In this document: positions 1-64,000 of the stretch, piece by piece
Numbering within the stretch: position 1 is the first letter of the stretch
Layout of the letters: each line of letters begins with the position of its first letter
Origin: Actinomycetota bacterium
GTDB lineage: Bacteria > Actinomycetota > JAICYB01
Assembly: GCA_040905525.1 (NCBI GenBank)
Contig: JBBDRJ010000018.1
Coordinates: 8,512 to 72,511, forward strand
Direction: 5' to 3'
DNA: 64,000 nt
Made by a program: the position numbers and the translations under genes
Notes under the pieces: generated by a model
What the model saw: the letters and a program-made list of their open reading frames with translations, nothing else
What the model was told of the DNA's origin: nothing
Database searches by the model: none

Positions 1-125
1 AAGAAAGCGTCGAGCAGCTCGACGTTGCGTTGTTCGCCGCCTGATGCGACCGTGCCGTCGTTGACGCAGCGGTTGCGTATGAGCTGCTGGATCAGCTCGA
101 CTACTTCCGACGGTGCTTCGTCCAT
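1..125 (-). CDS. M20/M25/M40-family metallohydrolase, N-terminal part (runs off window)
   Basis: Manual translation from ATG 125: MDEAPSEVVELIQQLIRNRCVNDGTVASGGEQRNVELLDAF, resembling actinobacterial M20 peptidase N-termini. Confidence 0.6.
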   Translation of the reverse strand, partial: MDEAPSEVVELIQQLIRNRCVNDGTVASGGEQRNVELLDAF

Positions 126-138
126 TCGCTTCCCCCCG

Positions 139-921
139 CTAAAGGTATGCCTGAACGTGTGAGAGCACGTCGGCGGCGTCCGGTCCTTCGCCTTCGAGGT
201 GGTTTCGCTCGCCGCGGCGGTCACGATGTGTCGCTACCCGGCACCAATCCGAGGCCGTTCCGCGGATCACCGTTGGTGCGTCGTCCGGGCCGATGCTCCA
301 CGCCTCCCCCGACCGTGATTTGAGCTCGAGCCGGACCGGGCCGGGCCCGGGAACCTGAGCCACCAAGAATGCGTAGGGCAGAGCACGCAAAGCGAGCTGG
401 GCCACGTGGCGGAGGCGATCGGTGTCGATCGGCTCGACGCCGGCGGCGTCGAAGCAATCGACACCGTGCGCCCACGTTTCCATCAGACGTGCGGCCACGA
501 AGGAGACCGTGCTCATCCGGTTGCCGCCCCACGGGAGCCTTCGGTCCGGATCGATCTTGGCCAGGGCTTCGCGCAACTCCGCGTTGGCCCGGCGCCACCA
601 GGCGTGCACCTCGCTCGGAGAAACGGTGCGTCCCCTGTCCACCAAACCCTTCTCGAAGGCCGCCGCGGCGTCGGCTCCCGCGACCACGGCGGCGAGTCCA
701 TCGTCCATCACCTTGGGATTGCGATCGAAGGCCACGCATTCCAGCGCGAGCTCGTCGCCGATGGCGAGGTGGGCGACGCTGTCGCGAACATCCCAGCCCT
801 CGGCCGGCGTTGGAGTGAGCCATCCGTCGTCGTCGAGCGTGGCGAGCAGACCGTCGAGCGCGGCCGATTCGTCGCCGAAGTCGCGCAAGACGATCGCGAG
901 GGACTCAGCGCGCCCGGCCAT
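139..921 (-). CDS. Maleylpyruvate isomerase (MDMPI/DinB superfamily) mycothiol-dependent enzyme
   Basis: TPTPAEGWDVRDSVAHL and ARLMETWAHG motifs; start moved to ATG 921. Confidence 0.85.
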   Translation of the reverse strand: MAGRAESLAIVLRDFGDESAALDGLLATLDDDGWLTPTPAEGWDVRDSVAHLAIGDELALECVAFDRNPKVMDDGLAAVVAGADAAAAFEKGLVDRGRTVSPSEVHAWWRRANAELREALAKIDPDRRLPWGGNRMSTVSFVAARLMETWAHGVDCFDAAGVEPIDTDRLRHVAQLALRALPYAFLVAQVPGPGPVRLELKSRSGEAWSIGPDDAPTVIRGTASDWCRVATHRDRRGERNHLEGEGPDAADVLSHVQAYL

Positions 922-934
922 CCGCCACCTTTCT

Positions 935-973
935 CTCGCTTCGGCAAGAAAGCTTCCTCGCTTCGGCAAGAAA
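935..973. repeat. 17-bp perfect direct repeat (CTCGCTTCGGCAAGAAA x2, period 22) in divergent promoter region
   Basis: Copies at 935-951 and 957-973. Confidence 0.8.
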
Positions 974-1052
974 ACGCCTCAGCGATGGCTTCCTCGCCTT
1001 GGATGTTAGGTTAGGTTTACCAGCCCAAGGCGTGGGGTGAGGAGCAGGCGTG

Positions 1053-1682
1053 ATGTCGAGAGCCGTAGCTGTAGCGCGCACGCGCGGTCCGGGAACCGAG
1101 GCGAAGTCCGCTCGGGGACGCAACCGCCGGGAGATGATCCTCGCCGCCGCCGCGAGCCTTTTCCGCCGCCAGGGCTTCCACGAGACCGGTATCGACGAGA
1201 TCGGCGCGGCGGTTGGGATCACCGGGCCCGGCGTCTACCGGCATTTCGAGAGCAAGCAGGACCTGCTCGCCGCGATCCTCGAGCGGAGCATGGAGCGTCA
1301 CCAGGAGATCGTCGCCGAAGTGGGAGCGGGCGCCCTGCCGCCGGCGGACGCGCTGCGAAGGCTCGTCGAGGTGTCCGCGCAGGCCATCGCCGACAACCGG
1401 GACGCCTCAGCCATCTACTTCCAGGATGCTCGCAGCCTTCCATCGGCTTCGGCTGCGCGCTTAACGAGGATTCAGCGGTCGTTGATCAGGGAATGGGTGC
1501 ACCTGCTGTGCGACGCGCGGCCCGAGCTGTCCGAAGAGGATGCACACGTCGCCGTTCGCGCCGCGGGCGGGATGTTGAACTCGGTTGCATACTTCGACAC
1601 GTCGATGCCGGCGCAGCGGTTGGGAAAGCTGTTGGCCGACATGACATACGCGGCTCTGCTGACTGATCCGAACGCGCGCTGA
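1053..1682 (+). CDS. TetR/AcrR-family regulator (KstR2-like C-terminal domain)
   Basis: ILAAAASLFRRQGFHETGIDEIGAAVGITGPGVYRHFESKQDLL HTH. Confidence 0.9.
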   Translation: MSRAVAVARTRGPGTEAKSARGRNRREMILAAAASLFRRQGFHETGIDEIGAAVGITGPGVYRHFESKQDLLAAILERSMERHQEIVAEVGAGALPPADALRRLVEVSAQAIADNRDASAIYFQDARSLPSASAARLTRIQRSLIREWVHLLCDARPELSEEDAHVAVRAAGGMLNSVAYFDTSMPAQRLGKLLADMTYAALLTDPNAR

Positions 1683-1701
1683 AGTCGCAGAAGGGGGACG
1701 A

Positions 1702-3294
1702 GTGCTAGAGCGCGACCTCGTATTGCCACATCTGCTCGCTAAGCGCGCGCGTGAAGAACCCGATCGCGTTTTCTTCCAGCAGGTAGACGGCCCAGAGCTC
1801 ACTTATAGGGAGCTCTTCGAAGGAATCCTGCTGTGGGCCGACGCTTTCCGTCGCCTGGGCGTTCAGCCGTTCGAGAACGTCGCCGTGATGATGCCGACCA
1901 ATGTCGAGGCCTACTACGCGTGGATGGGCCTGGCCTGGTTGCGCGCGGTGGAGGTCCCGATGAACACGATGTTCCGGGGCCGGATGCTCCAGTACATCGT
2001 CGACAACGCCGACGCGCGCGTCCTGGTGATCGGCCGGGAATTCGCCGACCGGCTCGCCGAAGTCGCCGCCGATCTGCCGAAGCTCGAGAAGGTCATCGTT
2101 CCCGACGCCGACCATGTGAAGCTCGATCTGCCGTTCGAGGTCGTTTCGCGTTCCGCCTTCCTCGGCGGAGCCACGCCTGCAACCGACCTCGACGGACCGG
2201 AGTACTACGACATCGCTAGCATCATCTACACGTCGGGTACGACGGGTCCGTCCAAAGGTGTGCTCGTGCCGTGGCCGGAGCTGTATTGGTTCGACGTGTA
2301 CGAGACGGGCGAGATGGGGGAGGACGCCGCCTCCTACATGTTCCTTCCGCCCTACCACGTGTCCGGGAAGCTGAGCCTGTATCTGACGGCAAAGCACAAC
2401 ATGCGTCTCGTGATGCGGGCGGGGTTCAGCCTCGGCGAGTTCTGGAACGACATCCGCAAATACGAGTGCACCAACGTCGGATTGCTCGGCCCCCTCGCGC
2501 GGTTGCTGATGCTGAACCCGGAAGCTTCCGACGATTCCGACAACCCGATCACGAGGGCCTCGTGCGGACCTCTGTTCCCCGAGGTCGACGACTTCAAGAA
2601 GAGGTTCGGCCTTGAGCTCGGAACGGGGTACGGCATGACGGAGATCGGTGCGGTCACCGCTACCGAGGGCACGAACATCGAGGACTGGCGCAGCTGCGGC
2701 AAGGCCCGGCCGGGCCGGCCCGGCTACAAGCTGCGGGTGGTCGACTCCCACGACGAGGAAGTGGGCCCGGGCGTTGTCGGCGAGCTCATCGTGCGGTGCG
2801 AGGAGCCGTGGTGCATGAACGTCGGTTACTACGGCATGCCGGAGAAGACGGCCGAGGCCTGGCGCAACGGGTGGTTCCACACGGGAGACGGCTTCAAGTA
2901 CGACGAGAAGGGTAACTTCTTCTTCGTCGACCGGCTGAAAGATGCGATCCGCCGCCGCGGCGAGAACATCTCTTCCTTCGAGGTCGAGGGGTATGTGAAC
3001 GACCATCCCGACGTCGCGGAGAGCGCGGCTATCGGCGTGCCGTCCGAGCTCGGTGAGGACGAGGTCAAGGTGTGCGTGGTGCGCAAGCCCGAGTCGGCGC
3101 TGACGGCCGAGGAATTGATCGAGTATCTGTTCCCGAAGATGCCGCGCTTCATGGTGCCGCGCTACGTCGAGTTCGTCGACGCCTTCCCGAAGACGGAAGC
3201 TACCTCGCGCACGCAGAAGGTGAAGCTGCGCGACAACGCCCTGAACGAGAGCACTTGGGACCGCGAGAAGGCCGGGATAAAACTGCCGAAGTAA
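1702..3294 (+). CDS. AMP-dependent acyl-CoA ligase (CaiC-like)
   Basis: YTSGTTGPSKG, GYGMTE, WFHTGD, RRRGENIS motifs. Confidence 0.92.
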   Translation: MLERDLVLPHLLAKRAREEPDRVFFQQVDGPELTYRELFEGILLWADAFRRLGVQPFENVAVMMPTNVEAYYAWMGLAWLRAVEVPMNTMFRGRMLQYIVDNADARVLVIGREFADRLAEVAADLPKLEKVIVPDADHVKLDLPFEVVSRSAFLGGATPATDLDGPEYYDIASIIYTSGTTGPSKGVLVPWPELYWFDVYETGEMGEDAASYMFLPPYHVSGKLSLYLTAKHNMRLVMRAGFSLGEFWNDIRKYECTNVGLLGPLARLLMLNPEASDDSDNPITRASCGPLFPEVDDFKKRFGLELGTGYGMTEIGAVTATEGTNIEDWRSCGKARPGRPGYKLRVVDSHDEEVGPGVVGELIVRCEEPWCMNVGYYGMPEKTAEAWRNGWFHTGDGFKYDEKGNFFFVDRLKDAIRRRGENISSFEVEGYVNDHPDVAESAAIGVPSELGEDEVKVCVVRKPESALTAEELIEYLFPKMPRFMVPRYVEFVDAFPKTEATSRTQKVKLRDNALNESTWDREKAGIKLPK

Positions 3295-3297
3295 TGC

Positions 3298-4437
3298 TTA
3301 CGCAGCGATCAGGCGCGCGACCAGCTCGCGGTGGTAGGCCGAGTCTCCCAGGAACAGCTCGTTGGACTTCGCGCGCTTGAAGTACAGATGCATGTCGTGC
3401 TCCCAGGTGAAACCGATCCCGCCGTGCACCTGGATCCCGATGGCCGACACTCGCGTGTAGGCCGATCCGCAGTACGCCTTGCCGACCGAAGCCGCCAGAG
3501 GCAGCTCGGCGTCGCCTGTCGATGCCGCCCAAGCGGCGTAGTACATCGCCGACCGGCTCATCTCGACGTCGACGAGCATGTCCGCGCATTTGTGCTTGAC
3601 GGCTTGGAACGAGCCGATCGGACGGCCGAACTGCATCCGCACCTTTGCGTAATCGACCGACATGTCCAGGACCTTCTGCGCGCCGCCGACGCATTCCGCG
3701 CACAGCAGGGCGATGGTCCGATGAAGGGCCCGCTCCAGCAACGGCCAGCCGCCATCCGGCTCGCCCATCACCGCGTCGGCTCCGACCGCCACATCGGCAA
3801 GAGTTATCTCGCACCAGCGACGAGTCGTGTCCATCGTCTTGTGCTGCGTCACAGATACTCCGGGCGCGCCGGCGTCGACCACGAAGAGCGTGACCCCGTG
3901 CGTGGGATCGTCGCTCCCGCTCGTGCGAGCGGCCACGACGATGGTGTCGGCCACATGCGCATCGGGTACGAAAGCCTTCGCGCCCGACAGCACGTACGAA
4001 TCTCCGTCGCGCCGGGCCGAGAGCTGGACGCCCGAGGCGTCGACACGACCGGAGGCTTCTGTGAACGCCACGGTCGCGAGTCTTTCACCGGCCGCGATGC
4101 CCGGCAGAAGCTCTTTGCGTTGGGCGTCCGTTCCGGCTTCGAGGAGGGCGGGCGCGGCAAGGCACACGGATGAGAAGAACGGTCCGGGTAAGACGGCGCG
4201 TCCCATCTCCTCGAGCAGCACGCCGAGGTCGACGTAGGTCATGCCCTGACCGCCGAAAGGCTCGGGGATCGCTATCCCCATCCATCCGAGCTCGGCCATC
4301 TTGCGATAGAAGTCCGGATCGTGGGCGGTGTCGCCGTCCATCATCGAGCGCACGAACGTCGGCGGACATTCCTTCTCGAGGAAGTCGCGCGCGTACTTCG
4401 CAAGCGTCTCTTGATCGTCGTTGAGTCCGAAGTCCAT
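3298..4437 (-). CDS. Acyl-CoA dehydrogenase (short, beta-subunit-like)
   Basis: RMQFGRPIGSFQAVKH, QVHGGIGFTWEHD motifs. Confidence 0.92.
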   Translation of the reverse strand: MDFGLNDDQETLAKYARDFLEKECPPTFVRSMMDGDTAHDPDFYRKMAELGWMGIAIPEPFGGQGMTYVDLGVLLEEMGRAVLPGPFFSSVCLAAPALLEAGTDAQRKELLPGIAAGERLATVAFTEASGRVDASGVQLSARRDGDSYVLSGAKAFVPDAHVADTIVVAARTSGSDDPTHGVTLFVVDAGAPGVSVTQHKTMDTTRRWCEITLADVAVGADAVMGEPDGGWPLLERALHRTIALLCAECVGGAQKVLDMSVDYAKVRMQFGRPIGSFQAVKHKCADMLVDVEMSRSAMYYAAWAASTGDAELPLAASVGKAYCGSAYTRVSAIGIQVHGGIGFTWEHDMHLYFKRAKSNELFLGDSAYHRELVARLIAA

Positions 4438-4445
4438 GTGGCTCC

Positions 4446-5435
4446 CTACAGTGGCAGAAGGTCGACTACTTCGGGCGGGAGTGGAAGGGGGATCGGCTCG
4501 ATCGGTATCGAACCGGGTGGGGGTACGGGCACGCCGGGCAGCGTCGGCAGCGTTCCCAGCGGGACGCGTACCGGTGATTGCCGGCCACCGATCACGTACG
4601 GGTACAGGAACGCCAGCCAGTCGTTCAGCCCGACGCGCGAGTGGTGGCCCTCACCGGCGTAAAGGTGGAATTGGCAGATGTTGAGCATCGCCTGTGCGAT
4701 GAGGCACAAGCTCTGCGGCAGCAAGAAGGGTATGGAGTCCTCGTCGCCGTGGTACATCGCCGTCGGCGGCTCCACGCCGGGATCGGGGTGCACGTCCAGG
4801 AACGGAGCGTTGGCCGTGCCCGTGCCGATAGCCGCGGTGACTCTGGAGGAGTACCCGGGGTTGCCGCTGTTACCCGGGTCGTCGGAGTTGTAGGCAACGG
4901 TCATCGACGTCGTCGCGCCGGCGGAGTGTCCGCCTAGCGCGATGCGGTCCGGGTCCAAGCGATACGTCGAGGCATGCGCGCGGACCCATCTGACTGCGGC
5001 CTGCACGTCGTGCTGAGCGTCGTGGATGGCCTTGAACCCGCCGAGCGCGGCGTTGAGGTCACCGGCCGGTACGTACCCGGCCCCCTGTGGAAGCGTGGGA
5101 TTCAGCCGGTAGTTCACCGAGATCGTCACCCAGCCGCGCTGGGTCATGTGGTCGGAGATGATCCCGATGCCGGACTTGTCGCCTTGCGTGAAGAAACCGC
5201 CGTGGGCCCAGATGAAGACGGCGCGCTCTTCTTCCTCGTCGCCGACGGGCTCGTACAGGTCGAGCTTCAGGTCCTGCGACTGGCCGAGGTAGTTAACCGA
5301 CTTGCCGTAGACGATGTCCTTGGTCGACTGGATCTGGCTGAAGATCGGATCGAGATAACGGACTTGGGCTCTGGCGGCGCCGGGCACGAGCAACGCAACC
5401 AAACCGACGAGGGCCGGCACAAGGAGTCGGCGCAT
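4446..5435 (-). CDS. Secreted alpha/beta-hydrolase (esterase/lipase)
   Basis: Signal peptide ending ARA; HGGFF oxyanion motif, GHSAG nucleophile, HGDED, EGH; Pro-rich tail. Confidence 0.85.
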   Translation of the reverse strand: MRRLLVPALVGLVALLVPGAARAQVRYLDPIFSQIQSTKDIVYGKSVNYLGQSQDLKLDLYEPVGDEEEERAVFIWAHGGFFTQGDKSGIGIISDHMTQRGWVTISVNYRLNPTLPQGAGYVPAGDLNAALGGFKAIHDAQHDVQAAVRWVRAHASTYRLDPDRIALGGHSAGATTSMTVAYNSDDPGNSGNPGYSSRVTAAIGTGTANAPFLDVHPDPGVEPPTAMYHGDEDSIPFLLPQSLCLIAQAMLNICQFHLYAGEGHHSRVGLNDWLAFLYPYVIGGRQSPVRVPLGTLPTLPGVPVPPPGSIPIEPIPLPLPPEVVDLLPL

Positions 5436-6493
5436 CAGAACGGCGGCGGGATACCGAGCGCATTCAGTGCGTAGCGCAAGAGCTGGAGCGTGTTGGCCGT
5501 GACCACATCGGGATCGGTCGTCGAGACCACACCCGCCGTGAAGCCGAGATCGGTGGGGCCGGGCTCGGCTCCCGTGAAGACCTTCACCGGGCTGCCGTCC
5601 AGGTCGGCCACGACGGGTGTGTAGGTCCGGGCTCCGCCTCCGATCACATGCCGGTAGAGGAAGTCCCGCGCGAGGTCGGTTCCCATCGTCTTGTGGTTCT
5701 CGGTGACGAACGTCACGTATTCGCAGTCGTTACCAACGGCCAGCGTGAGGACGCATGGGATCGGCGCCGTCGGATACGGGACCTGCTCGTCATTGGTCCC
5801 GTGGTAGATGGCTATCGGCGGATCGCCGGGCCTCGGCGCGTCGCCGAGCAGGACCGGCGCGTAGGTTCCGGCGTGGGAAACGGCGGCGGCGATCTCGGAC
5901 GACACCCCCGGCGTGCCGGTGCTGCCGGGATCCTCGTGGTTGAAGGCCACCATCTGAGAGATGATCGCTCCCGCGGAGATGCCGCCCATCGCGATCAGGT
6001 TCGGATCGATCCCCAGGTCATCCGCGTGGTCCCGGGCCCAGCGCACGGCGGCCTGCGCGTCGTGCTGCGCGTCCTTCGTTTCGTCGATGAATGCCGGAAG
6101 CGATGCGGGGTCGGTGACAGCTCCGATGGCCGCGTTACCGGGTAGCTCGGGCCGGAGGCGGTAGTCGATCGAGATGCCGACCCAGCCCCGCCGCACGTAA
6201 TCGTTCAATGGGCCGCTGCTCGACTTGTTACCCACACGGAAGTTACCGCCGTGCACCCAGATGTAGAGCCCGCGACCGGACGCGGTGTCACCGGCGGGCT
6301 GATAGACATCGAGCCCCAGCGGCTGGAGCTCGCCCTTCGAGTTCATCGCCTCGCCGTAGATGTCGGACGTCACGACAACGTCGTCGAACATGAGGTCGAC
6401 ATAACGGGTCGGTGCCTGTGCCGACACCCCCACCGGTGCGACCGCTGCGATCAGCGCTACGAGCGCCGCTATGCCAATGACCTTCGATCTCAT
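5435..6493 (-). CDS. Secreted alpha/beta-hydrolase, paralog of the adjacent gene
   Basis: Signal peptide ending VSA; HGGNF, GISAG, HGTND, ENH; shares DAQHDxQAAVRW with its neighbour. Confidence 0.85.
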   Translation of the reverse strand: MRSKVIGIAALVALIAAVAPVGVSAQAPTRYVDLMFDDVVVTSDIYGEAMNSKGELQPLGLDVYQPAGDTASGRGLYIWVHGGNFRVGNKSSSGPLNDYVRRGWVGISIDYRLRPELPGNAAIGAVTDPASLPAFIDETKDAQHDAQAAVRWARDHADDLGIDPNLIAMGGISAGAIISQMVAFNHEDPGSTGTPGVSSEIAAAVSHAGTYAPVLLGDAPRPGDPPIAIYHGTNDEQVPYPTAPIPCVLTLAVGNDCEYVTFVTENHKTMGTDLARDFLYRHVIGGGARTYTPVVADLDGSPVKVFTGAEPGPTDLGFTAGVVSTTDPDVVTANTLQLLRYALNALGIPPPF

Positions 6494-6523
6494 GCCCGCC
6501 CCCCTGTGCCCTGGTGGCCAATG

Positions 6524-6536
6524 TAATCCTGGATTA
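6524..6536. promoter_or_regulatory. Candidate operator palindrome TAATCC-T-GGATTA
   Basis: Perfect AT-rich inverted repeat in the divergent gap between hydrolase and thiolase operons; extends imperfectly to about 6518-6544. Confidence 0.45.
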
Positions 6537-6570
6537 ACATTTGGTCAACGCGATCATGGGGGACATAGAA

Positions 6571-7977
6571 ATGGTGGGGATCGTTTCTTACGGCGTTTAC
6601 CTTCCGTACTTCCGGCTCAAGCGCGAAGCCATCGGTGCGGCCCTGGGCTCCCCGGCGGGCCGAGGCACCAGGTCCGTGGCGTCCTACGACGAGGACGCGA
6701 CCACCATGGGCGTTGAGGCTGCGCGCGCGGCGTTGCGCCCGACCGACGTCGCGCCCTCGTGGCTTCTGTTCGCGACCTCGGCTCCCACCTATCTCGACAA
6801 GACCAACGCGAACGCGATCCATGCGGCTCTGGATCTCGATTCCTCCGCCGGCGCGTACGACATGGTTGGTTCGGTCCGGTCCGGCGTAGGAGCTTTGCGA
6901 TCTGCGCTGGCGACACATTCGTCGACGCTCGCCGTTCTTTCTGACGTCAGGACCGGGAACCCGGGCGGTGCCGACGAGCGCGACGGAGGCGACGGCGCCG
7001 TCGCGATCCTGTGCGGCCGCGAAGGAGTTATCGCCGAATACATCGGCGGCGCCTCGGCCACAGACGAGTTCCTCGAGCGCTGGCGGCGCCCCGGCGATGC
7101 GGCATCGCACGTGTGGGAGGAACGGTTCGGTGAGGACGTCTACGTCCCGCTCGCCGAGCAAGCGTGGAACGATGCTTTGAAGAACACCGGGCTCGTCGCC
7201 TCGGAGATCGACCACCTGGTACTCACCGGAACGCACCCGCGATCGATCCGCGCATTCGCGCGTTCGATGGGCGCGCGACCGGAGGCCTTCGTGGACGACC
7301 TTTCCGCGGTCGTCGGCAACACGGGGACCGCGCACCCGGGCCTGCTTCTGGCGACGGCGCTCGAGAAAGCCGAGCCCGGCCAGATCATCGCGGTCGTCGT
7401 GCTGGCCGACGGCGCCGAGGTCCTGTTCTTCAAGGCGACCGACGCGATAGCCGCCTACCGTCCGGCGAAGTCCGTGACCGAGCAGATCCCGACTACCAAC
7501 GACACCCTCGACTACCAGAAGTTCCTTTCCTGGCGCGGATTCCTGCGGCGTGAGCCGCCGCGGCGTCCCGACCCGGTGGCGCCGGAGGCTCCGCCTTCGC
7601 ACCGGCACAAGTCGTGGAAGTTCTCGTTCACCGGCAGCACGTGTGAGGCGTGCGGCAAACGTCACCTTCCACCGCAAGACGTGTGCGCCGGCTGCCGCGC
7701 CGTCCGGCAGATGCGGCCGGAGCGCATGGCGGACGTCGAAGCAACGATCGTCACATTCACCATCGACCGGCTTGCGTACAGCGAAAACCCACCGAACGTG
7801 GCTGCCGTTATCGACTTCGACGGCGGCGGACGCTACCGATGCGAGCTCACCGACGTTGACCCGAGCGAGGTCGCGATCGGCGGGCGCGTGGCGATGAGCT
7901 TCAGGAGGCTGTTCGAGAGCAATGGGATCGTGAACTACCACTGGAAGGCGAGACCGATGAGAACTGGGGGAGCGTAA
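6571..7977 (+). CDS. HMG-CoA-synthase/KAS-III-like domain fused to Zn-ribbon + OB-fold (DUF35)
   Basis: MVGIVSYGVYLP..DEDATTMG, GDGAVA, VGNTG; C-terminal CEAC..CAGC and OB-fold ending NYHWKARP; start at ATG 6571. Confidence 0.85.
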   Translation: MVGIVSYGVYLPYFRLKREAIGAALGSPAGRGTRSVASYDEDATTMGVEAARAALRPTDVAPSWLLFATSAPTYLDKTNANAIHAALDLDSSAGAYDMVGSVRSGVGALRSALATHSSTLAVLSDVRTGNPGGADERDGGDGAVAILCGREGVIAEYIGGASATDEFLERWRRPGDAASHVWEERFGEDVYVPLAEQAWNDALKNTGLVASEIDHLVLTGTHPRSIRAFARSMGARPEAFVDDLSAVVGNTGTAHPGLLLATALEKAEPGQIIAVVVLADGAEVLFFKATDAIAAYRPAKSVTEQIPTTNDTLDYQKFLSWRGFLRREPPRRPDPVAPEAPPSHRHKSWKFSFTGSTCEACGKRHLPPQDVCAGCRAVRQMRPERMADVEATIVTFTIDRLAYSENPPNVAAVIDFDGGGRYRCELTDVDPSEVAIGGRVAMSFRRLFESNGIVNYHWKARPMRTGGA

Positions 7978-9177
7978 ATGGGCTCACACGGGATCCGCGA
8001 CAGGGTTTGCATCGTCGGGATGGGATGCACGCCGTTCCGCGAGCACTGGGCCAAGGGTGTGGACGAGCTCCTCGTCGATTCCGTCACCGATACCGTTGCC
8101 GATGCCGGTGTAGCGCTGGACGACATCGACGCCTTCTGGCTCGGAACGATGGCTTCGGGTAACTCCGGCATCACGCTTTCCAAGCCGCTGAAGCTCGATT
8201 ACAAGCCGGTGTCCCGGCTGGAGAACTACTGCGCCACGGGGTCGGAGGCCTTCCGCAATGCGTGCTATGCGGTGGCGTCCGGCGCATACGACCTCGCGAT
8301 GGCGGTCGGCGTCGAAAAGCTCAAGGACAACGGGTTCTCCGGCCTGGCCGTCGGCGGGATCGGGGGCGACGGGACGCAGGCCAGCATCACGGCGCCGGCG
8401 CTGTTCTCGATGCTAGGCCCGGCCTACGCCAAGAAGTACGGGGTCGACGAACAGGAGTTCAAGGACGTCATCACGCGGATCGCGTGGAAGAACCACCGCA
8501 ACGGTGCGCTGAACCCGCGAGCGCAGTTCCGCAAAGAAGTCGACAAGGACGTCATCTCCAACTCGCCGCTCGTGGCGGGCGCGCTGGGGATCTTCGACTG
8601 CAGTGGTGTGTCGGACGGATCGGCGGCCGCGATCATCTGCCGGGCCGAGGATGCCCACAAGTACACCGACAACCCGCTGTACGTGAAGGCGCTGTCCTTC
8701 GTTGCCGGTCCGGCGAGCCAGCAGATGGATCAGGACTGGGACTACACATCCTTCGAGGAGGTCGTGCGTTCGGCCCGGGACGCCTACCAGCAAGCCGGGA
8801 TAAGTGATCCGCGTATGGAGCTGGCGATGGCCGAGGTGCACGACTGCTTCACGGTGACCGAGCTCGTCCTCATGGAGGACATGGGCTTCGCCGAGCGCGG
8901 CATGGGCTGGAAGGAAGTGCTGGCCGGTACCTTCGATCGCGACGGCGAGCTGCCCGTCAACCCCGACGGCGGGCTCAAGTCCTTCGGTCACCCCATCGGT
9001 GCTTCCGGTCTGAGGATGCTCTTCGAGTGCTGGCTCCAGCTGCGCGGGAATGCCGGCGACAGGCAGATCAAGTCGATCGATGCCGGTCGCAAGCTGGGGC
9101 TGACGCAGAATCTGGGCGGCGGCCCGGGCGAGTGCGTGTCTTTCGTCTCGGTCGTCGGGACGGAGCCCTCCGCGTGA
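7978..9177 (+). CDS. Thiolase (SCP-x-type acetyl-CoA acyltransferase)
   Basis: ENYCATG catalytic Cys, NHRNG, EVHDCF, GHPIGASG. Confidence 0.92.
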   Translation: MGSHGIRDRVCIVGMGCTPFREHWAKGVDELLVDSVTDTVADAGVALDDIDAFWLGTMASGNSGITLSKPLKLDYKPVSRLENYCATGSEAFRNACYAVASGAYDLAMAVGVEKLKDNGFSGLAVGGIGGDGTQASITAPALFSMLGPAYAKKYGVDEQEFKDVITRIAWKNHRNGALNPRAQFRKEVDKDVISNSPLVAGALGIFDCSGVSDGSAAAIICRAEDAHKYTDNPLYVKALSFVAGPASQQMDQDWDYTSFEEVVRSARDAYQQAGISDPRMELAMAEVHDCFTVTELVLMEDMGFAERGMGWKEVLAGTFDRDGELPVNPDGGLKSFGHPIGASGLRMLFECWLQLRGNAGDRQIKSIDAGRKLGLTQNLGGGPGECVSFVSVVGTEPSA

Positions 9178-9929
9178 GCGATCTAGTCCTTTACGAAGTT
9201 GCTGGGGGGGTCGCGACCATCACGCTGAACAGGCAGGACAAGCTCAACGCGATCAACTGGGAGATCATCGAAGGTGTTGATGAGGCATTTGTCCGCGCCG
9301 AAGCCGACGACGACGTCAAGGCTGTTGTGATAACGGGCACCGGCAAGGCCTTCAGCGTTGGAGACGATCTCGAGCAGGCGTGGTCGGGCGAGCGCTTCGA
9401 AGCATTGATGAAGCGCTTCAAGGAGCAGCCGGAAGAAGCGGAGTCCAACCGTCAGTTCGATTTCCCAAAACCAGTGATCGTCGCGGTGAACGGTTACTGC
9501 TTCGGCGGCGCGATCGAGTTCGTTCTGTGGGCCGACGTTCTCATCGCAGCCGACGACGCTCAATTCGCGACGCAGTTCGTCAAGTACGGATTGACGGGTG
9601 GAGCGGTGACGTTCTACCGGTTGCCAAGGCTCATCGGACACTCGAACGCTTCGTACATGCTCCTAACGGGTGAGCGCGTGGGAGCCGAGGAAGCGCTGCG
9701 AATGGGTCTGGTAACGAAAGTGGTACCGCGGACGGAGCTGGTCGCGGAGGCGCAGAAGATCGCCGGAACGATCGCCTCGTTCCCCGAGGAGGCGGTCCGC
9801 CATACGCGCGAGGCCATGCGCGTCAGCCTTCGGGCTACCCGTGAGGGGCAGCGTGACATCACGGTCTTCTCCAATCGGTTGCTCGCCTCGTTGTTCGAGC
9901 GCATGGGGGCCGGGAGCAAGTCCGGTTGA
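9174..9929 (+). CDS. Enoyl-CoA hydratase/isomerase
   Basis: ATITLNRQDKLNA, AFSVGDD, AVNGYCFGG; GTG start overlaps the thiolase stop (GTGA). Confidence 0.9.
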   Translation: MSDLVLYEVAGGVATITLNRQDKLNAINWEIIEGVDEAFVRAEADDDVKAVVITGTGKAFSVGDDLEQAWSGERFEALMKRFKEQPEEAESNRQFDFPKPVIVAVNGYCFGGAIEFVLWADVLIAADDAQFATQFVKYGLTGGAVTFYRLPRLIGHSNASYMLLTGERVGAEEALRMGLVTKVVPRTELVAEAQKIAGTIASFPEEAVRHTREAMRVSLRATREGQRDITVFSNRLLASLFERMGAGSKSG

Positions 9930-9939
9930 TGAAGTCCCG

Positions 9940-11418
9940 ATGATGAAGTTCGGGTACTCGCGCCTGGCCATCGTCCAGTCGGCGGCCGCCGCCCTCGTCC
10001 TCGTCGTCGCTTCGGTAGGGCTGGTCGTCACCGACGAGAAGTCGCAAGTGATCGACGATACGGAGGCCACGGCGGTTCCCACGGGCATTGCTCCCGATGC
10101 GCTCCCCACCGCCAGCGCCGCCCCCGGCACGAAATCATCCGGGACCCTCTCGATCCCCGGCGCGCCCGGCGCGCCCGGCGGCGCTCCCGCCCTGGTTAAG
10201 GGGAAGGTCGGCCAGGGTGTCACCGACACCGAGATCCGCGTCGGGATCCAGGTGCCCAAGAATCTCAACGCGGCCATCCAGCTCCTGGGCGCCTCGACGA
10301 CGGCCGCCGACAACCTCGTGCAGCAGGTCCAGGCCGTAGAGAAGTGGATCAACGCACACGGCGGCGTCGCCGGCCGGAAGCTGCGCGTGATCCTGCACGA
10401 AACCGACCCGCTGGCCGGAACCTTCGCTACGCAGTCGCAGGAAGCGTGCACGCACTTCACCGAGGATGCCGAGGTGATCATGGCGGCCAACACGCTTTCG
10501 AGCGTCGGCCCCGACATGATCGCGTGCCTTGCGCAGCACGACACTCCGATGATCGCGCAGAACTCATATCCCTACGACCAGGCCGAGTTCGACAAGTACG
10601 GCAAGTACCTATATCAGACGGCCCGGTGGGAAGCGGGTGATTGGCACCGGGCCTATCTTGACGGTCTGAAGAAGCAGGACTTCTTCAAGGGCGGAACACT
10701 GGGTCTGGCGCGCTTCGACTCACCGGCTCACAAGCGCGTCGCCGAAAACGTGATCAGACCGCATCTGAAGAAGCTCGGAGTAACGCTGAAGGAGGAAGCC
10801 GTCATCCGGATGGCCGGACGGTTCACCGAGTTCTCCGGCATGTCCGGCGAGATCGCCAACGCGGTTCTCAAGTTCAACGACGCCGGTGTGAATCGCGTGA
10901 TCTTCGTCGAGGAGGCCGGGGCGCTCCTATTTTTCTGGTTGCCCGCAGCTGAGAACGCCGGCTACTACCCGCGGTACGGACTGAACAGCCAGCTGACTCC
11001 GGCGCTGCACGCCCTTAACCACGCGCGCTCGATGCAGGGCGCGGTTGGTGTTGGTTGGAGCCCGCAGCAGGACGTGTTCCACGCTCAGGACCCCGGTGTC
11101 ATGCCGGGCTTCAAGCTGTGCGACCAGATCATCAAGGAAGCGCGACTCTTCGACCCGGACAAGCCGCGGTCCGGTGCATACGAATGCGACAGCATCTTCT
11201 TCTTCAAGGAGGTGCTCGATCGGGCGATCGATCTGACGCCGGACGGGATACGAGCGACTGTGCACAAGCTCGGCACTTCGTTCGAATCGGCACTCACGTT
11301 CAGGACCAGATTCGCGCCGAGTCGCCAGTGGGGAGTCAACTCGCTGAGGAATTTTGCATTCGACAACGGGTGCAATTGCTTCAGGTACACCGGTAACTTC
11401 TACGCGGCCCCCGACTGA
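9940..11418 (+). CDS. Membrane-anchored type-1 substrate-binding protein (branched-chain amino acid family-like)
   Basis: N-terminal TM, Pro/Gly linker, GQGVTDTEIRVG and INAHGGVAGRKL motifs. Confidence 0.7.
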   Translation: MMKFGYSRLAIVQSAAAALVLVVASVGLVVTDEKSQVIDDTEATAVPTGIAPDALPTASAAPGTKSSGTLSIPGAPGAPGGAPALVKGKVGQGVTDTEIRVGIQVPKNLNAAIQLLGASTTAADNLVQQVQAVEKWINAHGGVAGRKLRVILHETDPLAGTFATQSQEACTHFTEDAEVIMAANTLSSVGPDMIACLAQHDTPMIAQNSYPYDQAEFDKYGKYLYQTARWEAGDWHRAYLDGLKKQDFFKGGTLGLARFDSPAHKRVAENVIRPHLKKLGVTLKEEAVIRMAGRFTEFSGMSGEIANAVLKFNDAGVNRVIFVEEAGALLFFWLPAAENAGYYPRYGLNSQLTPALHALNHARSMQGAVGVGWSPQQDVFHAQDPGVMPGFKLCDQIIKEARLFDPDKPRSGAYECDSIFFFKEVLDRAIDLTPDGIRATVHKLGTSFESALTFRTRFAPSRQWGVNSLRNFAFDNGCNCFRYTGNFYAAPD

Positions 11419-12605
11419 AAGCGGACGGGCATCGACTTGATGCTCCACAGGGACGGACTGCGCTTCCAAACCGGGAGCCCAACAACTTCTAGAGGCCGGT
11501 CGTAGCGTCCCAGGAACTCGTCTAGCATCACGCGGAGCTCTAGGCGGGCGAGGCTTGCTCCCAGACAGAAATGCGTGCCGATCCCGAACGCGACGTGATC
11601 GTTCGGCGTGCGCGTGATGTCGAAGGTGTCTGGGTCGTCGAAGACGTCGGCGTCACGGTTCGCCGACGCGTACCACAAGGCGACGCGATCGCCGGCGGCG
11701 ATCTTCCGGCCGCCGATCTCCGTGTCATGCGTCGCGATCCGGCGAAAGCTCGTCACGGGGCTAACGAAGCGCAAGATCTCTTCGACGGCTGTGGGAAGCG
11801 TTTCGGGATCGGCGCGCAGCCGGTGCCACGCCTCCGGGTGGCGGCCGAGCTGAAGCATGGCGCCGGAGAGTGCGGATCGCGTGGTCTCGATGCCCGCAGC
11901 AACGAGGATGAATAGGAACGCGTTTAGCTCTATGTCCGTTAGTCGTTCGCCGTCGACCTCGGCGTTGATGAGCACGGTGATCAGGTCGTCGCTCGGGTCG
12001 GACTGGCGTTGCTCGCGCAGCTTCTGGAAATAGGCCCAGAGCTCGGCGTTCGTTGGAAAGTCACCGGCCCCCTCGTCGTACATCGCGTCCGTTGCGAAGT
12101 CGATGAAGCGGTTCATCAGCCCCCCGACGTAGTCCTGGTCTTCGTGTGGGATGCCGATGAGCTCGGTGATCACCGTGAGAGGAACGGGGGCGGCGAGATC
12201 GGTATAGAAGTCGTACGTCACGCCGGGCTGGGCGCGATCGAGCACGTCGCGCGTCGCCTGGCGCACGTAAGTCTCGAGCCGGGAGATCATGCGCGGCGTG
12301 AAGCCTTTGCTCACGAGGGCGCGCAGCTTGGTGTGGCGGGGCGGATCGGTCGCGATGAGCATCGACTCTCCGATGTCCGCAAGCGGCGTGTTCGGACGCA
12401 CCCCGGCCGACGAGAACGTCTTTGGATCGCGCGAGATACTCGCAACATCGTGATAACGGGTCACAGCCCAGAAGCCCGGCCCGGTTCGTTCCGGGTGCCA
12501 GTGAACGGGGTCGTGGGCGCGCAGCGTTCGCCAGGCGGAGTGCGGATCGCCGTGCGCGTACAACTCGGGTGACAGCAGATCGATCTCGTCGAGATCGACT
12601 CCCAT
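11400..12605 (-). CDS. Cytochrome P450 (CYP124/125/142-like)
   Basis: AAGIETT I-helix, EEILR, FGIGTHFCLG haem motif; start at ATG 12605. Confidence 0.95.
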   Translation of the reverse strand: MGVDLDEIDLLSPELYAHGDPHSAWRTLRAHDPVHWHPERTGPGFWAVTRYHDVASISRDPKTFSSAGVRPNTPLADIGESMLIATDPPRHTKLRALVSKGFTPRMISRLETYVRQATRDVLDRAQPGVTYDFYTDLAAPVPLTVITELIGIPHEDQDYVGGLMNRFIDFATDAMYDEGAGDFPTNAELWAYFQKLREQRQSDPSDDLITVLINAEVDGERLTDIELNAFLFILVAAGIETTRSALSGAMLQLGRHPEAWHRLRADPETLPTAVEEILRFVSPVTSFRRIATHDTEIGGRKIAAGDRVALWYASANRDADVFDDPDTFDITRTPNDHVAFGIGTHFCLGASLARLELRVMLDEFLGRYDRPLEVVGLPVWKRSPSLWSIKSMPVRFQSGAA

Positions 12606-12619
12606 CTGGTAACGGCGCA

Positions 12620-13462
12620 CTAAAGGCCCGGTGCCTCCGCGTGTTTCGACCCCTGCCATGTGGGCTCCCGCTTCTGCATCAGCGCCATGACACCTTCCAT
12701 GGCATCGGGCTGTTGTCCGAGCCAGAAGATGATCTTCGTCTCGAGGGCGAAGGCGGCGTTGCGGTCGGTCTCCATCAAGAAGCGATAAACGAGCTGTTTG
12801 GTGATTCCTGCCGCAGCCGGGGCGGCGTATGTCGCGATCTCGCGAGCGAGCTCGAGAGCCGCCGGCAGCACCTCTTCCTTCGGCACGGCCTTGAGGGCAA
12901 GGCCCATCTCGACGGCCTCGGCTCCCGTGAAGAACCGTCCGGTGAGGAACAGCTCGAGTGCGCGCTGGGTGCCGACGAGTCTCGGCAGCAGCCAGGTGGC
13001 GTTGGCATCGGGGACCACACCGATGCGGCTGAAGGGGAGCCGGAGCTTCGCGTCGGTCGCGACGATCACGATGTCCATCAACAGCGCAACGTTCAGCGCG
13101 GCACCGATGGCGGCGCCGTTGACCGCTGCTATTACGGGCGTGCGCATCTTCCAGAAGGCCGAACGGTCAGCGATCTCGCCGGCGCCCATGCCGAGCTCGG
13201 ACTCGTGAGCGGCTTCAGCTCCGGATAGAGCCGCGCCGCCCGAGCTGAGATCGAGCCCCGAGCTGAAGGCCTTCCCGGCGCCGGTCACCACGATCACGCG
13301 AACGGCTTCGTCGGCATCGAGTACCCACATCGCCTCGTGGAACTCGCGATCTAGGGTCATGTCGAAGGCGTTGAGTGCATCGGGCCGGTTGAGGGTGAGC
13401 GTGGCCACACCGTTGTCTACGTCAACCAGGACGGTCTCATAGGTCTGTGTATCCGGCGCCAC
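12620..13462 (-). CDS. Enoyl-CoA hydratase/isomerase
   Basis: LTLNRPDALNA, AFSSGLD, AVNGAAIG, GVVPD; GTG start inferred. Confidence 0.9.
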   Translation of the reverse strand: MAPDTQTYETVLVDVDNGVATLTLNRPDALNAFDMTLDREFHEAMWVLDADEAVRVIVVTGAGKAFSSGLDLSSGGAALSGAEAAHESELGMGAGEIADRSAFWKMRTPVIAAVNGAAIGAALNVALLMDIVIVATDAKLRLPFSRIGVVPDANATWLLPRLVGTQRALELFLTGRFFTGAEAVEMGLALKAVPKEEVLPAALELAREIATYAAPAAAGITKQLVYRFLMETDRNAAFALETKIIFWLGQQPDAMEGVMALMQKREPTWQGSKHAEAPGL

Positions 13463-13548
13463 TTGCACCCCCACGGCTAGAATGTTTCCCGGGGTTAACG
13501 TTCCACCGCCCCGAGGGTTCGTCAAGTGGGTGTCACGAAAGGCGAGGA

Positions 13549-14805
13549 ATGGATTTCAGGGATTCGCCCGAAGATGCTGCCTTCCGGGCCGAAGTTCGCG
13601 AATGGCTCGACGCTCACGCGGTAACTCTCGCACCCGGACAGGACCGCGAGACGCCGATGTTCACCGACGGCGAGCGCACGGAGGACATCAGCGATCAACA
13701 GGAATGGCAGAAGGAGCTCTACGACGCCGGCTGGGGCGTCATCACCTGGCCGAAGGAGTTCGGCGGACGCGAAGCCACGCCGATGCAGAACTACATCTTC
13801 CGCCAGGAGCTGACGAACTACGACGTGCCGTCCAGTGAGATCTACCTCGTGCCGCACGGCATGGTCGGTCCGACGATCATCGTCCACGGCACGGAAGCCC
13901 AGAAGAACCGCTGGATACCCAAGCTCGCCGAGGGTTCGGAGATCTGGTGCCAGCTTTGGAGCGAGCCGGGCGCCGGGTCGGACCTGGCCGGCCTACAGGC
14001 CAAGTGCGAGCGCGACGGCGAGGGCAACTGGGTCCTGAACGGCCAGAAGGTCTGGACGACGGGTGCTCAGTGGTCGCGCTGGGGTCTGATCATCACGCGC
14101 ACCGATGCCGACCTACCCAAGCACCGTGGGCTAACGGTGTTCGTCGTCGACATGCACGCGCCGGGCGTAACGGTGCGTCCGCTGCGTCAGATGACCGGCG
14201 GCGCGGATTTCAATGAGGTTTTCTTCGACGACGTGAACATCGCCGACGACCAGCGCATCGGCGAGATCAACGACGGCTGGCGCGTGGCGATGACGACGCT
14301 GATGTTCGAGCGTTACGCGGTCGGGACGGGCGGGTCGGGCGAGAAGATGGTGGCGCCGCTCGTGAAGCTAGCGCAGAACGCATCTCGCAACGGGGGAGTG
14401 GCGATGGACGACGCTGCCGTGCGCCAAAACGTCGCCGACGCCTACGTGAAAGCGAAGCTCTTGACGCTTACGGGGTACCGCAGTCTCACCAAGACGGCGA
14501 GGGACGGCGCACCCGGCCCGGAGGGTTCGATCATGAAGCTCGTCCGGACGGCGCTCATCTACGAGATCTCGGAGATCGGGACGGAGATCCTCGGGCTTTC
14601 CGGAGCGCTCATGGGTGAACGCGCGCCGGACGACGCTTTCTGGTCGCTGAACTTCCTCGGCGCGATGGGGGCCAAGATCGGCGGCGGGACCGACGACATC
14701 ATGCGCAACATCATCGGTGAGCGCGTGCTCGGTCTCCCGAAGGAGCCGTCGGTTGACCGGGAGCAACCGTTCCGCGACCTTCGCAAGGCTTCGGCGATCC
14801 AGTAG
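13549..14805 (+). CDS. Acyl-CoA dehydrogenase (alpha-subunit-like)
   Basis: WCQLWSEPGAGSDLA, NGQKVWT, FNEVFFDDV, LMFER, GGTDDIMRNIIGERVLGLP; GAGG RBS before ATG 13549. Confidence 0.93.
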   Translation: MDFRDSPEDAAFRAEVREWLDAHAVTLAPGQDRETPMFTDGERTEDISDQQEWQKELYDAGWGVITWPKEFGGREATPMQNYIFRQELTNYDVPSSEIYLVPHGMVGPTIIVHGTEAQKNRWIPKLAEGSEIWCQLWSEPGAGSDLAGLQAKCERDGEGNWVLNGQKVWTTGAQWSRWGLIITRTDADLPKHRGLTVFVVDMHAPGVTVRPLRQMTGGADFNEVFFDDVNIADDQRIGEINDGWRVAMTTLMFERYAVGTGGSGEKMVAPLVKLAQNASRNGGVAMDDAAVRQNVADAYVKAKLLTLTGYRSLTKTARDGAPGPEGSIMKLVRTALIYEISEIGTEILGLSGALMGERAPDDAFWSLNFLGAMGAKIGGGTDDIMRNIIGERVLGLPKEPSVDREQPFRDLRKASAIQ

Positions 14806-14846
14806 CTTCGGGGTATAAGCGTTCCAACAAAGGGGAGGAACAGACC

Positions 14847-16250
14847 ATGAGCGATTTCACGATGGTCATCGGCGGCGACCGCCGCGCGGCCGCGAAGACG
14901 TTCGGTGTGATCAACCCGGCCACGGGTGATGTGCACGAAGAGGCGCCGGATTGCACGAAGGAGCAGCTCGACGAAGCGTTCGATGCTGCAGCCAAGGCCT
15001 ACATCGACTGGCGGAGCGACGAGGAAATGCGTCGGGACGCTTTGCGCAAGGCGGCCGCCGTCCTGTTCGGCGCCGGCGGCGTGCTCGGCCCGATCCTGGT
15101 GCGCGAACAGGGCAAGCCCCTTGCTCAAGCCAACATCGAACCACTGGGAGCCGGGATGTGGCTCAACTACTTCGCGGATCTCGAGGTGCCGCGCGAGGTC
15201 ATCCAGGACGACGACAACGCATTTGCCGAAGTCGTGCGCAGGCCGATCGGTGTTGTTGCCGCGATCACTCCTTGGAACTTCCCTCTCATCCTGGCTTCTT
15301 GGAAGATCGGTCCCGCCCTGCGGGCCGGCAACACGATGGTTCTCAAGCCTTCGCCCTACACACCACTGGCGACGCTGAAGATGGTCGAGATGTTGCAAGA
15401 GGTACTTCCCCCCGGCGTTCTGAACGTCGTGAGCGGTGGCGACGACCTCGGCAAGTGGATGACGTCGCACCCGGTCCCCCGAAAGATCAGCTTCACGGGA
15501 TCGGTAGCGACGGGTAAGCACGTTGCGGCGTCGGCTGCGCCCGACCTCAAGCGGGTCACACTCGAGCTGGGCGGGAACGACCCGGCCATAGTCCTCGACG
15601 ATGCGGATCCGGCTGCGATCGCCGACAAGTTGTTCGACGGAGCCTTCGGAAACTGCGGACAGATCTGCTCGGCCATCAAGCGCGTCTACGTTCCGGAAGC
15701 GATGCACGACGATCTCGTGGAGCGGCTCGCGACCAAAGCGAAGAGCGTGAAGGTCGGCGAAGGGTTCGAAGATGGCGTCGAGATGGGCCCGATCAACAAC
15801 GCTCCGCAATTCGAGCGGGTCAAGGAGCTCGTTTCCGAGGCGATCGCCGGGGGCGCGAACGTTGCCTCCGGCGGCAAGGCGATGGATCGTCCCGGCTATT
15901 TCTTCGAGCCGACGATCCTGCACGGCGTGGCTGAAGGCGTCCGGATCGTGGACGAGGAGCAGTTCGGGCCCGCGCTACCCGTTATCTCTTACCGCCACGT
16001 CGATGAAGCCCTCGACCGAGCCAACGCCACGATGTTCGGGCTCTCGGGCTCGGTGTGGTCGTCCGACCCCGACCGGGCCGGCGAGGTCGCGTCGAAGCTC
16101 GAGTGTGGGACGGCCTGGGTCAACTCGCACCTCAACCTGGCTCCGCACCAGCCCTTCGGCGGCTTCAAGTGGAGCGGTGTTGGCGTGGAGAACGGGCCGT
16201 GGGGCCTCGCCGCCTTCACCGAGATCCAGGTGCAATACCGGGCCAAGTAG
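14847..16250 (+). CDS. Aldehyde dehydrogenase
   Basis: ITPWNFP, FTGS, LELGGND, GQICSA, EEQFGP, PFGGFKWSG. Confidence 0.95.
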   Translation: MSDFTMVIGGDRRAAAKTFGVINPATGDVHEEAPDCTKEQLDEAFDAAAKAYIDWRSDEEMRRDALRKAAAVLFGAGGVLGPILVREQGKPLAQANIEPLGAGMWLNYFADLEVPREVIQDDDNAFAEVVRRPIGVVAAITPWNFPLILASWKIGPALRAGNTMVLKPSPYTPLATLKMVEMLQEVLPPGVLNVVSGGDDLGKWMTSHPVPRKISFTGSVATGKHVAASAAPDLKRVTLELGGNDPAIVLDDADPAAIADKLFDGAFGNCGQICSAIKRVYVPEAMHDDLVERLATKAKSVKVGEGFEDGVEMGPINNAPQFERVKELVSEAIAGGANVASGGKAMDRPGYFFEPTILHGVAEGVRIVDEEQFGPALPVISYRHVDEALDRANATMFGLSGSVWSSDPDRAGEVASKLECGTAWVNSHLNLAPHQPFGGFKWSGVGVENGPWGLAAFTEIQVQYRAK

Positions 16251-16311
16251 TTCGGGCTACTCGCAAGGACCCGAAGTGCGGGGCCCGAGTTGGGTGCTCA
16301 GCAACGACTCA

Positions 16312-16329
16312 GCCCCCCAGGCGGGGGGC
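16312..16329. terminator. GC-rich hairpin downstream of ALDH
   Basis: GCCCCCC-AGGC-GGGGGGC; no U-tract. Confidence 0.35.
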
Positions 16330-16341
16330 CGATACCCCGGT

Positions 16342-16518
16342 ATGGACGACGATCGTCTGCCTACCTGCGAGGTGTGTGGCGCTCCCTGCCCGAACGCCCA
16401 CATCGACATCAGGCTGCCCGGGCCGAACGGATCCTCGATCCGTCACGACCTGTGCGACAAGCACCGGCAGACGAGCCCGGCGTTCGATCTGGACTTCCCG
16501 TACCGCGCCAGCGCCTAG
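16342..16518 (+). CDS. Small putative zinc-finger protein (58 aa)
   Basis: MDDDRLPTCEVCGAPC...HDLCDKH; fills the gap, stop overlaps the convergent ACAD stop. Confidence 0.5.
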   Translation: MDDDRLPTCEVCGAPCPNAHIDIRLPGPNGSSIRHDLCDKHRQTSPAFDLDFPYRASA

Positions 16519-17762
16519 CGCTGGGTGCCGACGCGAAGCTCCCGGAACGGGACGTCTTTGTCCGTGGCCGGTTCCTTCGGTAGACCCAGGACCCGCTCGC
16601 CGATGATGTTCTTCATGATCTCGTCGGTGCCGCCGCCGAGGTGAACGCCGGGCGCCAGGAGATGGGTCCCCGACCACAGCCCATCGTCGGGCGCGTCGTC
16701 GCCCACGAGTGCTCCGGGCGGACCCAGGATCTCCATGCCCTTGTTCGCCACCTCGGTCAACAGGTCGGACCATACGAGCTTGGCGATCGAGCCCTCCGGG
16801 CCCGGGATCGAGCCTTTCGCGAGCTTCGTGATGGCGCGGTACGTCGTCAGCTCGAGGAGCTTCGCCCGGATGTAGATGTCGGCGACGCTCTGCTGGACGT
16901 AAGTGTCGGTGCGTTGCGCTCTGCGCGTCAGCGCTATGAGCGGATCGACGAGAGCCCCGACATTGAAGCTTCCGGCCACACTCATGCGTTCGTTCATGAG
17001 CACCGTCAGCGCCACGCGCCAGCCGTCGTTCACATCACCAACGCGGTTCGTATCGGGCACGCGGACGTCGGTCAGGAAGACCTCGTTGAAGTTCGCACCG
17101 CCCGTCATCTGCTTGAGCGGGCGCGGCTCGATGCTCGGATCGCTCATATCGACGATGAAGCACGTGATGCCGCGATGCTTGGGCGCGTCGGGATCGGTAC
17201 GCGCGATGATCAGTCCGTAGTGCGCGTAGTGGGCGCCGGACGTCCACACCTTCTGACCGTTGATCACCCACTCGTCGCCGGTGCGCTCCGCACGGGTTTG
17301 CAGACCCGCGATGTCGGAGCCGGCGTTGGGCTCGCTCCACAGCTGGCACCAGATCTCGTCACCGCGCAGCATCGGTTGCAGATATCGCTGCTTCTGGTCC
17401 TCGGTGCCGTGCGCGATGATCGCCGGCCCGATCATCCCGAGGCCGATGCCGAAGATGTTGCCCGGGACGTCGTAGTTCGCCAGCTCGTCGTTGAACACGA
17501 TGAGCTGAGCGGGCGTCAGGTCCCGGCCCCCGTAGGACTTCGGCCATGTGAGTCCCGTCCATCCGCCTTGGGCCAGCGTGCGCTGCCAGGCCTGCGCGCG
17601 CGGGATCAGGTCGTCGTCGCTACCCTCGCCGCCTTCGTTGAGTAAAGCTGCGACCGAACCGGACTTCGTCTCGGTCGAGGAGAGCCGCCGAGCGTTCGCG
17701 TCGAGCCAGCCTCGTACATCGGCCCGGAACGCGGCTTCTTCCGGCGAGTCGTGGAAGTCCAT
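16515..17762 (-). CDS. Acyl-CoA dehydrogenase (alpha-subunit-like)
   Basis: MDFHDSPEE start coupled to the amidase stop; WCQLWSEPNAGSD, LMNER, GGTDEIMKN. Confidence 0.93.
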   Translation of the reverse strand: MDFHDSPEEAAFRADVRGWLDANARRLSSTETKSGSVAALLNEGGEGSDDDLIPRAQAWQRTLAQGGWTGLTWPKSYGGRDLTPAQLIVFNDELANYDVPGNIFGIGLGMIGPAIIAHGTEDQKQRYLQPMLRGDEIWCQLWSEPNAGSDIAGLQTRAERTGDEWVINGQKVWTSGAHYAHYGLIIARTDPDAPKHRGITCFIVDMSDPSIEPRPLKQMTGGANFNEVFLTDVRVPDTNRVGDVNDGWRVALTVLMNERMSVAGSFNVGALVDPLIALTRRAQRTDTYVQQSVADIYIRAKLLELTTYRAITKLAKGSIPGPEGSIAKLVWSDLLTEVANKGMEILGPPGALVGDDAPDDGLWSGTHLLAPGVHLGGGTDEIMKNIIGERVLGLPKEPATDKDVPFRELRVGTQR

Positions 17763-19174
17763 TACGAGACCGGTGGCCGGCGGTCGGCCCACGGCCGCGC
17801 CTGCTCGACCTGCGCCGACAGGCGAATGAGCGTGGCTTCGTCCGCCGGGCGGCCGACGAGCTGCGCGCCGACGGGAAGGCCGAGCTCGTCCGTCCCCAAC
17901 GGGAGCGACGCGGCGGGTTGTCCGGTGACGTTCCAGGCGTCGGTGAACGGTGTGAAGGCGAGCAACACAGGCATCGCTTGGAGGATGTTGTCGAAGCCGG
18001 CCAGCTCTCCGATCCGCGGCGGGGGACGGCCGACGGTAGGTGTCAGCAGCACGTCGTAGGTGTCGAAGAAGGCGACGAGCTCCCGATTCATTCGGTGCGT
18101 CGCGTCGACGGCTTGGATGTAGTCGGTCGTCTGAACCAGCTTTCCGAATTCGAACAGCGCGCGGACGAAGGGATCCATGGTCTGTGGATCGGGCATGTCC
18201 GGCCTCGCAGCGAGCTCGGCCGCGAAGATCAGGGGACCGCGGGTCATGCGATCGGGATCCCACCGCGGCGCCGCCTCCTCAACGGTGTGGCCGAGCTCGG
18301 CGAGTAGCTTCGCGGTGTCCTCGACGACGGCGCAGTTGCCGGGCGCCACTTCTATCCCGTCAACGGTCGATTCCGAAGTGAACGCGATGCGCAACCGGCC
18401 CGGGTCGCGTCCGACTTCATCGAGGAAGGGACGCTCCGGAGGCGGCGCCCACCACGCGTCCCCCGTCGTGTAGCCAGAGATCGCATCGAGAAAAGCGGCG
18501 GCGTCGGCAACGGTGCGTGCGATGGGTCCGCCCTGCCACGTGATGGACTGCGCGCGCGGGGATGCGGACACGCGTCCGCGCGAAGGCTTGATGCCGTACA
18601 GACCGCACACTGAGGACGGGACGCGGATCGAGCCGCCGGCGTCCGATCCGTGGGCCACCGGCATCAGGCCCGCGGCAAGCCCAGAGGCCGCACCGCCCGA
18701 CGATCCACCCGGCGAGCGCTCGGTGTCCCACGGGTTGCGGCATGGGCCGTAGGCGGGCGGTTCGGTGATGTTGAGGAGGCCGAACTCCGGAGTGTTCGTC
18801 TTCCCCAGGATCACGAAGCCGGCTTGTTTGATCTTCGTCACGATCCCGTCGTCGGTGTCGGGAACCCGCTCGGCCCACGCGGCCGTTCCGCACGTGGTGC
18901 GGATCCCCGCCGTGTCGCTCAGGTCCTTGATCCCTATTGGAACGCCGTGAAAGGGGGGAAGATCGTTGCCCAGCGTCGCCTCGGCCGTGCGCGCGGCGTC
19001 CATGGCGTAGTCGGATGCCACCGTTATGAAGGCGTTCAGCGTCGGGTTGAGCCGCTCGATGCGGGTGAGGTAGAGCTCGGTCAGCTCGACGGGTGAGATC
19101 TCGCGGTCGGCAACCAGCTGCGCGAGAGCGAGGGCCGGAGCGAAGGCAAGGTCTTCTTGTATCGCCAACCCCAT
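17762..19174 (-). CDS. Amidase (amidase signature family)
   Basis: GVPIGIKD, GKTNTPEFG, PGGSSGG, GSDAGGSIRVP. Confidence 0.95.
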   Translation of the reverse strand: MGLAIQEDLAFAPALALAQLVADREISPVELTELYLTRIERLNPTLNAFITVASDYAMDAARTAEATLGNDLPPFHGVPIGIKDLSDTAGIRTTCGTAAWAERVPDTDDGIVTKIKQAGFVILGKTNTPEFGLLNITEPPAYGPCRNPWDTERSPGGSSGGAASGLAAGLMPVAHGSDAGGSIRVPSSVCGLYGIKPSRGRVSASPRAQSITWQGGPIARTVADAAAFLDAISGYTTGDAWWAPPPERPFLDEVGRDPGRLRIAFTSESTVDGIEVAPGNCAVVEDTAKLLAELGHTVEEAAPRWDPDRMTRGPLIFAAELAARPDMPDPQTMDPFVRALFEFGKLVQTTDYIQAVDATHRMNRELVAFFDTYDVLLTPTVGRPPPRIGELAGFDNILQAMPVLLAFTPFTDAWNVTGQPAASLPLGTDELGLPVGAQLVGRPADEATLIRLSAQVEQARPWADRRPPVS

Positions 19175-19271
19175 CTCCCTCGTTGTACCGCAGGGGGGTG
19201 GATCAGATCCGTCGGGAGAAGTCTTCCCTCTGATTGACAGGTTCCCGAATGTTGACGACGATTAACAAATC

Positions 19272-20687
19272 GTGAGGTGCGAAGAACGGGCCGGGGGCCG
19301 GCTACGCCGGGCCGTTGTCGCAACCCTCGTCGTTGCGACGGTGGCAGGCGCGCCCTCAGCTGCGCGCGCGCAAACGCCCCCGGTGACCGGACAACTCGCC
19401 CCCCTGTTCCAAGCGGTCCGTGATCTCCTCGGCCCCCTTTCTTCGTCCACCAAGGACATCGCGTCGGCCTTCGATGGCCTGAACGCGCAGTTCGAGGACC
19501 TGGCCGGCACGACCGGCAACGCCGCGCAATCGCTGACGGGCCCGCTGGCTGTACAACTGCTGGGCGCACTGACCGCGCTCAACGACGCACTCATCGCCAA
19601 CGCGCCGGCCTTGGCCGAATCGCTTGCCCAGATACGTGAGCTGGCCGAGACGGTCGCGGCCTTCCTCACGTCGGGGGCCGACCAGATAAAGGGTCTGATC
19701 GACGGTCAGGACGCTCAGCTGCGCTCGCTCGGCACCCAGCTCGCGCCGGTGCTCTCACAGGCCTGCGCGCTGCAGGGACCGTTGACGCTGGTTAGCAACT
19801 TCGTCGCGTTCGGTTACGCGTTTGACGGGCTGTTCGTACCGTTCGAGGAGGCCTGCGGCGGTCCGGAGTCCGAATCGGCTTCGCCGCTCAACTTCGACGA
19901 CCTCGCCACCGATCTCGGCCTCCTAGCGCAGGAGATCTTCGTAACGGCCGAGCCGTTCGGCGGCGTGCTCCGACCGGTGGCCGAACCTACTTGCGTGGCT
20001 ATCTCGCCGCTGCTCGTTGTGTCCGTTTTGGGAGCCAGCGCGTTGCCGGTTCCCTTCCCGATCGGCGGAGCGCTCGCTCCGTTGTCGGTCGTGTGCGCGT
20101 TCGGGCAGGGACCCGATGCTCTTCAGGGCGTGGTCGTGCTGTCGGCGCGCGCTTCCGAACCTTTTGTGCCCGCTCTGGACGAAGCCACCAAGACCATCGC
20201 CGCGCTGACTCCGCTCACCGACCTCATATCTCCTTTGACCGATCCGCTCCTCGCCCCGGTGTGCGAGGCGGGGCCCTTGGGTGAGCTCGTCACCGCATTG
20301 GCCATACCCCTGGCCATCCCCGTTCAGCCGCTCGCGATCGTCAACGAAGGACTTGTTCCCTTCTGCGGGAAACCGGAAGCTCGGTCCGATACCGACGACC
20401 GGCCGGGCGGCACGTCGGACGACGCGAGCGCTCCGCCGCCGACCGAAGGAAGCGTGATTCCGCCGACGACCCGGACCTTCGAGGTCGACGTTCCGTTGCC
20501 GGGAACCGAGAGCGGAGATGCGCTCGCGCTCGGTCCGCCTCCGGGCGGCGTCGCGGGAACGGTGGGCGTGATCACTCGGGCGACGTGGCTCCTTATCACC
20601 GCGACCGTGCTGGCCGCGCTCGCGCTGGCCTCGCTGCTTATACCGCGCAAACGCGCGATCGCCGCACTGCTGCGCATCACGCGCTAG
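19272..20687 (+). CDS. Hypothetical secreted, C-terminally anchored protein with three Cys-pair repeats
   Basis: Signal peptide ending ARA; Leu/Ala/Pro-rich body; C-terminal TM followed by RKR. Confidence 0.7.
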   Translation: MRCEERAGGRLRRAVVATLVVATVAGAPSAARAQTPPVTGQLAPLFQAVRDLLGPLSSSTKDIASAFDGLNAQFEDLAGTTGNAAQSLTGPLAVQLLGALTALNDALIANAPALAESLAQIRELAETVAAFLTSGADQIKGLIDGQDAQLRSLGTQLAPVLSQACALQGPLTLVSNFVAFGYAFDGLFVPFEEACGGPESESASPLNFDDLATDLGLLAQEIFVTAEPFGGVLRPVAEPTCVAISPLLVVSVLGASALPVPFPIGGALAPLSVVCAFGQGPDALQGVVVLSARASEPFVPALDEATKTIAALTPLTDLISPLTDPLLAPVCEAGPLGELVTALAIPLAIPVQPLAIVNEGLVPFCGKPEARSDTDDRPGGTSDDASAPPPTEGSVIPPTTRTFEVDVPLPGTESGDALALGPPPGGVAGTVGVITRATWLLITATVLAALALASLLIPRKRAIAALLRITR

Positions 20688-21151
20688 CGGCGATCCAAGA
20701 CGAACACACGGATGTCGCGGCCCGAACGTGTGACGTAAGTGTCATAGGCTGGCCAAATCTCGACGAACTTGGGCCAGATCTGCGACTTTTCGTCGTCGGA
20801 CATTCGGCGCGCCCGCACCGGGATCGTCTCGCCTCCGACGACGATCTCGACATCGGGATTCGCCATGAGATTCCCGGACCACAGCGGGTGCTTGTCCTGT
20901 CCCCAGTTGGTCGCCGCCAGCGCGTAGCCGTCACCGACCTCGACGTAGGACAGGGGCGATCGAAACTCGCGTCCGGTCTTCCTCCCTTTGTGGACGAGGA
21001 TGAACGTCGGCACCACTGTCTCCGCGAAGGTGTGCTTGCCCCCGGTCATGCGTCCGACCACGCGATCGATCTTGGGAAGGGTTCGCTTGAAGACGAAGCG
21101 GAAGGCCCGCGTGTGGCCCATCCGTCGCATGACGCTTTGGTAGACGCCCAC
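20684..21151 (-). CDS. F420-dependent (deazaflavin) nitroreductase-family oxidoreductase (Ddn-like)
   Basis: GRKTGREFRSPL, ATNWG..HPLWSGNLMANP, YDTYVTRSGRDIRVFVL. Confidence 0.9.
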   Translation of the reverse strand: MGVYQSVMRRMGHTRAFRFVFKRTLPKIDRVVGRMTGGKHTFAETVVPTFILVHKGRKTGREFRSPLSYVEVGDGYALAATNWGQDKHPLWSGNLMANPDVEIVVGGETIPVRARRMSDDEKSQIWPKFVEIWPAYDTYVTRSGRDIRVFVLDRR

Positions 21152-21198
21152 AACCCTTGTCTACTCTTGTGCCTCGAGGCAAAGCAAGGGGGACAACT

Positions 21199-22743
21199 AT
21201 GAGCGCGCCGATCGCGAGCACGACGCAGGGCAAGGTCGAGGGCATCGAGAAGCTCGATTGCCTGCAATTCCGGGGGATACCCTTTGCGGCGCCGCCCGTG
21301 GGCGATCTGCGCTGGAAGCTCCCGAAGCCGCACCCATCCTGGGACGGCGTCCGCGACGCGACCGAGTTCGGTCCGATCTGTCATCAAGTGGCCGGAACGA
21401 TGGAGCAGCTCGGCGGAGACCGGCAGGCCGAGCCAGATCCGCAATCCGAGGACTGCCTGACGCTCAACGTCTTCACGCCCGGAGTCGACGACTCCAAGCG
21501 TCCGGTCATGGTTTGGATCCACGGAGGCGGGTTCTCGACGGGGTCGGGACGTGTCCCCTGGTACTCGGCGCACAACTTCGCGCGCGACGGAGTTGTCGCC
21601 GTCACGATCAATTACCGGATCAACGCCTTCGGCTTCCTCCACCTCGAAGAGCTGTTCGGTCCCGAGTTCGCTCATTCGGGAGTTTGTGGCATAGCCGATC
21701 AGGTCGCGGCCCTGCAGTGGGTCGCCGACAACATCGCCAACTTCGGCGGCGATCCCGGCAACGTAACGATCTTCGGCGAGTCGGCCGGCGGCATGAGCGT
21801 CGGTACACTGCTCGCCACCCCGGGAGCCAAGGGTCTGTTCTCGAAGGCGATCCCGCAGTCGGGAGCGGCCCACGCAACGAACTCGCAGGAGATCGCCACG
21901 CGCATCGCGAAGAAGTTCTGCACCTACGTCGCGGTCTCTCCGGGCGATGCCGATTCGCTCTCCGCGCTCACAGCTGACCAACTTCTCGACGCCGTCAACC
22001 GGTTCGGTGCGGGACTGGCCACGGACAACGCGGAGATCTTCGGAGGAGACTTCGCCGGCTTCGCCATGCCGTTCCAGCCCGTTTGGGGTAGCGACGTGCT
22101 GCCGACGGCCCCGATCGAAGCCCTTCAGCAGGGCGCCGGTACCGGTGTGGCGACCCTAGTCGGGACCACGCTCGAGGAGTGGAAGCTCTTCACGTTGATG
22201 CTGGGCGAAGACTCCCTGCGAACGCGGGCGGTTCGTCCTTTACGCAACCTTTGCGCACGGGCCGGGCGATCCGTCGACGACGTGATCGCGACCTACGAGG
22301 AGAAGATCGGCGGATCGAGCGAGCTCGATCTGCGCAACGCCTTGGAGACCGACCGCAACTTCCGGATCCCGGCGATCCGGCTGGCCGAAGCGCAGGTGTC
22401 GAACGCGACGCCGACGTGGATGTACCGCTTCGACTGGAAGACGCCGGCCTTCGGCGGACGGATGGGGGCCTGTCACGCTCTCGAGATCCCGTTCGTGTTC
22501 GACAACCTGGACGCACCGGGGGTCGACATCTTCACCGGCGGAGCCGCGCCTCAGTCGCTCGCTACGAACATGCACGCGGCCTGGGTGGCGTTCGCAAGGA
22601 CGGGCGACCCGAACACCTCGGAGCTCCCCGACTGGCCCGGCTACGACATTGATCGGCGCGCGACGATGCTTCTGGACTCAGAGCCCGCCGTGGCCGACGA
22701 CCCGGACGGGAAGCTCCGCGCTCTCTGGGACGGCCTGCAGTAG
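21199..22743 (+). CDS. Type-B carboxylesterase (PnbA-like)
   Basis: FRGIPFAAPP, SEDCLTLNV, WIHGGG, FGESAGG, GACHALE. Confidence 0.95.
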   Translation: MSAPIASTTQGKVEGIEKLDCLQFRGIPFAAPPVGDLRWKLPKPHPSWDGVRDATEFGPICHQVAGTMEQLGGDRQAEPDPQSEDCLTLNVFTPGVDDSKRPVMVWIHGGGFSTGSGRVPWYSAHNFARDGVVAVTINYRINAFGFLHLEELFGPEFAHSGVCGIADQVAALQWVADNIANFGGDPGNVTIFGESAGGMSVGTLLATPGAKGLFSKAIPQSGAAHATNSQEIATRIAKKFCTYVAVSPGDADSLSALTADQLLDAVNRFGAGLATDNAEIFGGDFAGFAMPFQPVWGSDVLPTAPIEALQQGAGTGVATLVGTTLEEWKLFTLMLGEDSLRTRAVRPLRNLCARAGRSVDDVIATYEEKIGGSSELDLRNALETDRNFRIPAIRLAEAQVSNATPTWMYRFDWKTPAFGGRMGACHALEIPFVFDNLDAPGVDIFTGGAAPQSLATNMHAAWVAFARTGDPNTSELPDWPGYDIDRRATMLLDSEPAVADDPDGKLRALWDGLQ

Positions 22744-22759
22744 CGCAGATCGCCGGGAC

Positions 22760-23083
22760 CTACGCGTTGCGCTTCGCCAAGAAGGCGCGGCCGCGTGGAG
22801 AGATCGCGTAGCCGACGTCGAGGCCGTAGGTGAGACCGAGTTCCTTGAGCTTGACCACGAAAGCCTTGAAGGCGTAGCGGTCAAAGTTCATCTGGCGAGC
22901 CAGGACAGTCGATACGATGCCGGGCTGTTCGGCGATCAGCTGAAGTGTACGAAGCGTCCACGGTCCGGCATCCGAGGATGCGTCCATCTTGTCGAGCCGT
23001 TTCGTGATGTCGGCGATGTCGGAGTCTGTGAGCTTGTTCTGCTCGGCCAGCCGTAGCCAGTCTTCGGAGCCGGTAGGACTCAC
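22760..23083 (-). CDS. Small winged-helix-like protein
   Basis: GPWT..TLQLIAEQPG..LKELGLT..VGYAISPRG; start overlaps the SDR stop. Confidence 0.65.
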   Translation of the reverse strand: MSPTGSEDWLRLAEQNKLTDSDIADITKRLDKMDASSDAGPWTLRTLQLIAEQPGIVSTVLARQMNFDRYAFKAFVVKLKELGLTYGLDVGYAISPRGRAFLAKRNA

Positions 23084-23910
23084 TCCGTGTAGAACCCGCC
23101 GTCCGGGTGAAGGATCTCCCCGGTGAAGTAAGACGACTCGTCCGAGGCCAGGAACAGGGCAGCGTTGGCTACGTCCTCAGGCTCGCCCATCCGCTTGAGC
23201 GGGATCTGCGTCAGAGCCAGGTCGGTGATCCCCTCGAAGGTCTTCATGAAGGACGTCATGTTCGTGTTGATGTAACCGGGCCCGATGGCGTTCACCCGGA
23301 CGCCCAGGGGGCCGAGGTTCATCGCGATCGACTTCGTCATCATCCATACGCCGGCCTTGGAGACGGCGTAGGCCAGTGGTCCGGCTTCCGGGCGCTTCGC
23401 CGCGATCGAGGCGATCGTGATGATCGAGCCCTTGCCCTTTTCGATCATGTGCGGACCGACGGCACTGATGGCCAGCATCGTGCCGGTGAGGTTCACGCTC
23501 AGAACCTTGTTCCAACCCTCGAGGTCGAAATTGCGCAGCGTTTCCCCCGGGGACACGACGTTTTCCATCGCTTCGGTGATCAGTCGAGTCGTTGACTCGT
23601 TGTCACCGGACACGTAGGCGGCATGAGAGATGCCCGCGGCCGTGACCAGGACGTCGATCTGGCCGAAACGCTCGACGGCGGTCTGCGCCATCGCGTCGTT
23701 GTCGTCCCTGCTCGATGCATCGACGTGATGGAAGAGCGCTTCGCGTCCCTGTTCTTTAACGAGCGCGACGGTCTCGGCTCCCGGATCGTCCTGGATGTCG
23801 GCGACGAGGATGTTGGCGCCCTCTTCGGCGAAACGCACAGCGCACGCGCGCCCGATGCCGTTGCCGCCGCCGGTGATGACTGCTACGCGTCCTTCGAGCC
23901 TGCCTGACAT
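23080..23910 (-). CDS. Short-chain dehydrogenase/reductase
   Basis: TGGGNGIG, YAVSK, VNAIGPG. Confidence 0.93.
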   Translation of the reverse strand: MSGRLEGRVAVITGGGNGIGRACAVRFAEEGANILVADIQDDPGAETVALVKEQGREALFHHVDASSRDDNDAMAQTAVERFGQIDVLVTAAGISHAAYVSGDNESTTRLITEAMENVVSPGETLRNFDLEGWNKVLSVNLTGTMLAISAVGPHMIEKGKGSIITIASIAAKRPEAGPLAYAVSKAGVWMMTKSIAMNLGPLGVRVNAIGPGYINTNMTSFMKTFEGITDLALTQIPLKRMGEPEDVANAALFLASDESSYFTGEILHPDGGFYTE

Positions 23911-23951
23911 GTGCGAGGGAGCCTAGCAATTAGGCGGGCGACGAGGTCCTT

Positions 23952-24962
23952 CTACGGGATGACCAGCATCCCGAGCTCGGCCTCCAATTGCTGGCGAGGC
24001 TTGGCGCCGAGTGACTTGCGTTCCATCCGTCCGTTGCGGAAGAGGCCGATCAGCGGGATCGATTGCACATCGTAGGTCTGGGCGATCTCCGGAGCCTCGT
24101 CGATGTTTAGCTTCACGACCTTGTAAGCGCCCTGCCGCATAGTCGCGATCTGCTCGACGATGGGAGCGACCGCGCGGCACGGTCCGCACCAGGGGGCCCA
24201 GAAGTCCACGATGACCGGCTTTTCCGAGCGGAGAACTTCGGCGTCGAAGGTCGCGCTCGTAACGGCCTTCACCGGGCCGTCGTCGGGCGGCGCGGCCGCT
24301 TCTGTTAGCTCGGCCTCCACCGGAGCCGGCGTCTCGCCTCGGCGGATCTGTTCGAGCCAGTCGTGCGCGTCGCGCGCGCTATCGGGGATCACGCTGTGCT
24401 CCATGGGGTAGGTGCGGAACTGCAATGGGACGTTGTGCTCCTTCAGGAGCTCGGCCGTTGCTCGCGCGCGGTCGATCCCGACCATCGGGTCGCGTGTTCC
24501 GTGCTGCATGAGCACGGGCGGGAGCTCACCGGACCAGTCGAGCTCGACCGGACCCTCGGGCGGAAGGAATCCGCTCATGACGAGCACGCCGGCCGGGCGT
24601 GGATGAGGGCTCGACCGGAAGGTGTGGATCAGTGACATAGCGCCGCCCATCGAGAATCCGCCGGTGACCATCTCGTCGCGGGTGACGCTGTATTCGGCGA
24701 CGGCGGAGTCGATGACTTCGTCGATCGCCTCGAGGGACGAGGCGATCGTCGGGCCGCCGAGGCCGGGGGAGTCGATCTTGAACCACGCAAAGCCCGGTCC
24801 GTACGCGTACGGGCCGCGCGGGGAGATCGTGACGAAATGGCCTTCGGGATCGATGATCGGCGCAAGCGAGGCAAGGTCTTGCTCGTTGGAGCCGAGGCCG
24901 TGCATGAGAAGGAGTAAGCGCTTGGCCTTGTCTCCTCGGACGGTCTTGGTTGTGAGACTCAT
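23952..24962 (-). CDS. Phospholipase/carboxylesterase fused to C-terminal thioredoxin
   Basis: LMHGLGSN, GFSMG, HGTRD, MEH, then DFWAPWCGPC in one frame; start at ATG 24962. Confidence 0.88.
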   Translation of the reverse strand: MSLTTKTVRGDKAKRLLLLMHGLGSNEQDLASLAPIIDPEGHFVTISPRGPYAYGPGFAWFKIDSPGLGGPTIASSLEAIDEVIDSAVAEYSVTRDEMVTGGFSMGGAMSLIHTFRSSPHPRPAGVLVMSGFLPPEGPVELDWSGELPPVLMQHGTRDPMVGIDRARATAELLKEHNVPLQFRTYPMEHSVIPDSARDAHDWLEQIRRGETPAPVEAELTEAAAPPDDGPVKAVTSATFDAEVLRSEKPVIVDFWAPWCGPCRAVAPIVEQIATMRQGAYKVVKLNIDEAPEIAQTYDVQSIPLIGLFRNGRMERKSLGAKPRQQLEAELGMLVIP

Positions 24963-24994
24963 GGAGATTCGAGGATAGCCACTAAAATCCACCA

Positions 24995-26221
24995 ATGATC
25001 GGGGCCGGGCGGGGAAGCGATACAAAGCTGGCCGCGCGCGTGCTGTTCCTGGCCGTGGCTTTCGGAACGACGAGCTTCGTCGCTTCGATCACGGTCGCCC
25101 CTTTGGTCGGTGAAGACCTAACTAACTCTGCGACGCTGTCCGGGTTCCCCTGGACGGCTGGGGTTCTCGGGACGGGGCTTGGTTCTGTTCTGCTCTCGCA
25201 GCTGATGGCCAAGCGGGGACGGGGGCCGGGGCTGATGCTCGGCTATCTGCTGGGCGGTGTCGGCGCGGCTCTGGCTGTTGTTGCGATGACGAGCGGACAG
25301 TTCGCGCTGTTCGTCTTCGCGATCTTGCTCATGGGCGGCGGCAACTCGGCGAACCATCTGTCGCGTTACGCGGCAGCGGATCTCTATCCTCCGGAGAGGC
25401 GAGCGTCCGGACTGGGCTTGGTCGTGTGGGCCGGGGCGATCGGCGGTGTCGCCGGTCCCGCGCTCCTAGATCCATCGGGAAGAGTCGCGGTCGACGCCGA
25501 TCTGCCCAGACTCGCCGGTCCTTTTCTGATCTGCGTCTTGGGTTGCGCGATGGCCGTGGTTGCTATCTTCGCGATGCTTCGTGCGAGACGTGATGCGCTC
25601 GTGCCGTACGACACGCAATCCGCGTCGACGGGACGCCCGGTCACCGAGCTCTGGCGCGCTCCGCGGGCGCAAGCGGCGCTCATTGCTCTTGCCGTGGCGC
25701 AGACGGTGATGGTGTTGATCATGGCGATGACGCCGGTGCACCTGAGATCGACAGGTCACGGTCTGAGCTCGGTCGGTTTGGTGATCAGCCTGCACGTGTT
25801 CGGTATGTACGGTCTGTCACCGGTGTCGGGACGTCTAACCGACCGCCTTGGCGCGATCCGCGTCGTTCTGATGGGGTTCGCCACCTTGCTGGTTGCGGCG
25901 CTACTTGCCGCTTCGATGCCGGACCACGCCGGCACACTGCTTGCGATCCCGCTGTTTCTGCTGGGCTTCGGATGGAGCCTGTCCTTCGTTGCGGGAAGCG
26001 CCTTGCTCACGGAGGGGCTCACCTACGGCGACCGCGCCCGTCTTCAGGGTGCGACGGACGCCGTCGTGTGGACGTCGGCCGCGATCGCGGGACTGGGTTC
26101 CGGCGTGCTTGTGGGGATGTTCAGCTACGCGTTGCTATGCGTGGTGGGCGCCATCTTGATCGTCGCGCCGGTCGCGATCATCACGCGCCGTCGACGAACG
26201 CTGGCCGTGACTCCGGCGTAA
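24995..26221 (+). CDS. MFS transporter
   Basis: About 12 hydrophobic segments; RYAAAD and GRLTDRLG motif-A loops. Confidence 0.88.
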   Translation: MIGAGRGSDTKLAARVLFLAVAFGTTSFVASITVAPLVGEDLTNSATLSGFPWTAGVLGTGLGSVLLSQLMAKRGRGPGLMLGYLLGGVGAALAVVAMTSGQFALFVFAILLMGGGNSANHLSRYAAADLYPPERRASGLGLVVWAGAIGGVAGPALLDPSGRVAVDADLPRLAGPFLICVLGCAMAVVAIFAMLRARRDALVPYDTQSASTGRPVTELWRAPRAQAALIALAVAQTVMVLIMAMTPVHLRSTGHGLSSVGLVISLHVFGMYGLSPVSGRLTDRLGAIRVVLMGFATLLVAALLAASMPDHAGTLLAIPLFLLGFGWSLSFVAGSALLTEGLTYGDRARLQGATDAVVWTSAAIAGLGSGVLVGMFSYALLCVVGAILIVAPVAIITRRRRTLAVTPA

Positions 26222-26225
26222 GCGA

Positions 26226-26621
26226 CTACTTCTTCTCGAAGTCGAGCGCGCAGGAGTTGATGCAGTAGCGCAGGCCCGTGGGGTTCGGCCCGTCCGGGAA
26301 CACGTGACCGAGGTGAGACCCGCAGGCGCGGCACAGAACCTCCGTGCGCACCATGCCTTGGCTGGAGTCATCGCGCGTCTCGATGTTGGAGGCGATCGCC
26401 GGCTCGTAGAAGCTCGGCCAGCCCGTCCCCGAGTCGAACTTGGTGTCCGAGCTGAACAGCTCGGCTCCGCAGGCGCCGCAGTGGTACATCCCGGTGTCGG
26501 AGTTGTGGACGTACTCACCAGTGAACGGACGCTCGGTCCCTGCCTTTCTCAATATTTCGTACTGCTCGGGCGAAAGCTCTTTCTGCCACTCCTCTTCCGA
26601 CTTCTCAACTTGTCTGGTCAT
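26226..26621 (-). CDS. msrB: Peptide-methionine (R)-S-oxide reductase
   Basis: [35 protein letters not shown]. Confidence 0.96.
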
Positions 26622-26640
26622 GTATGAGAGGCTAACGCGG

Positions 26641-28041
26641 ATGACCACTACCACTCCGGTAAAGCTCGAGGAAGCCGCTGTCGCCGAGTTGGAAGGCTCA
26701 TTCCGCGGCGAGATCGTTCGGCCGACCGACGAGACGTATGGTCTTCACCGCAAGGTCTGGAACGGCTCCATCGATCGGCGCCCGGCACTCATCGCGCGCT
26801 GCGCCGGCACAGCCGACGTGATCGCAGCCATCGCGTTCGGCCGTCGCACCGGACTCCCGGTCGCCGTTCGCGGCGGCGGCCACAGCTTTCCCGGTCTTTC
26901 GGTGGCGGACGACGCACTGCTCATCGATCTCGGCCCGATGAAGGGGATCCGGGTCGATCCGCAAGCGCAGACGGTGCAAGCGCAGGCCGGAGTTCTGCTC
27001 GGTGAGCTCGACGCCGAGACGCAGGCCTTCGGTCTGGCAGCTCCGTCCGGGATCGTGACGCATACGGGGATCGCCGGACTAACGCTCGGCGGCGGCATCG
27101 GCTGGCTCCATCGCAAGTACGGGCTCACGATCGACCAGTTGCTTTCCGTCGACCTCATCACCGCGGAAGGCGAGTTCGTGAAGGCCAGCGGGGACGAGAA
27201 CGCCGACCTGTTCTGGGGCGTGCGGGGTGGCGGCGGCAACTTCGGCATCGTGACTTCCTTCTCCTACCGGCTGCAGCCGGTCGGCCCCGAGGTCCTGGCC
27301 GGACCCGTCTTCTGGCTGGCCGAGGACGCACCGAAGGTCTTGCGCTTCTACCGGGACTGGATCGCGGACGCTCCCGACGAGCTCATGACGATCGTGATCC
27401 TAAGAAAGGCGCCGGCGCTGCCGATCGTGCCGCCGGACCTCGTCGGGAAGCCGATCGTCGGCGTCGTCTCCTGCTACGTCGGTCCCGTCGACGAGGGCGA
27501 AAAGGTAGTGCGGCCGATGAGGTCATTCGGATCGCCCGCGCTCGACATGTGCACACCCAAGCCTTTCTTAGCCCATCAGGCCTCGCTCGATCCGTCCTTC
27601 GTACCGGGGTGGTGGTTCTACATCCGGTCGTGCGACGTCGCCGAGCTCAACGACGAGATCATCGACATCTGCGCAGATTTCGCGGGGCGAATCACATCTC
27701 CGATCACCTCGCTGGCCCTGTGGCAGTTAGGCGGCGCCGTCGCGCGGGTTGGTGAAGACGAGACCGCCTTCAACGGCCGCAACGCCGGACACACGTTCAA
27801 CATCAACGGCAACAGCTATGACGCCGAAAGCTTCGATGAGCAGCGGCAGTGGGTCCGCGACTTCTGGACGGCGCTCGAGCCGTATCACACGGGTGTGTAT
27901 GTGAACTTCCTCGGAGACGAGGGCGAAGAGCGCGTGCGCCAGGCTTACGGAGCGGCCAAGTACGACCGGCTGAAGACATTGAAGCGTAAGTACGACCCTG
28001 AGAACTTCTTCCGGCTGAACCAGAACATCCGGCCGAACTAG
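26641..28041 (+). CDS. FAD-linked oxidase (VAO/berberine-bridge family)
   Basis: RGGGHS flavinylation motif, [23 protein letters not shown]. Confidence 0.93.
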
Positions 28042-28102
28042 CTGGGCGTGCGGCCCGGCGCCAGCGTGGCTTTCAGCTCCCCGCCGATGAGCAGCCTCGC
28101 AG

Positions 28103-29755
28103 CTACGCGGTCGCTGCGGGGATCGTGTAGTGGAAGGTCGCGCCGGTGCCCGGTTCGCTCTCGACCCAGATCCGCCCCCCGTGTGCTTCGACGATCGAGC
28201 GGGCGATATAGAGGCCGAGGCCACTTCCCGGAACCTTCGGACCTTCGCGATCCTGCGCTGCGCGCGAGAACTTGTTGAACAGCGAGGGCTGGTCTGTCGG
28301 TGCGATGCCGGGCCCATGATCCTTCACTGCCACGTGGATCATGCCGCCCGACGCGAACACGTTGACCTCGACGGGCTCACTCTCGTCCGAGAATTTGAAT
28401 GCGTTTTCGAGGAGGTTCGACAGGACGCGCCGCTGGTCGTTCTCGTCGGCTAGGGCCAGGGGGAGATCGGGATCGATCGTCGTCACCACGAGCCGGCCGG
28501 TGCTCGCGTGAAGATCATTCACGGTCTGAGCGATCAGCGCGCAGAGCTTCATGGGACGCGGTTCGAGCGACCCGATGCCCGACTCGAGCCGGTCCACTTG
28601 ATCCATGTCCGACAAAAGCGTAGTCATGGCATCGGCACCCCGGGCAATTGCGTCGACGAAGTCGAGCTTCTGGGCGTCCGGGAGCTCGGACCACGCCGAG
28701 CGCATCGTTTCGGCGAATCCGCTTATGACCGTCAACGGGGACCGAAGGTCGTGGCGGATGATACGGTTCCACTCGAGCTTGGCCCGCTGGGCCTCTTCGC
28801 TCGCGTGCGTTGATTCGGCCTTCTGCCCCATGTGCCACAAGATGTGGAATGCTGCCGCGGCTTCCCTAACGGCCGATTCGAGGTAGTCGACTTCGGCCCG
28901 GGGGAACGCTTGTGGCCGCTCCGACGCGAAGCTGACGATGGCCTGCGCGCGGCCGGCGGCTCGCACTGGAACGGCAGCGTAGGAGCGAACCCCGCGATCG
29001 AGGAAGTACATGTCGAGGGGACCCTCTTGACGTTCGTACGTGTCGCCGATCGTGATCGTGGTCCCGCCGTCGAGAGCTTCGTTGAACTGGCTGAGGACAG
29101 GAACGAGCGTTCCTACAGGGACGAGGCCGTCGTCCGACCCACAGACGGCAGCTATCCGGTAGCCGTCCGCCTCTGAGAGCGCGAAACCCGCGCGGTCGAA
29201 GTCGACACGCGAACGGACGGCCCGTCCGAATGACGAGAACGCGAACCCGAGCTCGCCGACCTGCTCGACGGCCATCGAGATGCTGCGCCGCCAAGATTCG
29301 AGACCACCCGGCGAGGTTGGTTCGGTGCCGCCATCGTCGTTCGCCGAACCAGGGACTCCCAAGTCCGGCTGAGGCCTCGGCGTGCCGCAGACCTCTCGGA
29401 CGATCTCTGCGATCTTCCTCGGGCTCGTGCCTTTTTCGATGTAGGCGTCGGCGCCGACGGCGAGCGCTTCGCTGCCCAGCCGGTCTTTGCTGAATCCGGA
29501 CAGGATGATGATCCGTGTCTGCGGCGAGCACTTGCGGATCTCGGGTGTGGCCTGCAGGCCGTCCATCACCGGCATCGCCAGATCGAGGAGGATCGCATCG
29601 GGCTGCAGCTCTTGCGCGAGCTGCACGGCCTCCGCCCCGTCCGCCGCCTCGCCGACGAGATCGAAACCGCCGAGTGCCCCGAGCGCTGCGGTCAGCAGCA
29701 TGCGGATATCGGGCGTGTCGTCGACGATCAGGACGCGGAGCGGTTCGGTGCTCAT
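28103..29755 (-). CDS. Hybrid sensor kinase REC-GAF-HisKA-HATPase
   Basis: IVDD, LDLAMP, GAF-like middle, RHDLRSPL, NLLENAFKF, DHGPGI, GSGLGL. Confidence 0.9.
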   Translation of the reverse strand: MSTEPLRVLIVDDTPDIRMLLTAALGALGGFDLVGEAADGAEAVQLAQELQPDAILLDLAMPVMDGLQATPEIRKCSPQTRIIILSGFSKDRLGSEALAVGADAYIEKGTSPRKIAEIVREVCGTPRPQPDLGVPGSANDDGGTEPTSPGGLESWRRSISMAVEQVGELGFAFSSFGRAVRSRVDFDRAGFALSEADGYRIAAVCGSDDGLVPVGTLVPVLSQFNEALDGGTTITIGDTYERQEGPLDMYFLDRGVRSYAAVPVRAAGRAQAIVSFASERPQAFPRAEVDYLESAVREAAAAFHILWHMGQKAESTHASEEAQRAKLEWNRIIRHDLRSPLTVISGFAETMRSAWSELPDAQKLDFVDAIARGADAMTTLLSDMDQVDRLESGIGSLEPRPMKLCALIAQTVNDLHASTGRLVVTTIDPDLPLALADENDQRRVLSNLLENAFKFSDESEPVEVNVFASGGMIHVAVKDHGPGIAPTDQPSLFNKFSRAAQDREGPKVPGSGLGLYIARSIVEAHGGRIWVESEPGTGATFHYTIPAATA

Positions 29756-30585
29756 GACGCTTCACGCTGGACGAGCGCGGGATGCTCGCGCACGAGCTCG
29801 CCCGGACCGATCGTCTCTTGCTCGCCACGCAGAAGCTCGCTGATGATGCCGCGAGCCTTGTGAAGCGTCTGTTCGAGCGCGGCATGGGATTCCTCGGTCT
29901 TATCTAGCTCGAGGGCCATCTTCGCGACCGTTAGGCCCTGGACGATGTTGTCGCTGATCTCCATCGCCTGCCTCCGGCGCAGATCGGAATCGTGGAGCTT
30001 CGTACGGAAGTTTTCGGCGCGTGAACGTTCGACCTCCGACAGGCGCCAGGACGTGACCATCGCGACGCTGGCTATCAAAACGAAGAATCCGTGCACGGCC
30101 GCCCATTTCCAGGGATTCGCCCAGGCGGCGGGGTGGTTGTAGACGGATTCGGGGCTCAGGATCCCCATCACTCCGTGATGCAGCACGACGTATCCGAGAG
30201 CCACGAGGAACGGGAACCAGTCTTGGTAGAGCGTCAGCACGCCGAGCGCGAAGAAGAAGTGGAAGTGCATCTCGATGGATCCGCCCGAGACATGGACGAG
30301 CACCGCGGAGGCGGTGATCAGCCCGAGCGCTCCCAGCGACGCCCGCACCTTCCGTCGCTTCCAAGGACACGCGGCGAGGATGGCGATGGCTCCGACGATC
30401 GCGGCCTCCTGCACAGCGTGGACGAGCGAGAATCCGCGGAGCCGGGCGAAGACTGCGATGACTATCGCGTGGGCGAACAACAGCCGCACCATCCAACGGT
30501 GGCGGCGGTCCCAGGACTCAGCCGGAAGCGAGCCCCCCTCGGGCAGCATCGTTCGAATACGGGCCAACAGGCCTTGCAAGCGCAC
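29752..30585 (-). CDS. Membrane sensor protein with degenerate HisKA_3-like tail, no ATPase domain
   Basis: Several TM segments with IEMHFHFF..YQDW..VLHHG; tail RRQAMEISDNIVQGL. Confidence 0.75.
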   Translation of the reverse strand: MRLQGLLARIRTMLPEGGSLPAESWDRRHRWMVRLLFAHAIVIAVFARLRGFSLVHAVQEAAIVGAIAILAACPWKRRKVRASLGALGLITASAVLVHVSGGSIEMHFHFFFALGVLTLYQDWFPFLVALGYVVLHHGVMGILSPESVYNHPAAWANPWKWAAVHGFFVLIASVAMVTSWRLSEVERSRAENFRTKLHDSDLRRRQAMEISDNIVQGLTVAKMALELDKTEESHAALEQTLHKARGIISELLRGEQETIGPGELVREHPALVQREAS

Positions 30586-30700
30586 ACCTGGTAATCGATC
30601 ACTGGAGAGCCATCTGGCATGGTCAATCGGGACGGTGCAAAGGCCCCGAAGGGACTAGTCACCGGGTGCGCGCTGCGTACCCGCACGCTAGCTTGGCCGC

Positions 30701-31813
30701 GTGGACACCGACGTTGTCGTGGTCGGAGCGGGCGTCATGGGGCTGGCAACGGCCTGCGAGCTCCAACGCATGGGCGCCGACGTCGTCGTCTTCGAGCAGT
30801 TCGGCGTCGGCACGCGCCGGGGGAGCTCGCACGGAGCTTCTCGTGTCTTCCGGTTGGTCTACGACGATGCCGATTACGTCCGGCTTGCGCAGCGCACCCT
30901 GCCCATGTGGCGCGAGTGCGAGGCGCGGACGGGTCGAACACCTCTTCGGACTACGGGCATGATCGAGTCGGTCCGCGACGCGACGCAGCTGGGGCTCCTG
31001 GGCGAGCTTCACGTCCCGTACGAAGTCCTGGCGTCGGATGAGGCCTCTTCCCGTTTTCCGGGCGTCCGGCTGCCCGGCGAGGTGTTGTACCAGAGCGACG
31101 CGGGAGTGATCTCGGCCGAAGAGACCGTTGCTGCGTTGCGTGAGCCGCTGGCGGATGCCGTTCGCGAAGCCGTCCGCGTCGTCGGTATCAGTGAGTCGAC
31201 TACGTCGGTGACCGTGGCTACCGACGATGGTGAGGTATCGGCCGAGGCGGCCGTGCTGTGCTGCGGAGCGTACGCGCCCGAGCTCTTGCGGGGCGTCGGT
31301 GTACATCTGCCTGTCGTCCCGACCAGGGAGCAGATCGCGTACTTCGCCCCGATAGCCGGCTCGCTCGAAGGTGTTCCGATCATCAATGACCCGGGCGGGG
31401 ATCCTCACGTCTACGGGCTCCCGACGCACGCCCTGGGCGCTTACAAGCTCGCCGAGCACGGAACGGGGCCGGTCATCGATCCGCGCACCGACGACCTCGC
31501 GCCGGACCCGGCCGTCACCGCGCGCCTGACCGAACACGCTCGCAAGTACCTTCCGGGGTTCGAGCCCACGCCGGTCGATGTCGAGGTGTGCATGTACGAG
31601 AACACACCGGACCGGGACTTCGTGATCGACCGCGTTGGGCGAGTCGTCGTGGGGGCCGGGTTCTCGGGACACGGCTTCAAGTTCGCGCCGCTGATCGGCC
31701 CGGTCCTGGCGGAGCTCGCCGTCGGACGCGAGCCCGAATTCCCGCGCGGGCGTTTCGCGCTCGACCGGGTCGCCTTGAAAGCCGACGGCTTCGAGCCCGG
31801 GCCGGCGCGCTAG
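30701..31813 (+). CDS. Monomeric sarcosine oxidase-like FAD oxidoreductase
   Basis: VVGAGVMG, GSSHGASR, CMYENTPD, GFSGHGFKF. Confidence 0.88.
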   Translation: MDTDVVVVGAGVMGLATACELQRMGADVVVFEQFGVGTRRGSSHGASRVFRLVYDDADYVRLAQRTLPMWRECEARTGRTPLRTTGMIESVRDATQLGLLGELHVPYEVLASDEASSRFPGVRLPGEVLYQSDAGVISAEETVAALREPLADAVREAVRVVGISESTTSVTVATDDGEVSAEAAVLCCGAYAPELLRGVGVHLPVVPTREQIAYFAPIAGSLEGVPIINDPGGDPHVYGLPTHALGAYKLAEHGTGPVIDPRTDDLAPDPAVTARLTEHARKYLPGFEPTPVDVEVCMYENTPDRDFVIDRVGRVVVGAGFSGHGFKFAPLIGPVLAELAVGREPEFPRGRFALDRVALKADGFEPGPAR

Positions 31814-32943
31814 GGAAACGGCCAGTAGTACGGCGCGTCGGGGTCCGGCGGCGTGTTCGTCCCCTCGAATCCTTCGAGCATGTCGTAGACGTCCAGCGAG
31901 TCGCGCGGGACGGTCCAGTCGAGGTGGTCGGCGACACCGGCGACCTCGGCGAACGGTCGCAGGAAGGTGAAGTACACATAGGCGCCGGCGTCGATGCGCT
32001 CACGGCGCGTCATCTTCACGATGTCGCGGTACAAGCGCGACTGCGCTTGCTTGGTCGCAGCACGGATCGCGTCGACCTTGTCCAGCGTCACTGGTGCGAG
32101 CGTGCTGTTGTCGGTCGTGAACAACCCGAAGCGTTCGACGTGATCGAGGTAGTTCTCGGGCTTGGTGACGCTCGTCCCCCAGTCGTTGACAGTTACCGCA
32201 TCCATACCGTTCAGGACGAAAGCGGCCGTGAGGTTGTCGTAGGGGAGCCCGGCGGCGATCTCGGACGACCACCAGAAGTCGGAGGCGCCCATCTTGGAAA
32301 AGTCGCGCACGAGGAGGACGCGTCCGTCGCCGAGATCGTACGGGCCGGTGTCGACCATGCCCGAGCGAGTGTCGAAGTACAGAAGGAAGAGATAGGACGT
32401 CAGCGTCGCGTTCATCCTCTTCACGTCGGACCAGCGCTCCGCTTTCACCGGATGTGAAGCGTCGACCAATGCGGCGACCACCTCGTCGGTGTACGGCGTG
32501 CAACGAAAGCCGGCGTCTATGGCTTGCAGATGCTCGTCGCCCCGGAAGCCCTTGGCCGCGCGCCGCCAGAAGTCGAGGACGATCGCCGCGCGCTCGGGCT
32601 CGTGGTCGGGAGTGATCTTTCCGAGAAGGGCGAGGATGTGCCGTCCGTGCAGGAAGATGTTGGCTTGCGACCAGACGTGTACGGAGTCGACCTGGTTGCC
32701 CGGCACCCGCCCTGCAGCGCCGATCTCTTCAGCCGGCATCGCTGCGTCGATAGCCAGCAGCATCTCGGGATGACGGCGATAGCACTCGACGGCTGAGATG
32801 AGGATGTAGGCGCTGATCGGGATGAGCTTGGATTCAAGCGAGGTCCGAAGCTTGGACATCTCCTTCGTGGCCTCGCCGTGGTAGTGAAGCCAGCGGTTGA
32901 TCTCGTCCTTGTCCCACATCGCCGGCATGCGAAGCGCGGTCAT
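31810..32943 (-). CDS. Hypothetical protein (377 aa) coupled to the PEP-utiliser mobile domain gene
   Basis: Protein-like composition; ATG 32943 overlaps the upstream stop (ATGA); no family recognised. Confidence 0.75.
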   Translation of the reverse strand: MTALRMPAMWDKDEINRWLHYHGEATKEMSKLRTSLESKLIPISAYILISAVECYRRHPEMLLAIDAAMPAEEIGAAGRVPGNQVDSVHVWSQANIFLHGRHILALLGKITPDHEPERAAIVLDFWRRAAKGFRGDEHLQAIDAGFRCTPYTDEVVAALVDASHPVKAERWSDVKRMNATLTSYLFLLYFDTRSGMVDTGPYDLGDGRVLLVRDFSKMGASDFWWSSEIAAGLPYDNLTAAFVLNGMDAVTVNDWGTSVTKPENYLDHVERFGLFTTDNSTLAPVTLDKVDAIRAATKQAQSRLYRDIVKMTRRERIDAGAYVYFTFLRPFAEVAGVADHLDWTVPRDSLDVYDMLEGFEGTNTPPDPDAPYYWPFP

Positions 32944-33287
32944 GTGGCGATCCGGACGACGCCCTCGGGACCGGAACAGTCGACCTCGACGTCGGCTCCG
33001 GGCTCCGGCTGTTCGGAAAGGGTCGTCCCCATGACGCACGGGACCTCGTACTCGCGGCTGACGATCCCGATGTGACTAAGAGGTGTCCCGGACAAACAAA
33101 CCACGGCGGTGAGGTCCTCGAAGATCGGGGCCAGAAAGGTCGCACCGGCGTCGGCGACCACGGCGATGACGCCATCGCCGCCTTCGTCCATGAGCGCGAT
33201 GACGTCGTCGGGGGAGTCGAGCGGGCGCCACGGGCCGCGGACGGGGGCAGCGACGAAGACTTTGGTCCCCGCCCCCACGTCACGCAC
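32940..33287 (-). CDS. Stand-alone PEP-utilising enzyme mobile (phosphohistidine swivel) domain
   Basis: GTPLSHIGIVSREYEVPCVMG resembles the SHAAIVAREYGIPAV signature; ends VEVDCSG..GVV. Confidence 0.85.
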   Translation of the reverse strand: MRDVGAGTKVFVAAPVRGPWRPLDSPDDVIALMDEGGDGVIAVVADAGATFLAPIFEDLTAVVCLSGTPLSHIGIVSREYEVPCVMGTTLSEQPEPGADVEVDCSGPEGVVRIAT

Positions 33288-33369
33288 GGCGAGATTCTAA
33301 GCTGGTTGTGCGCGGGGCCGGCACCGGCGAGTAGCGGTTTCTCCGGCTTAGGGGTCACGCTTGAGCCTG

Positions 33370-34278
33370 ATGAACGTTTTCGTCGCCGGAGCGACGGGTG
33401 TGCTCGGGAAGTCGGCTGTAGCAGCCCTCGTGGCCGCGGGTCATAACGTTACGGGCGTTACGCGCACCGAGGAGAAGGCACGCTCGCTGCGCGCTTTGGG
33501 GGCCGAGGTCAGTGCGGTGGACATCTTCGAGCCCACCGCACTGACGAGAGAGATTGACGGACACGACGCGGTCTGCAACTTCGCAACGAGGATCCCTAGA
33601 GCCACCTACTTCTTCCGTTCCGCTTGGAACGAGAACAGCCGGCTGCATCGCGATCTCTCACGGTTGCTGGTCGACGCAGCGATCCAAACGGGAGCGACGC
33701 GGTATCTCCAACATTCCGCGGCCTTCATGTACGCGGACGGCGGCGATCAATGGCTGGACGAAGACTCGACCTTAGCGATGCCGCCGCACGGTCAAGCGCT
33801 GATGGAGGCCGAAGCGAACGCGCGCCGCTTCACCGAGCGGGGCGGCGCGGGCATCGCGATGCGTTTCGGATTCTTCTACGGGCCGGCCGCACCGAGCGCC
33901 CGCGACCTCGCGCGGATCGGCCGTTTGGGCTTCGTTCCCTTCCCGGGCCGAGCGGATGCGTATCTGCCGTGGATACATGCGGACGATCTCGGAACGTCGA
34001 TGGTGGCCGCGCTCTCGGCTCCCGCCGGGACGTACAACGTCTGCGATGACCAGCCACTGACGCGCGCGGATCTGGGGAGAGCACTTGCGGAAGCTTCCCG
34101 TCGCAAGAAGCCGTTGCGCACGGCACCGGCGGTGCTCACGCGGCTGATGGGTAAGCGTTACGACTACATGTCGCGGTCTCAGCGCGTTAGCAACGCCCGG
34201 TTCAAGGAGGTGGCCGGCTGGTCACCAACTTTTCCCAGCTCTCTTCGAAGCTGGCCTTCGGTGACTAGCCGCCTTTGA
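33370..34278 (+). CDS. NAD-dependent epimerase/dehydratase-family protein
   Basis: VFVAGATGVLG, RFGFFYGP, WIHADD, YNVCDD. Confidence 0.88.
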   Translation: MNVFVAGATGVLGKSAVAALVAAGHNVTGVTRTEEKARSLRALGAEVSAVDIFEPTALTREIDGHDAVCNFATRIPRATYFFRSAWNENSRLHRDLSRLLVDAAIQTGATRYLQHSAAFMYADGGDQWLDEDSTLAMPPHGQALMEAEANARRFTERGGAGIAMRFGFFYGPAAPSARDLARIGRLGFVPFPGRADAYLPWIHADDLGTSMVAALSAPAGTYNVCDDQPLTRADLGRALAEASRRKKPLRTAPAVLTRLMGKRYDYMSRSQRVSNARFKEVAGWSPTFPSSLRSWPSVTSRL

Positions 34279-35536
34279 CGGTTCCGACCTTCAGCTCGCG
34301 GAACGGCACTTCTTTGTCGACGCGCGGATCCTGAGGAAGACCGAGCACCCGTTCGCCGAGGATGTTCAGCATCACCTCGTCGGTTCCGCCCGCGATCTTT
34401 CCCGAGCGGGAGCCGAGCAGCGCCATGCTTGCCGACTCGCCGGCGCTTCCGCCCGCTTCCCAGGCCATGCCCGACGCACCAACCAGGCTCGACGACAGCT
34501 CGCTCTGCGCTGCGCCCAGTCGTGCCCCGATGAGCTTGAGCATCGAGAACTCCGGACCCGGGACGGCCTTTCGCGCGGCGATCGCCATGCGCTCGCGCAG
34601 CATAGAGAAGACTCGGTTCTGCACGTAGAGCTCCACCACTCGGTCCCGGTGCTCGCCTTCTTCCCACAATCCGAATTCGCGGGCCAGACGAACGAGCGCG
34701 TTCTCTCCGGTTCCGCGGCGCGAGCCGCCACCGCCGGCGCCGCCGATGGCCATGCGCTCGTTCATCAGCGTCGTCAGCGCAACCTTCCAACCCGAACCGA
34801 TTTCGTCGAGGCGTTGGTCGTCCGGAACGCGCACGTCGTCGAAGAACACCTCGTTGAAGTGAGCCTCGCCGGTGATCTGACGCAGCGGACGCACCGTTAC
34901 CCCCGGCGCGTGCAGGTCGACGAGGAACATCGTCAGACCCTGGTGCTTCGGAAGATCCAGATCGGTCCGGACGATCACCTCGCCCCACTCGCTGTAGTGC
35001 GCGCCCGTCGTCCACACCTTCTGGCCGTTCAGCACCCACTCGTCGCCGAACTTCTCGGCCTTCATCTGCAGACCGGCCACGTCCGAACCGGCGCCCGGCT
35101 CGCTGAACAGCTGCGACCAGATCTCCGAGCCGTTGATGAGGCCCGGCATGAACCGCTTCTTCTGCTCTTCCGTGCCGTGGGTGAAGATCGTCGGCAGGCA
35201 CATTCCCTGGCCGATGTACATCGCGAACGTCGGAAGGACGTAACCCGCGGCCTCGGCGTTGAACGCGGCCTGATGGGCGCGCGTCAGACCTGCGCCTCCG
35301 TATTCCTTGGGGTAGGTGATGCCGGCGAGGCCCCCGTCGGCCAGCTTTCCCTGGAACTCCTTGGCCAAGGCGATGCCGCGCTTCTCTTCTTCCGAGCCCA
35401 TCTCGCCGCCGGGACGCGCCATTCCCTCGGCTCCCGGGGCGCCGCGCTTCACGGCGTTGGCCGCGAGCCACTCGCGCGCTTTTGCGCGGAACTCCTCGAT
35501 GTCTGCGTCCGCCGGTTTCGTTTCCGTTGTCGTCAT
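34265..35536 (-). CDS. Acyl-CoA dehydrogenase (alpha-like; tandem paralog 2)
   Basis: QLFSEPGAGSD, LMNER, IAGGTDE. Confidence 0.93.
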   Translation of the reverse strand: MTTTETKPADADIEEFRAKAREWLAANAVKRGAPGAEGMARPGGEMGSEEEKRGIALAKEFQGKLADGGLAGITYPKEYGGAGLTRAHQAAFNAEAAGYVLPTFAMYIGQGMCLPTIFTHGTEEQKKRFMPGLINGSEIWSQLFSEPGAGSDVAGLQMKAEKFGDEWVLNGQKVWTTGAHYSEWGEVIVRTDLDLPKHQGLTMFLVDLHAPGVTVRPLRQITGEAHFNEVFFDDVRVPDDQRLDEIGSGWKVALTTLMNERMAIGGAGGGGSRRGTGENALVRLAREFGLWEEGEHRDRVVELYVQNRVFSMLRERMAIAARKAVPGPEFSMLKLIGARLGAAQSELSSSLVGASGMAWEAGGSAGESASMALLGSRSGKIAGGTDEVMLNILGERVLGLPQDPRVDKEVPFRELKVGTVKGG

Positions 35537-35539
35537 TAT

Positions 35540-36832
35540 CTAGCCGCCTTTGACGTTTCCGACCTTGATCTCCCGGAAGGGAACCTCCTTGTCGACGCGC
35601 GGGTCCTGGGGAAGTCCGAGCACGCGCTCGCCGATGATGTTCAAAAGGATCTCGTCGGTTCCTCCGGCGATCTTGCCCGAACGCGACGCGAGCATCTGCT
35701 GACTCCAGCGGTGCCCAGGGCTTTTCTCATCAGAGGGAGCGCCCGTCGGCGCATCCCAGGCCGTGCCGCCGGCACCGACGAGGTTCACCGCGAGCTCGGT
35801 GATCTTCGAGCCGACGCGGGTTCCCATGAGCTTCATCATCGAGAACTCCGGTCCCGGCGGCTTGCTCTTGGCCTCCTCGGCCATACGGCGGCCGAGCATG
35901 CCGAGCACGCGCTGCTGGATATAGAGGTCCATGACTTTGTCCCGCGACTCGGGATCTTCGAACAGTCCGAGCTCGCGCGCCAGACGGACGATCGCCCCTT
36001 CACCACCGCCGCGACGCTGCGGACCGCCTCCGCCACCGCCGAGCGCCATGCGCTCGTTCATGAGCATGGTGAGAGCAACGCGCCACCCGTCCCCAACGCC
36101 GCCCAGAACTCTGTCCTCTGTCACAGGGACGTCGTCGAAGAACACCTCGTTGAAGTGCGCCTCACCGGTAATCTGACGCAAAGGACGAACCGTCACGCCG
36201 GGCTGCCTCATGTCGACCATGAAGAACGTCAGGCCCTGGTGTTTGGGAAGGTCGGGGTCGGTGCGGAACGGCCCGCCGCCGAAGTCGGCGATCTGCGCGC
36301 CCGAAGTCCACACCTTTTGTCCGTTGAGGATGTACTCGCCGTCGTGGCGCTCGGCCTTCGACTGAAGTCCGGCGAGGTCCGAGCCGGCGCCCGGCTCGCT
36401 GAAGAGCTGGCAGAAGATCCTCTCGTTGCGCAGGACCTTGGGGACCCATTCCTTCTTTTGTTCCTCCGTGCCGTGAGCGAGCAACGTCGGGATGAACAGG
36501 CTGAAGCCGAGCCCGTTGACCGCCGGGATCGCGTACTTCGCGGCCTCCTGCTGGTACACGACCTGGTGCGCGCGCGTCAGTCCTTGCCCGCCGTACTCCT
36601 TCGGGACGGTTATGCCGGCGAAACCGGCGTCGTGGAGCTTCGCTTGGAAGGCGCGGGCGCGCGTGACGTACGCGGCCTCTTCGGGCGAGCCCATATCGTG
36701 GCTCGGCCCCATGACGGCGTCGACGGGATCGGCCCCGCGCTTGGGTGCGTTCTCGGCGAGCCATGCTCTGGCCCGCTCGCGGAACTCTCCGAGGTCGGTC
36801 GATTCCCGCTGCTTGGTTTCCGTCGTCGCCAT
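35540..36832 (-). CDS. Acyl-CoA dehydrogenase (alpha-like; tandem paralog 1)
   Basis: CQLFSEPGAGSDL, LMNER, IAGGTDE; long identical stretches with its neighbour. Confidence 0.93.
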   Translation of the reverse strand: MATTETKQRESTDLGEFRERARAWLAENAPKRGADPVDAVMGPSHDMGSPEEAAYVTRARAFQAKLHDAGFAGITVPKEYGGQGLTRAHQVVYQQEAAKYAIPAVNGLGFSLFIPTLLAHGTEEQKKEWVPKVLRNERIFCQLFSEPGAGSDLAGLQSKAERHDGEYILNGQKVWTSGAQIADFGGGPFRTDPDLPKHQGLTFFMVDMRQPGVTVRPLRQITGEAHFNEVFFDDVPVTEDRVLGGVGDGWRVALTMLMNERMALGGGGGGPQRRGGGEGAIVRLARELGLFEDPESRDKVMDLYIQQRVLGMLGRRMAEEAKSKPPGPEFSMMKLMGTRVGSKITELAVNLVGAGGTAWDAPTGAPSDEKSPGHRWSQQMLASRSGKIAGGTDEILLNIIGERVLGLPQDPRVDKEVPFREIKVGNVKGG

Positions 36833-36866
36833 GTTCTCCCCCCGCTTCTAAGCTACGCCTCGAGCG

Positions 36867-37433
36867 CTAGCCCTTCGTGTCTCGTGCTTCCTGCAAACGA
36901 TCGAACGACTTCCGCGCGGCGCTCCCGCCGCCGGCCGGGATCTCGAAATCCTGCGGGACGTCCGGGTCGTATTCGACATCCATCGCGTTGAGGAAGCGCG
37001 CCGTCATTCCGTAGAAACCCGCGGTGAGAGTGAGCTCGACGATGTGCTGGTCGTTCAGTCCGGCGTCGCGCAGGGTTTCGATGTCGGCATCCGCGACGGT
37101 GTTGTCGTCCACCTTCTGCGCGTAGCTCACTACCGCACGCTCGAGGGGGCCGAGAGCGTCGAGGTCTTTTCGCTTGAGCGCTTCGAGCTCTTCGGGCGAG
37201 GCGCCTACGTCCAGCGCCCACTTCGCATGGTGGCTCCACTCATATGGACAGTCGAGCTTCACGGAGATCGCGTCGATGACGAGCTCGCGCAGCTTCGGTT
37301 CAACCGACGTCTCGCCGAGGATCCGGGAGCCGAGGGACGAGAACCCCTTCGCGGCCGCCGGCGCGTTGTTCATCACGCGGAAGATGTTGACGCCGAGGTT
37401 CTTGCCGGGATCGGTAAACGGTAGGCGCGCCAT
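36867..37433 (-). CDS. Carboxymuconolactone decarboxylase/AhpD-like protein
   Basis: PKLRELVI...CPYEWSHH, LERAVVSYA, IVELTLTAGFY. Confidence 0.85.
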   Translation of the reverse strand: MARLPFTDPGKNLGVNIFRVMNNAPAAAKGFSSLGSRILGETSVEPKLRELVIDAISVKLDCPYEWSHHAKWALDVGASPEELEALKRKDLDALGPLERAVVSYAQKVDDNTVADADIETLRDAGLNDQHIVELTLTAGFYGMTARFLNAMDVEYDPDVPQDFEIPAGGGSAARKSFDRLQEARDTKG

Positions 37434-37482
37434 GGGCTCGGCCAAAACGATACCGATGGGGACAGGTTTTTCCCAATCGCTC

Positions 37483-38640
37483 CTACCGGCCGGGCGGGCG
37501 CAGGTTAAGCGCCAGCTCCAAGAGCTCGGACGGCGCGATGGTTCCGTAGATGCGAACCACCGAATCGTCCTCGGTCTCGCCGCGCACCTCGCTCATGCGT
37601 GCGTCGACGACGATCTCGGCCCGGTCGAAGCCGTTCAGGCGGATGGCTCGCGCAGGACGGTCTTCGGACCTGATGGCCTGGATGAGCGAAGGATCCTGGT
37701 CGACGACCACGAGGTCGGGCCCCCGCGTGTAGACGTCGCTCGTCGATGACGGCGCGACGGTGGGCACACCCGGCTGTTGCTGGGGGCCGGTAGCGGTCGA
37801 TCGAATCACCGCGTACTTACCGCGGTAGTTGAAACCTTCGGGCGTCTCGCGAAGCGACCACAGCTCGTCGGCATCGATCGTTGCAGGATTGACGCGTTGT
37901 ACCGTCCCGCGCACGGGTCCTTCTTGCTCGGGCGCTTCTATCTCGAACAGATCACGATCGATGGACGGGTCGACGTCGACCTCTACCGCGGCCCGGCGGC
38001 GAAGGAACTTTCCGTCCGACGTCCACGCCTCCTCGATCACCAAGCCGTTGCGATCGACGCATACGTCCGCGTATTCGTTGCTGCCGGGCTCGTACTCATC
38101 GAGATCGCCGGCCAGCACCGGACCGCCGGCTCGGTACACCTGGCACACGCGGCCGTATACCTCGCGGCGCTCGCGCAGCTCGATCGTCTCGTCCTCCACC
38201 GATTCGGCCAGCACGGCGTCTATCCGAAGATCGCCGGAGCTCAGGCCGGGTGGGGCGGCGATGTTCAATGGCTGTGCATCCTCGCTCGTCGAAGCGAGCA
38301 CACCGAACGCGCTCTGGCGAAGCGACAGCTCGCGGCGACCGGGCGGGGGACCGGTGAGTGTCACAACTCGGCTCTGAAAGGGGCGGCGCACCCAAACGCG
38401 CTCGGTCGTGACGGTCTTTTCGTCCTGCGCGTAAGTCTCAACCGTGTACACGGCCCGGTAGGACCGCGCGACCTCGGTGATGCGCAACGCGGGGCCGTCA
38501 TCAGAGATGACCTTCGAGCCTTCGCGGTAGTTGACCCGTCCCGACCACCAGATCGCGAACGCGAACACGGCGAAAGAAGCGGCGATGACGAAAGCGAATC
38601 TCCGCAGGCGCCGGCGGCCGGCCTCGTAAGGTGAGCTCAG
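37483..38640 (-). CDS. Membrane-anchored extracytoplasmic protein (possibly LolA/RseB-like beta fold); start uncertain, probably non-canonical
   Basis: REVYGRVCQVY..DVCVDRNGLVIEE pattern; the RRRLRR + TM segment begins upstream of the first GTG (38568). Confidence 0.6.
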   Translation of the reverse strand: MSSPYEAGRRRLRRFAFVIAASFAVFAFAIWWSGRVNYREGSKVISDDGPALRITEVARSYRAVYTVETYAQDEKTVTTERVWVRRPFQSRVVTLTGPPPGRRELSLRQSAFGVLASTSEDAQPLNIAAPPGLSSGDLRIDAVLAESVEDETIELRERREVYGRVCQVYRAGGPVLAGDLDEYEPGSNEYADVCVDRNGLVIEEAWTSDGKFLRRRAAVEVDVDPSIDRDLFEIEAPEQEGPVRGTVQRVNPATIDADELWSLRETPEGFNYRGKYAVIRSTATGPQQQPGVPTVAPSSTSDVYTRGPDLVVVDQDPSLIQAIRSEDRPARAIRLNGFDRAEIVVDARMSEVRGETEDDSVVRIYGTIAPSELLELALNLRPPGR

Positions 38641-38743
38641 GCTGCTCAGGCTACCTATCGAAAGCCCCAGGAGCGGGCTCTAGACGAAATCTGTCCCCGC
38701 GAGTATAGTTTTGGCATAGTCCGGCGATCTCAGGGGGAGAGGC

Positions 38744-39874
38744 ATGACTGATACGGCGCGTAAGCCGCAGACCATCGAGGACCTTCAGCAGCAGACCCGC
38801 GTTTTCTCGGACTGGGCGTCCCCGAAAGGGATGAACCACGACATCCTTCCCTGGCGCCTGTGGGACAAGGGCAAGAAGCTCCACTGGGATCCCGCCGACC
38901 TCGACTTCACACAGGACGCGAAGGACTGGGCGAACATTCCGATGGAGCAGCGCCTGATGCTCGCCGGACTCGCCAACGGTTTCATGGTCGGCGAGGAGGG
39001 CGTGACCCTCGACATCATGCCGCTCGTCTTTGCGATCGCCGACGAGGGCCGTGCCGAAGAGACGCTGTTCCTCACGCAGTTCGCCTACGAAGAGGCCAAG
39101 CATGTCGACTTCTTCTCGCGTTGGTTCAAGGCCATCGGTGCCGATCCGCTCGAGATGCGCGCACTCGCGCGCTCGAACCAGGAGGCGCGCGGCGTTAGGC
39201 TTCCCGACCCCGAACAGCCGGACGGATTGTTCGAGTCGATCCTTCCGCGCACGATGCGCCGTGTACTCACCGACCGTTCGCCCGAAGCCTTCCTCGACTG
39301 CTCGGTAACGTACAACCAGTTCATCGAGGGCTGCCTGGCGATCGCCGGCTACAAGATGTGGAAGCAGATGTTCGACACGTTCGGCGTCATGCCGGGTCTG
39401 CGCAAAGGTCTCGGCCACATCCAGGACGACGAGCGCCGGCACATCGCATACGGCACTTTCCTGTGCCGCCGCATCATCTCCGAGAACAACGAGCTGGCCG
39501 AGTTCGCCGCGGAGCGCATGTACGACCTGCGCGACCACTACCTCGAGGTGTCACCGGTCGCTCGCGCCGCCGGTGGGATCCCGTCCAACGGCGACGGCCC
39601 CAAGAAGCGGTTGTCGGCCGACCAGATCATCGCCGAGGCGCGCAAGCGGGCCGAGGAGTTCGCGGCCAGTGCCGGTGGGAACGGTGACGGTGCCGGTGGT
39701 GGCGGCTACGGCGGCGACGGTGACGGCGACTTCATGCTCTTCGGCCAGGTCATGCTGAAGCAGGTCGACCGGCGCATCGAGCTGCTACGCAACGCTGCGA
39801 AGATCGACTCGGCGACGGCCAAGAGCGGTGCGGGGGCCGAGGAGATCGAGCTAGAGCTCGAGAACGTCTCTTAG
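38744..39874 (+). CDS. R2-like ligand-binding oxidase (R2lox, Mn/Fe)
   Basis: WDPADLDF, GEEGVTLD, EEAKH, VTYNQFIEG, DERRH; AGGGGGAG RBS. Confidence 0.9.
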   Translation: MTDTARKPQTIEDLQQQTRVFSDWASPKGMNHDILPWRLWDKGKKLHWDPADLDFTQDAKDWANIPMEQRLMLAGLANGFMVGEEGVTLDIMPLVFAIADEGRAEETLFLTQFAYEEAKHVDFFSRWFKAIGADPLEMRALARSNQEARGVRLPDPEQPDGLFESILPRTMRRVLTDRSPEAFLDCSVTYNQFIEGCLAIAGYKMWKQMFDTFGVMPGLRKGLGHIQDDERRHIAYGTFLCRRIISENNELAEFAAERMYDLRDHYLEVSPVARAAGGIPSNGDGPKKRLSADQIIAEARKRAEEFAASAGGNGDGAGGGGYGGDGDGDFMLFGQVMLKQVDRRIELLRNAAKIDSATAKSGAGAEEIELELENVS

Positions 39875-39877
39875 CGG

Positions 39878-40219
39878 TTGGTCGAAGACCCGCGCGAATC
39901 GCGGGAGCCCGACCTTAGGTTCAGCCTGGCCAACGAGCGCACGTTCCTTGCGTGGGGCCGCACGTGCCTGACGTTCGTGGCGACGGGACTCGTGCTTGCG
40001 CGCGTCGTTGCTCCGGAAGACGACGTGACGGTGTGGGCCGGTGTCGTCCTGATCGTGCTCGGCGCCCTGCTCGGTGTGGTTGCGTACCGCTCGTACCGGC
40101 GTAACGATCGCGCGATCCGTGAGCACACACCGATCGCGCCGTCGCGGTTGCCGCTGGTGCTGCTGATGACGATCGCGTTGGCCGCCGTAGCGGCCGTCGC
40201 ACTCAGCCTGCGCAGCTAA
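39878..40219 (+). CDS. DUF202/YidH-family small membrane protein
   Basis: EPDLRFSLANERTFLAWGRT plus 3 TM. Confidence 0.9.
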   Translation: MVEDPRESREPDLRFSLANERTFLAWGRTCLTFVATGLVLARVVAPEDDVTVWAGVVLIVLGALLGVVAYRSYRRNDRAIREHTPIAPSRLPLVLLMTIALAAVAAVALSLRS

Positions 40220-40255
40220 CCGGACGCTCCGCGAAAAAGAGGCAACCCATATCGA

Positions 40256-40322
40256 ACCGTCACCGGAACGGGACGGGATCTTGTGAATCTTTCCTCGAAA
40301 CCCGTCTCGTTCGGGTGACGGT
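40256..40322. repeat. Long inverted repeat (22-bp arms, 2 mismatches, 23-nt loop) between convergent genes
   Basis: ACCGTCACCGGAACGGGACGGG (40256-40277) versus CCCGTCTCGTTCGGGTGACGGT (40301-40322). Confidence 0.85.
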
Positions 40323-40355
40323 GGGAAAAGGGAAAGCGTGTGATCGCGGCCGGGG

Positions 40356-40811
40356 CTAACCCTCGTCGCCGCGTGCGCTGAAAGCGAACAGCCAGCGCTG
40401 TTTGCGTTGCGCGAAATACGAGATGACATCGTGGGTCGAACGTCGTCCTTCCTTGGACAACGTCACGGACTCGTGGACCTCGAGCAGCGGGACGGTGCGC
40501 GAACGCAGCAATCGCGTCTCCTTCGTCGATATTCGAAGAACTTTGCCCTGATTCCTCACCTGATCGCGCATAAGCGTCGCGAACGCCGAGGCATCGCGAC
40601 CGGGTGGCTCGGTCATCGCTTCGAACACCTCGGCCCATCTCTCGTCGCGCACGAGCTCGTGGAACCGGTCTACGGCCTCGCGTTGCTTGGCCACGTCGGC
40701 CGCGGGATCGGCCGGCCCGGTGAAGCGGACGAAGATCGAAGCCGCAACGATCACGGCCGCCGCCGCCGCACCGATCGGCGCGAATACGGAACGTCGGCGC
40801 CTTTCGCTCAT
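40356..40811 (-). CDS. Small membrane-anchored protein (possibly NTF2-like), coupled to the upstream lipase
   Basis: MSERRRR + TM, then AVDRFHELV..W.EVFE; ATG overlaps the lipase stop. Confidence 0.7.
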   Translation of the reverse strand: MSERRRRSVFAPIGAAAAAVIVAASIFVRFTGPADPAADVAKQREAVDRFHELVRDERWAEVFEAMTEPPGRDASAFATLMRDQVRNQGKVLRISTKETRLLRSRTVPLLEVHESVTLSKEGRRSTHDVISYFAQRKQRWLFAFSARGDEG

Positions 40812-41971
40812 CGATGACGACCGATCGCATTGAGGATCGCATCGAGGATCGTGACCCGGCCCCCGAGCTCGGGTTCGTCGACCATCACCCGGTCGAGCGT
40901 CACCGGGATCGAGGTGTGCACGTTGGGGATGTCGAAGTGCTCGGCGATCAGGTCGGCACAACCGGCTCGGCCTTCGCGCGGCTTGCGGCCGCACGACGCG
41001 ATGATGTCGCCGATCACGTCCGCGCCGAGCTCGATGCGCGCGCGGTGGGAGATGTCGAGCGCGTCTTCGCCCGCGTCGACCTCCGGTGTGAAGCGCTGTC
41101 CGCCGAGCTCGGGGAGCTCCCGCGGATCGGGGTCTCCGGGAAGCAGGCCGAGATCGCCGAGCGAGGGCAGCGCGAACTCGGGCAGGTCGTAGGTCAGCAA
41201 TCTCCGCCCGGCTACCAGACGGATGTCGCCCCAGAACGTGTAGTAGCTGACGTTTCGCGGAACCTCCATCGGCGCTAGCGCACGGAACAGCGCGCTGCGC
41301 GGCCGGAGGTCCATCGAGGCGGGACGCTTCAGGTCGACGGCCGATGCGGCCGCCGTCACCGATTGCAGCAATTCGGCGACGCGCTGCCCGAACACGCCCT
41401 CGAAGCGCCGGGGGATCTCGCCCGCGAATGCATAGCCCCAAGATCCGGACGCCGCGGCGTGGAGCATCACGACCGCATCGACGCGACGCTCGGCTTCTTC
41501 CCGATGCTCGGCCAGGTATGTGCGGATGATCGCGCCGCCCATGCTGTAACCGATGAGGACGACGCGACGTCCCGCGTTGGCCGCGACCTCTTCTATCTCG
41601 AGAGCGAGCTTTTCCGCATTCGGACGAACCGCGCTCTGCGAATCGTTCGGTCCTCGCGCGGCCACACCGGACTCGTCCGCCTCGGCCTTGTCCTCTATGT
41701 AGCGGAAGACGCACGGACTTCCGTTTCCCCATCCACGATCGTCCTGAGCGTTCTCCTGGCACACATCGGAGTTCGGATACTCGGACGCGACGGCCTCGAG
41801 CAGCGACTGGAACTGTCCCGGCCCACCGTCGGCGCTTGGCGTTCCCGTGTCGGCCGCGTTGGATCCCATCCCGTGAACGAAGATCACGGGCGGCGCGCCG
41901 GAAGACTGTTGCGCGGATACAGCGGGGAGTGAGGCCACGGCGAAAACGGCTGCTATGAGGAGACTCCCCAT
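40808..41971 (-). CDS. Secreted alpha/beta-hydrolase (lipase/PGAP1-like)
   Basis: Signal peptide ending VSA; PVIFVHGMGS, LIGYSMGG, late NVH. Confidence 0.82.
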   Translation of the reverse strand: MGSLLIAAVFAVASLPAVSAQQSSGAPPVIFVHGMGSNAADTGTPSADGGPGQFQSLLEAVASEYPNSDVCQENAQDDRGWGNGSPCVFRYIEDKAEADESGVAARGPNDSQSAVRPNAEKLALEIEEVAANAGRRVVLIGYSMGGAIIRTYLAEHREEAERRVDAVVMLHAAASGSWGYAFAGEIPRRFEGVFGQRVAELLQSVTAAASAVDLKRPASMDLRPRSALFRALAPMEVPRNVSYYTFWGDIRLVAGRRLLTYDLPEFALPSLGDLGLLPGDPDPRELPELGGQRFTPEVDAGEDALDISHRARIELGADVIGDIIASCGRKPREGRAGCADLIAEHFDIPNVHTSIPVTLDRVMVDEPELGGRVTILDAILNAIGRHR

Positions 41972-42006
41972 GCGACGCACGACTGATGCTCTACCATGTG
42001 CCAGCC

Positions 42007-43368
42007 GTGCGTGTCCCACGCGCGTTTCGAGCAGCGCTGGCCGGACTTGCTGCCGGCTACCTCGCCTCATTGATCGCCGCGATGTGGCTGCGCGCGTCGA
42101 CTTCGGACGCCCAGCTCGTCTGGAAGCTCGTTTCACCGCTGAAGCTCGCGTCGTGGATCCTCGCTTCGGCCCATGCCGTCCCCTTGGTCATCCGTAGCGC
42201 CGCCGGACTCACCGCGCCGGAGGCCGCCGGTTCCGTCGGACGGCTGAGCGACGTCCTCGGCAGCGAGGACGTCGCGTTCTCCTTCTCCGTCCTGCTCGTG
42301 CCGATCTCGATCCTCGCGATCACCGGCATAACCGTCGCTCTCTTCGTCAGGTGGGCGGGCCCATCGTCTCCCAAGCAGCTGCTCAGATGGTCGGGTGTCG
42401 TCGCGCTGACCCACGGCGGCGCTCTCGCGATCGTCGCGTGGATCGCCTCGGTCGATCTTCGCTTCGAAGGTGTCGTCGCTCCCGACGTCGGGCTCGGTGC
42501 CGCGACCGGACGACTGGGCTTCTCGCTCGGGCATCAGCCGTTGGTTGCGCTCGGCGTAGGCACGGCCCTGGGGGCGGCGTTCGCGCTCGCCGGTGGGATC
42601 TCGTCTCTGTCGTTGCGCGTGACGCTTGCTCCGGTGAGCCGCGTCGTCCTGCTGGGATGGATGCGTGGACTGGGCACGGCCGCCGGGATCATCACCGTGC
42701 TGCTCGCTCTCGGGGGCCTGGTTGCGCTCGTTACCGGAAAAGCGCCGTCGTTCAGTCTGTTCGCCTTTGGCGGCTACATGCTTTGGGCCAACGCCGTGGC
42801 GGCCGGCGTCGTGCTGACCCACGGCGTTTCGATGAACGTCGCTCTCGATGCCGGACCGCTCACGGGTTGGGAACGGATGGACCTTCTGCATTTCGGCGTC
42901 GGCGGGGACGCGCCGGTGCTGCTGCCGCTCGTTGCATTGATCCCAATCGCCGCGGGTGTCGTGGCCGGGCGCTTCATCCGATCCCGCACGGAGATCTCCA
43001 ACGCCGCCATCGCGTTGCGCTTCGGGATGCTCTGGGGCCTGACGCTCGCGCTCCTCTCGCTGTTGTTGCGCGTCCACGTCCTTTCGTCCTTCTCAGTTGG
43101 TGCGCTGGATCTTGGTGGCGGGGGCGCAGCCTTCGACCCGTTGATCGCGTTGGTGCTCGGTGCGGTCTGGGGTACGGCTACGTCCTACGTCGGCGCCCGG
43201 TTCATCCCGGCCCGAGCCATCACTAAGACTGCGGATGTTTCGGGAACCGAAGACGACTCGTCGCTGTGGGCGTGCACCCGCTGCCAGATGCCGAACACGT
43301 CCGAAGACGAGTTCTGCGTTTCGTGCGGGTTACCTCGCTCCTCGGCCGACGCGCCGAACCCGCCTTGA
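42007..43368 (+). CDS. Polytopic membrane protein (DUF6350/PerM- or streptophobe-like) with C-terminal zinc ribbon
   Basis: About 10 TM; WILASAH and VLTHG motifs; tail WACTRCQMPNTSEDEFCVSCG; GTG 42007 aligns with the paralog start (ATG 41986 also possible). Confidence 0.75.
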   Translation: MRVPRAFRAALAGLAAGYLASLIAAMWLRASTSDAQLVWKLVSPLKLASWILASAHAVPLVIRSAAGLTAPEAAGSVGRLSDVLGSEDVAFSFSVLLVPISILAITGITVALFVRWAGPSSPKQLLRWSGVVALTHGGALAIVAWIASVDLRFEGVVAPDVGLGAATGRLGFSLGHQPLVALGVGTALGAAFALAGGISSLSLRVTLAPVSRVVLLGWMRGLGTAAGIITVLLALGGLVALVTGKAPSFSLFAFGGYMLWANAVAAGVVLTHGVSMNVALDAGPLTGWERMDLLHFGVGGDAPVLLPLVALIPIAAGVVAGRFIRSRTEISNAAIALRFGMLWGLTLALLSLLLRVHVLSSFSVGALDLGGGGAAFDPLIALVLGAVWGTATSYVGARFIPARAITKTADVSGTEDDSSLWACTRCQMPNTSEDEFCVSCGLPRSSADAPNPP

Positions 43369-43397
43369 TAGCCTTGCTCAGCTTTCGCCTCTAGGGG

Positions 43398-44453
43398 GTG
43401 CGGTTGTTCCTTCTGACGCTGCGGGACCTGCAGTTCCGGGCCGTTCGCTTCGGTATCGCCATCATCGGAACGGCGCTGGTGTTCTCGATGGTGCTGATCA
43501 TGTCCGGACTGTCGGCGCGTTTCCGCAACGAGCCTCGGATCACCGTTGAAGGCATAGGTGGTGACCACTGGGTTGTCGCCGAAGGTGTAACGGGAGCTTT
43601 CACATCGGGCGCCACGATCCCGACGTCTTTGGCCGATGACCTCGAGGCAAACGGGGCCGACGAAGCCGATCCCGTGGCGATGGTGCGGCACACGGCCGAG
43701 GGCGATACCACGACCGACGTGTTCCTCCTCGGTCACGAGCCCGGCGGTATCGGCACGCCCGAGGCATACGAAGGCGAAGCAGAAGTCGATTCGGGAGCGA
43801 TCGTCGCGGCCGAGGAGACGAGGTTCGGCGTCGGCGACACGGTCAAGATCAGCGGCGAGGACTTCGAGGTGATCGGCCTGACGCGGAGCAGAACGATCTT
43901 CGGCGGAACGCCGATCCTGTTCATGGACCTGGCCGACGTGCAGCAGCTCGTCTACCAAGGTCAGCCTGTTGCCACATCCGTTGTCGTCAAAGGCGAGATG
44001 CCAACGATCCCGGATGGTTTCGAGGCCAAGACGACGGAGGAGACGTGGCAGGACGCGCTTCGTCCTTTAGAGAAGCCCGTCGGCGCTATCGACGTCGTGC
44101 AGATCCTGCTGTGGCTCGTGGCCGCGACGATCATCGGTGCCGTCGTGTATCTGTCCGCCCTCGAGCGGCGGCGCGACTTCGCGGTGATGAAGGCGGTCGG
44201 TGCATCGTCGCGCGGACTGCTGGCCGGCCTGGCCGCTCAGTCGATCCTCATCGCGTTGGTGGCGGCGCTCGTCGCCACCGGCATCCAGCAGCTCCTGGTA
44301 CCGGTGTTCCCGATACCGATCGAGGTGCCGGCCGGTGCGTACATCCAGCTGCCGATCCTGGCCTTGCTCGCCGGCGCGCTCGCATCGCTCGGCGGCCTGC
44401 GCAAGGCCGTGAACGTCGACCCGGCGCTCGCGTTCTCTGGACCGGGGGGCTGA
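43398..44453 (+). CDS. FtsX/MacB-type ABC permease
   Basis: N-terminal TM, large external loop, 3 TM with ERRRDFAVMKAVGA. Confidence 0.9.
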   Translation: MRLFLLTLRDLQFRAVRFGIAIIGTALVFSMVLIMSGLSARFRNEPRITVEGIGGDHWVVAEGVTGAFTSGATIPTSLADDLEANGADEADPVAMVRHTAEGDTTTDVFLLGHEPGGIGTPEAYEGEAEVDSGAIVAAEETRFGVGDTVKISGEDFEVIGLTRSRTIFGGTPILFMDLADVQQLVYQGQPVATSVVVKGEMPTIPDGFEAKTTEETWQDALRPLEKPVGAIDVVQILLWLVAATIIGAVVYLSALERRRDFAVMKAVGASSRGLLAGLAAQSILIALVAALVATGIQQLLVPVFPIPIEVPAGAYIQLPILALLAGALASLGGLRKAVNVDPALAFSGPGG

Positions 44454-44454
44454 G

Positions 44455-45693
44455 ATGCCCGATCTCGAGATCCGCGACCTGACGATCGAGTACTCCAAGG
44501 GCGGCTACGTCGTCCGTCCGATCGACGACCTGAACCTGCACGCTCCCGACGGCGAGCTCGTAGTGCTGCTCGGTCCGTCCGGTTGCGGAAAGACCACGTT
44601 GCTGTCAGTTCTCGGCGGGATCCTCAAGCCGACCAAAGGCCTCGCACTCATCGGCTCGACGAGCATCACGCACCTGGACGGCAACAACCTCAACGAGTAC
44701 CGCCGCCGCGGCGTGGGCATCTGCTTCCAGGCGTTCAATCTCATCCCCTCGCTCACCGCTCTCGAGAACGTCGCGGCACCGTTGCTCATCTCCGGCGTTT
44801 CGGGGTCGCAGGCGAAAGCTCGGGCCAGTCAGCTCCTGGCGACGGTGAACATGACCGAGCGCGAGCACCATCGCCCGGGCAACCTGTCCGGTGGCCAGCA
44901 GCAGCGCGTCGCGATCGCGCGCGCTCTCGCCTACGACCCTCCGTTGCTGCTCGCCGACGAACCGACGGCCAACCTCGACTACATCCAGGCCGAGTCGGTC
45001 ATCAGGCTTCTCCGTGAGCTGGCCGGGCCGGGGCGGCTCATCGTGGTGTCGACCCACGACGACCGCATGGTTCCCATCGCCGACAAGGTCGTCGAGCTCG
45101 CGCCGCACTTCCGGGCCGACACCGGGCCCCCGCAGCGCATGTCGTTCGATGAGGGCCAGACGATCTACGAGCAGGGTGAGCGGGGCGAGCTCATCTACGT
45201 GATCGGCCAGGGCCAGGTTGCCACCGTACGCGTGCGCGACGACCGGACCGAGGAGCCGGTTTCGAAGTTCGGTCCGGGCGATTACTTCGGCGAGCTGGGT
45301 CCGCTGCTGGATTTCCCGCGCGAGTCGACGGCGCGTGCACTGACCAAGGTGTCCGTCACCGCGTACGGTCAGCGGGATTTCAAGGAGCAGATCCTGAACC
45401 CGCAGAGAAGGCGGGAGCCGGAACGTCCGTCGATCATCGGCAGCATCGGCGCTTCGCAGATAGAGAACATCCGGCCGTCTCTGATCGGTTCGGTGCAAGC
45501 GCGCGAGATGCCGACGCCGGCTCCGCGTGCTCCGGCGGCTCAGCCGGTAGCGTCTCAGGCCACACCTTCACAACCATCTGTGGTGACGCCGGCCGGCGCG
45601 CCGCTGAAGTTCTGCGGGAACTGCGGGACACCGCGCAACTCCGGAGACAAATTCTGCGGAGTGTGCGGACGCAGCTTCCCGGTCGGCGGCTAA
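44455..45693 (+). CDS. ABC ATPase + cNMP-binding domain + Pro-rich linker + zinc ribbon
   Basis: GPSGCGKT, LSGGQQQR, LADEPT; IYEQGE..GDYFGELG..PRESTARA; KFCGNCG..DKFCGVCG. Confidence 0.9.
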   Translation: MPDLEIRDLTIEYSKGGYVVRPIDDLNLHAPDGELVVLLGPSGCGKTTLLSVLGGILKPTKGLALIGSTSITHLDGNNLNEYRRRGVGICFQAFNLIPSLTALENVAAPLLISGVSGSQAKARASQLLATVNMTEREHHRPGNLSGGQQQRVAIARALAYDPPLLLADEPTANLDYIQAESVIRLLRELAGPGRLIVVSTHDDRMVPIADKVVELAPHFRADTGPPQRMSFDEGQTIYEQGERGELIYVIGQGQVATVRVRDDRTEEPVSKFGPGDYFGELGPLLDFPRESTARALTKVSVTAYGQRDFKEQILNPQRRREPERPSIIGSIGASQIENIRPSLIGSVQAREMPTPAPRAPAAQPVASQATPSQPSVVTPAGAPLKFCGNCGTPRNSGDKFCGVCGRSFPVGG

Positions 45694-45694
45694 A

Positions 45695-46831
45695 TCACCA
45701 GCGGTCGGTCGGCGGCGCTGTGGAGCCGCAGTGCTGGCAGAAGCGGTCGGTGCCGATCCGCGGCCCCCGGCACGTCGGGCACCAAAGGATGCGGGCTCCG
45801 CAATTCCCGCAGAAGATGTCCACGGGATCGACGGTGCCCACGCAGCGCGGACAGAACAGGTTCGTCGGCGGTGAATGCGGCGGAACGCTCACCGGCCAGC
45901 TCGGCGTGTCCCCGGTCGCGGCCTGAACCGCACCCGGCGACGTGGGCGTTCCCGGGCCCTTGTAGAGCTGGAATCCCTCGGCCGGCTCCGCGGTCGACGT
46001 CAACGGGCGTCCCGCGGCCGCGGCGTGCAAAGACTCGACGAACGCCAGAGCCGCCGGATAGCGCTCGGCCGGGTCCTTGACCATCGCGCGATGGAGCACG
46101 ATGTCGATCTCGGGGCGTAGTGCCCTGTTCTTTTCGATCGCGTTCGGGGTTTCGGCGTTCGTGTGCTGCATCATCACCGCCAGCGGGTTGTCCGCGAGGT
46201 ACGGCGGATCGCCCGTCAGGCACTCGAAAGCCACGCAACCGAGCGCATAGAGGTCGGCACGGAAGTCGAGCGTTTTTCCCGCAGCTTGTTCCGGTGCCAT
46301 GTACTCGGCCGTTCCCATCCACTGTCCGGTCCCGGTCATGCCGCGCGAGCCCATGTCCTTCGAAAGGCCGAAGTCGGAAAGGTAGACGTGGCCGGCGTGG
46401 TCGATGAGAACGTTGGCGGGCTTCACGTCACGATGGACGAAACCCATCCCGTGCGCGTAGTCGAGGGCGCGCGCGACATCGGTGAGGATGTGCACGGCAT
46501 CGGCGGGAGGCAGAGCGCCGCGGCGTGTGATCACCGAGCTGAAGGTCTCTCCATCTACGAGCTTCATGGCGAGGAAGGCGAAACCTCCGTCTTCGCCCGC
46601 TTCGTACACCGGGACGATGTTCGGGTGCTCGAGCCTCGCAGCGTTGACGCCCTCGAGCTGGAAGCGCTGGAAGAACTGTTCGTCGGCGGCCAGGGCCGGG
46701 TTCAGGACCTTCAGAGCAACCGGACGATCCAGACGTAACTGGATGGCGCGGAACACGCTCGCCATTCCGCCCTTGCCGAGGAGACCCTCGACTCGGAACC
46801 CGCCTACCGTGGTTCCCGGCTCTATGCTCAC
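45695..46831 (-). CDS. Soluble Hanks-type Ser/Thr kinase with C-terminal double zinc ribbon
   Basis: GKGGMASV, VALK, HRDVKPAN, DFG, GTAEYMAPE; four CxxC in the tail; no TM or PASTA. Confidence 0.95.
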   Translation of the reverse strand: MSIEPGTTVGGFRVEGLLGKGGMASVFRAIQLRLDRPVALKVLNPALAADEQFFQRFQLEGVNAARLEHPNIVPVYEAGEDGGFAFLAMKLVDGETFSSVITRRGALPPADAVHILTDVARALDYAHGMGFVHRDVKPANVLIDHAGHVYLSDFGLSKDMGSRGMTGTGQWMGTAEYMAPEQAAGKTLDFRADLYALGCVAFECLTGDPPYLADNPLAVMMQHTNAETPNAIEKNRALRPEIDIVLHRAMVKDPAERYPAALAFVESLHAAAAGRPLTSTAEPAEGFQLYKGPGTPTSPGAVQAATGDTPSWPVSVPPHSPPTNLFCPRCVGTVDPVDIFCGNCGARILWCPTCRGPRIGTDRFCQHCGSTAPPTDRW

Positions 46832-46871
46832 AGGTCGCTTAGCTCCATCCGGCTACTAGCATGACCAAACC

Positions 46872-48203
46872 ATGCGCGTGGGGGGAAGAGCCGCCGCGGC
46901 GGCGCTGGCCGGACTGCTCGTCGGTCTGGCCGTTTCCTGGGTGGCGGCGGCCTGGCTGCGCTCGGCCACACCGGAGGCCAATCTGCTGTGGGGCATCGCG
47001 CCACCTAGCAAGGTCGCCATCTGGACCCTGGCCGGAGCCCACGGCGCGACGATCCAGATAGAGGCGGGGGCCGAGGTCGACGAGGGCCTGAGGGACATCG
47101 GCGACCAGATCGGGGACATCTTCGGTCGGGACGATCCCATCCCCGACGCGCCGAGCGGCGACTTCAGCGTTCAGCTCGCTCCGCTGACGATCCTGGCGAT
47201 CGTGGGGATCGCGATCGCCCTGGCCATGCGGGGGTCGGGCGCCCGAGGTTTGGGCGACGTCGCCGTTGCCGCGGTGGTTGCCGGCGCGGTCAACGGGATC
47301 GGCTTGGCCGCGCTCGCTGCGGCATCTCAGGCGCGTCTCGGGTTCGACGTGCAGATCGTGCGCGCCGGTGTTGAAGCGAGCGTTGCGCCGGCGGCGAGCC
47401 TCGTAGTGGGATTCGTATGGGGTGCCGTGTTCGCGGCTATCGGCACGCTCCGACTGCCGTCGGTTGCTCAGCATCTATCGGACCGCATGCGCACCGTGGG
47501 GGCCGGGATATCGAGGGGCGGATGGGTCGCCGCGCTGACGGCGATCGTCTGTCTGGTCGTTCTGGGGCTTGCCCAGCGCGGCAGCGGTGGGATCGACGTC
47601 GGCATCGATGCGCAACTGACACCTCTTGGGATCGTCCTGCTTGGTTTGAACGTGGTTGCCGCGGCCGCAGTGCTCGCTCACGGCGCGCCGATGAGCATCT
47701 CGTTGGATGCCGGACCGCTGAGCAGCTTCACGACTCTCGGTTACATGCCGGAGGGCGCCACGCTCTCGCCCGCGCGCTGGCTCTTCGTTCTCGTCCCCGT
47801 GCTCGGAGGTATCGCCGCAGGCCGCGCGATGCGGCGCCGCCTCGGTCCCGGTTCGGGTTCGACGGCGCTGGCCTTCGGTGTGGTGTGGGGGATCACGCTG
47901 GCCGCCTTGTCCGCGCTGCTTCGTATCCGTGTGCTGTCGAACTTCGAGATCGGCGCCTTGGAGGGAGGCGGCGGCGCAACGATCCAACCACTGCTCGCCC
48001 TCGGCCTCGGTTTCGCGCTGGGCACGATCTTCTCGTACGTCGGCCTGATTACCGGAGGAGGATTGGCCGAACTGGGGAAGCCAACGCCGAATTATTCGAT
48101 GCAGGATTCCCCAGAAGAGCCATCGACGAGATGCGGCAACTGCGGCCGGCCCTTGCCGCCGACAGATCGCTTCTGCAGCGCGTGCGGATCGCCGGTGGTA
48201 TGA
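46872..48203 (+). CDS. Polytopic membrane protein, paralog of 42007-43368, with C-terminal zinc ribbon
   Basis: WTLAGAHG, VLAHGAPMSISLDAGPL, LLRIRVLS; tail RCGNCGRPLPPTDRFCSACG. Confidence 0.78.
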   Translation: MRVGGRAAAAALAGLLVGLAVSWVAAAWLRSATPEANLLWGIAPPSKVAIWTLAGAHGATIQIEAGAEVDEGLRDIGDQIGDIFGRDDPIPDAPSGDFSVQLAPLTILAIVGIAIALAMRGSGARGLGDVAVAAVVAGAVNGIGLAALAAASQARLGFDVQIVRAGVEASVAPAASLVVGFVWGAVFAAIGTLRLPSVAQHLSDRMRTVGAGISRGGWVAALTAIVCLVVLGLAQRGSGGIDVGIDAQLTPLGIVLLGLNVVAAAAVLAHGAPMSISLDAGPLSSFTTLGYMPEGATLSPARWLFVLVPVLGGIAAGRAMRRRLGPGSGSTALAFGVVWGITLAALSALLRIRVLSNFEIGALEGGGGATIQPLLALGLGFALGTIFSYVGLITGGGLAELGKPTPNYSMQDSPEEPSTRCGNCGRPLPPTDRFCSACGSPVV

Positions 48204-49705
48204 GCGAGCAGATACCGCGTCAAGAGGTCGCGATCGGAGCCGCGATCGGGATGGCGGCCGAGGCCGATCCGGATCGCCGGGCGCTGACGCACGACGAGAC
48301 CACCGTCACGCGCATGGAGCTCGAGAAGAGGACGAATCGCCTGGCCCGCGCGTACGAACAGCTCGGAGTGAAGCAGAACGACCTCGTGACCATCGCGCTG
48401 CCGAACTCGATCGAGTTCTTCGAGTCGGCGATCGCGTGCTGGAAGCTCGGCGCGACACCACAGCCGGTGTCGGCGAAGCTTCCGGCCGCCGAGCTCGAAG
48501 CCATCATCGAGCTCGCGAACCCGCCGATCGTCGTCGGCGGACCGCAGGTGGACATCGGCGAGCGCGTGCAGATCGAGCCCGGATTCGGACCGGATCCCTC
48601 GCTACCGGACGAACCGTTGCCCGAACGCATAGCGGCGTCGTGGAAGGCCCCGACGTCGGGCGGGAGCACGGGACGGCCGAAGATAATCCTGTCCGGAACG
48701 CGCGGTGTCACCCAGCTCGGTGTGGGCGGCGCGTTCGGCGTTCCGCACGATGCCGTGGTTCTCGTGCCCGGCGCGCTGTACCACAACGCACCTTTCCAGT
48801 TCGCCGCCATCGGACTCTTCCGCGGCAGCCACGTGATCGTCACCACCCGCTTCGATCCGGCCCAGACCGTCGAGCTCATGGAGCGCCACCGCGTGACGTG
48901 GATGTGGGTCGTGCCCACGATGATGTCGCGCGTCATGCGTCTGCCCGAGGGCGAGCGACTGGCGCGCGACGTGTCTTCGGTGAAAACGGTGTGGCACGGC
49001 GCGGCTCCGTGCCCGCCGTGGGTGAAGGAAGCGTGGATCAACTGGCTCGGCGGCGACGCCGTCTGGGAGCTGTACGCCGGGACCGAAGGCCAGGGACTCT
49101 GCGTCATCAGCGGCACGGAGTGGCTGGAACACCGCGGATCGGTCGGCCGCACCGTCTACGGAAAGATGAAGGTCGTAGACGAGAACGGGAACGAACTTCC
49201 GTCCGGAGAGATCGGCGAGATCTACATGCTCCCGCCCGAGGGCGGCAAGACCTACTCCTACATCGGCGCCCAGGCCAAGGTGCTCGACGGCCACGGCGAA
49301 GGCGGAGCCGAACGGTGGGAGTCGATCGGCGACATGGGCTGGATCGACGACGACGGCTACGTCTACCTGGCCGACCGACGAACCGATCTCATCCTTGCCG
49401 GCGGCGCGAACATCTACCCGGCGGAGGTGGAGGCCGCGCTGGACGAGCACCCGATGGTCCAGACGTGCGCGGTGATCGGACTCCCGGACGAGGACATGGG
49501 CCAGGCCGTGCACGCGATCGTGCAGACGCGCGGCGAGGTTGCGGAGCAAGAGCTGCGGGACTTCTTGTCGGAGCGGCTCGTTCGCTACAAGCTCCCGCGC
49601 ACCTACGAGTTCGTCGACGGGGCGTTGCGCGACGACGCCGGGAAAGTGCGTCGTTCACAGCTCCGCGAAGAACGGATCGCGAACCTTACTGCGCGTAAGG
49701 CTTGA
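48200..49705 (+). CDS. Acyl-CoA ligase (bile acid-CoA ligase BaiB-like)
   Basis: SGGSTGRPK, YAGTE, SIGDMG, GGANIYP; ATG 48200 overlaps the upstream TGA. Confidence 0.9.
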   Translation: MSEQIPRQEVAIGAAIGMAAEADPDRRALTHDETTVTRMELEKRTNRLARAYEQLGVKQNDLVTIALPNSIEFFESAIACWKLGATPQPVSAKLPAAELEAIIELANPPIVVGGPQVDIGERVQIEPGFGPDPSLPDEPLPERIAASWKAPTSGGSTGRPKIILSGTRGVTQLGVGGAFGVPHDAVVLVPGALYHNAPFQFAAIGLFRGSHVIVTTRFDPAQTVELMERHRVTWMWVVPTMMSRVMRLPEGERLARDVSSVKTVWHGAAPCPPWVKEAWINWLGGDAVWELYAGTEGQGLCVISGTEWLEHRGSVGRTVYGKMKVVDENGNELPSGEIGEIYMLPPEGGKTYSYIGAQAKVLDGHGEGGAERWESIGDMGWIDDDGYVYLADRRTDLILAGGANIYPAEVEAALDEHPMVQTCAVIGLPDEDMGQAVHAIVQTRGEVAEQELRDFLSERLVRYKLPRTYEFVDGALRDDAGKVRRSQLREERIANLTARKA

Positions 49706-49852
49706 GCGGCGGCTCGCTCGTGGCGAACGGGAACTGCGGCAGTCCGGTGAGGGTTTCGTTGGTGACGGCGTTCACTCCCGCCGGCCCATCGGTGACCGGA
49801 GTAGCGAACTGCAGGCACGTGGCCGGGTCGAAGCGGGCCGACCGCGGTTCCC

Positions 49853-49891
49853 AAAATGAGACGAGGCCCCTCGGTGTGAGAGGCCTCGTCT
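49853..49891 (-). terminator. Intrinsic terminator (possibly bidirectional)
   Basis: Arms AGACGAGGCCCCTC / GAGAGGCCTCGTCT, followed by CATTTT on the minus strand. Confidence 0.7.
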
Positions 49892-49909
49892 TGATCCGCT
49901 TCGCTGTTA

Positions 49910-50767
49910 CTAGCTCTCTGTCTTCTTGCGAGCGGCCGGCTTCCTCGCGCGGCCGTTGCCGCGAACCGTGACCTTCACGCCGTCGATCGTTCCGGTGACC
50001 ACGCCGCGCACGGCGTCGACCGCGGTCTGACCGAGGTCCCTGGCGCCGTTAACGGCACCCGTCGCGGCCGCCGATGCGGCGTCCTCGACGTTGAGACCAA
50101 TCTCCTTGGCCGTGTCGATCGCGCCGACGACGGCTGCGCGCGCGACCGAGCGCAGATCCGTACCGACTTCGCCGGCACCCGTGACAAGACCGCTGGCCGT
50201 GCTCTGGATCGCCGAAGTCGTGTCGGCTGCGATACCCGTCGCGCCCTTGACCACGCCGCTCACGGTTTCGCTCGCCGTCGACACCGCGTCGCCGCTGATG
50301 TCCTTGGCTCCCTGGATCGCGCCGCGTCCGATGCTGAACGCCGTGTCCTCCACGCCGAGTGCGAGCTTCTTCGTTGCCGACATCGCCGCTTCGGCCGTTC
50401 CGGCCGCCGCCTCAGCGACGTCGCCACCGATGTCCGCGGTTCCCTTGATCGCCGCGCGCACGGTGTTCGAAACCACGCCGGCAGTTACGGTCGTGATCTC
50501 GCCGACGCCTTCGATCACTCCGACGATCGTTCCCTTGAGGACGTCGATGAGACTTCCTCCGACCTCACCGACGGCTTGCAGGGCCCCGGTGATCGCTCCG
50601 GAGATCGCTCCCGTGGCTTCCTTGGCTACATCTCCCACGCCTTGCAGCGTGCCGGCCACGGTATCTCTGACGGTGTCGACGGTTCCGCCGACGACGTCGC
50701 CGGCTCCCTTGACGACTCCCGAGACGGAGTCCTTGACCTTGCGTCCTACTTCTCCAGCAGCGCCCAT
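49910..50767 (-). CDS. Gly/Ala/Thr/Val-rich protein of eleven 22-residue amphipathic repeats
   Basis: AGGAGG RBS; uninterrupted 22-aa register; basic tail. Confidence 0.85.
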   Translation of the reverse strand: MGAAGEVGRKVKDSVSGVVKGAGDVVGGTVDTVRDTVAGTLQGVGDVAKEATGAISGAITGALQAVGEVGGSLIDVLKGTIVGVIEGVGEITTVTAGVVSNTVRAAIKGTADIGGDVAEAAAGTAEAAMSATKKLALGVEDTAFSIGRGAIQGAKDISGDAVSTASETVSGVVKGATGIAADTTSAIQSTASGLVTGAGEVGTDLRSVARAAVVGAIDTAKEIGLNVEDAASAAATGAVNGARDLGQTAVDAVRGVVTGTIDGVKVTVRGNGRARKPAARKKTES

Positions 50768-50849
50768 GACTACCTCCTTCTAGCGGCGCGCACAAGAGCG
50801 CACCTTTTGGGGCTAGCCAAAGACAGACTCGCCTTACAGCGATGTAGTT

Positions 50850-51800
50850 TCAGCCGCGCCGGCGGTCTTTCAAGGGGACGCCGCCCATGCCCACGGGCTC
50901 GGACGCCTCGGACACCAGCTCGGCTACGACCGACCCGAGCTCGGCCGGGTCCCAGCGGCCTTCCTTGGTCCGGTTCGGCCCGCGGTGCCACCCTTCGGCG
51001 ATGCCGAGGCGTCCGCCGGAGGCCTCGAACACGTGGCCGGTGACGCCCTTCGACTCGGCGCTCCCGAGCCAGACGACGATCGGCGCGATGTTGTCCGCGT
51101 CGCGCGGGCTCCATTCCCGTTCGCCGGGTGCTTCGCCCCCGGTGGCGGGCGGTGCCGTGCGTCCCGGGCCGAGGTCCTCCGTCATGCGCGTAAGGGCGCC
51201 GGGGGAGACGGCGTTGACCGTGATGCCGTACTTGGCGAGCTCCCGCGAGGTGATGATCGTGAAGGAAGCGATGCCTGCTTTCGCCGTCCCGTAGTTGGAC
51301 TGTCCCGGGTTCCCGTAGATGCCGGAAGCCGACGTCGTGTTGATCACGCGCGTGTCGAGCTCTTCGCCGGCCTTGGCCATCTCGCGCCACCGCGCGACGG
51401 CGTGACGCGTGGGACAGAACGTCCCTTTGAGGTGGACTTTGATGACCGAGTCCCACTCCGCCTCTTCCATGTTGAAGAGCATGCGATCGCGCAGGATACC
51501 GGCGTTGTTGACGAGAACGTCGAGCTTTCCGAACGTGTCGTAGGCCTGGTCGATCAGTGCCTTGGCTGCGTCCCAGTCGGAGACGTCAACCGAGTTGGCG
51601 ATCGCTTCGCCGCCGGCGGCCTTGATCTCGGCCACGACGCTGCCGGCAACGGGCTGGGGGGTTCCGCTGCCGTCCCGCTCCATGCCCAGGTCGTTGACGA
51701 TGACCTTCGCGCCCTGGCGCGCGAACTCGAGCGCGTGGCCGCGGCCGATGCCGCGCCCGGCTCCCGTGATGATGACGACGCGTCCCTCACATATACCCAT
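50850..51800 (-). CDS. Short-chain dehydrogenase/reductase
   Basis: TGAGRGIG, NNAGILRD, YGTAK. Confidence 0.93.
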   Translation of the reverse strand: MGICEGRVVIITGAGRGIGRGHALEFARQGAKVIVNDLGMERDGSGTPQPVAGSVVAEIKAAGGEAIANSVDVSDWDAAKALIDQAYDTFGKLDVLVNNAGILRDRMLFNMEEAEWDSVIKVHLKGTFCPTRHAVARWREMAKAGEELDTRVINTTSASGIYGNPGQSNYGTAKAGIASFTIITSRELAKYGITVNAVSPGALTRMTEDLGPGRTAPPATGGEAPGEREWSPRDADNIAPIVVWLGSAESKGVTGHVFEASGGRLGIAEGWHRGPNRTKEGRWDPAELGSVVAELVSEASEPVGMGGVPLKDRRRG

Positions 51801-51841
51801 AACCGCCTCCGCTTCGCTCCGGCGTGGCGCAGATCCCCATA

Positions 51842-53431
51842 TCAGTCACTCACCTTTTCTCTGTAGCGCTCTCGGATCAGACGTCTATACAGCTTCCCGG
51901 TCTCGTGACGCGGCAGATCGTCCTCGAAGGCGATCGTCTTCGGGCACTTGAATCTCGCCAGACGTTCGCGCGCGTACGCGATCAATTCTTGTGCGAGATC
52001 GTCCGACGGCTCGATCCCGTCCTTGAGCTCGATCACGCCCTTGACCTCTTCGCCCCATTCGGTGTTGGGGATGCCGATCGTGCACGAGTCGCGGACTCCC
52101 GGGTGCGTGAGCATCACTGCGTCGACCTCGGCCGGGTAGATGTTCACACCGCCGGAGATGATGAGGTCGGCCGAGCGGTCGGTTAGGAACAGGTAGTTGT
52201 CCTCGTCGACGAAGCCCATGTCGCCGAGCGTGAAGTAGTCGCCCCGGTAGGCCTTCGTCGTCTTCTCGTTGTCCTTGTAGTACTCGAACCGCGTCTCGGG
52301 TTCCTCGGGAGCCTTGAGGTAAACCGTCCCCACCTCGCCGACCTCGACGGCGTTCCCGTCGTCGTCGCGGATCTCGACGTGGCCCTCGGGGATCTTGCCA
52401 ACGGTGCCCGGCTTGGTCAGCCACTCGTCGGACTCGACGGAGGTTCCCGCGCCTTCGGTGGCAGCGTAGTACTCCCAGATGATCGGACCGACCCAGTCGA
52501 TCATCGCTTTCTTCACGTGGACGGGACACGGAGCCGCGCCGTGCCCGATGCGCTTGAGCGAGGAGATGTCGTAGCGGTTGCGAACGTCGTCGGGAAGCGA
52601 CAGCAGACGGTGGAACATGATTGGGACGAGATGCACGTGCGTGATGCGGTGCGCTTCGATGAGCCGGAGCGTCTCTTCGGGGTCCCAGCCGTCCATGACC
52701 ACGACGCCGATGCCCCAGAGGAACGGCAGGCCCAAAGAGAAGGCAAGGGGAGCGGCGTGATAGAGGGGCCCCGTGCAGAGGTGGAGGTCGCCGTCGGTGT
52801 GCAAGCGCACTGCTTCGTTCTGCGCGCGGCGAGGTGCCGGGCGCTTCCTGTACACACCCTTCGGACGGCCGGTGGTTCCCGACGTGTACAGCATCGTGTT
52901 GCCGAAGCCTTCGTTCTCGACGGGCCTGGGTGATTGCGAACTCACTGCGGCCTCGTAGTCCTCGAAACCGTCGATTGGCCCGCCAATGGCAAGGAAGACC
53001 TTGGTGCCGGGTGACAGCTTCGCGGCTTCCGCACACGTCTTTGCGAACCGCTCATCGCCGACGAAGATCGCCGCCTCGCAATCGTTCACGATGTACGCGA
53101 TCTCCTCGGCCCCCAAGTGCCAGTTGATGGGGGTCAGCCGCAGACCGTTACGGGCCGCGGCCACGTAGACCTCCACGAACTCCGGACGGTTGGAGCAGAC
53201 GAGCACGATCGACTGTCCGGCCTCGATCCCGCGCTCCCGCATGGCGCGGACGAGCTGGTTCGTGCGGGCGTCGAGGGAGGCCCAAGTCCGGTCGCCGGCG
53301 GCCGAGATGATCGCGGGCTCATCCGGCTGGGTCTTGGCTCGCTGGGCCACCGCGCGCTGCGGAAGCGTCGGGTAGCGCGGCCCGTCGGCCTTCCGGGCTT
53401 CGGTCTGTTGCGACGCAGATGCCTCGGCCAA
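51842..53431 (-). CDS. Acyl-CoA synthetase
   Basis: YTSGTTGRPKG, YYAATE, TLGDMG, SGGVNIYP. Confidence 0.93.
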   Translation of the reverse strand: MAEASASQQTEARKADGPRYPTLPQRAVAQRAKTQPDEPAIISAAGDRTWASLDARTNQLVRAMRERGIEAGQSIVLVCSNRPEFVEVYVAAARNGLRLTPINWHLGAEEIAYIVNDCEAAIFVGDERFAKTCAEAAKLSPGTKVFLAIGGPIDGFEDYEAAVSSQSPRPVENEGFGNTMLYTSGTTGRPKGVYRKRPAPRRAQNEAVRLHTDGDLHLCTGPLYHAAPLAFSLGLPFLWGIGVVVMDGWDPEETLRLIEAHRITHVHLVPIMFHRLLSLPDDVRNRYDISSLKRIGHGAAPCPVHVKKAMIDWVGPIIWEYYAATEGAGTSVESDEWLTKPGTVGKIPEGHVEIRDDDGNAVEVGEVGTVYLKAPEEPETRFEYYKDNEKTTKAYRGDYFTLGDMGFVDEDNYLFLTDRSADLIISGGVNIYPAEVDAVMLTHPGVRDSCTIGIPNTEWGEEVKGVIELKDGIEPSDDLAQELIAYARERLARFKCPKTIAFEDDLPRHETGKLYRRLIRERYREKVSD

Positions 53432-53445
53432 ACCTCAGACTCCCC

Positions 53446-53461
53446 TTGACTCCCCAGTCAA
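53446..53461. promoter_or_regulatory. Candidate operator palindrome TTGACT-CCCC-AGTCAA
   Basis: Perfect 6-4-6 inverted repeat just upstream of the acyl-CoA synthetase start, divergent from mca. Confidence 0.5.
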
Positions 53462-53543
53462 TACATGATGGCGCAACGGGTCTGGTGGCTGCACACCCCG
53501 GGCGTGGGAACGCACACCCCCGGCATCGGGTTCAATAGTGACC

Positions 53544-54431
53544 ATGGAAGAAAGGCTCACCCTCCTGACCGTCCACGCCCATCCCGACGACGAAGCGTCC
53601 AAGGGGGCCGGGACGGTCGCGAAGTACCACGAAGAGGGCATCCACACGGTGCTCGTCTGCGCGACGGGCGGCGAGGCCGGGGACATCCTCAACCCCGAGA
53701 TGGACAAGCCCGAGGTCAAGGACAACATCACCGCCGTCCGGCGGGAGGAGCTGGCCAACGCGGCCAAGATCATCGGCTACGACGAGGTCGTGATGCTGGG
53801 CTACCGCGACTCGGGGATGCCGGACACCGACCACAACGCCCACCCGGAGTGTTTCGCCCAGGCCGACTTCCGGGAGGCCGTCGGGCGCTTGGTCACGATC
53901 ATCCGGCGTGAGCGTCCTCAGGTGATCGTCACGTACGGCGACGATCACCGCGGATATCCGCACCCCGACCACATACGCGTCCACGACATCTCCGTGGCCG
54001 CGTTCGAAGCGGCGGGGGATCCGGACGCTTACACGTGGGCCGGAGAGCCCTGGCAGGCGCTGAAGCTCTACTACACGATGTGGTCCCGCAAGCGGATGCT
54101 CGCGACGCACGAGAAGTTCCTCGAGCTGGGCCTGGAGTCACCGTTCTCCGAGGATTGGTTCAAGAACCGTCCGGCCCAGGACGAACGCTCGACGACGTCG
54201 ATCGACATCTATGGATACTCGGACGTCCGCCGCGACGCTCTACTCGCGCACCGCACGCAGGTCGATCCGAACTCGAGGTTCTGGTTCGGGCTCCCGCCGG
54301 AAGTCGCCAAGGAGATCCATCCCTTCGACGACTACATCCTGGCCCGCAGCCTCGTGGAGTCGAAGCCCCCGGAGGACGACCTGTTCGCCGGGGTCCGCGA
54401 ACGCAACGGCGTTCACAGCTCAGCAGTGTGA
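53544..54431 (+). CDS. mca: Mycothiol conjugate amidase
   Basis: VHAHPDDEASKGA, LGYRDSG, GYPHPDH, KLYY, LESPF, AHRTQVDP, EDDLFAG. Confidence 0.88.
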   Translation: MEERLTLLTVHAHPDDEASKGAGTVAKYHEEGIHTVLVCATGGEAGDILNPEMDKPEVKDNITAVRREELANAAKIIGYDEVVMLGYRDSGMPDTDHNAHPECFAQADFREAVGRLVTIIRRERPQVIVTYGDDHRGYPHPDHIRVHDISVAAFEAAGDPDAYTWAGEPWQALKLYYTMWSRKRMLATHEKFLELGLESPFSEDWFKNRPAQDERSTTSIDIYGYSDVRRDALLAHRTQVDPNSRFWFGLPPEVAKEIHPFDDYILARSLVESKPPEDDLFAGVRERNGVHSSAV

Positions 54432-54733
54432 GTGCAGTGAGCGTTGGATGCAGCTGCGAATTGTTGTGAAGGGCGGCCCAGCCTAGAAGTCGCCGAGCAG
54501 AAGGTTCGTGGTCGCTTCGGAGTTGCGCAGTGTCTGCCACGTCCCACTGACGTTCATCGAAACTCGGGGGACTACAAGCATCGGGTGCGGTCGAGAACGA
54601 GCGTCTCAGTGGCAGTCTGTCTCTGACTGAGCATCGCTTCGCTGTCCGAAGCCCGAAGTCCGAGTGCTCCCGCCGGGTCAGTCGGAGCACTTTCGCAATT
54701 TTCGTGACATCAAGCTCGCGGCGCCTGCGTCCT

Positions 54734-55948
54734 CTAGTAGCCGACGGCGTCGATTAGGGCATGCACTATGTTTGCGTCGCCGGATAGTGCGCCTTCTACA
54801 AGACGCCTAGCCGTCTCTTCAGGGTTACGTGTTCGCGTGAGGCGCGCGAGACAATCTCCTATTGAGTCAGCGAGTTCATGAAGGACGGCCGTAGTCGAAA
54901 CGGGCAGCGCCTGCTGCACCGTTTGGAAGAGGTTCGGATTAGCTTTGGCTGTTTCGATAAGAAACCCTAGGAATCCGCCAATGATGTCGAGTGCGTGCTC
55001 AGGGCCAATCGCAGACTCGAAGTTGATTCCCTGAGTCGCTATCAGTGATCGGACGGCTGAGTCGGCAAGATCACCTAAATTCTTGAACCAAATCGAAACG
55101 ACGTCGAGTTCCAGCTCGCAGGCGTCCGCTACTTCAATCAGTGTGGGTGTCGGAACTCTCTTCCATTGACGTATGGATTCGTCGACGATGCGGTCGAACA
55201 AACCGGCCGAGGTCTCGTCCGTTGGGCGGCGATCGTCGACATCTGGTCCCGGCTCCGTAAGGTTCCAAGCGACTTGGTAGATCGCGTCGGCCGCGAGGTC
55301 GAGATCGATCGCATTCGGGTCAATGAACAAGCGCAACGCTAGGCCGTCCGTTAACGAGTGCATCAGGATGACGAGGTCTTCCTTGGTGATGCCCTTTTTC
55401 GGCCTTCGACCTAGCTGCGACATGGCCATTCCGAGGGTCTCGGCCAACCGCTCGGTCATGCCGTCGTAAAACTCTTTGCGAATTTCAATGATCCGCTGCC
55501 CAACTTCAGTTTGCTTATCGTCAGGCTTTTTCCCTTGCCACTGAGGGCTCGAGGTAAGAGCGGCGGACTGAATTACCCAACCTGCCGGCGTTCCTGGCGA
55601 CGAGAACTGATGTTGGAGATTGAGCTTGAGCATGTACTTCAGGGTGTCAACGAGCTCCTTTAGTGACCGACGACCGACCGTCTGTTCGCGGTAGCTGTCT
55701 CTGAGTTGGCGGAGGACGTCGTCAAAACCGCCTCGTCCCGTCGTGTTTATCCACAAGGCGATCTCTTCAACGATCGTGGCCGCCGAATCGAATGCTCGGT
55801 ATGCGGTGTACCTGCTAGGTGACCCTTCCCGTTTCGCGAGCTGATCTCGCGAAAGAAGCCGTTCGAGACCGCTGACCGCGTCTGCCAAAAGTACGTCTAT
55901 TCCCGCCTCAAGGAGAGCTTCTCGGGCTTTCTTGGACACCCTGGCCAT
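54734..55948 (-). CDS. Putative regulator with two divergent TetR-like modules
   Basis: N-terminal REALLEAG..SRYTAYRAFDS; second HTH-like TLIEVADACELELDVVSIWFKN. Confidence 0.6.
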   Translation of the reverse strand: MARVSKKAREALLEAGIDVLLADAVSGLERLLSRDQLAKREGSPSRYTAYRAFDSAATIVEEIALWINTTGRGGFDDVLRQLRDSYREQTVGRRSLKELVDTLKYMLKLNLQHQFSSPGTPAGWVIQSAALTSSPQWQGKKPDDKQTEVGQRIIEIRKEFYDGMTERLAETLGMAMSQLGRRPKKGITKEDLVILMHSLTDGLALRLFIDPNAIDLDLAADAIYQVAWNLTEPGPDVDDRRPTDETSAGLFDRIVDESIRQWKRVPTPTLIEVADACELELDVVSIWFKNLGDLADSAVRSLIATQGINFESAIGPEHALDIIGGFLGFLIETAKANPNLFQTVQQALPVSTTAVLHELADSIGDCLARLTRTRNPEETARRLVEGALSGDANIVHALIDAVGY

Positions 55949-55974
55949 CTAAATTCGCCTCGTCGATTCCCGGC

Positions 55975-55991
55975 TGCAACAAGTTGTTGCA
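55975..55991. promoter_or_regulatory. Perfect palindrome TGCAACAA-G-TTGTTGCA (candidate operator)
   Basis: 26 bp upstream of the TetR-like gene, next to the divergent promoter. Confidence 0.55.
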
Positions 55992-56010
55992 AGCTACATA
56001 ACTATGCCTA

Positions 56011-56040
56011 TTGACACTCTGCAACTCATGGTCCTATAAG
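56011..56040 (+). promoter_or_regulatory. Sigma70-type promoter candidate
   Basis: TTGACA-N18-TATAAG. Confidence 0.45.
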
Positions 56041-56228
56041 TCTCGTAGGCAGGTGAGATAGGTGTGCGATGTCGGGATGGCGGAGCGCCAGCATGTAAGG
56101 GTCGGGGGTTGACCAAAGACCTGGCATGACGAGCGTCGGGAGAACGGATCGTGGCTTCGCGAACGGGTCCTTGTTCGCCCAACACTTTCGATGCCACTCA
56201 AACTTGCAGGGCTTCAGAGGAGGACCGG

Positions 56229-56882
56229 CTGAAAAGCAAATATAAGGTCATCGGTGTTGCCTTGGTGATCGCAGCTGGCTTGGTTACTGGCGGAGGAGCG
56301 AGTTCCGCGGTGACGACGTCTGCTCGTTTCAGGATGCCGTTCTCGAGCGGCGGCTGGGCACTGAATGGGACGCACCCGAAAAGTCATTCCTACTTCGATG
56401 CCGACTGGGCGACCGATCTTTATCAAGCTTCCGGCACAAAGGTAAAGGCTTTAGTGTCCGAGAGTAACGTGACGTTGAAGATTCTTGGTAATCCCAAGAC
56501 GCTTTACGGTAAGTCCAGTAGCTGTGGCTCTGGCACCATCAACGCTGGCAAGACGGTAAGGATCGGAGTTTGGCGGGCAGGCCAAAAGCTAGGCTGGTTC
56601 TCATTCCAACACTTGGACGCCGTGCCCACCACGATTAAGGACGGTGCAAAGATTTCGAATGGTACGGTCCTTGGAAAGCTGAAGAAGTGGGCGAAGTCAG
56701 GCTGTTACTGGGTGACCTACAACAATGCCAGTAGTGTACATACCCACGCCTCAGGGTTCAGCTACGACCCGCATTACTCTTGTTATCGCAACCTGACTGC
56801 TGGAAACCGTTACGGAACCGACGTTTGGATCGGCAAGGTTGGTAAGACAAGTGCCACCGGTAAAAGACAGGCGTGCCGGTGA
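56229..56882 (+). CDS. Secreted M23-like metallopeptidase (probable CTG start)
   Basis: GAGGAGG RBS 5 nt before CTG 56229; signal peptide; FRMPF, SH..WATD, FQHL, GTVLGK, VHTH. Confidence 0.6.
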   Translation: MKSKYKVIGVALVIAAGLVTGGGASSAVTTSARFRMPFSSGGWALNGTHPKSHSYFDADWATDLYQASGTKVKALVSESNVTLKILGNPKTLYGKSSSCGSGTINAGKTVRIGVWRAGQKLGWFSFQHLDAVPTTIKDGAKISNGTVLGKLKKWAKSGCYWVTYNNASSVHTHASGFSYDPHYSCYRNLTAGNRYGTDVWIGKVGKTSATGKRQACR

Positions 56883-56951
56883 ATGCGACAACGACTGGTT
56901 CTGAAATGAGTAGAAGGCAGCTTGTCTGAGGCGCGTATTTGCGAGATTCGC

Positions 56952-57245
56952 TCAGTCGCGCTCAGCGATGTGCCGGTGTGCAGCCTCGAGTTCGACCGCC
57001 TCACTACTCGTCAACCCGGGTGCAACGCCGCAGTCGATCCGGTTCTGCATGCGCTAGTTGTGGATGGTCTGCGCACTGATACTGAGATCTGCCGCGATAT
57101 CGGGGACGCGTCGACCTTCCGCAAGGAGATCGAGGACCTTGCGACGGAACTCACGTGGATCGTCCCTCGGCATACCCGCCCCTCTCTTCTCGGGCGGCAG
57201 CATGCCAGCCCACTAAGACAACTCCATCAAACTCGGGGCAGATCA
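56952..57245 (-). pseudogene. IS3-family remnant: left terminal repeat plus inactivated OrfA
   Basis: End TGATCTGCCCCGAGTTTGATGGAG at 57245; ATG 57173 gives MPRDDPREFRRKVLDLLAEGRRVPDIAADLSISAQTIHN*RMQNRID..ELEAAHRHIAE; no OrfB. Confidence 0.85.
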
Positions 57246-57437
57246 GTGTGTCCTTCGAAGCGGGTCACTTCCAGTGTGAACTTAAGGCCTTGGCCACGTG
57301 GCGCCGCAGTCCTTAATGAGATCATCATCATCTCTTAGGGCTGACTGGATGCTCATGGCTTAGCGGGCAATGGCGTCAAACGGGGGTGGTCCTTCCCTCG
57401 ATGATGGGGAATGAACAGATCGCATGAAGCCAGCGGG

Positions 57438-58067
57438 ATGAGGTTTCGAGTCCTCATTGCTGTGTCGGTTTGTGTGCCCGTGTTGTCTTTCATCGGTTGC
57501 CGGGCAGCGGTCGACAGCGAACAGCGAGACACTACGACCGGCGCACCAACCGTTGAGAGTTCGCGTGACACTGCGGACTCGACACTCCCATCCCCGTGCG
57601 CAACTACGCATCCGGCGAGTGATCCTCAGGGCGATGGATGTGATGAGTCGCCCGCCGGACGATACGACGGCGCGGGGCCAGACGACTATTCCCCTGAGCA
57701 ATTCAAGCTCATCTCATTCGGAACGCCGGACGGCAACATCGGATGCGAGCTGACGCAGGAACCTGGCCGGCCCGCGGAGGGCCGGTGCGACATCCAAGAA
57801 AGGACATGGGAGTTTCCAGCAAGCGCGCGACCGGAAAGCTGCCCTAGTGATTCCGACTGGGGACAAGGTGCGGCGATCCGCGACGGAAGATCACAACCCG
57901 TATGCGCCGGGGACACTGCGCTCGGGGTCTCCAAAGGACTTGAGGGGACTGAGCGCCCTCGTCTCGGTTCTGTCTATTGCTTCACGCGGAACGATGGCGT
58001 CAAGTGCATCGACGAGAGGACCAATCACGGCTTTTTTGTTAGCCGGAGAGGCTATGAGCTCTTCTAA
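57438..58067 (+). CDS. Putative Cys-rich lipoprotein (DUF6636-like)
   Basis: Lipobox-like FIGC; FGTPDGNIGC..RCDI..VCAGDT..C..GVKC..HGFFVSR. Confidence 0.7.
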   Translation: MRFRVLIAVSVCVPVLSFIGCRAAVDSEQRDTTTGAPTVESSRDTADSTLPSPCATTHPASDPQGDGCDESPAGRYDGAGPDDYSPEQFKLISFGTPDGNIGCELTQEPGRPAEGRCDIQERTWEFPASARPESCPSDSDWGQGAAIRDGRSQPVCAGDTALGVSKGLEGTERPRLGSVYCFTRNDGVKCIDERTNHGFFVSRRGYELF

Positions 58068-58088
58068 CAGCGGCCAGAGTTAAACAAG

Positions 58089-58460
58089 GTGCGTCGAGTT
58101 CTTGTAGGGCTAGCTGTTCTGGTCCTTGGCGTTTTGGCGTTCTCGGGTATCCGTACGCTGGTCGATGGAGAGCAGGAGACGCCGACTCTAGCTCCTTCAT
58201 CTAACGAAAGCGGCGGAGAGTTGCATGGCGATGGCGAGCCACTGTACTGCGTAAGGGAAGGTAATCCGACCTCTCTCGAAGGATGCGATTACGTCGTCGA
58301 TCGCATCGAGGATGTACCGAAGGGTGCGGTGTGGGCTCCATCGCACGGGGGCTTAGAAGACCCGGAGGAGATCAGGCGATTTTGGTGTCTGGATTACGAG
58401 GGTTCACCCCAGAGCAATCCGCGCCAAGGATGTGAAAAGTACTACAGGGAGTCCGAATAG
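58089..58460 (+). CDS. Hypothetical membrane-anchored/secreted protein (4 Cys)
   Basis: MRR + hydrophobic helix; co-oriented with neighbours. Confidence 0.6.
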   Translation: MRRVLVGLAVLVLGVLAFSGIRTLVDGEQETPTLAPSSNESGGELHGDGEPLYCVREGNPTSLEGCDYVVDRIEDVPKGAVWAPSHGGLEDPEEIRRFWCLDYEGSPQSNPRQGCEKYYRESE

Positions 58461-58510
58461 TTGGAATATAGACGTAAGCATCGTGCGCGTAGGTTGGGGG
58501 ATGGGTAGGA

Positions 58511-60481
58511 GTGGGCTCAATCGTATGCCCCGTCTGTAACGCTACTGTTGGAGCTCGCGATCGGTTTTGCGCTTACTGTCGATCGCCCATTCCTTCGACG
58601 CCGGAGGAGGGTGCTTTGTGCCCGGCTTGTCGGGCAATGAACCCTACCGACTCGCAGTTCTGCGAATCGTGCGGCACGAGTCTCGTAACATCGCGCGAAT
58701 TTCGATGCCCATCCTGCGGGAGCGCATCGCGCCACGACAGTCAATTCTGCGCAAATTGTGGAGTGCAGTTGGATACCAACCGACGCTTCATCGCTGTCGC
58801 GTCCAGCCAACCTGTTCCTTCACATCTGGCGCAAATAAGACCGCCCACAGTAACCGCAGGCGCGATTCGTCTGCTGATGACGAGAGGCTGGCCAGAAGCC
58901 GTCGGTGTTGTGTTAATTGCCGCGCTGATCAGCGTTGTGGTCATGGGTCTGATCATCCTGGTTGCTGCGCTCGCTGCAACGATCGCCTCGTCGCCGGTCA
59001 GCATTATTCAGCTCGGCTCGGACTCCGATCTTTCATCTGGACTCAGTTCGGTGGGTTTGCAACTTCTGCTCGGCCCGCTGGTCCTATGGGTGGGTGCTCA
59101 TGGTGGCCTTGGGTCGGAAGTGATAACGCTGACCGGGCTTACTTGGATTTGTTTGGGCCTTTTCGTTGCGCAGCGCGTTGTTCGACGCACAAGGAGCGAT
59201 AGACCCAGAGGCGTAGTTGCTAGGGGCCTGAAGATAGCCCTGCTATACGCGGCTCTAGTTCTTGGTGCAACGTTGCTTCTCAGTGCCTTGCGTGTCGAAG
59301 GCTTGAATTTGGGTAGCGGGAACGCGGGCGCTCTCGGCGCTTCCATAAGTTTTGACCCCATACTGGCTGCGATTGTTGCCGGTTTTGCCGGGTTAGTTGC
59401 TTCGATCGGGTCTAGCGGTCTTCGTCCTGTACTGCACTTAGCCGGAATCTGTGGGGGAAACCAAACGGCGGGGGCTGGCTTAATCTCCGGAGCTGCTCGC
59501 ACGGCAATTACCTCAGCACTCTTTTATCTCGGCGTTTTTCTAATCGCGGCAATTGTCGAACTAGTAAATGTGGCTACTGGGTTGGGCGATGTCTCCTCCG
59601 GATTGGGTCGAAGTTTCCTAGGTTCGTTTATCGGCCTCGTCGCGGGCGCTGTCCTTTATGGCGGTCTTGATATTGGTCTTGGCGGTTTCGTTGTAGGAAT
59701 GAGGTTCTTCGCTGATTCATCGTCAGCATTCATAGAGCCCACTGCTTGGGTGTACTTAACGGTTGTCGCGGTACCAGTTGCAGCACTTCGTGGCGGTTTC
59801 TTCGCTGCGCGGAACGCAGAAGCGACTCATAAAGGTCGGGCAATACTCATCGGCGCGGCGACCGGTCCATTGGTGTCGGTGATGCTCTTCTTTTGGAGTC
59901 TCATACACCTATCGAGTTTTGGAGGCGGCTTTGTGCTTAGTAGCCTAGGTCTACCCCTAGTTTGGTGCAGCAGTTTCGGCGCGATTGGCGGTCTGGTGCT
60001 AGCGAACAGGTCGGGGCTGCCCGCCTCTGCCTCGGATCTCTCCAGAAGCAGAGAAGTGGTCCCACGTGCTCGTTCAGTTCCTGAATCCTCTGCCTTCAGG
60101 ACTCCGGCTCCGCCACCCCTTACGTCGAAGGCTGCGCCAGGAACACGAAAGACCTCGAGTAAGTCGTCGATTTCGTCGCCGCCGGCGAGGACCCATTCTG
60201 CTGATGTGGGGTCTGGTCGACCGACGACAGCGCATATGAGTGAGGGGTCTCTGCTCGGCCCGAACGTATCAGCTGAAATGCCACGAGATGATGTCCTTGA
60301 ATCAAACATGCCGCCGGAAAACTGTCCAGGTTGCGGACAACCGAACCCACTTAACAGCGAGTTTTGTGGGTTTTGCGGACAAGAACTATCCACACTGATG
60401 AATGTCTGCGAAAGATGTGGGTCGCTTCAACCATCGAACATATTCTTTTGTCGAAACTGTGGAGCGCGTATTGATGGTTGA
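58511..60481 (+). CDS. Polytopic membrane protein with 3 N-terminal and 2 C-terminal zinc ribbons
   Basis: Ten CxxC in five CxxC-x10-CxxC units; about 10 TM with LWVGAHGG; Ser/Pro/Thr-rich linker. Confidence 0.8.
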   Translation: MGSIVCPVCNATVGARDRFCAYCRSPIPSTPEEGALCPACRAMNPTDSQFCESCGTSLVTSREFRCPSCGSASRHDSQFCANCGVQLDTNRRFIAVASSQPVPSHLAQIRPPTVTAGAIRLLMTRGWPEAVGVVLIAALISVVVMGLIILVAALAATIASSPVSIIQLGSDSDLSSGLSSVGLQLLLGPLVLWVGAHGGLGSEVITLTGLTWICLGLFVAQRVVRRTRSDRPRGVVARGLKIALLYAALVLGATLLLSALRVEGLNLGSGNAGALGASISFDPILAAIVAGFAGLVASIGSSGLRPVLHLAGICGGNQTAGAGLISGAARTAITSALFYLGVFLIAAIVELVNVATGLGDVSSGLGRSFLGSFIGLVAGAVLYGGLDIGLGGFVVGMRFFADSSSAFIEPTAWVYLTVVAVPVAALRGGFFAARNAEATHKGRAILIGAATGPLVSVMLFFWSLIHLSSFGGGFVLSSLGLPLVWCSSFGAIGGLVLANRSGLPASASDLSRSREVVPRARSVPESSAFRTPAPPPLTSKAAPGTRKTSSKSSISSPPARTHSADVGSGRPTTAHMSEGSLLGPNVSAEMPRDDVLESNMPPENCPGCGQPNPLNSEFCGFCGQELSTLMNVCERCGSLQPSNIFFCRNCGARIDG

Positions 60482-60607
60482 TCAGAGAGGACCAACATGT
60501 AGGCGACGGTCCGGCCCGATCCTTCGCTCCGGAGAGCGCCTTTCCCGACTGCCGACTGTTACCCCTGACCGTACGCGGTTTCCGAGCGCGCCGCTTAAAC
60601 CATAATT

Positions 60608-62713
60608 GTGGCGCGACCTTCACCATGTCCTAGCTGCGGGCGACGACCGCTCACCCTCGAGGCCAAGTTCTGCAGGGCATGTGGAAGCACACTGGCTGGA
60701 GTGGCGAAAAGTAAGCACCGTAGGCGCTCGATTGCTCTAGTGGCAGGAGTGCTGGCTATCTCGATAGTCGCCTTCCTGTTAGTTAGCGACGTCCGGGAGA
60801 GGTCCAGTACGAGCGATAGTCATCGAACTATCGTCGGACCCAACGGCGGAATAGCACGATACGGGACGGACGTCTTCATCGAGTTCCCGGCCGGGGCATT
60901 CGATGCAAGCACACAGGTGACGATAACCGGAGCAGATCCTGACCCGTGGGAGAGAATTGCACGCGACGCGGCTGTCGAACTCATTGGACTCCCGATCGAC
61001 GTCGATGTTAACCGTCCGCTCCTAAAGCCAGCGACGCTGACGTACAGAATTTCAGCCGAACGAATGCCGGAGGAGAGTGGAGCGTTCTTTGCGAACCTTC
61101 ATGCATCTGGTGACAAGCTCGCAGCAGCATTTCTCGCCGAGGTGAATCGGGCAGATGGACACGTTTCGGTAGAGCTCAGAAGCTTCTCGATTTACGGCCT
61201 GTACCGGTGGGTAGCAGACCGCGTCGTCGAATTGGCCAAGGGAGTGATCGACGATCTAATAGGTCCCCTCAGCAAGGCGAGCTCTCCGGAGTCTGACTGT
61301 GATCCGGCCCTTCAGGGCGGCCTCTCAGTCCGAGACTCCAACATGAACGACGCGGTTCGTGCGTGCGCAGAGGAAATTGGAAACGATTCCGCAACTGTGA
61401 AGATACGGAATACGCGCGCATACCCAATTGAACTGCGAGCTGCCTCGTCGGCATTTGTCGAGGTTGAGCACGGAGCCGCGTTCGAACGCGTAGGTGCTGC
61501 TGTGAATGGAGCTGTGTCAGGTAGTTCTTCGACGCTGGTTCCCGGTCGAGCCCTTGCGCAGTCGCGAGTTGCATTTTTACCCGGAGAGAGCCATCGCTTC
61601 GTGACTGGTATCGGCACGCTTGCCCTATTGACGTCAACTCTTGAGGTCGGACTAAGTGTCGCAAGCGTTGTTTACTCCAAGTTGAGATTCGCCTCGGGAG
61701 GTTCCTCGGAAGGTGACCTGATCTCGAGCATGATTGAAGGTCTTTCGGGCGCCCAGTGTCTGGCGGACGCCATTACTGCTTTCGAGGACGTGCGAACGTT
61801 ATCGCTCGAAGTCGCAAGGTCAATCGGCAAGGTTGGTATGGAGTGCGTGCATGCCATCGGAGGCGACATCGTGCTCGGAACGATCGGCGGCGTTTTGGCC
61901 CAGATCACGGGTTTACTCGTTGGCCTGAGCAATTCGCTTGTGCAGTACTCATGGGCGATCGTTGACTCTTGGCGCGGAGACTTTTCACACGAAATTGTGG
62001 CATCCAGAGGTCGAGGAGGGTTGACTGACTCAGCTGCGACGCCAGAGCCGATCGTGCGGTCCTTCAAGGACTGTGGGCCGGTAGATATTGCTTTCGTCGT
62101 CGACAGCACCTCTTCGATGGACGAAGCAATCGAGAATGTGCGCCAACACGTGGCAGAGTTCGCCGATAGGATTGCGTCGGGTTCTAGCGGCGACTATCGG
62201 CTTGGTTTGGTCGACTTCGGTGCCGGCGTTGAGGTTCATGTCCCGTTCGAGGTCGGGAACGCGCGGGCGATCAAGACTGCGCTTGAGGGTATGCGACAGG
62301 AGAGCGGGAATCTCTTTCCACCAGAGGCATCGGACGAGGCCCTTAGAACGGTTGTCGAAACGCGTTCAGTCTCGGAGACAGGTTCAGGCAATCAGGTCGG
62401 CGATTTTGATGAGGAGTGGCGGCCAGGTTCAGCCAAGCGCCGCGTTATAGTCATCACGGACGCGCGACCGAGTGGATTCGACGATGATTTCCAGGAAGGT
62501 GTAGACGATGAGTCCCTTTGGACTGCGGCCCGCGTTGCGTCTGAAAAAGGAATCAAGGCTTCATTCCTCTTCGTTCCGAACTTCTCGAGCGAGCCTGAGG
62601 CAGAGCCGATTCTTCTGAAAGCTGCGCAGCTGGGAGGCGGGTTATTCATGAAGACTTCCGAGGATGCTTCGGACATTGCAATAGGGCTCAACCGGATGAT
62701 GAGCGATTGTTGA
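60608..62713 (+). CDS. Zinc ribbon-TM-ZU5-like-vWA protein
   Basis: CPSC..FCRACG; TM; VGPNGG..IEFPAGAF..KPATL..SFSIYGL; VDIAFVVDSTSSM MIDAS, VITDA. Confidence 0.75.
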   Translation: MARPSPCPSCGRRPLTLEAKFCRACGSTLAGVAKSKHRRRSIALVAGVLAISIVAFLLVSDVRERSSTSDSHRTIVGPNGGIARYGTDVFIEFPAGAFDASTQVTITGADPDPWERIARDAAVELIGLPIDVDVNRPLLKPATLTYRISAERMPEESGAFFANLHASGDKLAAAFLAEVNRADGHVSVELRSFSIYGLYRWVADRVVELAKGVIDDLIGPLSKASSPESDCDPALQGGLSVRDSNMNDAVRACAEEIGNDSATVKIRNTRAYPIELRAASSAFVEVEHGAAFERVGAAVNGAVSGSSSTLVPGRALAQSRVAFLPGESHRFVTGIGTLALLTSTLEVGLSVASVVYSKLRFASGGSSEGDLISSMIEGLSGAQCLADAITAFEDVRTLSLEVARSIGKVGMECVHAIGGDIVLGTIGGVLAQITGLLVGLSNSLVQYSWAIVDSWRGDFSHEIVASRGRGGLTDSAATPEPIVRSFKDCGPVDIAFVVDSTSSMDEAIENVRQHVAEFADRIASGSSGDYRLGLVDFGAGVEVHVPFEVGNARAIKTALEGMRQESGNLFPPEASDEALRTVVETRSVSETGSGNQVGDFDEEWRPGSAKRRVIVITDARPSGFDDDFQEGVDDESLWTAARVASEKGIKASFLFVPNFSSEPEAEPILLKAAQLGGGLFMKTSEDASDIAIGLNRMMSDC

Positions 62714-62760
62714 GCTTGGACGGTTGATTCCCAGGTTAGTTCGGTGGAGCTAAGAGCTGA

Positions 62761-63735
62761 CTATCGGACATTCGCCGGTAGTCGTCCGATCTTCGCGAGG
62801 ACCTCTTCGGCCTCGGCCACGAACTTGTGGACGAGCTCTCCCGCTCCGATCAGCTCGTGGATCGCACCGACGCCTTGCCCGGCCGGGTAGCACTCCTTGT
62901 CCGGATCCACGTCTGTCCACTCGTCGCCGCCGAGATGCATGGCTTTGTCCTTGGTCGAACGGAGCATCTGCTGCGGGAACGGTTGCAGCTCCTCGGGGTG
63001 CTGCTCGAAGTACGTGTTGTAGGAGTTGCGTATCGCCCGAAGCGTCTTCCCGGTGTAGGCGCGGGAGATGACCGTGCCGTCCTCGGCCGTCTCCATGAGC
63101 TTCTCCTTGTATCCGGGCGTCGAGCGCGCCTCCGGCGTGGCGATGAACCGGGTGCCGACCCAGACGCCGTCCGCGCCGAGGGCGAGGGCCGCCGCGAGGT
63201 GGCGTCCATCGTAGATACCGCCGGCCGCCACCACCGGGACCTTCTCGCCGACGGCGTCGACGATCTGGGGAACCAGTGGAAACGTCGCGATCTGACCGGT
63301 GTGACCGCCGGCTTCGGTTCCCTGGGCGACCACGACGTCGCATCCGGACTCGACCGCCGCGAGTGCGTGCTTGACCTTTCCGCACATGTTCACGACGAGG
63401 ACGCCGTGCTTGTGGCAGAGGTCTATGACCTCTAGCGGCACTCCGAGAGCGGCGACGAAGACGCTGGCGCCCTCTTTGATCGCGGGCTCCAGGTGGGCCT
63501 CGATGTTGCCGACGGCCGTCAGCAGGTCGACCCCGAACGGCTTGTCGCTGAGCTTCTTGTACTCGCGGATCTCGTCGACCATCTGGTCGACGCCCATGGT
63601 TCCGCAGCCGAAGGTTCCGAACCCGCCGGCATTGGACACTGCGGCGACGAGCATGTGATAGGAGACACCGCCCATGCCGGCCAACATCACCGGGTGCTCA
63701 CACTGCAAGATCTCCGTCAGTCTCGTCTTGATCAC
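62761..63735 (-). CDS. Nitronate monooxygenase/FabK-like flavoprotein
   Basis: PVMLAGMGG, QGTEAGGHTG, AAGGIYDG, GTRF. Confidence 0.9.
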   Translation of the reverse strand: MIKTRLTEILQCEHPVMLAGMGGVSYHMLVAAVSNAGGFGTFGCGTMGVDQMVDEIREYKKLSDKPFGVDLLTAVGNIEAHLEPAIKEGASVFVAALGVPLEVIDLCHKHGVLVVNMCGKVKHALAAVESGCDVVVAQGTEAGGHTGQIATFPLVPQIVDAVGEKVPVVAAGGIYDGRHLAAALALGADGVWVGTRFIATPEARSTPGYKEKLMETAEDGTVISRAYTGKTLRAIRNSYNTYFEQHPEELQPFPQQMLRSTKDKAMHLGGDEWTDVDPDKECYPAGQGVGAIHELIGAGELVHKFVAEAEEVLAKIGRLPANVR

Positions 63736-63797
63736 GCCTCACCCCTTATCTGACACCATTACTGTCTCGGTTACGGCAAGCCTATACAGGGGGACGC

Positions 63798-64000
63798 ATG
63801 GGCGAGAACTTCGCCGACCTATGGGAGCAGATCACCGACGCGTTTCCGGACGCGCAGGCGCAGGTGCACGGAGACCGCAGGTACACGTGGAGTGAGTTCG
63901 ATCGGCGCGCCGACGGTGTCGCCAAGAACCTGCTCGATCACGGAGTCCGGCAGCAGGACAAGGTCGCGCAATACCTCTACAACGGTCCGGAGTATCTCGA
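63798..64000 (+). CDS. Acyl-CoA synthetase, N-terminal part (runs off window)
   Basis: Manual translation MGENFADLWEQITDAFPD..YTWSEFDRRADG..DKVAQYLYNGPEYL; GGGGG RBS. Confidence 0.8.
   Translation, partial: MGENFADLWEQITDAFPDAQAQVHGDRRYTWSEFDRRADGVAKNLLDHGVRQQDKVAQYLYNGPEYL

Follow-up and report, generated by a model that had tools for sequence, protein, structure and literature searches.

A shared zinc-ribbon subtype on a Ser/Thr kinase, an ABC ATPase-cNMP protein and two PerM-like membrane proteins encoded side by side in an actinobacterial lineage

PknF is the kinase paired with Rv1747, an association of a Hanks kinase with an ABC system. Rv1747 docks via FHA domains, which are described as phosphorylated, dedicated docking domains (PMC7761784). 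The same source describes in Mycobacterium tuberculosis two pairs, Rv0072/Rv0073 and Rv2563/Rv2564, made of a four-helix permease of the FtsX/MacB type, which has an outside domain, and an adjoining ATPase fused to a cyclic-nucleotide-binding (cNMP) domain, and both Rv2564 and Rv2565 are listed with PF00027 (PMC4886424). The type VII mechanotransducers include HrtBA (PDB 7W78), YbbAP-TesA, FtsEX, MacB and LolCDE. Among these, HrtBA is reported to take haem out of the outer leaflet (PMC9271180), and YbbAP-TesA is described as a type VII ABC system coupled to a lipid hydrolase (PMC12646458).

The locus analyzed here lies in a 64,000-nucleotide stretch of an actinobacterial genome (hereafter, the window), on contig C18, and encodes a pair like that of M. 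tuberculosis. The permease (43398..44453, + strand) matches the Pfam families FtsX (46.2 bits) and MacB_PCD (36.9 bits), has four TM-like segments (residues 20-38, 233-251, 274-303 and 310-334), the first two of which are separated by a large outside domain, and matches HrtB (7w78_B) over its whole length with an E-value of 1e-14. The ABC ATPase-cNMP protein (44455..45693, +; ABC_tran 118.6 bits, cNMP_binding 63.7 bits) matches the nucleotide-binding domains of MJ0796, LolD, MacB, FtsE and YbbA with E-values from 1e-33 to 1e-48. Its ATPase domain is followed by the cNMP domain, a conserved tail segment, a variable proline-rich linker and a zinc ribbon, whereas the ATPases of HrtBA, YbbAP-TesA, FtsEX, MacB and LolCDE have neither cNMP domain nor ribbon. 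The F-G-E and P-R residues of the phosphate-binding cassette of the cNMP domain are invariant in 22 relatives and, given the domain and these residues, the ATPase is predicted to bind cyclic nucleotides. The genome has 22 matches to class III cyclases and 12 cNMP domains, counts indicating that the organism uses cAMP heavily.

Beside the ATPase lies the gene of a soluble Ser/Thr kinase of the Hanks type, which has a double zinc ribbon at its C-terminus (45695..46831; Pkinase 161.6 bits, DZR 26.6 bits). It is on the - strand, opposite to the flanking genes of the module (+), and is thus not co-transcribed with them. The catalytic motifs (K41, H-R-D at 133-135, D-F-G at 153-155, T166, T168 and P-E at 180-181) are invariant in six sequences, and from them the kinase looks catalytically intact. 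The first-pass annotation had described this kinase as lacking a transmembrane segment and the locus as lacking FHA domains. We agree on both counts: a Kyte-Doolittle scan found no hydrophobic segment in the kinase (maximum 19-residue mean of 1.07), Pfam found no FHA domain in the seven proteins of the locus, and none of the three FHA matches in the genome is on C18.

The pair and the kinase are flanked by the genes of two membrane proteins with a C-terminal ribbon, MP1 (41986..43368, +), which is polytopic, with TM-like segments, and MP2 (46872..48203, +). They are 34% identical (E 1e-44), and are therefore paralogs. Both are distant relatives of PerM: the direct score against PF19877 is only 13.6 bits, far under the Pfam cut-off of 30.8 bits, but profile-profile comparison with members of the family gives a probability of 98.9% (E 2.5e-17). 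MP2, whose AlphaFold model has a mean pLDDT of 81, resembles Atlas PerM-domain clusters in structure (TM 0.71-0.73), one of which has 227 members, 60% of them with PF13240. The subfamily of MP1 and MP2 is small (25 matches among 1.84 billion representatives), and the MP2 ribbon is present in 11/11 database relatives.

These four adjoining proteins carry five ribbons of the form C-x2-C-x10-C-x2-C-G, each with D-x-F ahead of the second C-x-x-C, exactly where they had first been read from the sequence. They are found in MP1 (43273..43329, +; residues 430-448), the ABC ATPase (45613..45669, +; residues 387-405), the kinase, which has two (45725..45853, -; residues 327-369), and MP2 (48132..48188, +; residues 421-439). 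Since MP1 and MP2 are paralogs, there are three independent ribbon-bearing families and not four. The ribbons are assigned to Zn_Ribbon_1 (PF13240, cut-off of 25 bits), as in MP2, or to DZR (PF12773, cut-off of 27.3 bits for the kinase). In the Pfam scan of the proteins only the MP2 ribbon exceeds its cut-off (29.9 bits), the others scoring 26.6 (kinase DZR), 21.8 (ABC ATPase) and 15.8 bits (MP1), while in the scan of the whole genome the ABC and MP2 ribbons are both above it (26.1 and 34.5 bits).

The 3.16 Mb genome has 26 matches to PF13240 (E<=1), of which 11 lie within 17.4 kb of C18, five in genes of the module and six in two genes about 10 kb downstream, a clustering that exceeds chance. 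The aspartate two residues before the second C-x-x-C is found in all five module ribbons, in one of the six other ribbons of the window and in none of the 11 in the rest of the genome, where this position is an alanine in 8 of 11. Judging from these alignments, the distinguishing residue of the module ribbons is the aspartate, the phenylalanine belonging to the generic ribbon. The regular expression C..C-x7-13-D.FC..C, applied to the 30,192 six-frame open frames that are at least 60 aa long, has six matches, all on C18, namely the five module ribbons and one in a downstream gene, and the form D-x-F-C-x-x-C-G occurs in the genome only in the genes of the module. Searched as a DNA motif, the latter form lies inside the module in 5/5 matches in the window's genome (G000), 5/5 in a genome of the same genus (G001) and 3/4 in one of another genus (G003). 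Overall, 13 of 15 matches are in module genes and the other two (one in G003, one in G008) are not ribbons; the reversed pattern used as a control gave 0-2 matches per genome.

The ABC ATPase and kinase ribbons are very conserved, and both are kept in G001, G003 and the metagenome contig L065, the relatives with the locus. Across 22 ATPase sequences the cysteines, D398 and F400 never vary, and the ribbon is kept in 24/24 ABC-cNMP proteins of the long clade (370-421 aa), among which are counted the window's own ATPase and a 252-aa fragment. The linker before the ribbon varies across this clade, while the non-cysteine positions of the ribbon are near-invariant, a pattern indicative of selection on the ribbon. 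The kinase ribbon shows no variation at the eight cysteines, at either D-x-F or at W350 among six sequences, and it is kept in 3/3 kinase relatives and in two orthologs. The co-retention expected from the first-pass annotation thus holds for these two proteins but fails for the membrane proteins, as both copies in G003 end without a ribbon. For MP1, the ortholog of G001 is a remnant that keeps the ribbon, and that of the cut metagenome contig L065 has one. Since the gene order is kept in G003 all the same, the ribbons of the membrane proteins are not needed for what holds the genes together. In another PerM-like family only 5/10 genes have a ribbon, at the N-terminus, and no kinase was found in the fetched flanks of its 11 loci. 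Hence, ribbons come and go on this membrane family.

The taxonomic distribution of the module is narrow. The synteny on which the first reading depended is found in every relative having the genes, i.e., G001, G003 and L065 as far as this contig extends. Of 41 related genomes, 3 have the membrane proteins, and the ATPase ribbon occurs with the adjoining kinase and PerM-like genes in three genomes (G000, G001 and G003) and in L065. The G003 locus also holds a GAF-cyclase and a cNMP-patatin lipase. The latter recalls Rv2563/Rv2564 with Rv2565, which we take to be a cNMP-patatin protein. In the 18 ABC-cNMP loci sampled outside the lineage, which are of the Rv0072/Rv0073 type, the permease is always adjacent but, unlike here, there is no ribbon on the ATPase and neither a kinase nor an MP neighbour (0/18 each), in line with the first-pass description of a ribbonless pair. 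On this sampling, the ATPase gained its ribbon in this lineage alone, where kinase and PerM-like genes adjoin it. That ribbon, kinase and membrane proteins occur together stems from a single evolutionary event, seen in three genomes of one family and without independent repeats.

The first-pass annotation had started the module at 40356, and the interval from there to 48203 does contain the ribbon genes, but its two leading genes encode proteins without a ribbon. One (40356..40814, -) encodes a 152-aa protein with a single N-terminal hydrophobic anchor (TM-like segment at residues 10-28), which matched no Pfam family and has only a weak SgcJ/EcaC-like match in NCBIfam (E 0.005). It is nevertheless a conserved neighbour, adjoining MP1 in G001 and G003. 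The other (40808..42136, -) encodes a secreted, lipase/esterase-like alpha/beta-hydrolase, with matches to Abhydrolase_1, LCAT and PGAP1-like families around residues 172-232 and a signal-like hydrophobic segment at residues 56-74, where translation likely starts (near 41971). Its ortholog in G003 is in the same place and 57% identical; none was found in the G001 locus.

The shared tail suggests that it is what brings the four proteins together. Our preferred reading, which we hold tentatively, is a lineage-specific elaboration of the Rv0072/Rv0073-type pair. The ancestral pair would be a type VII (MacB/FtsEX/HrtBA-like) ABC machine whose ATPase has a cNMP domain. Within a single small order of uncultured Actinomycetes, it would have gained three neighbours, the ribbon kinase and the two PerM-like paralogs, and the ATPase would have acquired a ribbon of the D-x-F subtype, placed at the tip of a long flexible linker. 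We infer that the ribbons bind zinc and serve as cytoplasmic targeting modules keeping the membrane-less kinase at the ABC complex, either by binding each other or by all binding one common partner. Both cAMP, acting on the cNMP domain, and phosphorylation would then together control the ATP-driven mechanotransmission of the permease. Most likely, the system would extract or hydrolyze a hydrophobic compound of the envelope, or activate the adjacent secreted hydrolase, with the PerM-like proteins as accessories.

The ribbons could instead be generic caps that do not bind each other but independently send their proteins to a common place or ligand in the cell, which might be the membrane's inner face, a component of the divisome or nucleic acid; the genes would be adjacent owing to a role in one envelope or cell-division process, as PerM-like and FtsEX-like proteins might have. 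A generic role fits, since ribbons of the same Pfam family cap many unrelated proteins of the window's genome (three cyclases, an FHA protein, a PD40 propeller protein and a nuclease), and further ribbon genes are inserted in the locus of G001, G003 and L065. It also fits with PerM being reported as a divisome protein stabilizing FtsB (PMC6872210), with the PerM-like/ribbon and kinase/DZR architectures being common elsewhere, and with the loss or variability of ribbons in the PerM-like families. Yet, we regard it as somewhat unlikely, because it leaves unexplained why one subtype is found in all five module ribbons and in no other ribbon of the genome, not even in the generic ribbon genes inserted in the locus of relatives, and why the ATPase gained a ribbon only where the kinase adjoins.

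The shared tail might also have arisen by copying of a ribbon segment between neighbours, or by inheritance through the duplication of the membrane proteins, and persist with no common function, kinase and ABC system being uncoupled. One ribbon was indeed inherited between MP1 and MP2, the lineage is narrow, the kinase is on the opposite strand, and, given that the genome has about 20 ribbon genes, finding three independent ones among seven genes is unlikely but not impossible. We consider such neutral spread improbable in view of the conservation of gene order between genera and of the purifying selection that strongly constrains the ribbons of ATPase and kinase, at non-cysteine positions too and across sequences down to 45-64% identity, while the adjacent linkers drift. 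Finally, the four invariant cysteines of each ribbon could sense zinc or oxidative stress and switch kinase, ATPase and membrane proteins together, much as the rubredoxin domain of PknG is described as possibly redox-sensing (PMC9344462). However, that source describes the rubredoxin as one domain beside the kinase domain, whereas the module ribbons hang on partly variable linkers of about 45-70 residues, better suited to tethering than to allosteric control, and the Pfam scan gave no link between the locus and metal or redox metabolism. We consider a common switch the most doubtful of these explanations.

The proposed tethering of the kinase by ribbons can be compared with several known systems. 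As in PknF-Rv1747, a Hanks kinase accompanies an ABC system, but the locus lacks FHA domains and the candidate docking element is a zinc ribbon, which kinase and transporter share. TesA is described beside YbbAP as the secreted hydrolase gene adjoins the module here (PMC12646458), although the latter encodes an alpha/beta-fold enzyme that, as far as tested, is not of the TesA family, and the G001 locus has no such gene. PerM (Rv0955), PF19877 and the "PerM/zinc-ribbon domain-containing" proteins form a family similar to MP1 and MP2 and often bear ribbons, but in the nearest bona fide PF19877 members the ribbon is N-terminal, not C-terminal. Chloroflexota and Planctomycetota also have soluble Hanks kinases that end in a DZR (PF12773) and share this architecture; two Atlas clusters of such kinases from other phyla, similar in length, have 145 and 63 members (97% and 95% with DZR). 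PknG, like the module kinase, combines a kinase with a four-cysteine metal module and has no membrane segment, but its metal domain is described as a rubredoxin (PMC9344462) and not a C-terminal tethered ribbon. The archaeal CdpC of Haloferax volcanii has small terminal zinc ribbons and a long disordered linker, as here, and its ribbons, which serve as modules binding protein and membrane, are reported to bind FtsZ1 in a zinc-dependent manner that is lost in zinc-site mutants (bioRxiv 10.64898/2026.07.16.738847); this likeness is one of architecture and indicates only that ribbons of this kind are able to act as tags for specific protein binding. The view that this is not a described system thus needs qualification, as the individual parts are mostly known architectures, and what is new is their conjunction and the ribbon subtype that they share.

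The best-supported account of the seven-gene range at 40356-48203 is an ordinary cNMP-binding type VII ABC pair that was elaborated in one lineage. This pair would have gained as neighbours a soluble kinase and two PerM-like membrane proteins, all bearing ribbons, and its ATPase would have gained a ribbon of the same subtype as theirs. The pair itself comprises an FtsX/MacB-type permease (43398-44453, + strand; Pfam FtsX 46.2 bits, MacB_PCD 36.9 bits) and an ABC ATPase that carries a fused cNMP-binding domain (44455-45693, +; ABC_tran 118.6 bits, cNMP_binding 63.7 bits). It is preceded by a protein of 152 aa anchored by one N-terminal segment (40356-40814, -) and a secreted alpha/beta-hydrolase (40808-42136, -), both without a ribbon, and by the polytopic membrane protein MP1 (41986-43368, +); it is followed by a Hanks kinase (45695-46831, -; Pkinase 161.6 bits) and a second polytopic membrane protein, MP2 (46872-48203, +). 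Neither the kinase nor the ATPase has hydrophobic segments. On the left flank of the module, the range 38744-40219 (+) encodes an R2-like (ribonucleotide-reductase-small-chain-like) protein followed by a DUF202 membrane protein, and both genes are also found upstream of the module in the same-genus genome G001. On the right flank, 49910-50767 (-) encodes a 285-aa repetitive protein rich in Ala, Gly, Val and Thr, with a faint phasin-like match and a copy 88% identical in G001.

The permease and the ATPase are of the actinobacterial kind represented by Rv0072/73 of M. tuberculosis. The permease has four TM-like segments and an outside loop of about 190 residues (39-232), as in type VII ABC systems, and aligns over its full length with the haem extractor HrtB (7w78_B, E 1e-14). 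PDB matches of the ATPase are the nucleotide-binding domains of MJ0796, LolD, MacB, FtsE and YbbA, and its best NCBIfam matches are FtsE, LolD, DevA and MacB, all under the equivalog cut-offs. The two genes abut, such that a separate ATPase of the MacB/LolD/FtsE group stands beside the permease, as is characteristic of type VII systems, and the cNMP_binding domain (residues 229-313) is a C-terminal fusion encoded next to the permease gene, as in Rv0072/73. Its phosphate-binding cassette (F-G-E ... P-R-x-x-T-A) is intact, with F278, G279, E280, P288 and R289 invariant and T292 nearly so in 22 sequences, and nucleotide binding is predicted. By family membership, the pair would work by mechanotransmission on a substrate taken from the outer face of the membrane. 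An AlphaFold model of the whole ATPase, built from 22 close relatives, was unusable (mean pLDDT 49). The ATPase-cNMP fusion is present in 24 of the 401 genomes sampled from the phylum, a count that takes in the source genome (G000) and one unpublished genome, G121. With four of the 18 ABC-cNMP loci shorter than 9 kb, the permease adjoins the ATPase-cNMP gene in all 18 loci with flanks fetched, and a ribbon, kinase or MP was found near none of 18 such loci outside the family.

What sets the module apart is its ribbons. The five that had been quoted in the first-pass annotation are present letter for letter, and all have the form C-x2-C-x10-C-x2-C with F ahead of the second knuckle. Zinc ribbons of the PF13240 and DZR (PF12773) families have two C-x-x-C knuckles about ten residues apart, the second being preceded by an aromatic residue, and hold one zinc ion by four cysteines. 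The cysteines of the module are invariant among relatives and form putative zinc sites. Because the domain is so short, scores fall partly under the curated Pfam cut-offs: for PF13240 (cut-off 25), MP2 reaches 29.9 bits by hmmscan and 34.5 in the genome scan, the ABC ribbon 21.8 and 26.1, respectively, and MP1 15.8, while the kinase reaches 26.6 bits for DZR (cut-off 27.3). The clustering of these domains is genuine, since 11 of the 26 PF13240 matches of the genome (E<=1) fall within 17.4 kb of the contig, five in the module and six in two more genes about 10 kb downstream. In this part of the window, 58511-60481 (+) encodes a polytopic membrane protein of 656 aa with ribbons at both ends, three at the N-terminus and two at the C-terminus, D-x-F occurring in the first only. 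The product of 60608-62713 (+), of 701 aa, starts with a ribbon and ends in a von Willebrand A domain, and in between has a single membrane segment and a long unassigned stretch.

The subtype is more restricted than the domain. The stricter D-x-F pattern of the first-pass annotation has six matches in 30,192 six-frame open frames, all within the window. Comparing the ribbons by eye, with a DNA motif search as backing, we found D at the subtype position in all five module ribbons and in none of 11 ribbons elsewhere in the genome, eight of which have Ala: F is a generic residue of the domain and D the distinctive one. A degenerate DNA motif for D-x-F-C-x-x-C-G was then run on five genomes of the family. 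All five matches in the source genome lie in module genes, as do the five in G001 (a remnant of MP1 included); three of the four in the other-genus genome G003 fall in its ATPase and both kinase ribbons, G002 has none and G008 a single one outside module genes. The two off-module matches lie outside any C-x-x-C...C-x-x-C frame, and a reversed-pattern control gave 0-2 matches per genome. These counts, together with the control, show that the subtype marks exactly the module set in all three genomes that have it. Generic ribbons cap three cyclases, one FHA protein, one PD40 protein and one nuclease in the source genome. The cyclases are large adenylate/guanylate enzymes that combine one or two N-terminal ribbons with AAA_16 and, in two cases, also with TPR (C6:237959-241462, C24:68787-72266 and C12:281466 onward); the FHA protein (C6:265330-265785, -; 151 aa) joins an N-terminal ribbon to an FHA domain, a phosphothreonine reader.

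MP1 and MP2 are paralogs (34% identity, E 1e-44) of a rare kind, as a ribbon-free profile of their membrane part found only 25 proteins among 1.84 billion representatives. The most distant of these pass PF19877, named PerM in the Atlas's Pfam 38.1, with 36.9, 33.5 and 32.5 bits, and carry the ribbon at the N-terminus. The membrane domain of MP1 and MP2 is homologous to that of bona fide PF19877 members: hhalign gives 98.9% probability (E 2.5e-17, 297 columns), and the Atlas places MP2 beside clusters named 'Cell division protein PerM/zinc-ribbon' (feature score 0.91, structure TM 0.71-0.73). Against the PF19877 profile itself (cut-off 30.8 bits), MP2 scores 13.6 bits (E 0.039; 13.2 in the genome scan) and MP1 has no match; for this reason they are described here as distant PerM-like proteins and not as members of the family. 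A Foldseek search of the PDB with the MP2 model (pLDDT 81) gave no match at E<=0.001, and thus no solved relative. The whole-genome scan gave no PF19877 match at the family cut-off either, the best being 18.5 bits on contig C17, so the ribbon-bearing MPs may be the lineage's only PerM-like proteins. Mycobacterial PerM associates with the divisome and stabilises FtsB, properties known for that protein only (PMC6872210); given the PerM relationship, MP1 and MP2 may act at the division site. The 58511-60481 protein was considered as a further paralog and set aside: BLASTP aligns the ribbons only and hhalign against the MP profile returns nothing, its C-terminal membrane part matching instead an N-ribbon PerM-like profile (97.2%, 118 columns). 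As searches of G001, G002 and G003 did not find it, it stands outside the conserved module.

The kinase has the residues expected of a Hanks enzyme, with K41, H133-R134-D135, D153-F154-G155 and P180-E181 invariant and two activation-loop threonines kept in six sequences. Its architecture is not confined to this lineage, since kinase-DZR proteins of about 380 aa form clusters in the Atlas in Chloroflexota (145 members) and Planctomycetota (63 members).

The order is represented by 10 genomes of a single family, and among these the gene order expected by the first-pass annotation is kept in G001 and G003; the metagenome contig L065 is consistent with it over its reach, running from a ribbon-bearing MP1 through a ribbon gene and the permease into the first part of the ATPase. 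G001 retains the anchored protein, a remnant of MP1, the permease, ATPase, kinase, MP2 and a downstream acyl-CoA synthetase, with all ribbons present; the hydrolase is absent and a ribbon-PD40 gene is inserted. The MP1 remnant (L007:7358-7768) consists of the last ~140 residues, with an in-frame stop and the ribbon kept. The ribbon-PD40 beta-propeller gene lies beside it (L007:7771-8904); a similar ribbon gene occupies the same place on L065, and a homologous architecture is found in the source genome (C24:21880-23091). In G003, where the locus is split over two contigs abutting inside the permease gene, the anchored protein, hydrolase, MP1, permease, ATPase, kinase and MP2 are all kept. A GAF-adenylate cyclase (L008:2878-4065, -) is inserted there between kinase and MP2, and a cNMP-patatin lipase (L009:11091-12737, +) between MP1 and permease, inserts that tie the locus to cAMP and lipids. 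The lipase recalls the Rv2565-Rv2564-Rv2563 neighbourhood. A scan of genome contigs for further loci returned only those of G001 and G003, and a metagenome search with a 5-row alignment one contig of 4.9 kb. For ABC P0017, MP P0036 and kinase P0045, the longest contig is of 31,590 bases each, which hints at one more syntenic locus.

In G003 the ATPase and kinase ribbons are kept, whereas both MPs end without one. The D-x-F ribbon is found in 24/24 long-clade ATPases (370-421 aa; the ATPase of the window and a fragment of 252 aa are counted with them) and is missing from the next six matches (273-330 aa); 11/11 relatives of MP2 have the ribbon and 3/3 relatives of the kinase have both. Two parts of the ATPase hardly change among relatives, the ribbon and a segment of 23 residues that follows the cNMP domain, while the Pro-rich linker joining them differs in both length and sequence. 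The position of the ribbons at the ends of flexible linkers, their conservation beyond the cysteines, and the absence of the subtype from all other ribbons of the genome, as well as from the generic ribbon genes inserted at this same locus in relatives, argue for a shared constraint, i.e. a common binding function. In the simplest version, the ribbons would keep the kinase, which has no membrane segment, at the ABC complex, either by direct contact or via one partner. The conservation pattern and the loss of the MP ribbons in G003 suggest a core formed by ATPase and kinase, with the MPs in an accessory role. Signalling by cAMP is abundant in the source organism, with 22 cyclase-domain and 12 cNMP matches in 3.16 Mb.

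Against this reading count the dispensability of the MP ribbons in G003, the generic ribbons on cyclase, FHA, PD40 and nuclease proteins of the same genome, and the origin of the entire pattern in a single evolutionary event, within a lineage that is narrow and uncultured. Another PerM-like family, whose tally covers 20 of 26 genomes with seven unpublished ones included, counts against it as well: the ribbon is found on 5/10 genes, and a kinase, within the fetched flanks, beside 0/11 published loci, so PerM-like proteins beside a kinase are not a general theme. A complex prediction for the tails (ABC 318-412 and MP2 400-443, with kinase 275-378 as the partner, and four Zn) scored 0.02 (mark 0.32), a value that speaks neither for nor against contact. 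A stronger proposal, which we consider unlikely, is that the D-x-F ribbon is a dedicated address code assembling kinase, ABC ATPase and PerM-like proteins into one envelope machine controlled by cAMP and phosphorylation. The PF13240-type ribbons so common on cyclases, kinases, FHA readers and membrane proteins of bacteria would then be interchangeable assembly tags whose subtypes specify which partners meet. If the ribbons are not assembly tags, the module is an ordinary lineage-restricted gene cluster. If they are, a widespread domain would be explained, and there would be a starting point for learning how signals from cAMP and Ser/Thr phosphorylation are passed to a mechanotransducing ABC machine. 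One subtype marking exactly one conserved gene set, with tails of ~20-60 residues, makes a clean and cheap test case for this idea.

The locus unites the ribbons at the termini of thousands of signalling and membrane proteins in bacteria, the PerM family, and the actinobacterial type VII ABC systems with a cNMP-binding domain, among them the uncharacterised Rv0072/73 and Rv2563/64 type. The suggestion that the system had not been described holds in part: each architecture is known or catalogued, whereas the ribbon-cNMP-ABC fusion, the gene set and the ribbon subtype are undescribed in the literature searched. No main text linking a zinc ribbon to a cNMP-ABC system or naming the gene set was found, and among the matches listed the term DUF6350 was absent from papers. 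Pairs of the PknF/Rv1747 type have an FHA domain on the transporter, whereas that of the module has none; as the first-pass annotation stated, none of the seven module proteins carries one, the three FHA matches of the genome lying on contigs C3 and C6. By analogy with HrtBA (PMC9271180) and with YbbAP-TesA (PMC12646458), the module would extract or hydrolyse a hydrophobic compound of the envelope, perhaps by means of the secreted hydrolase encoded next to it.
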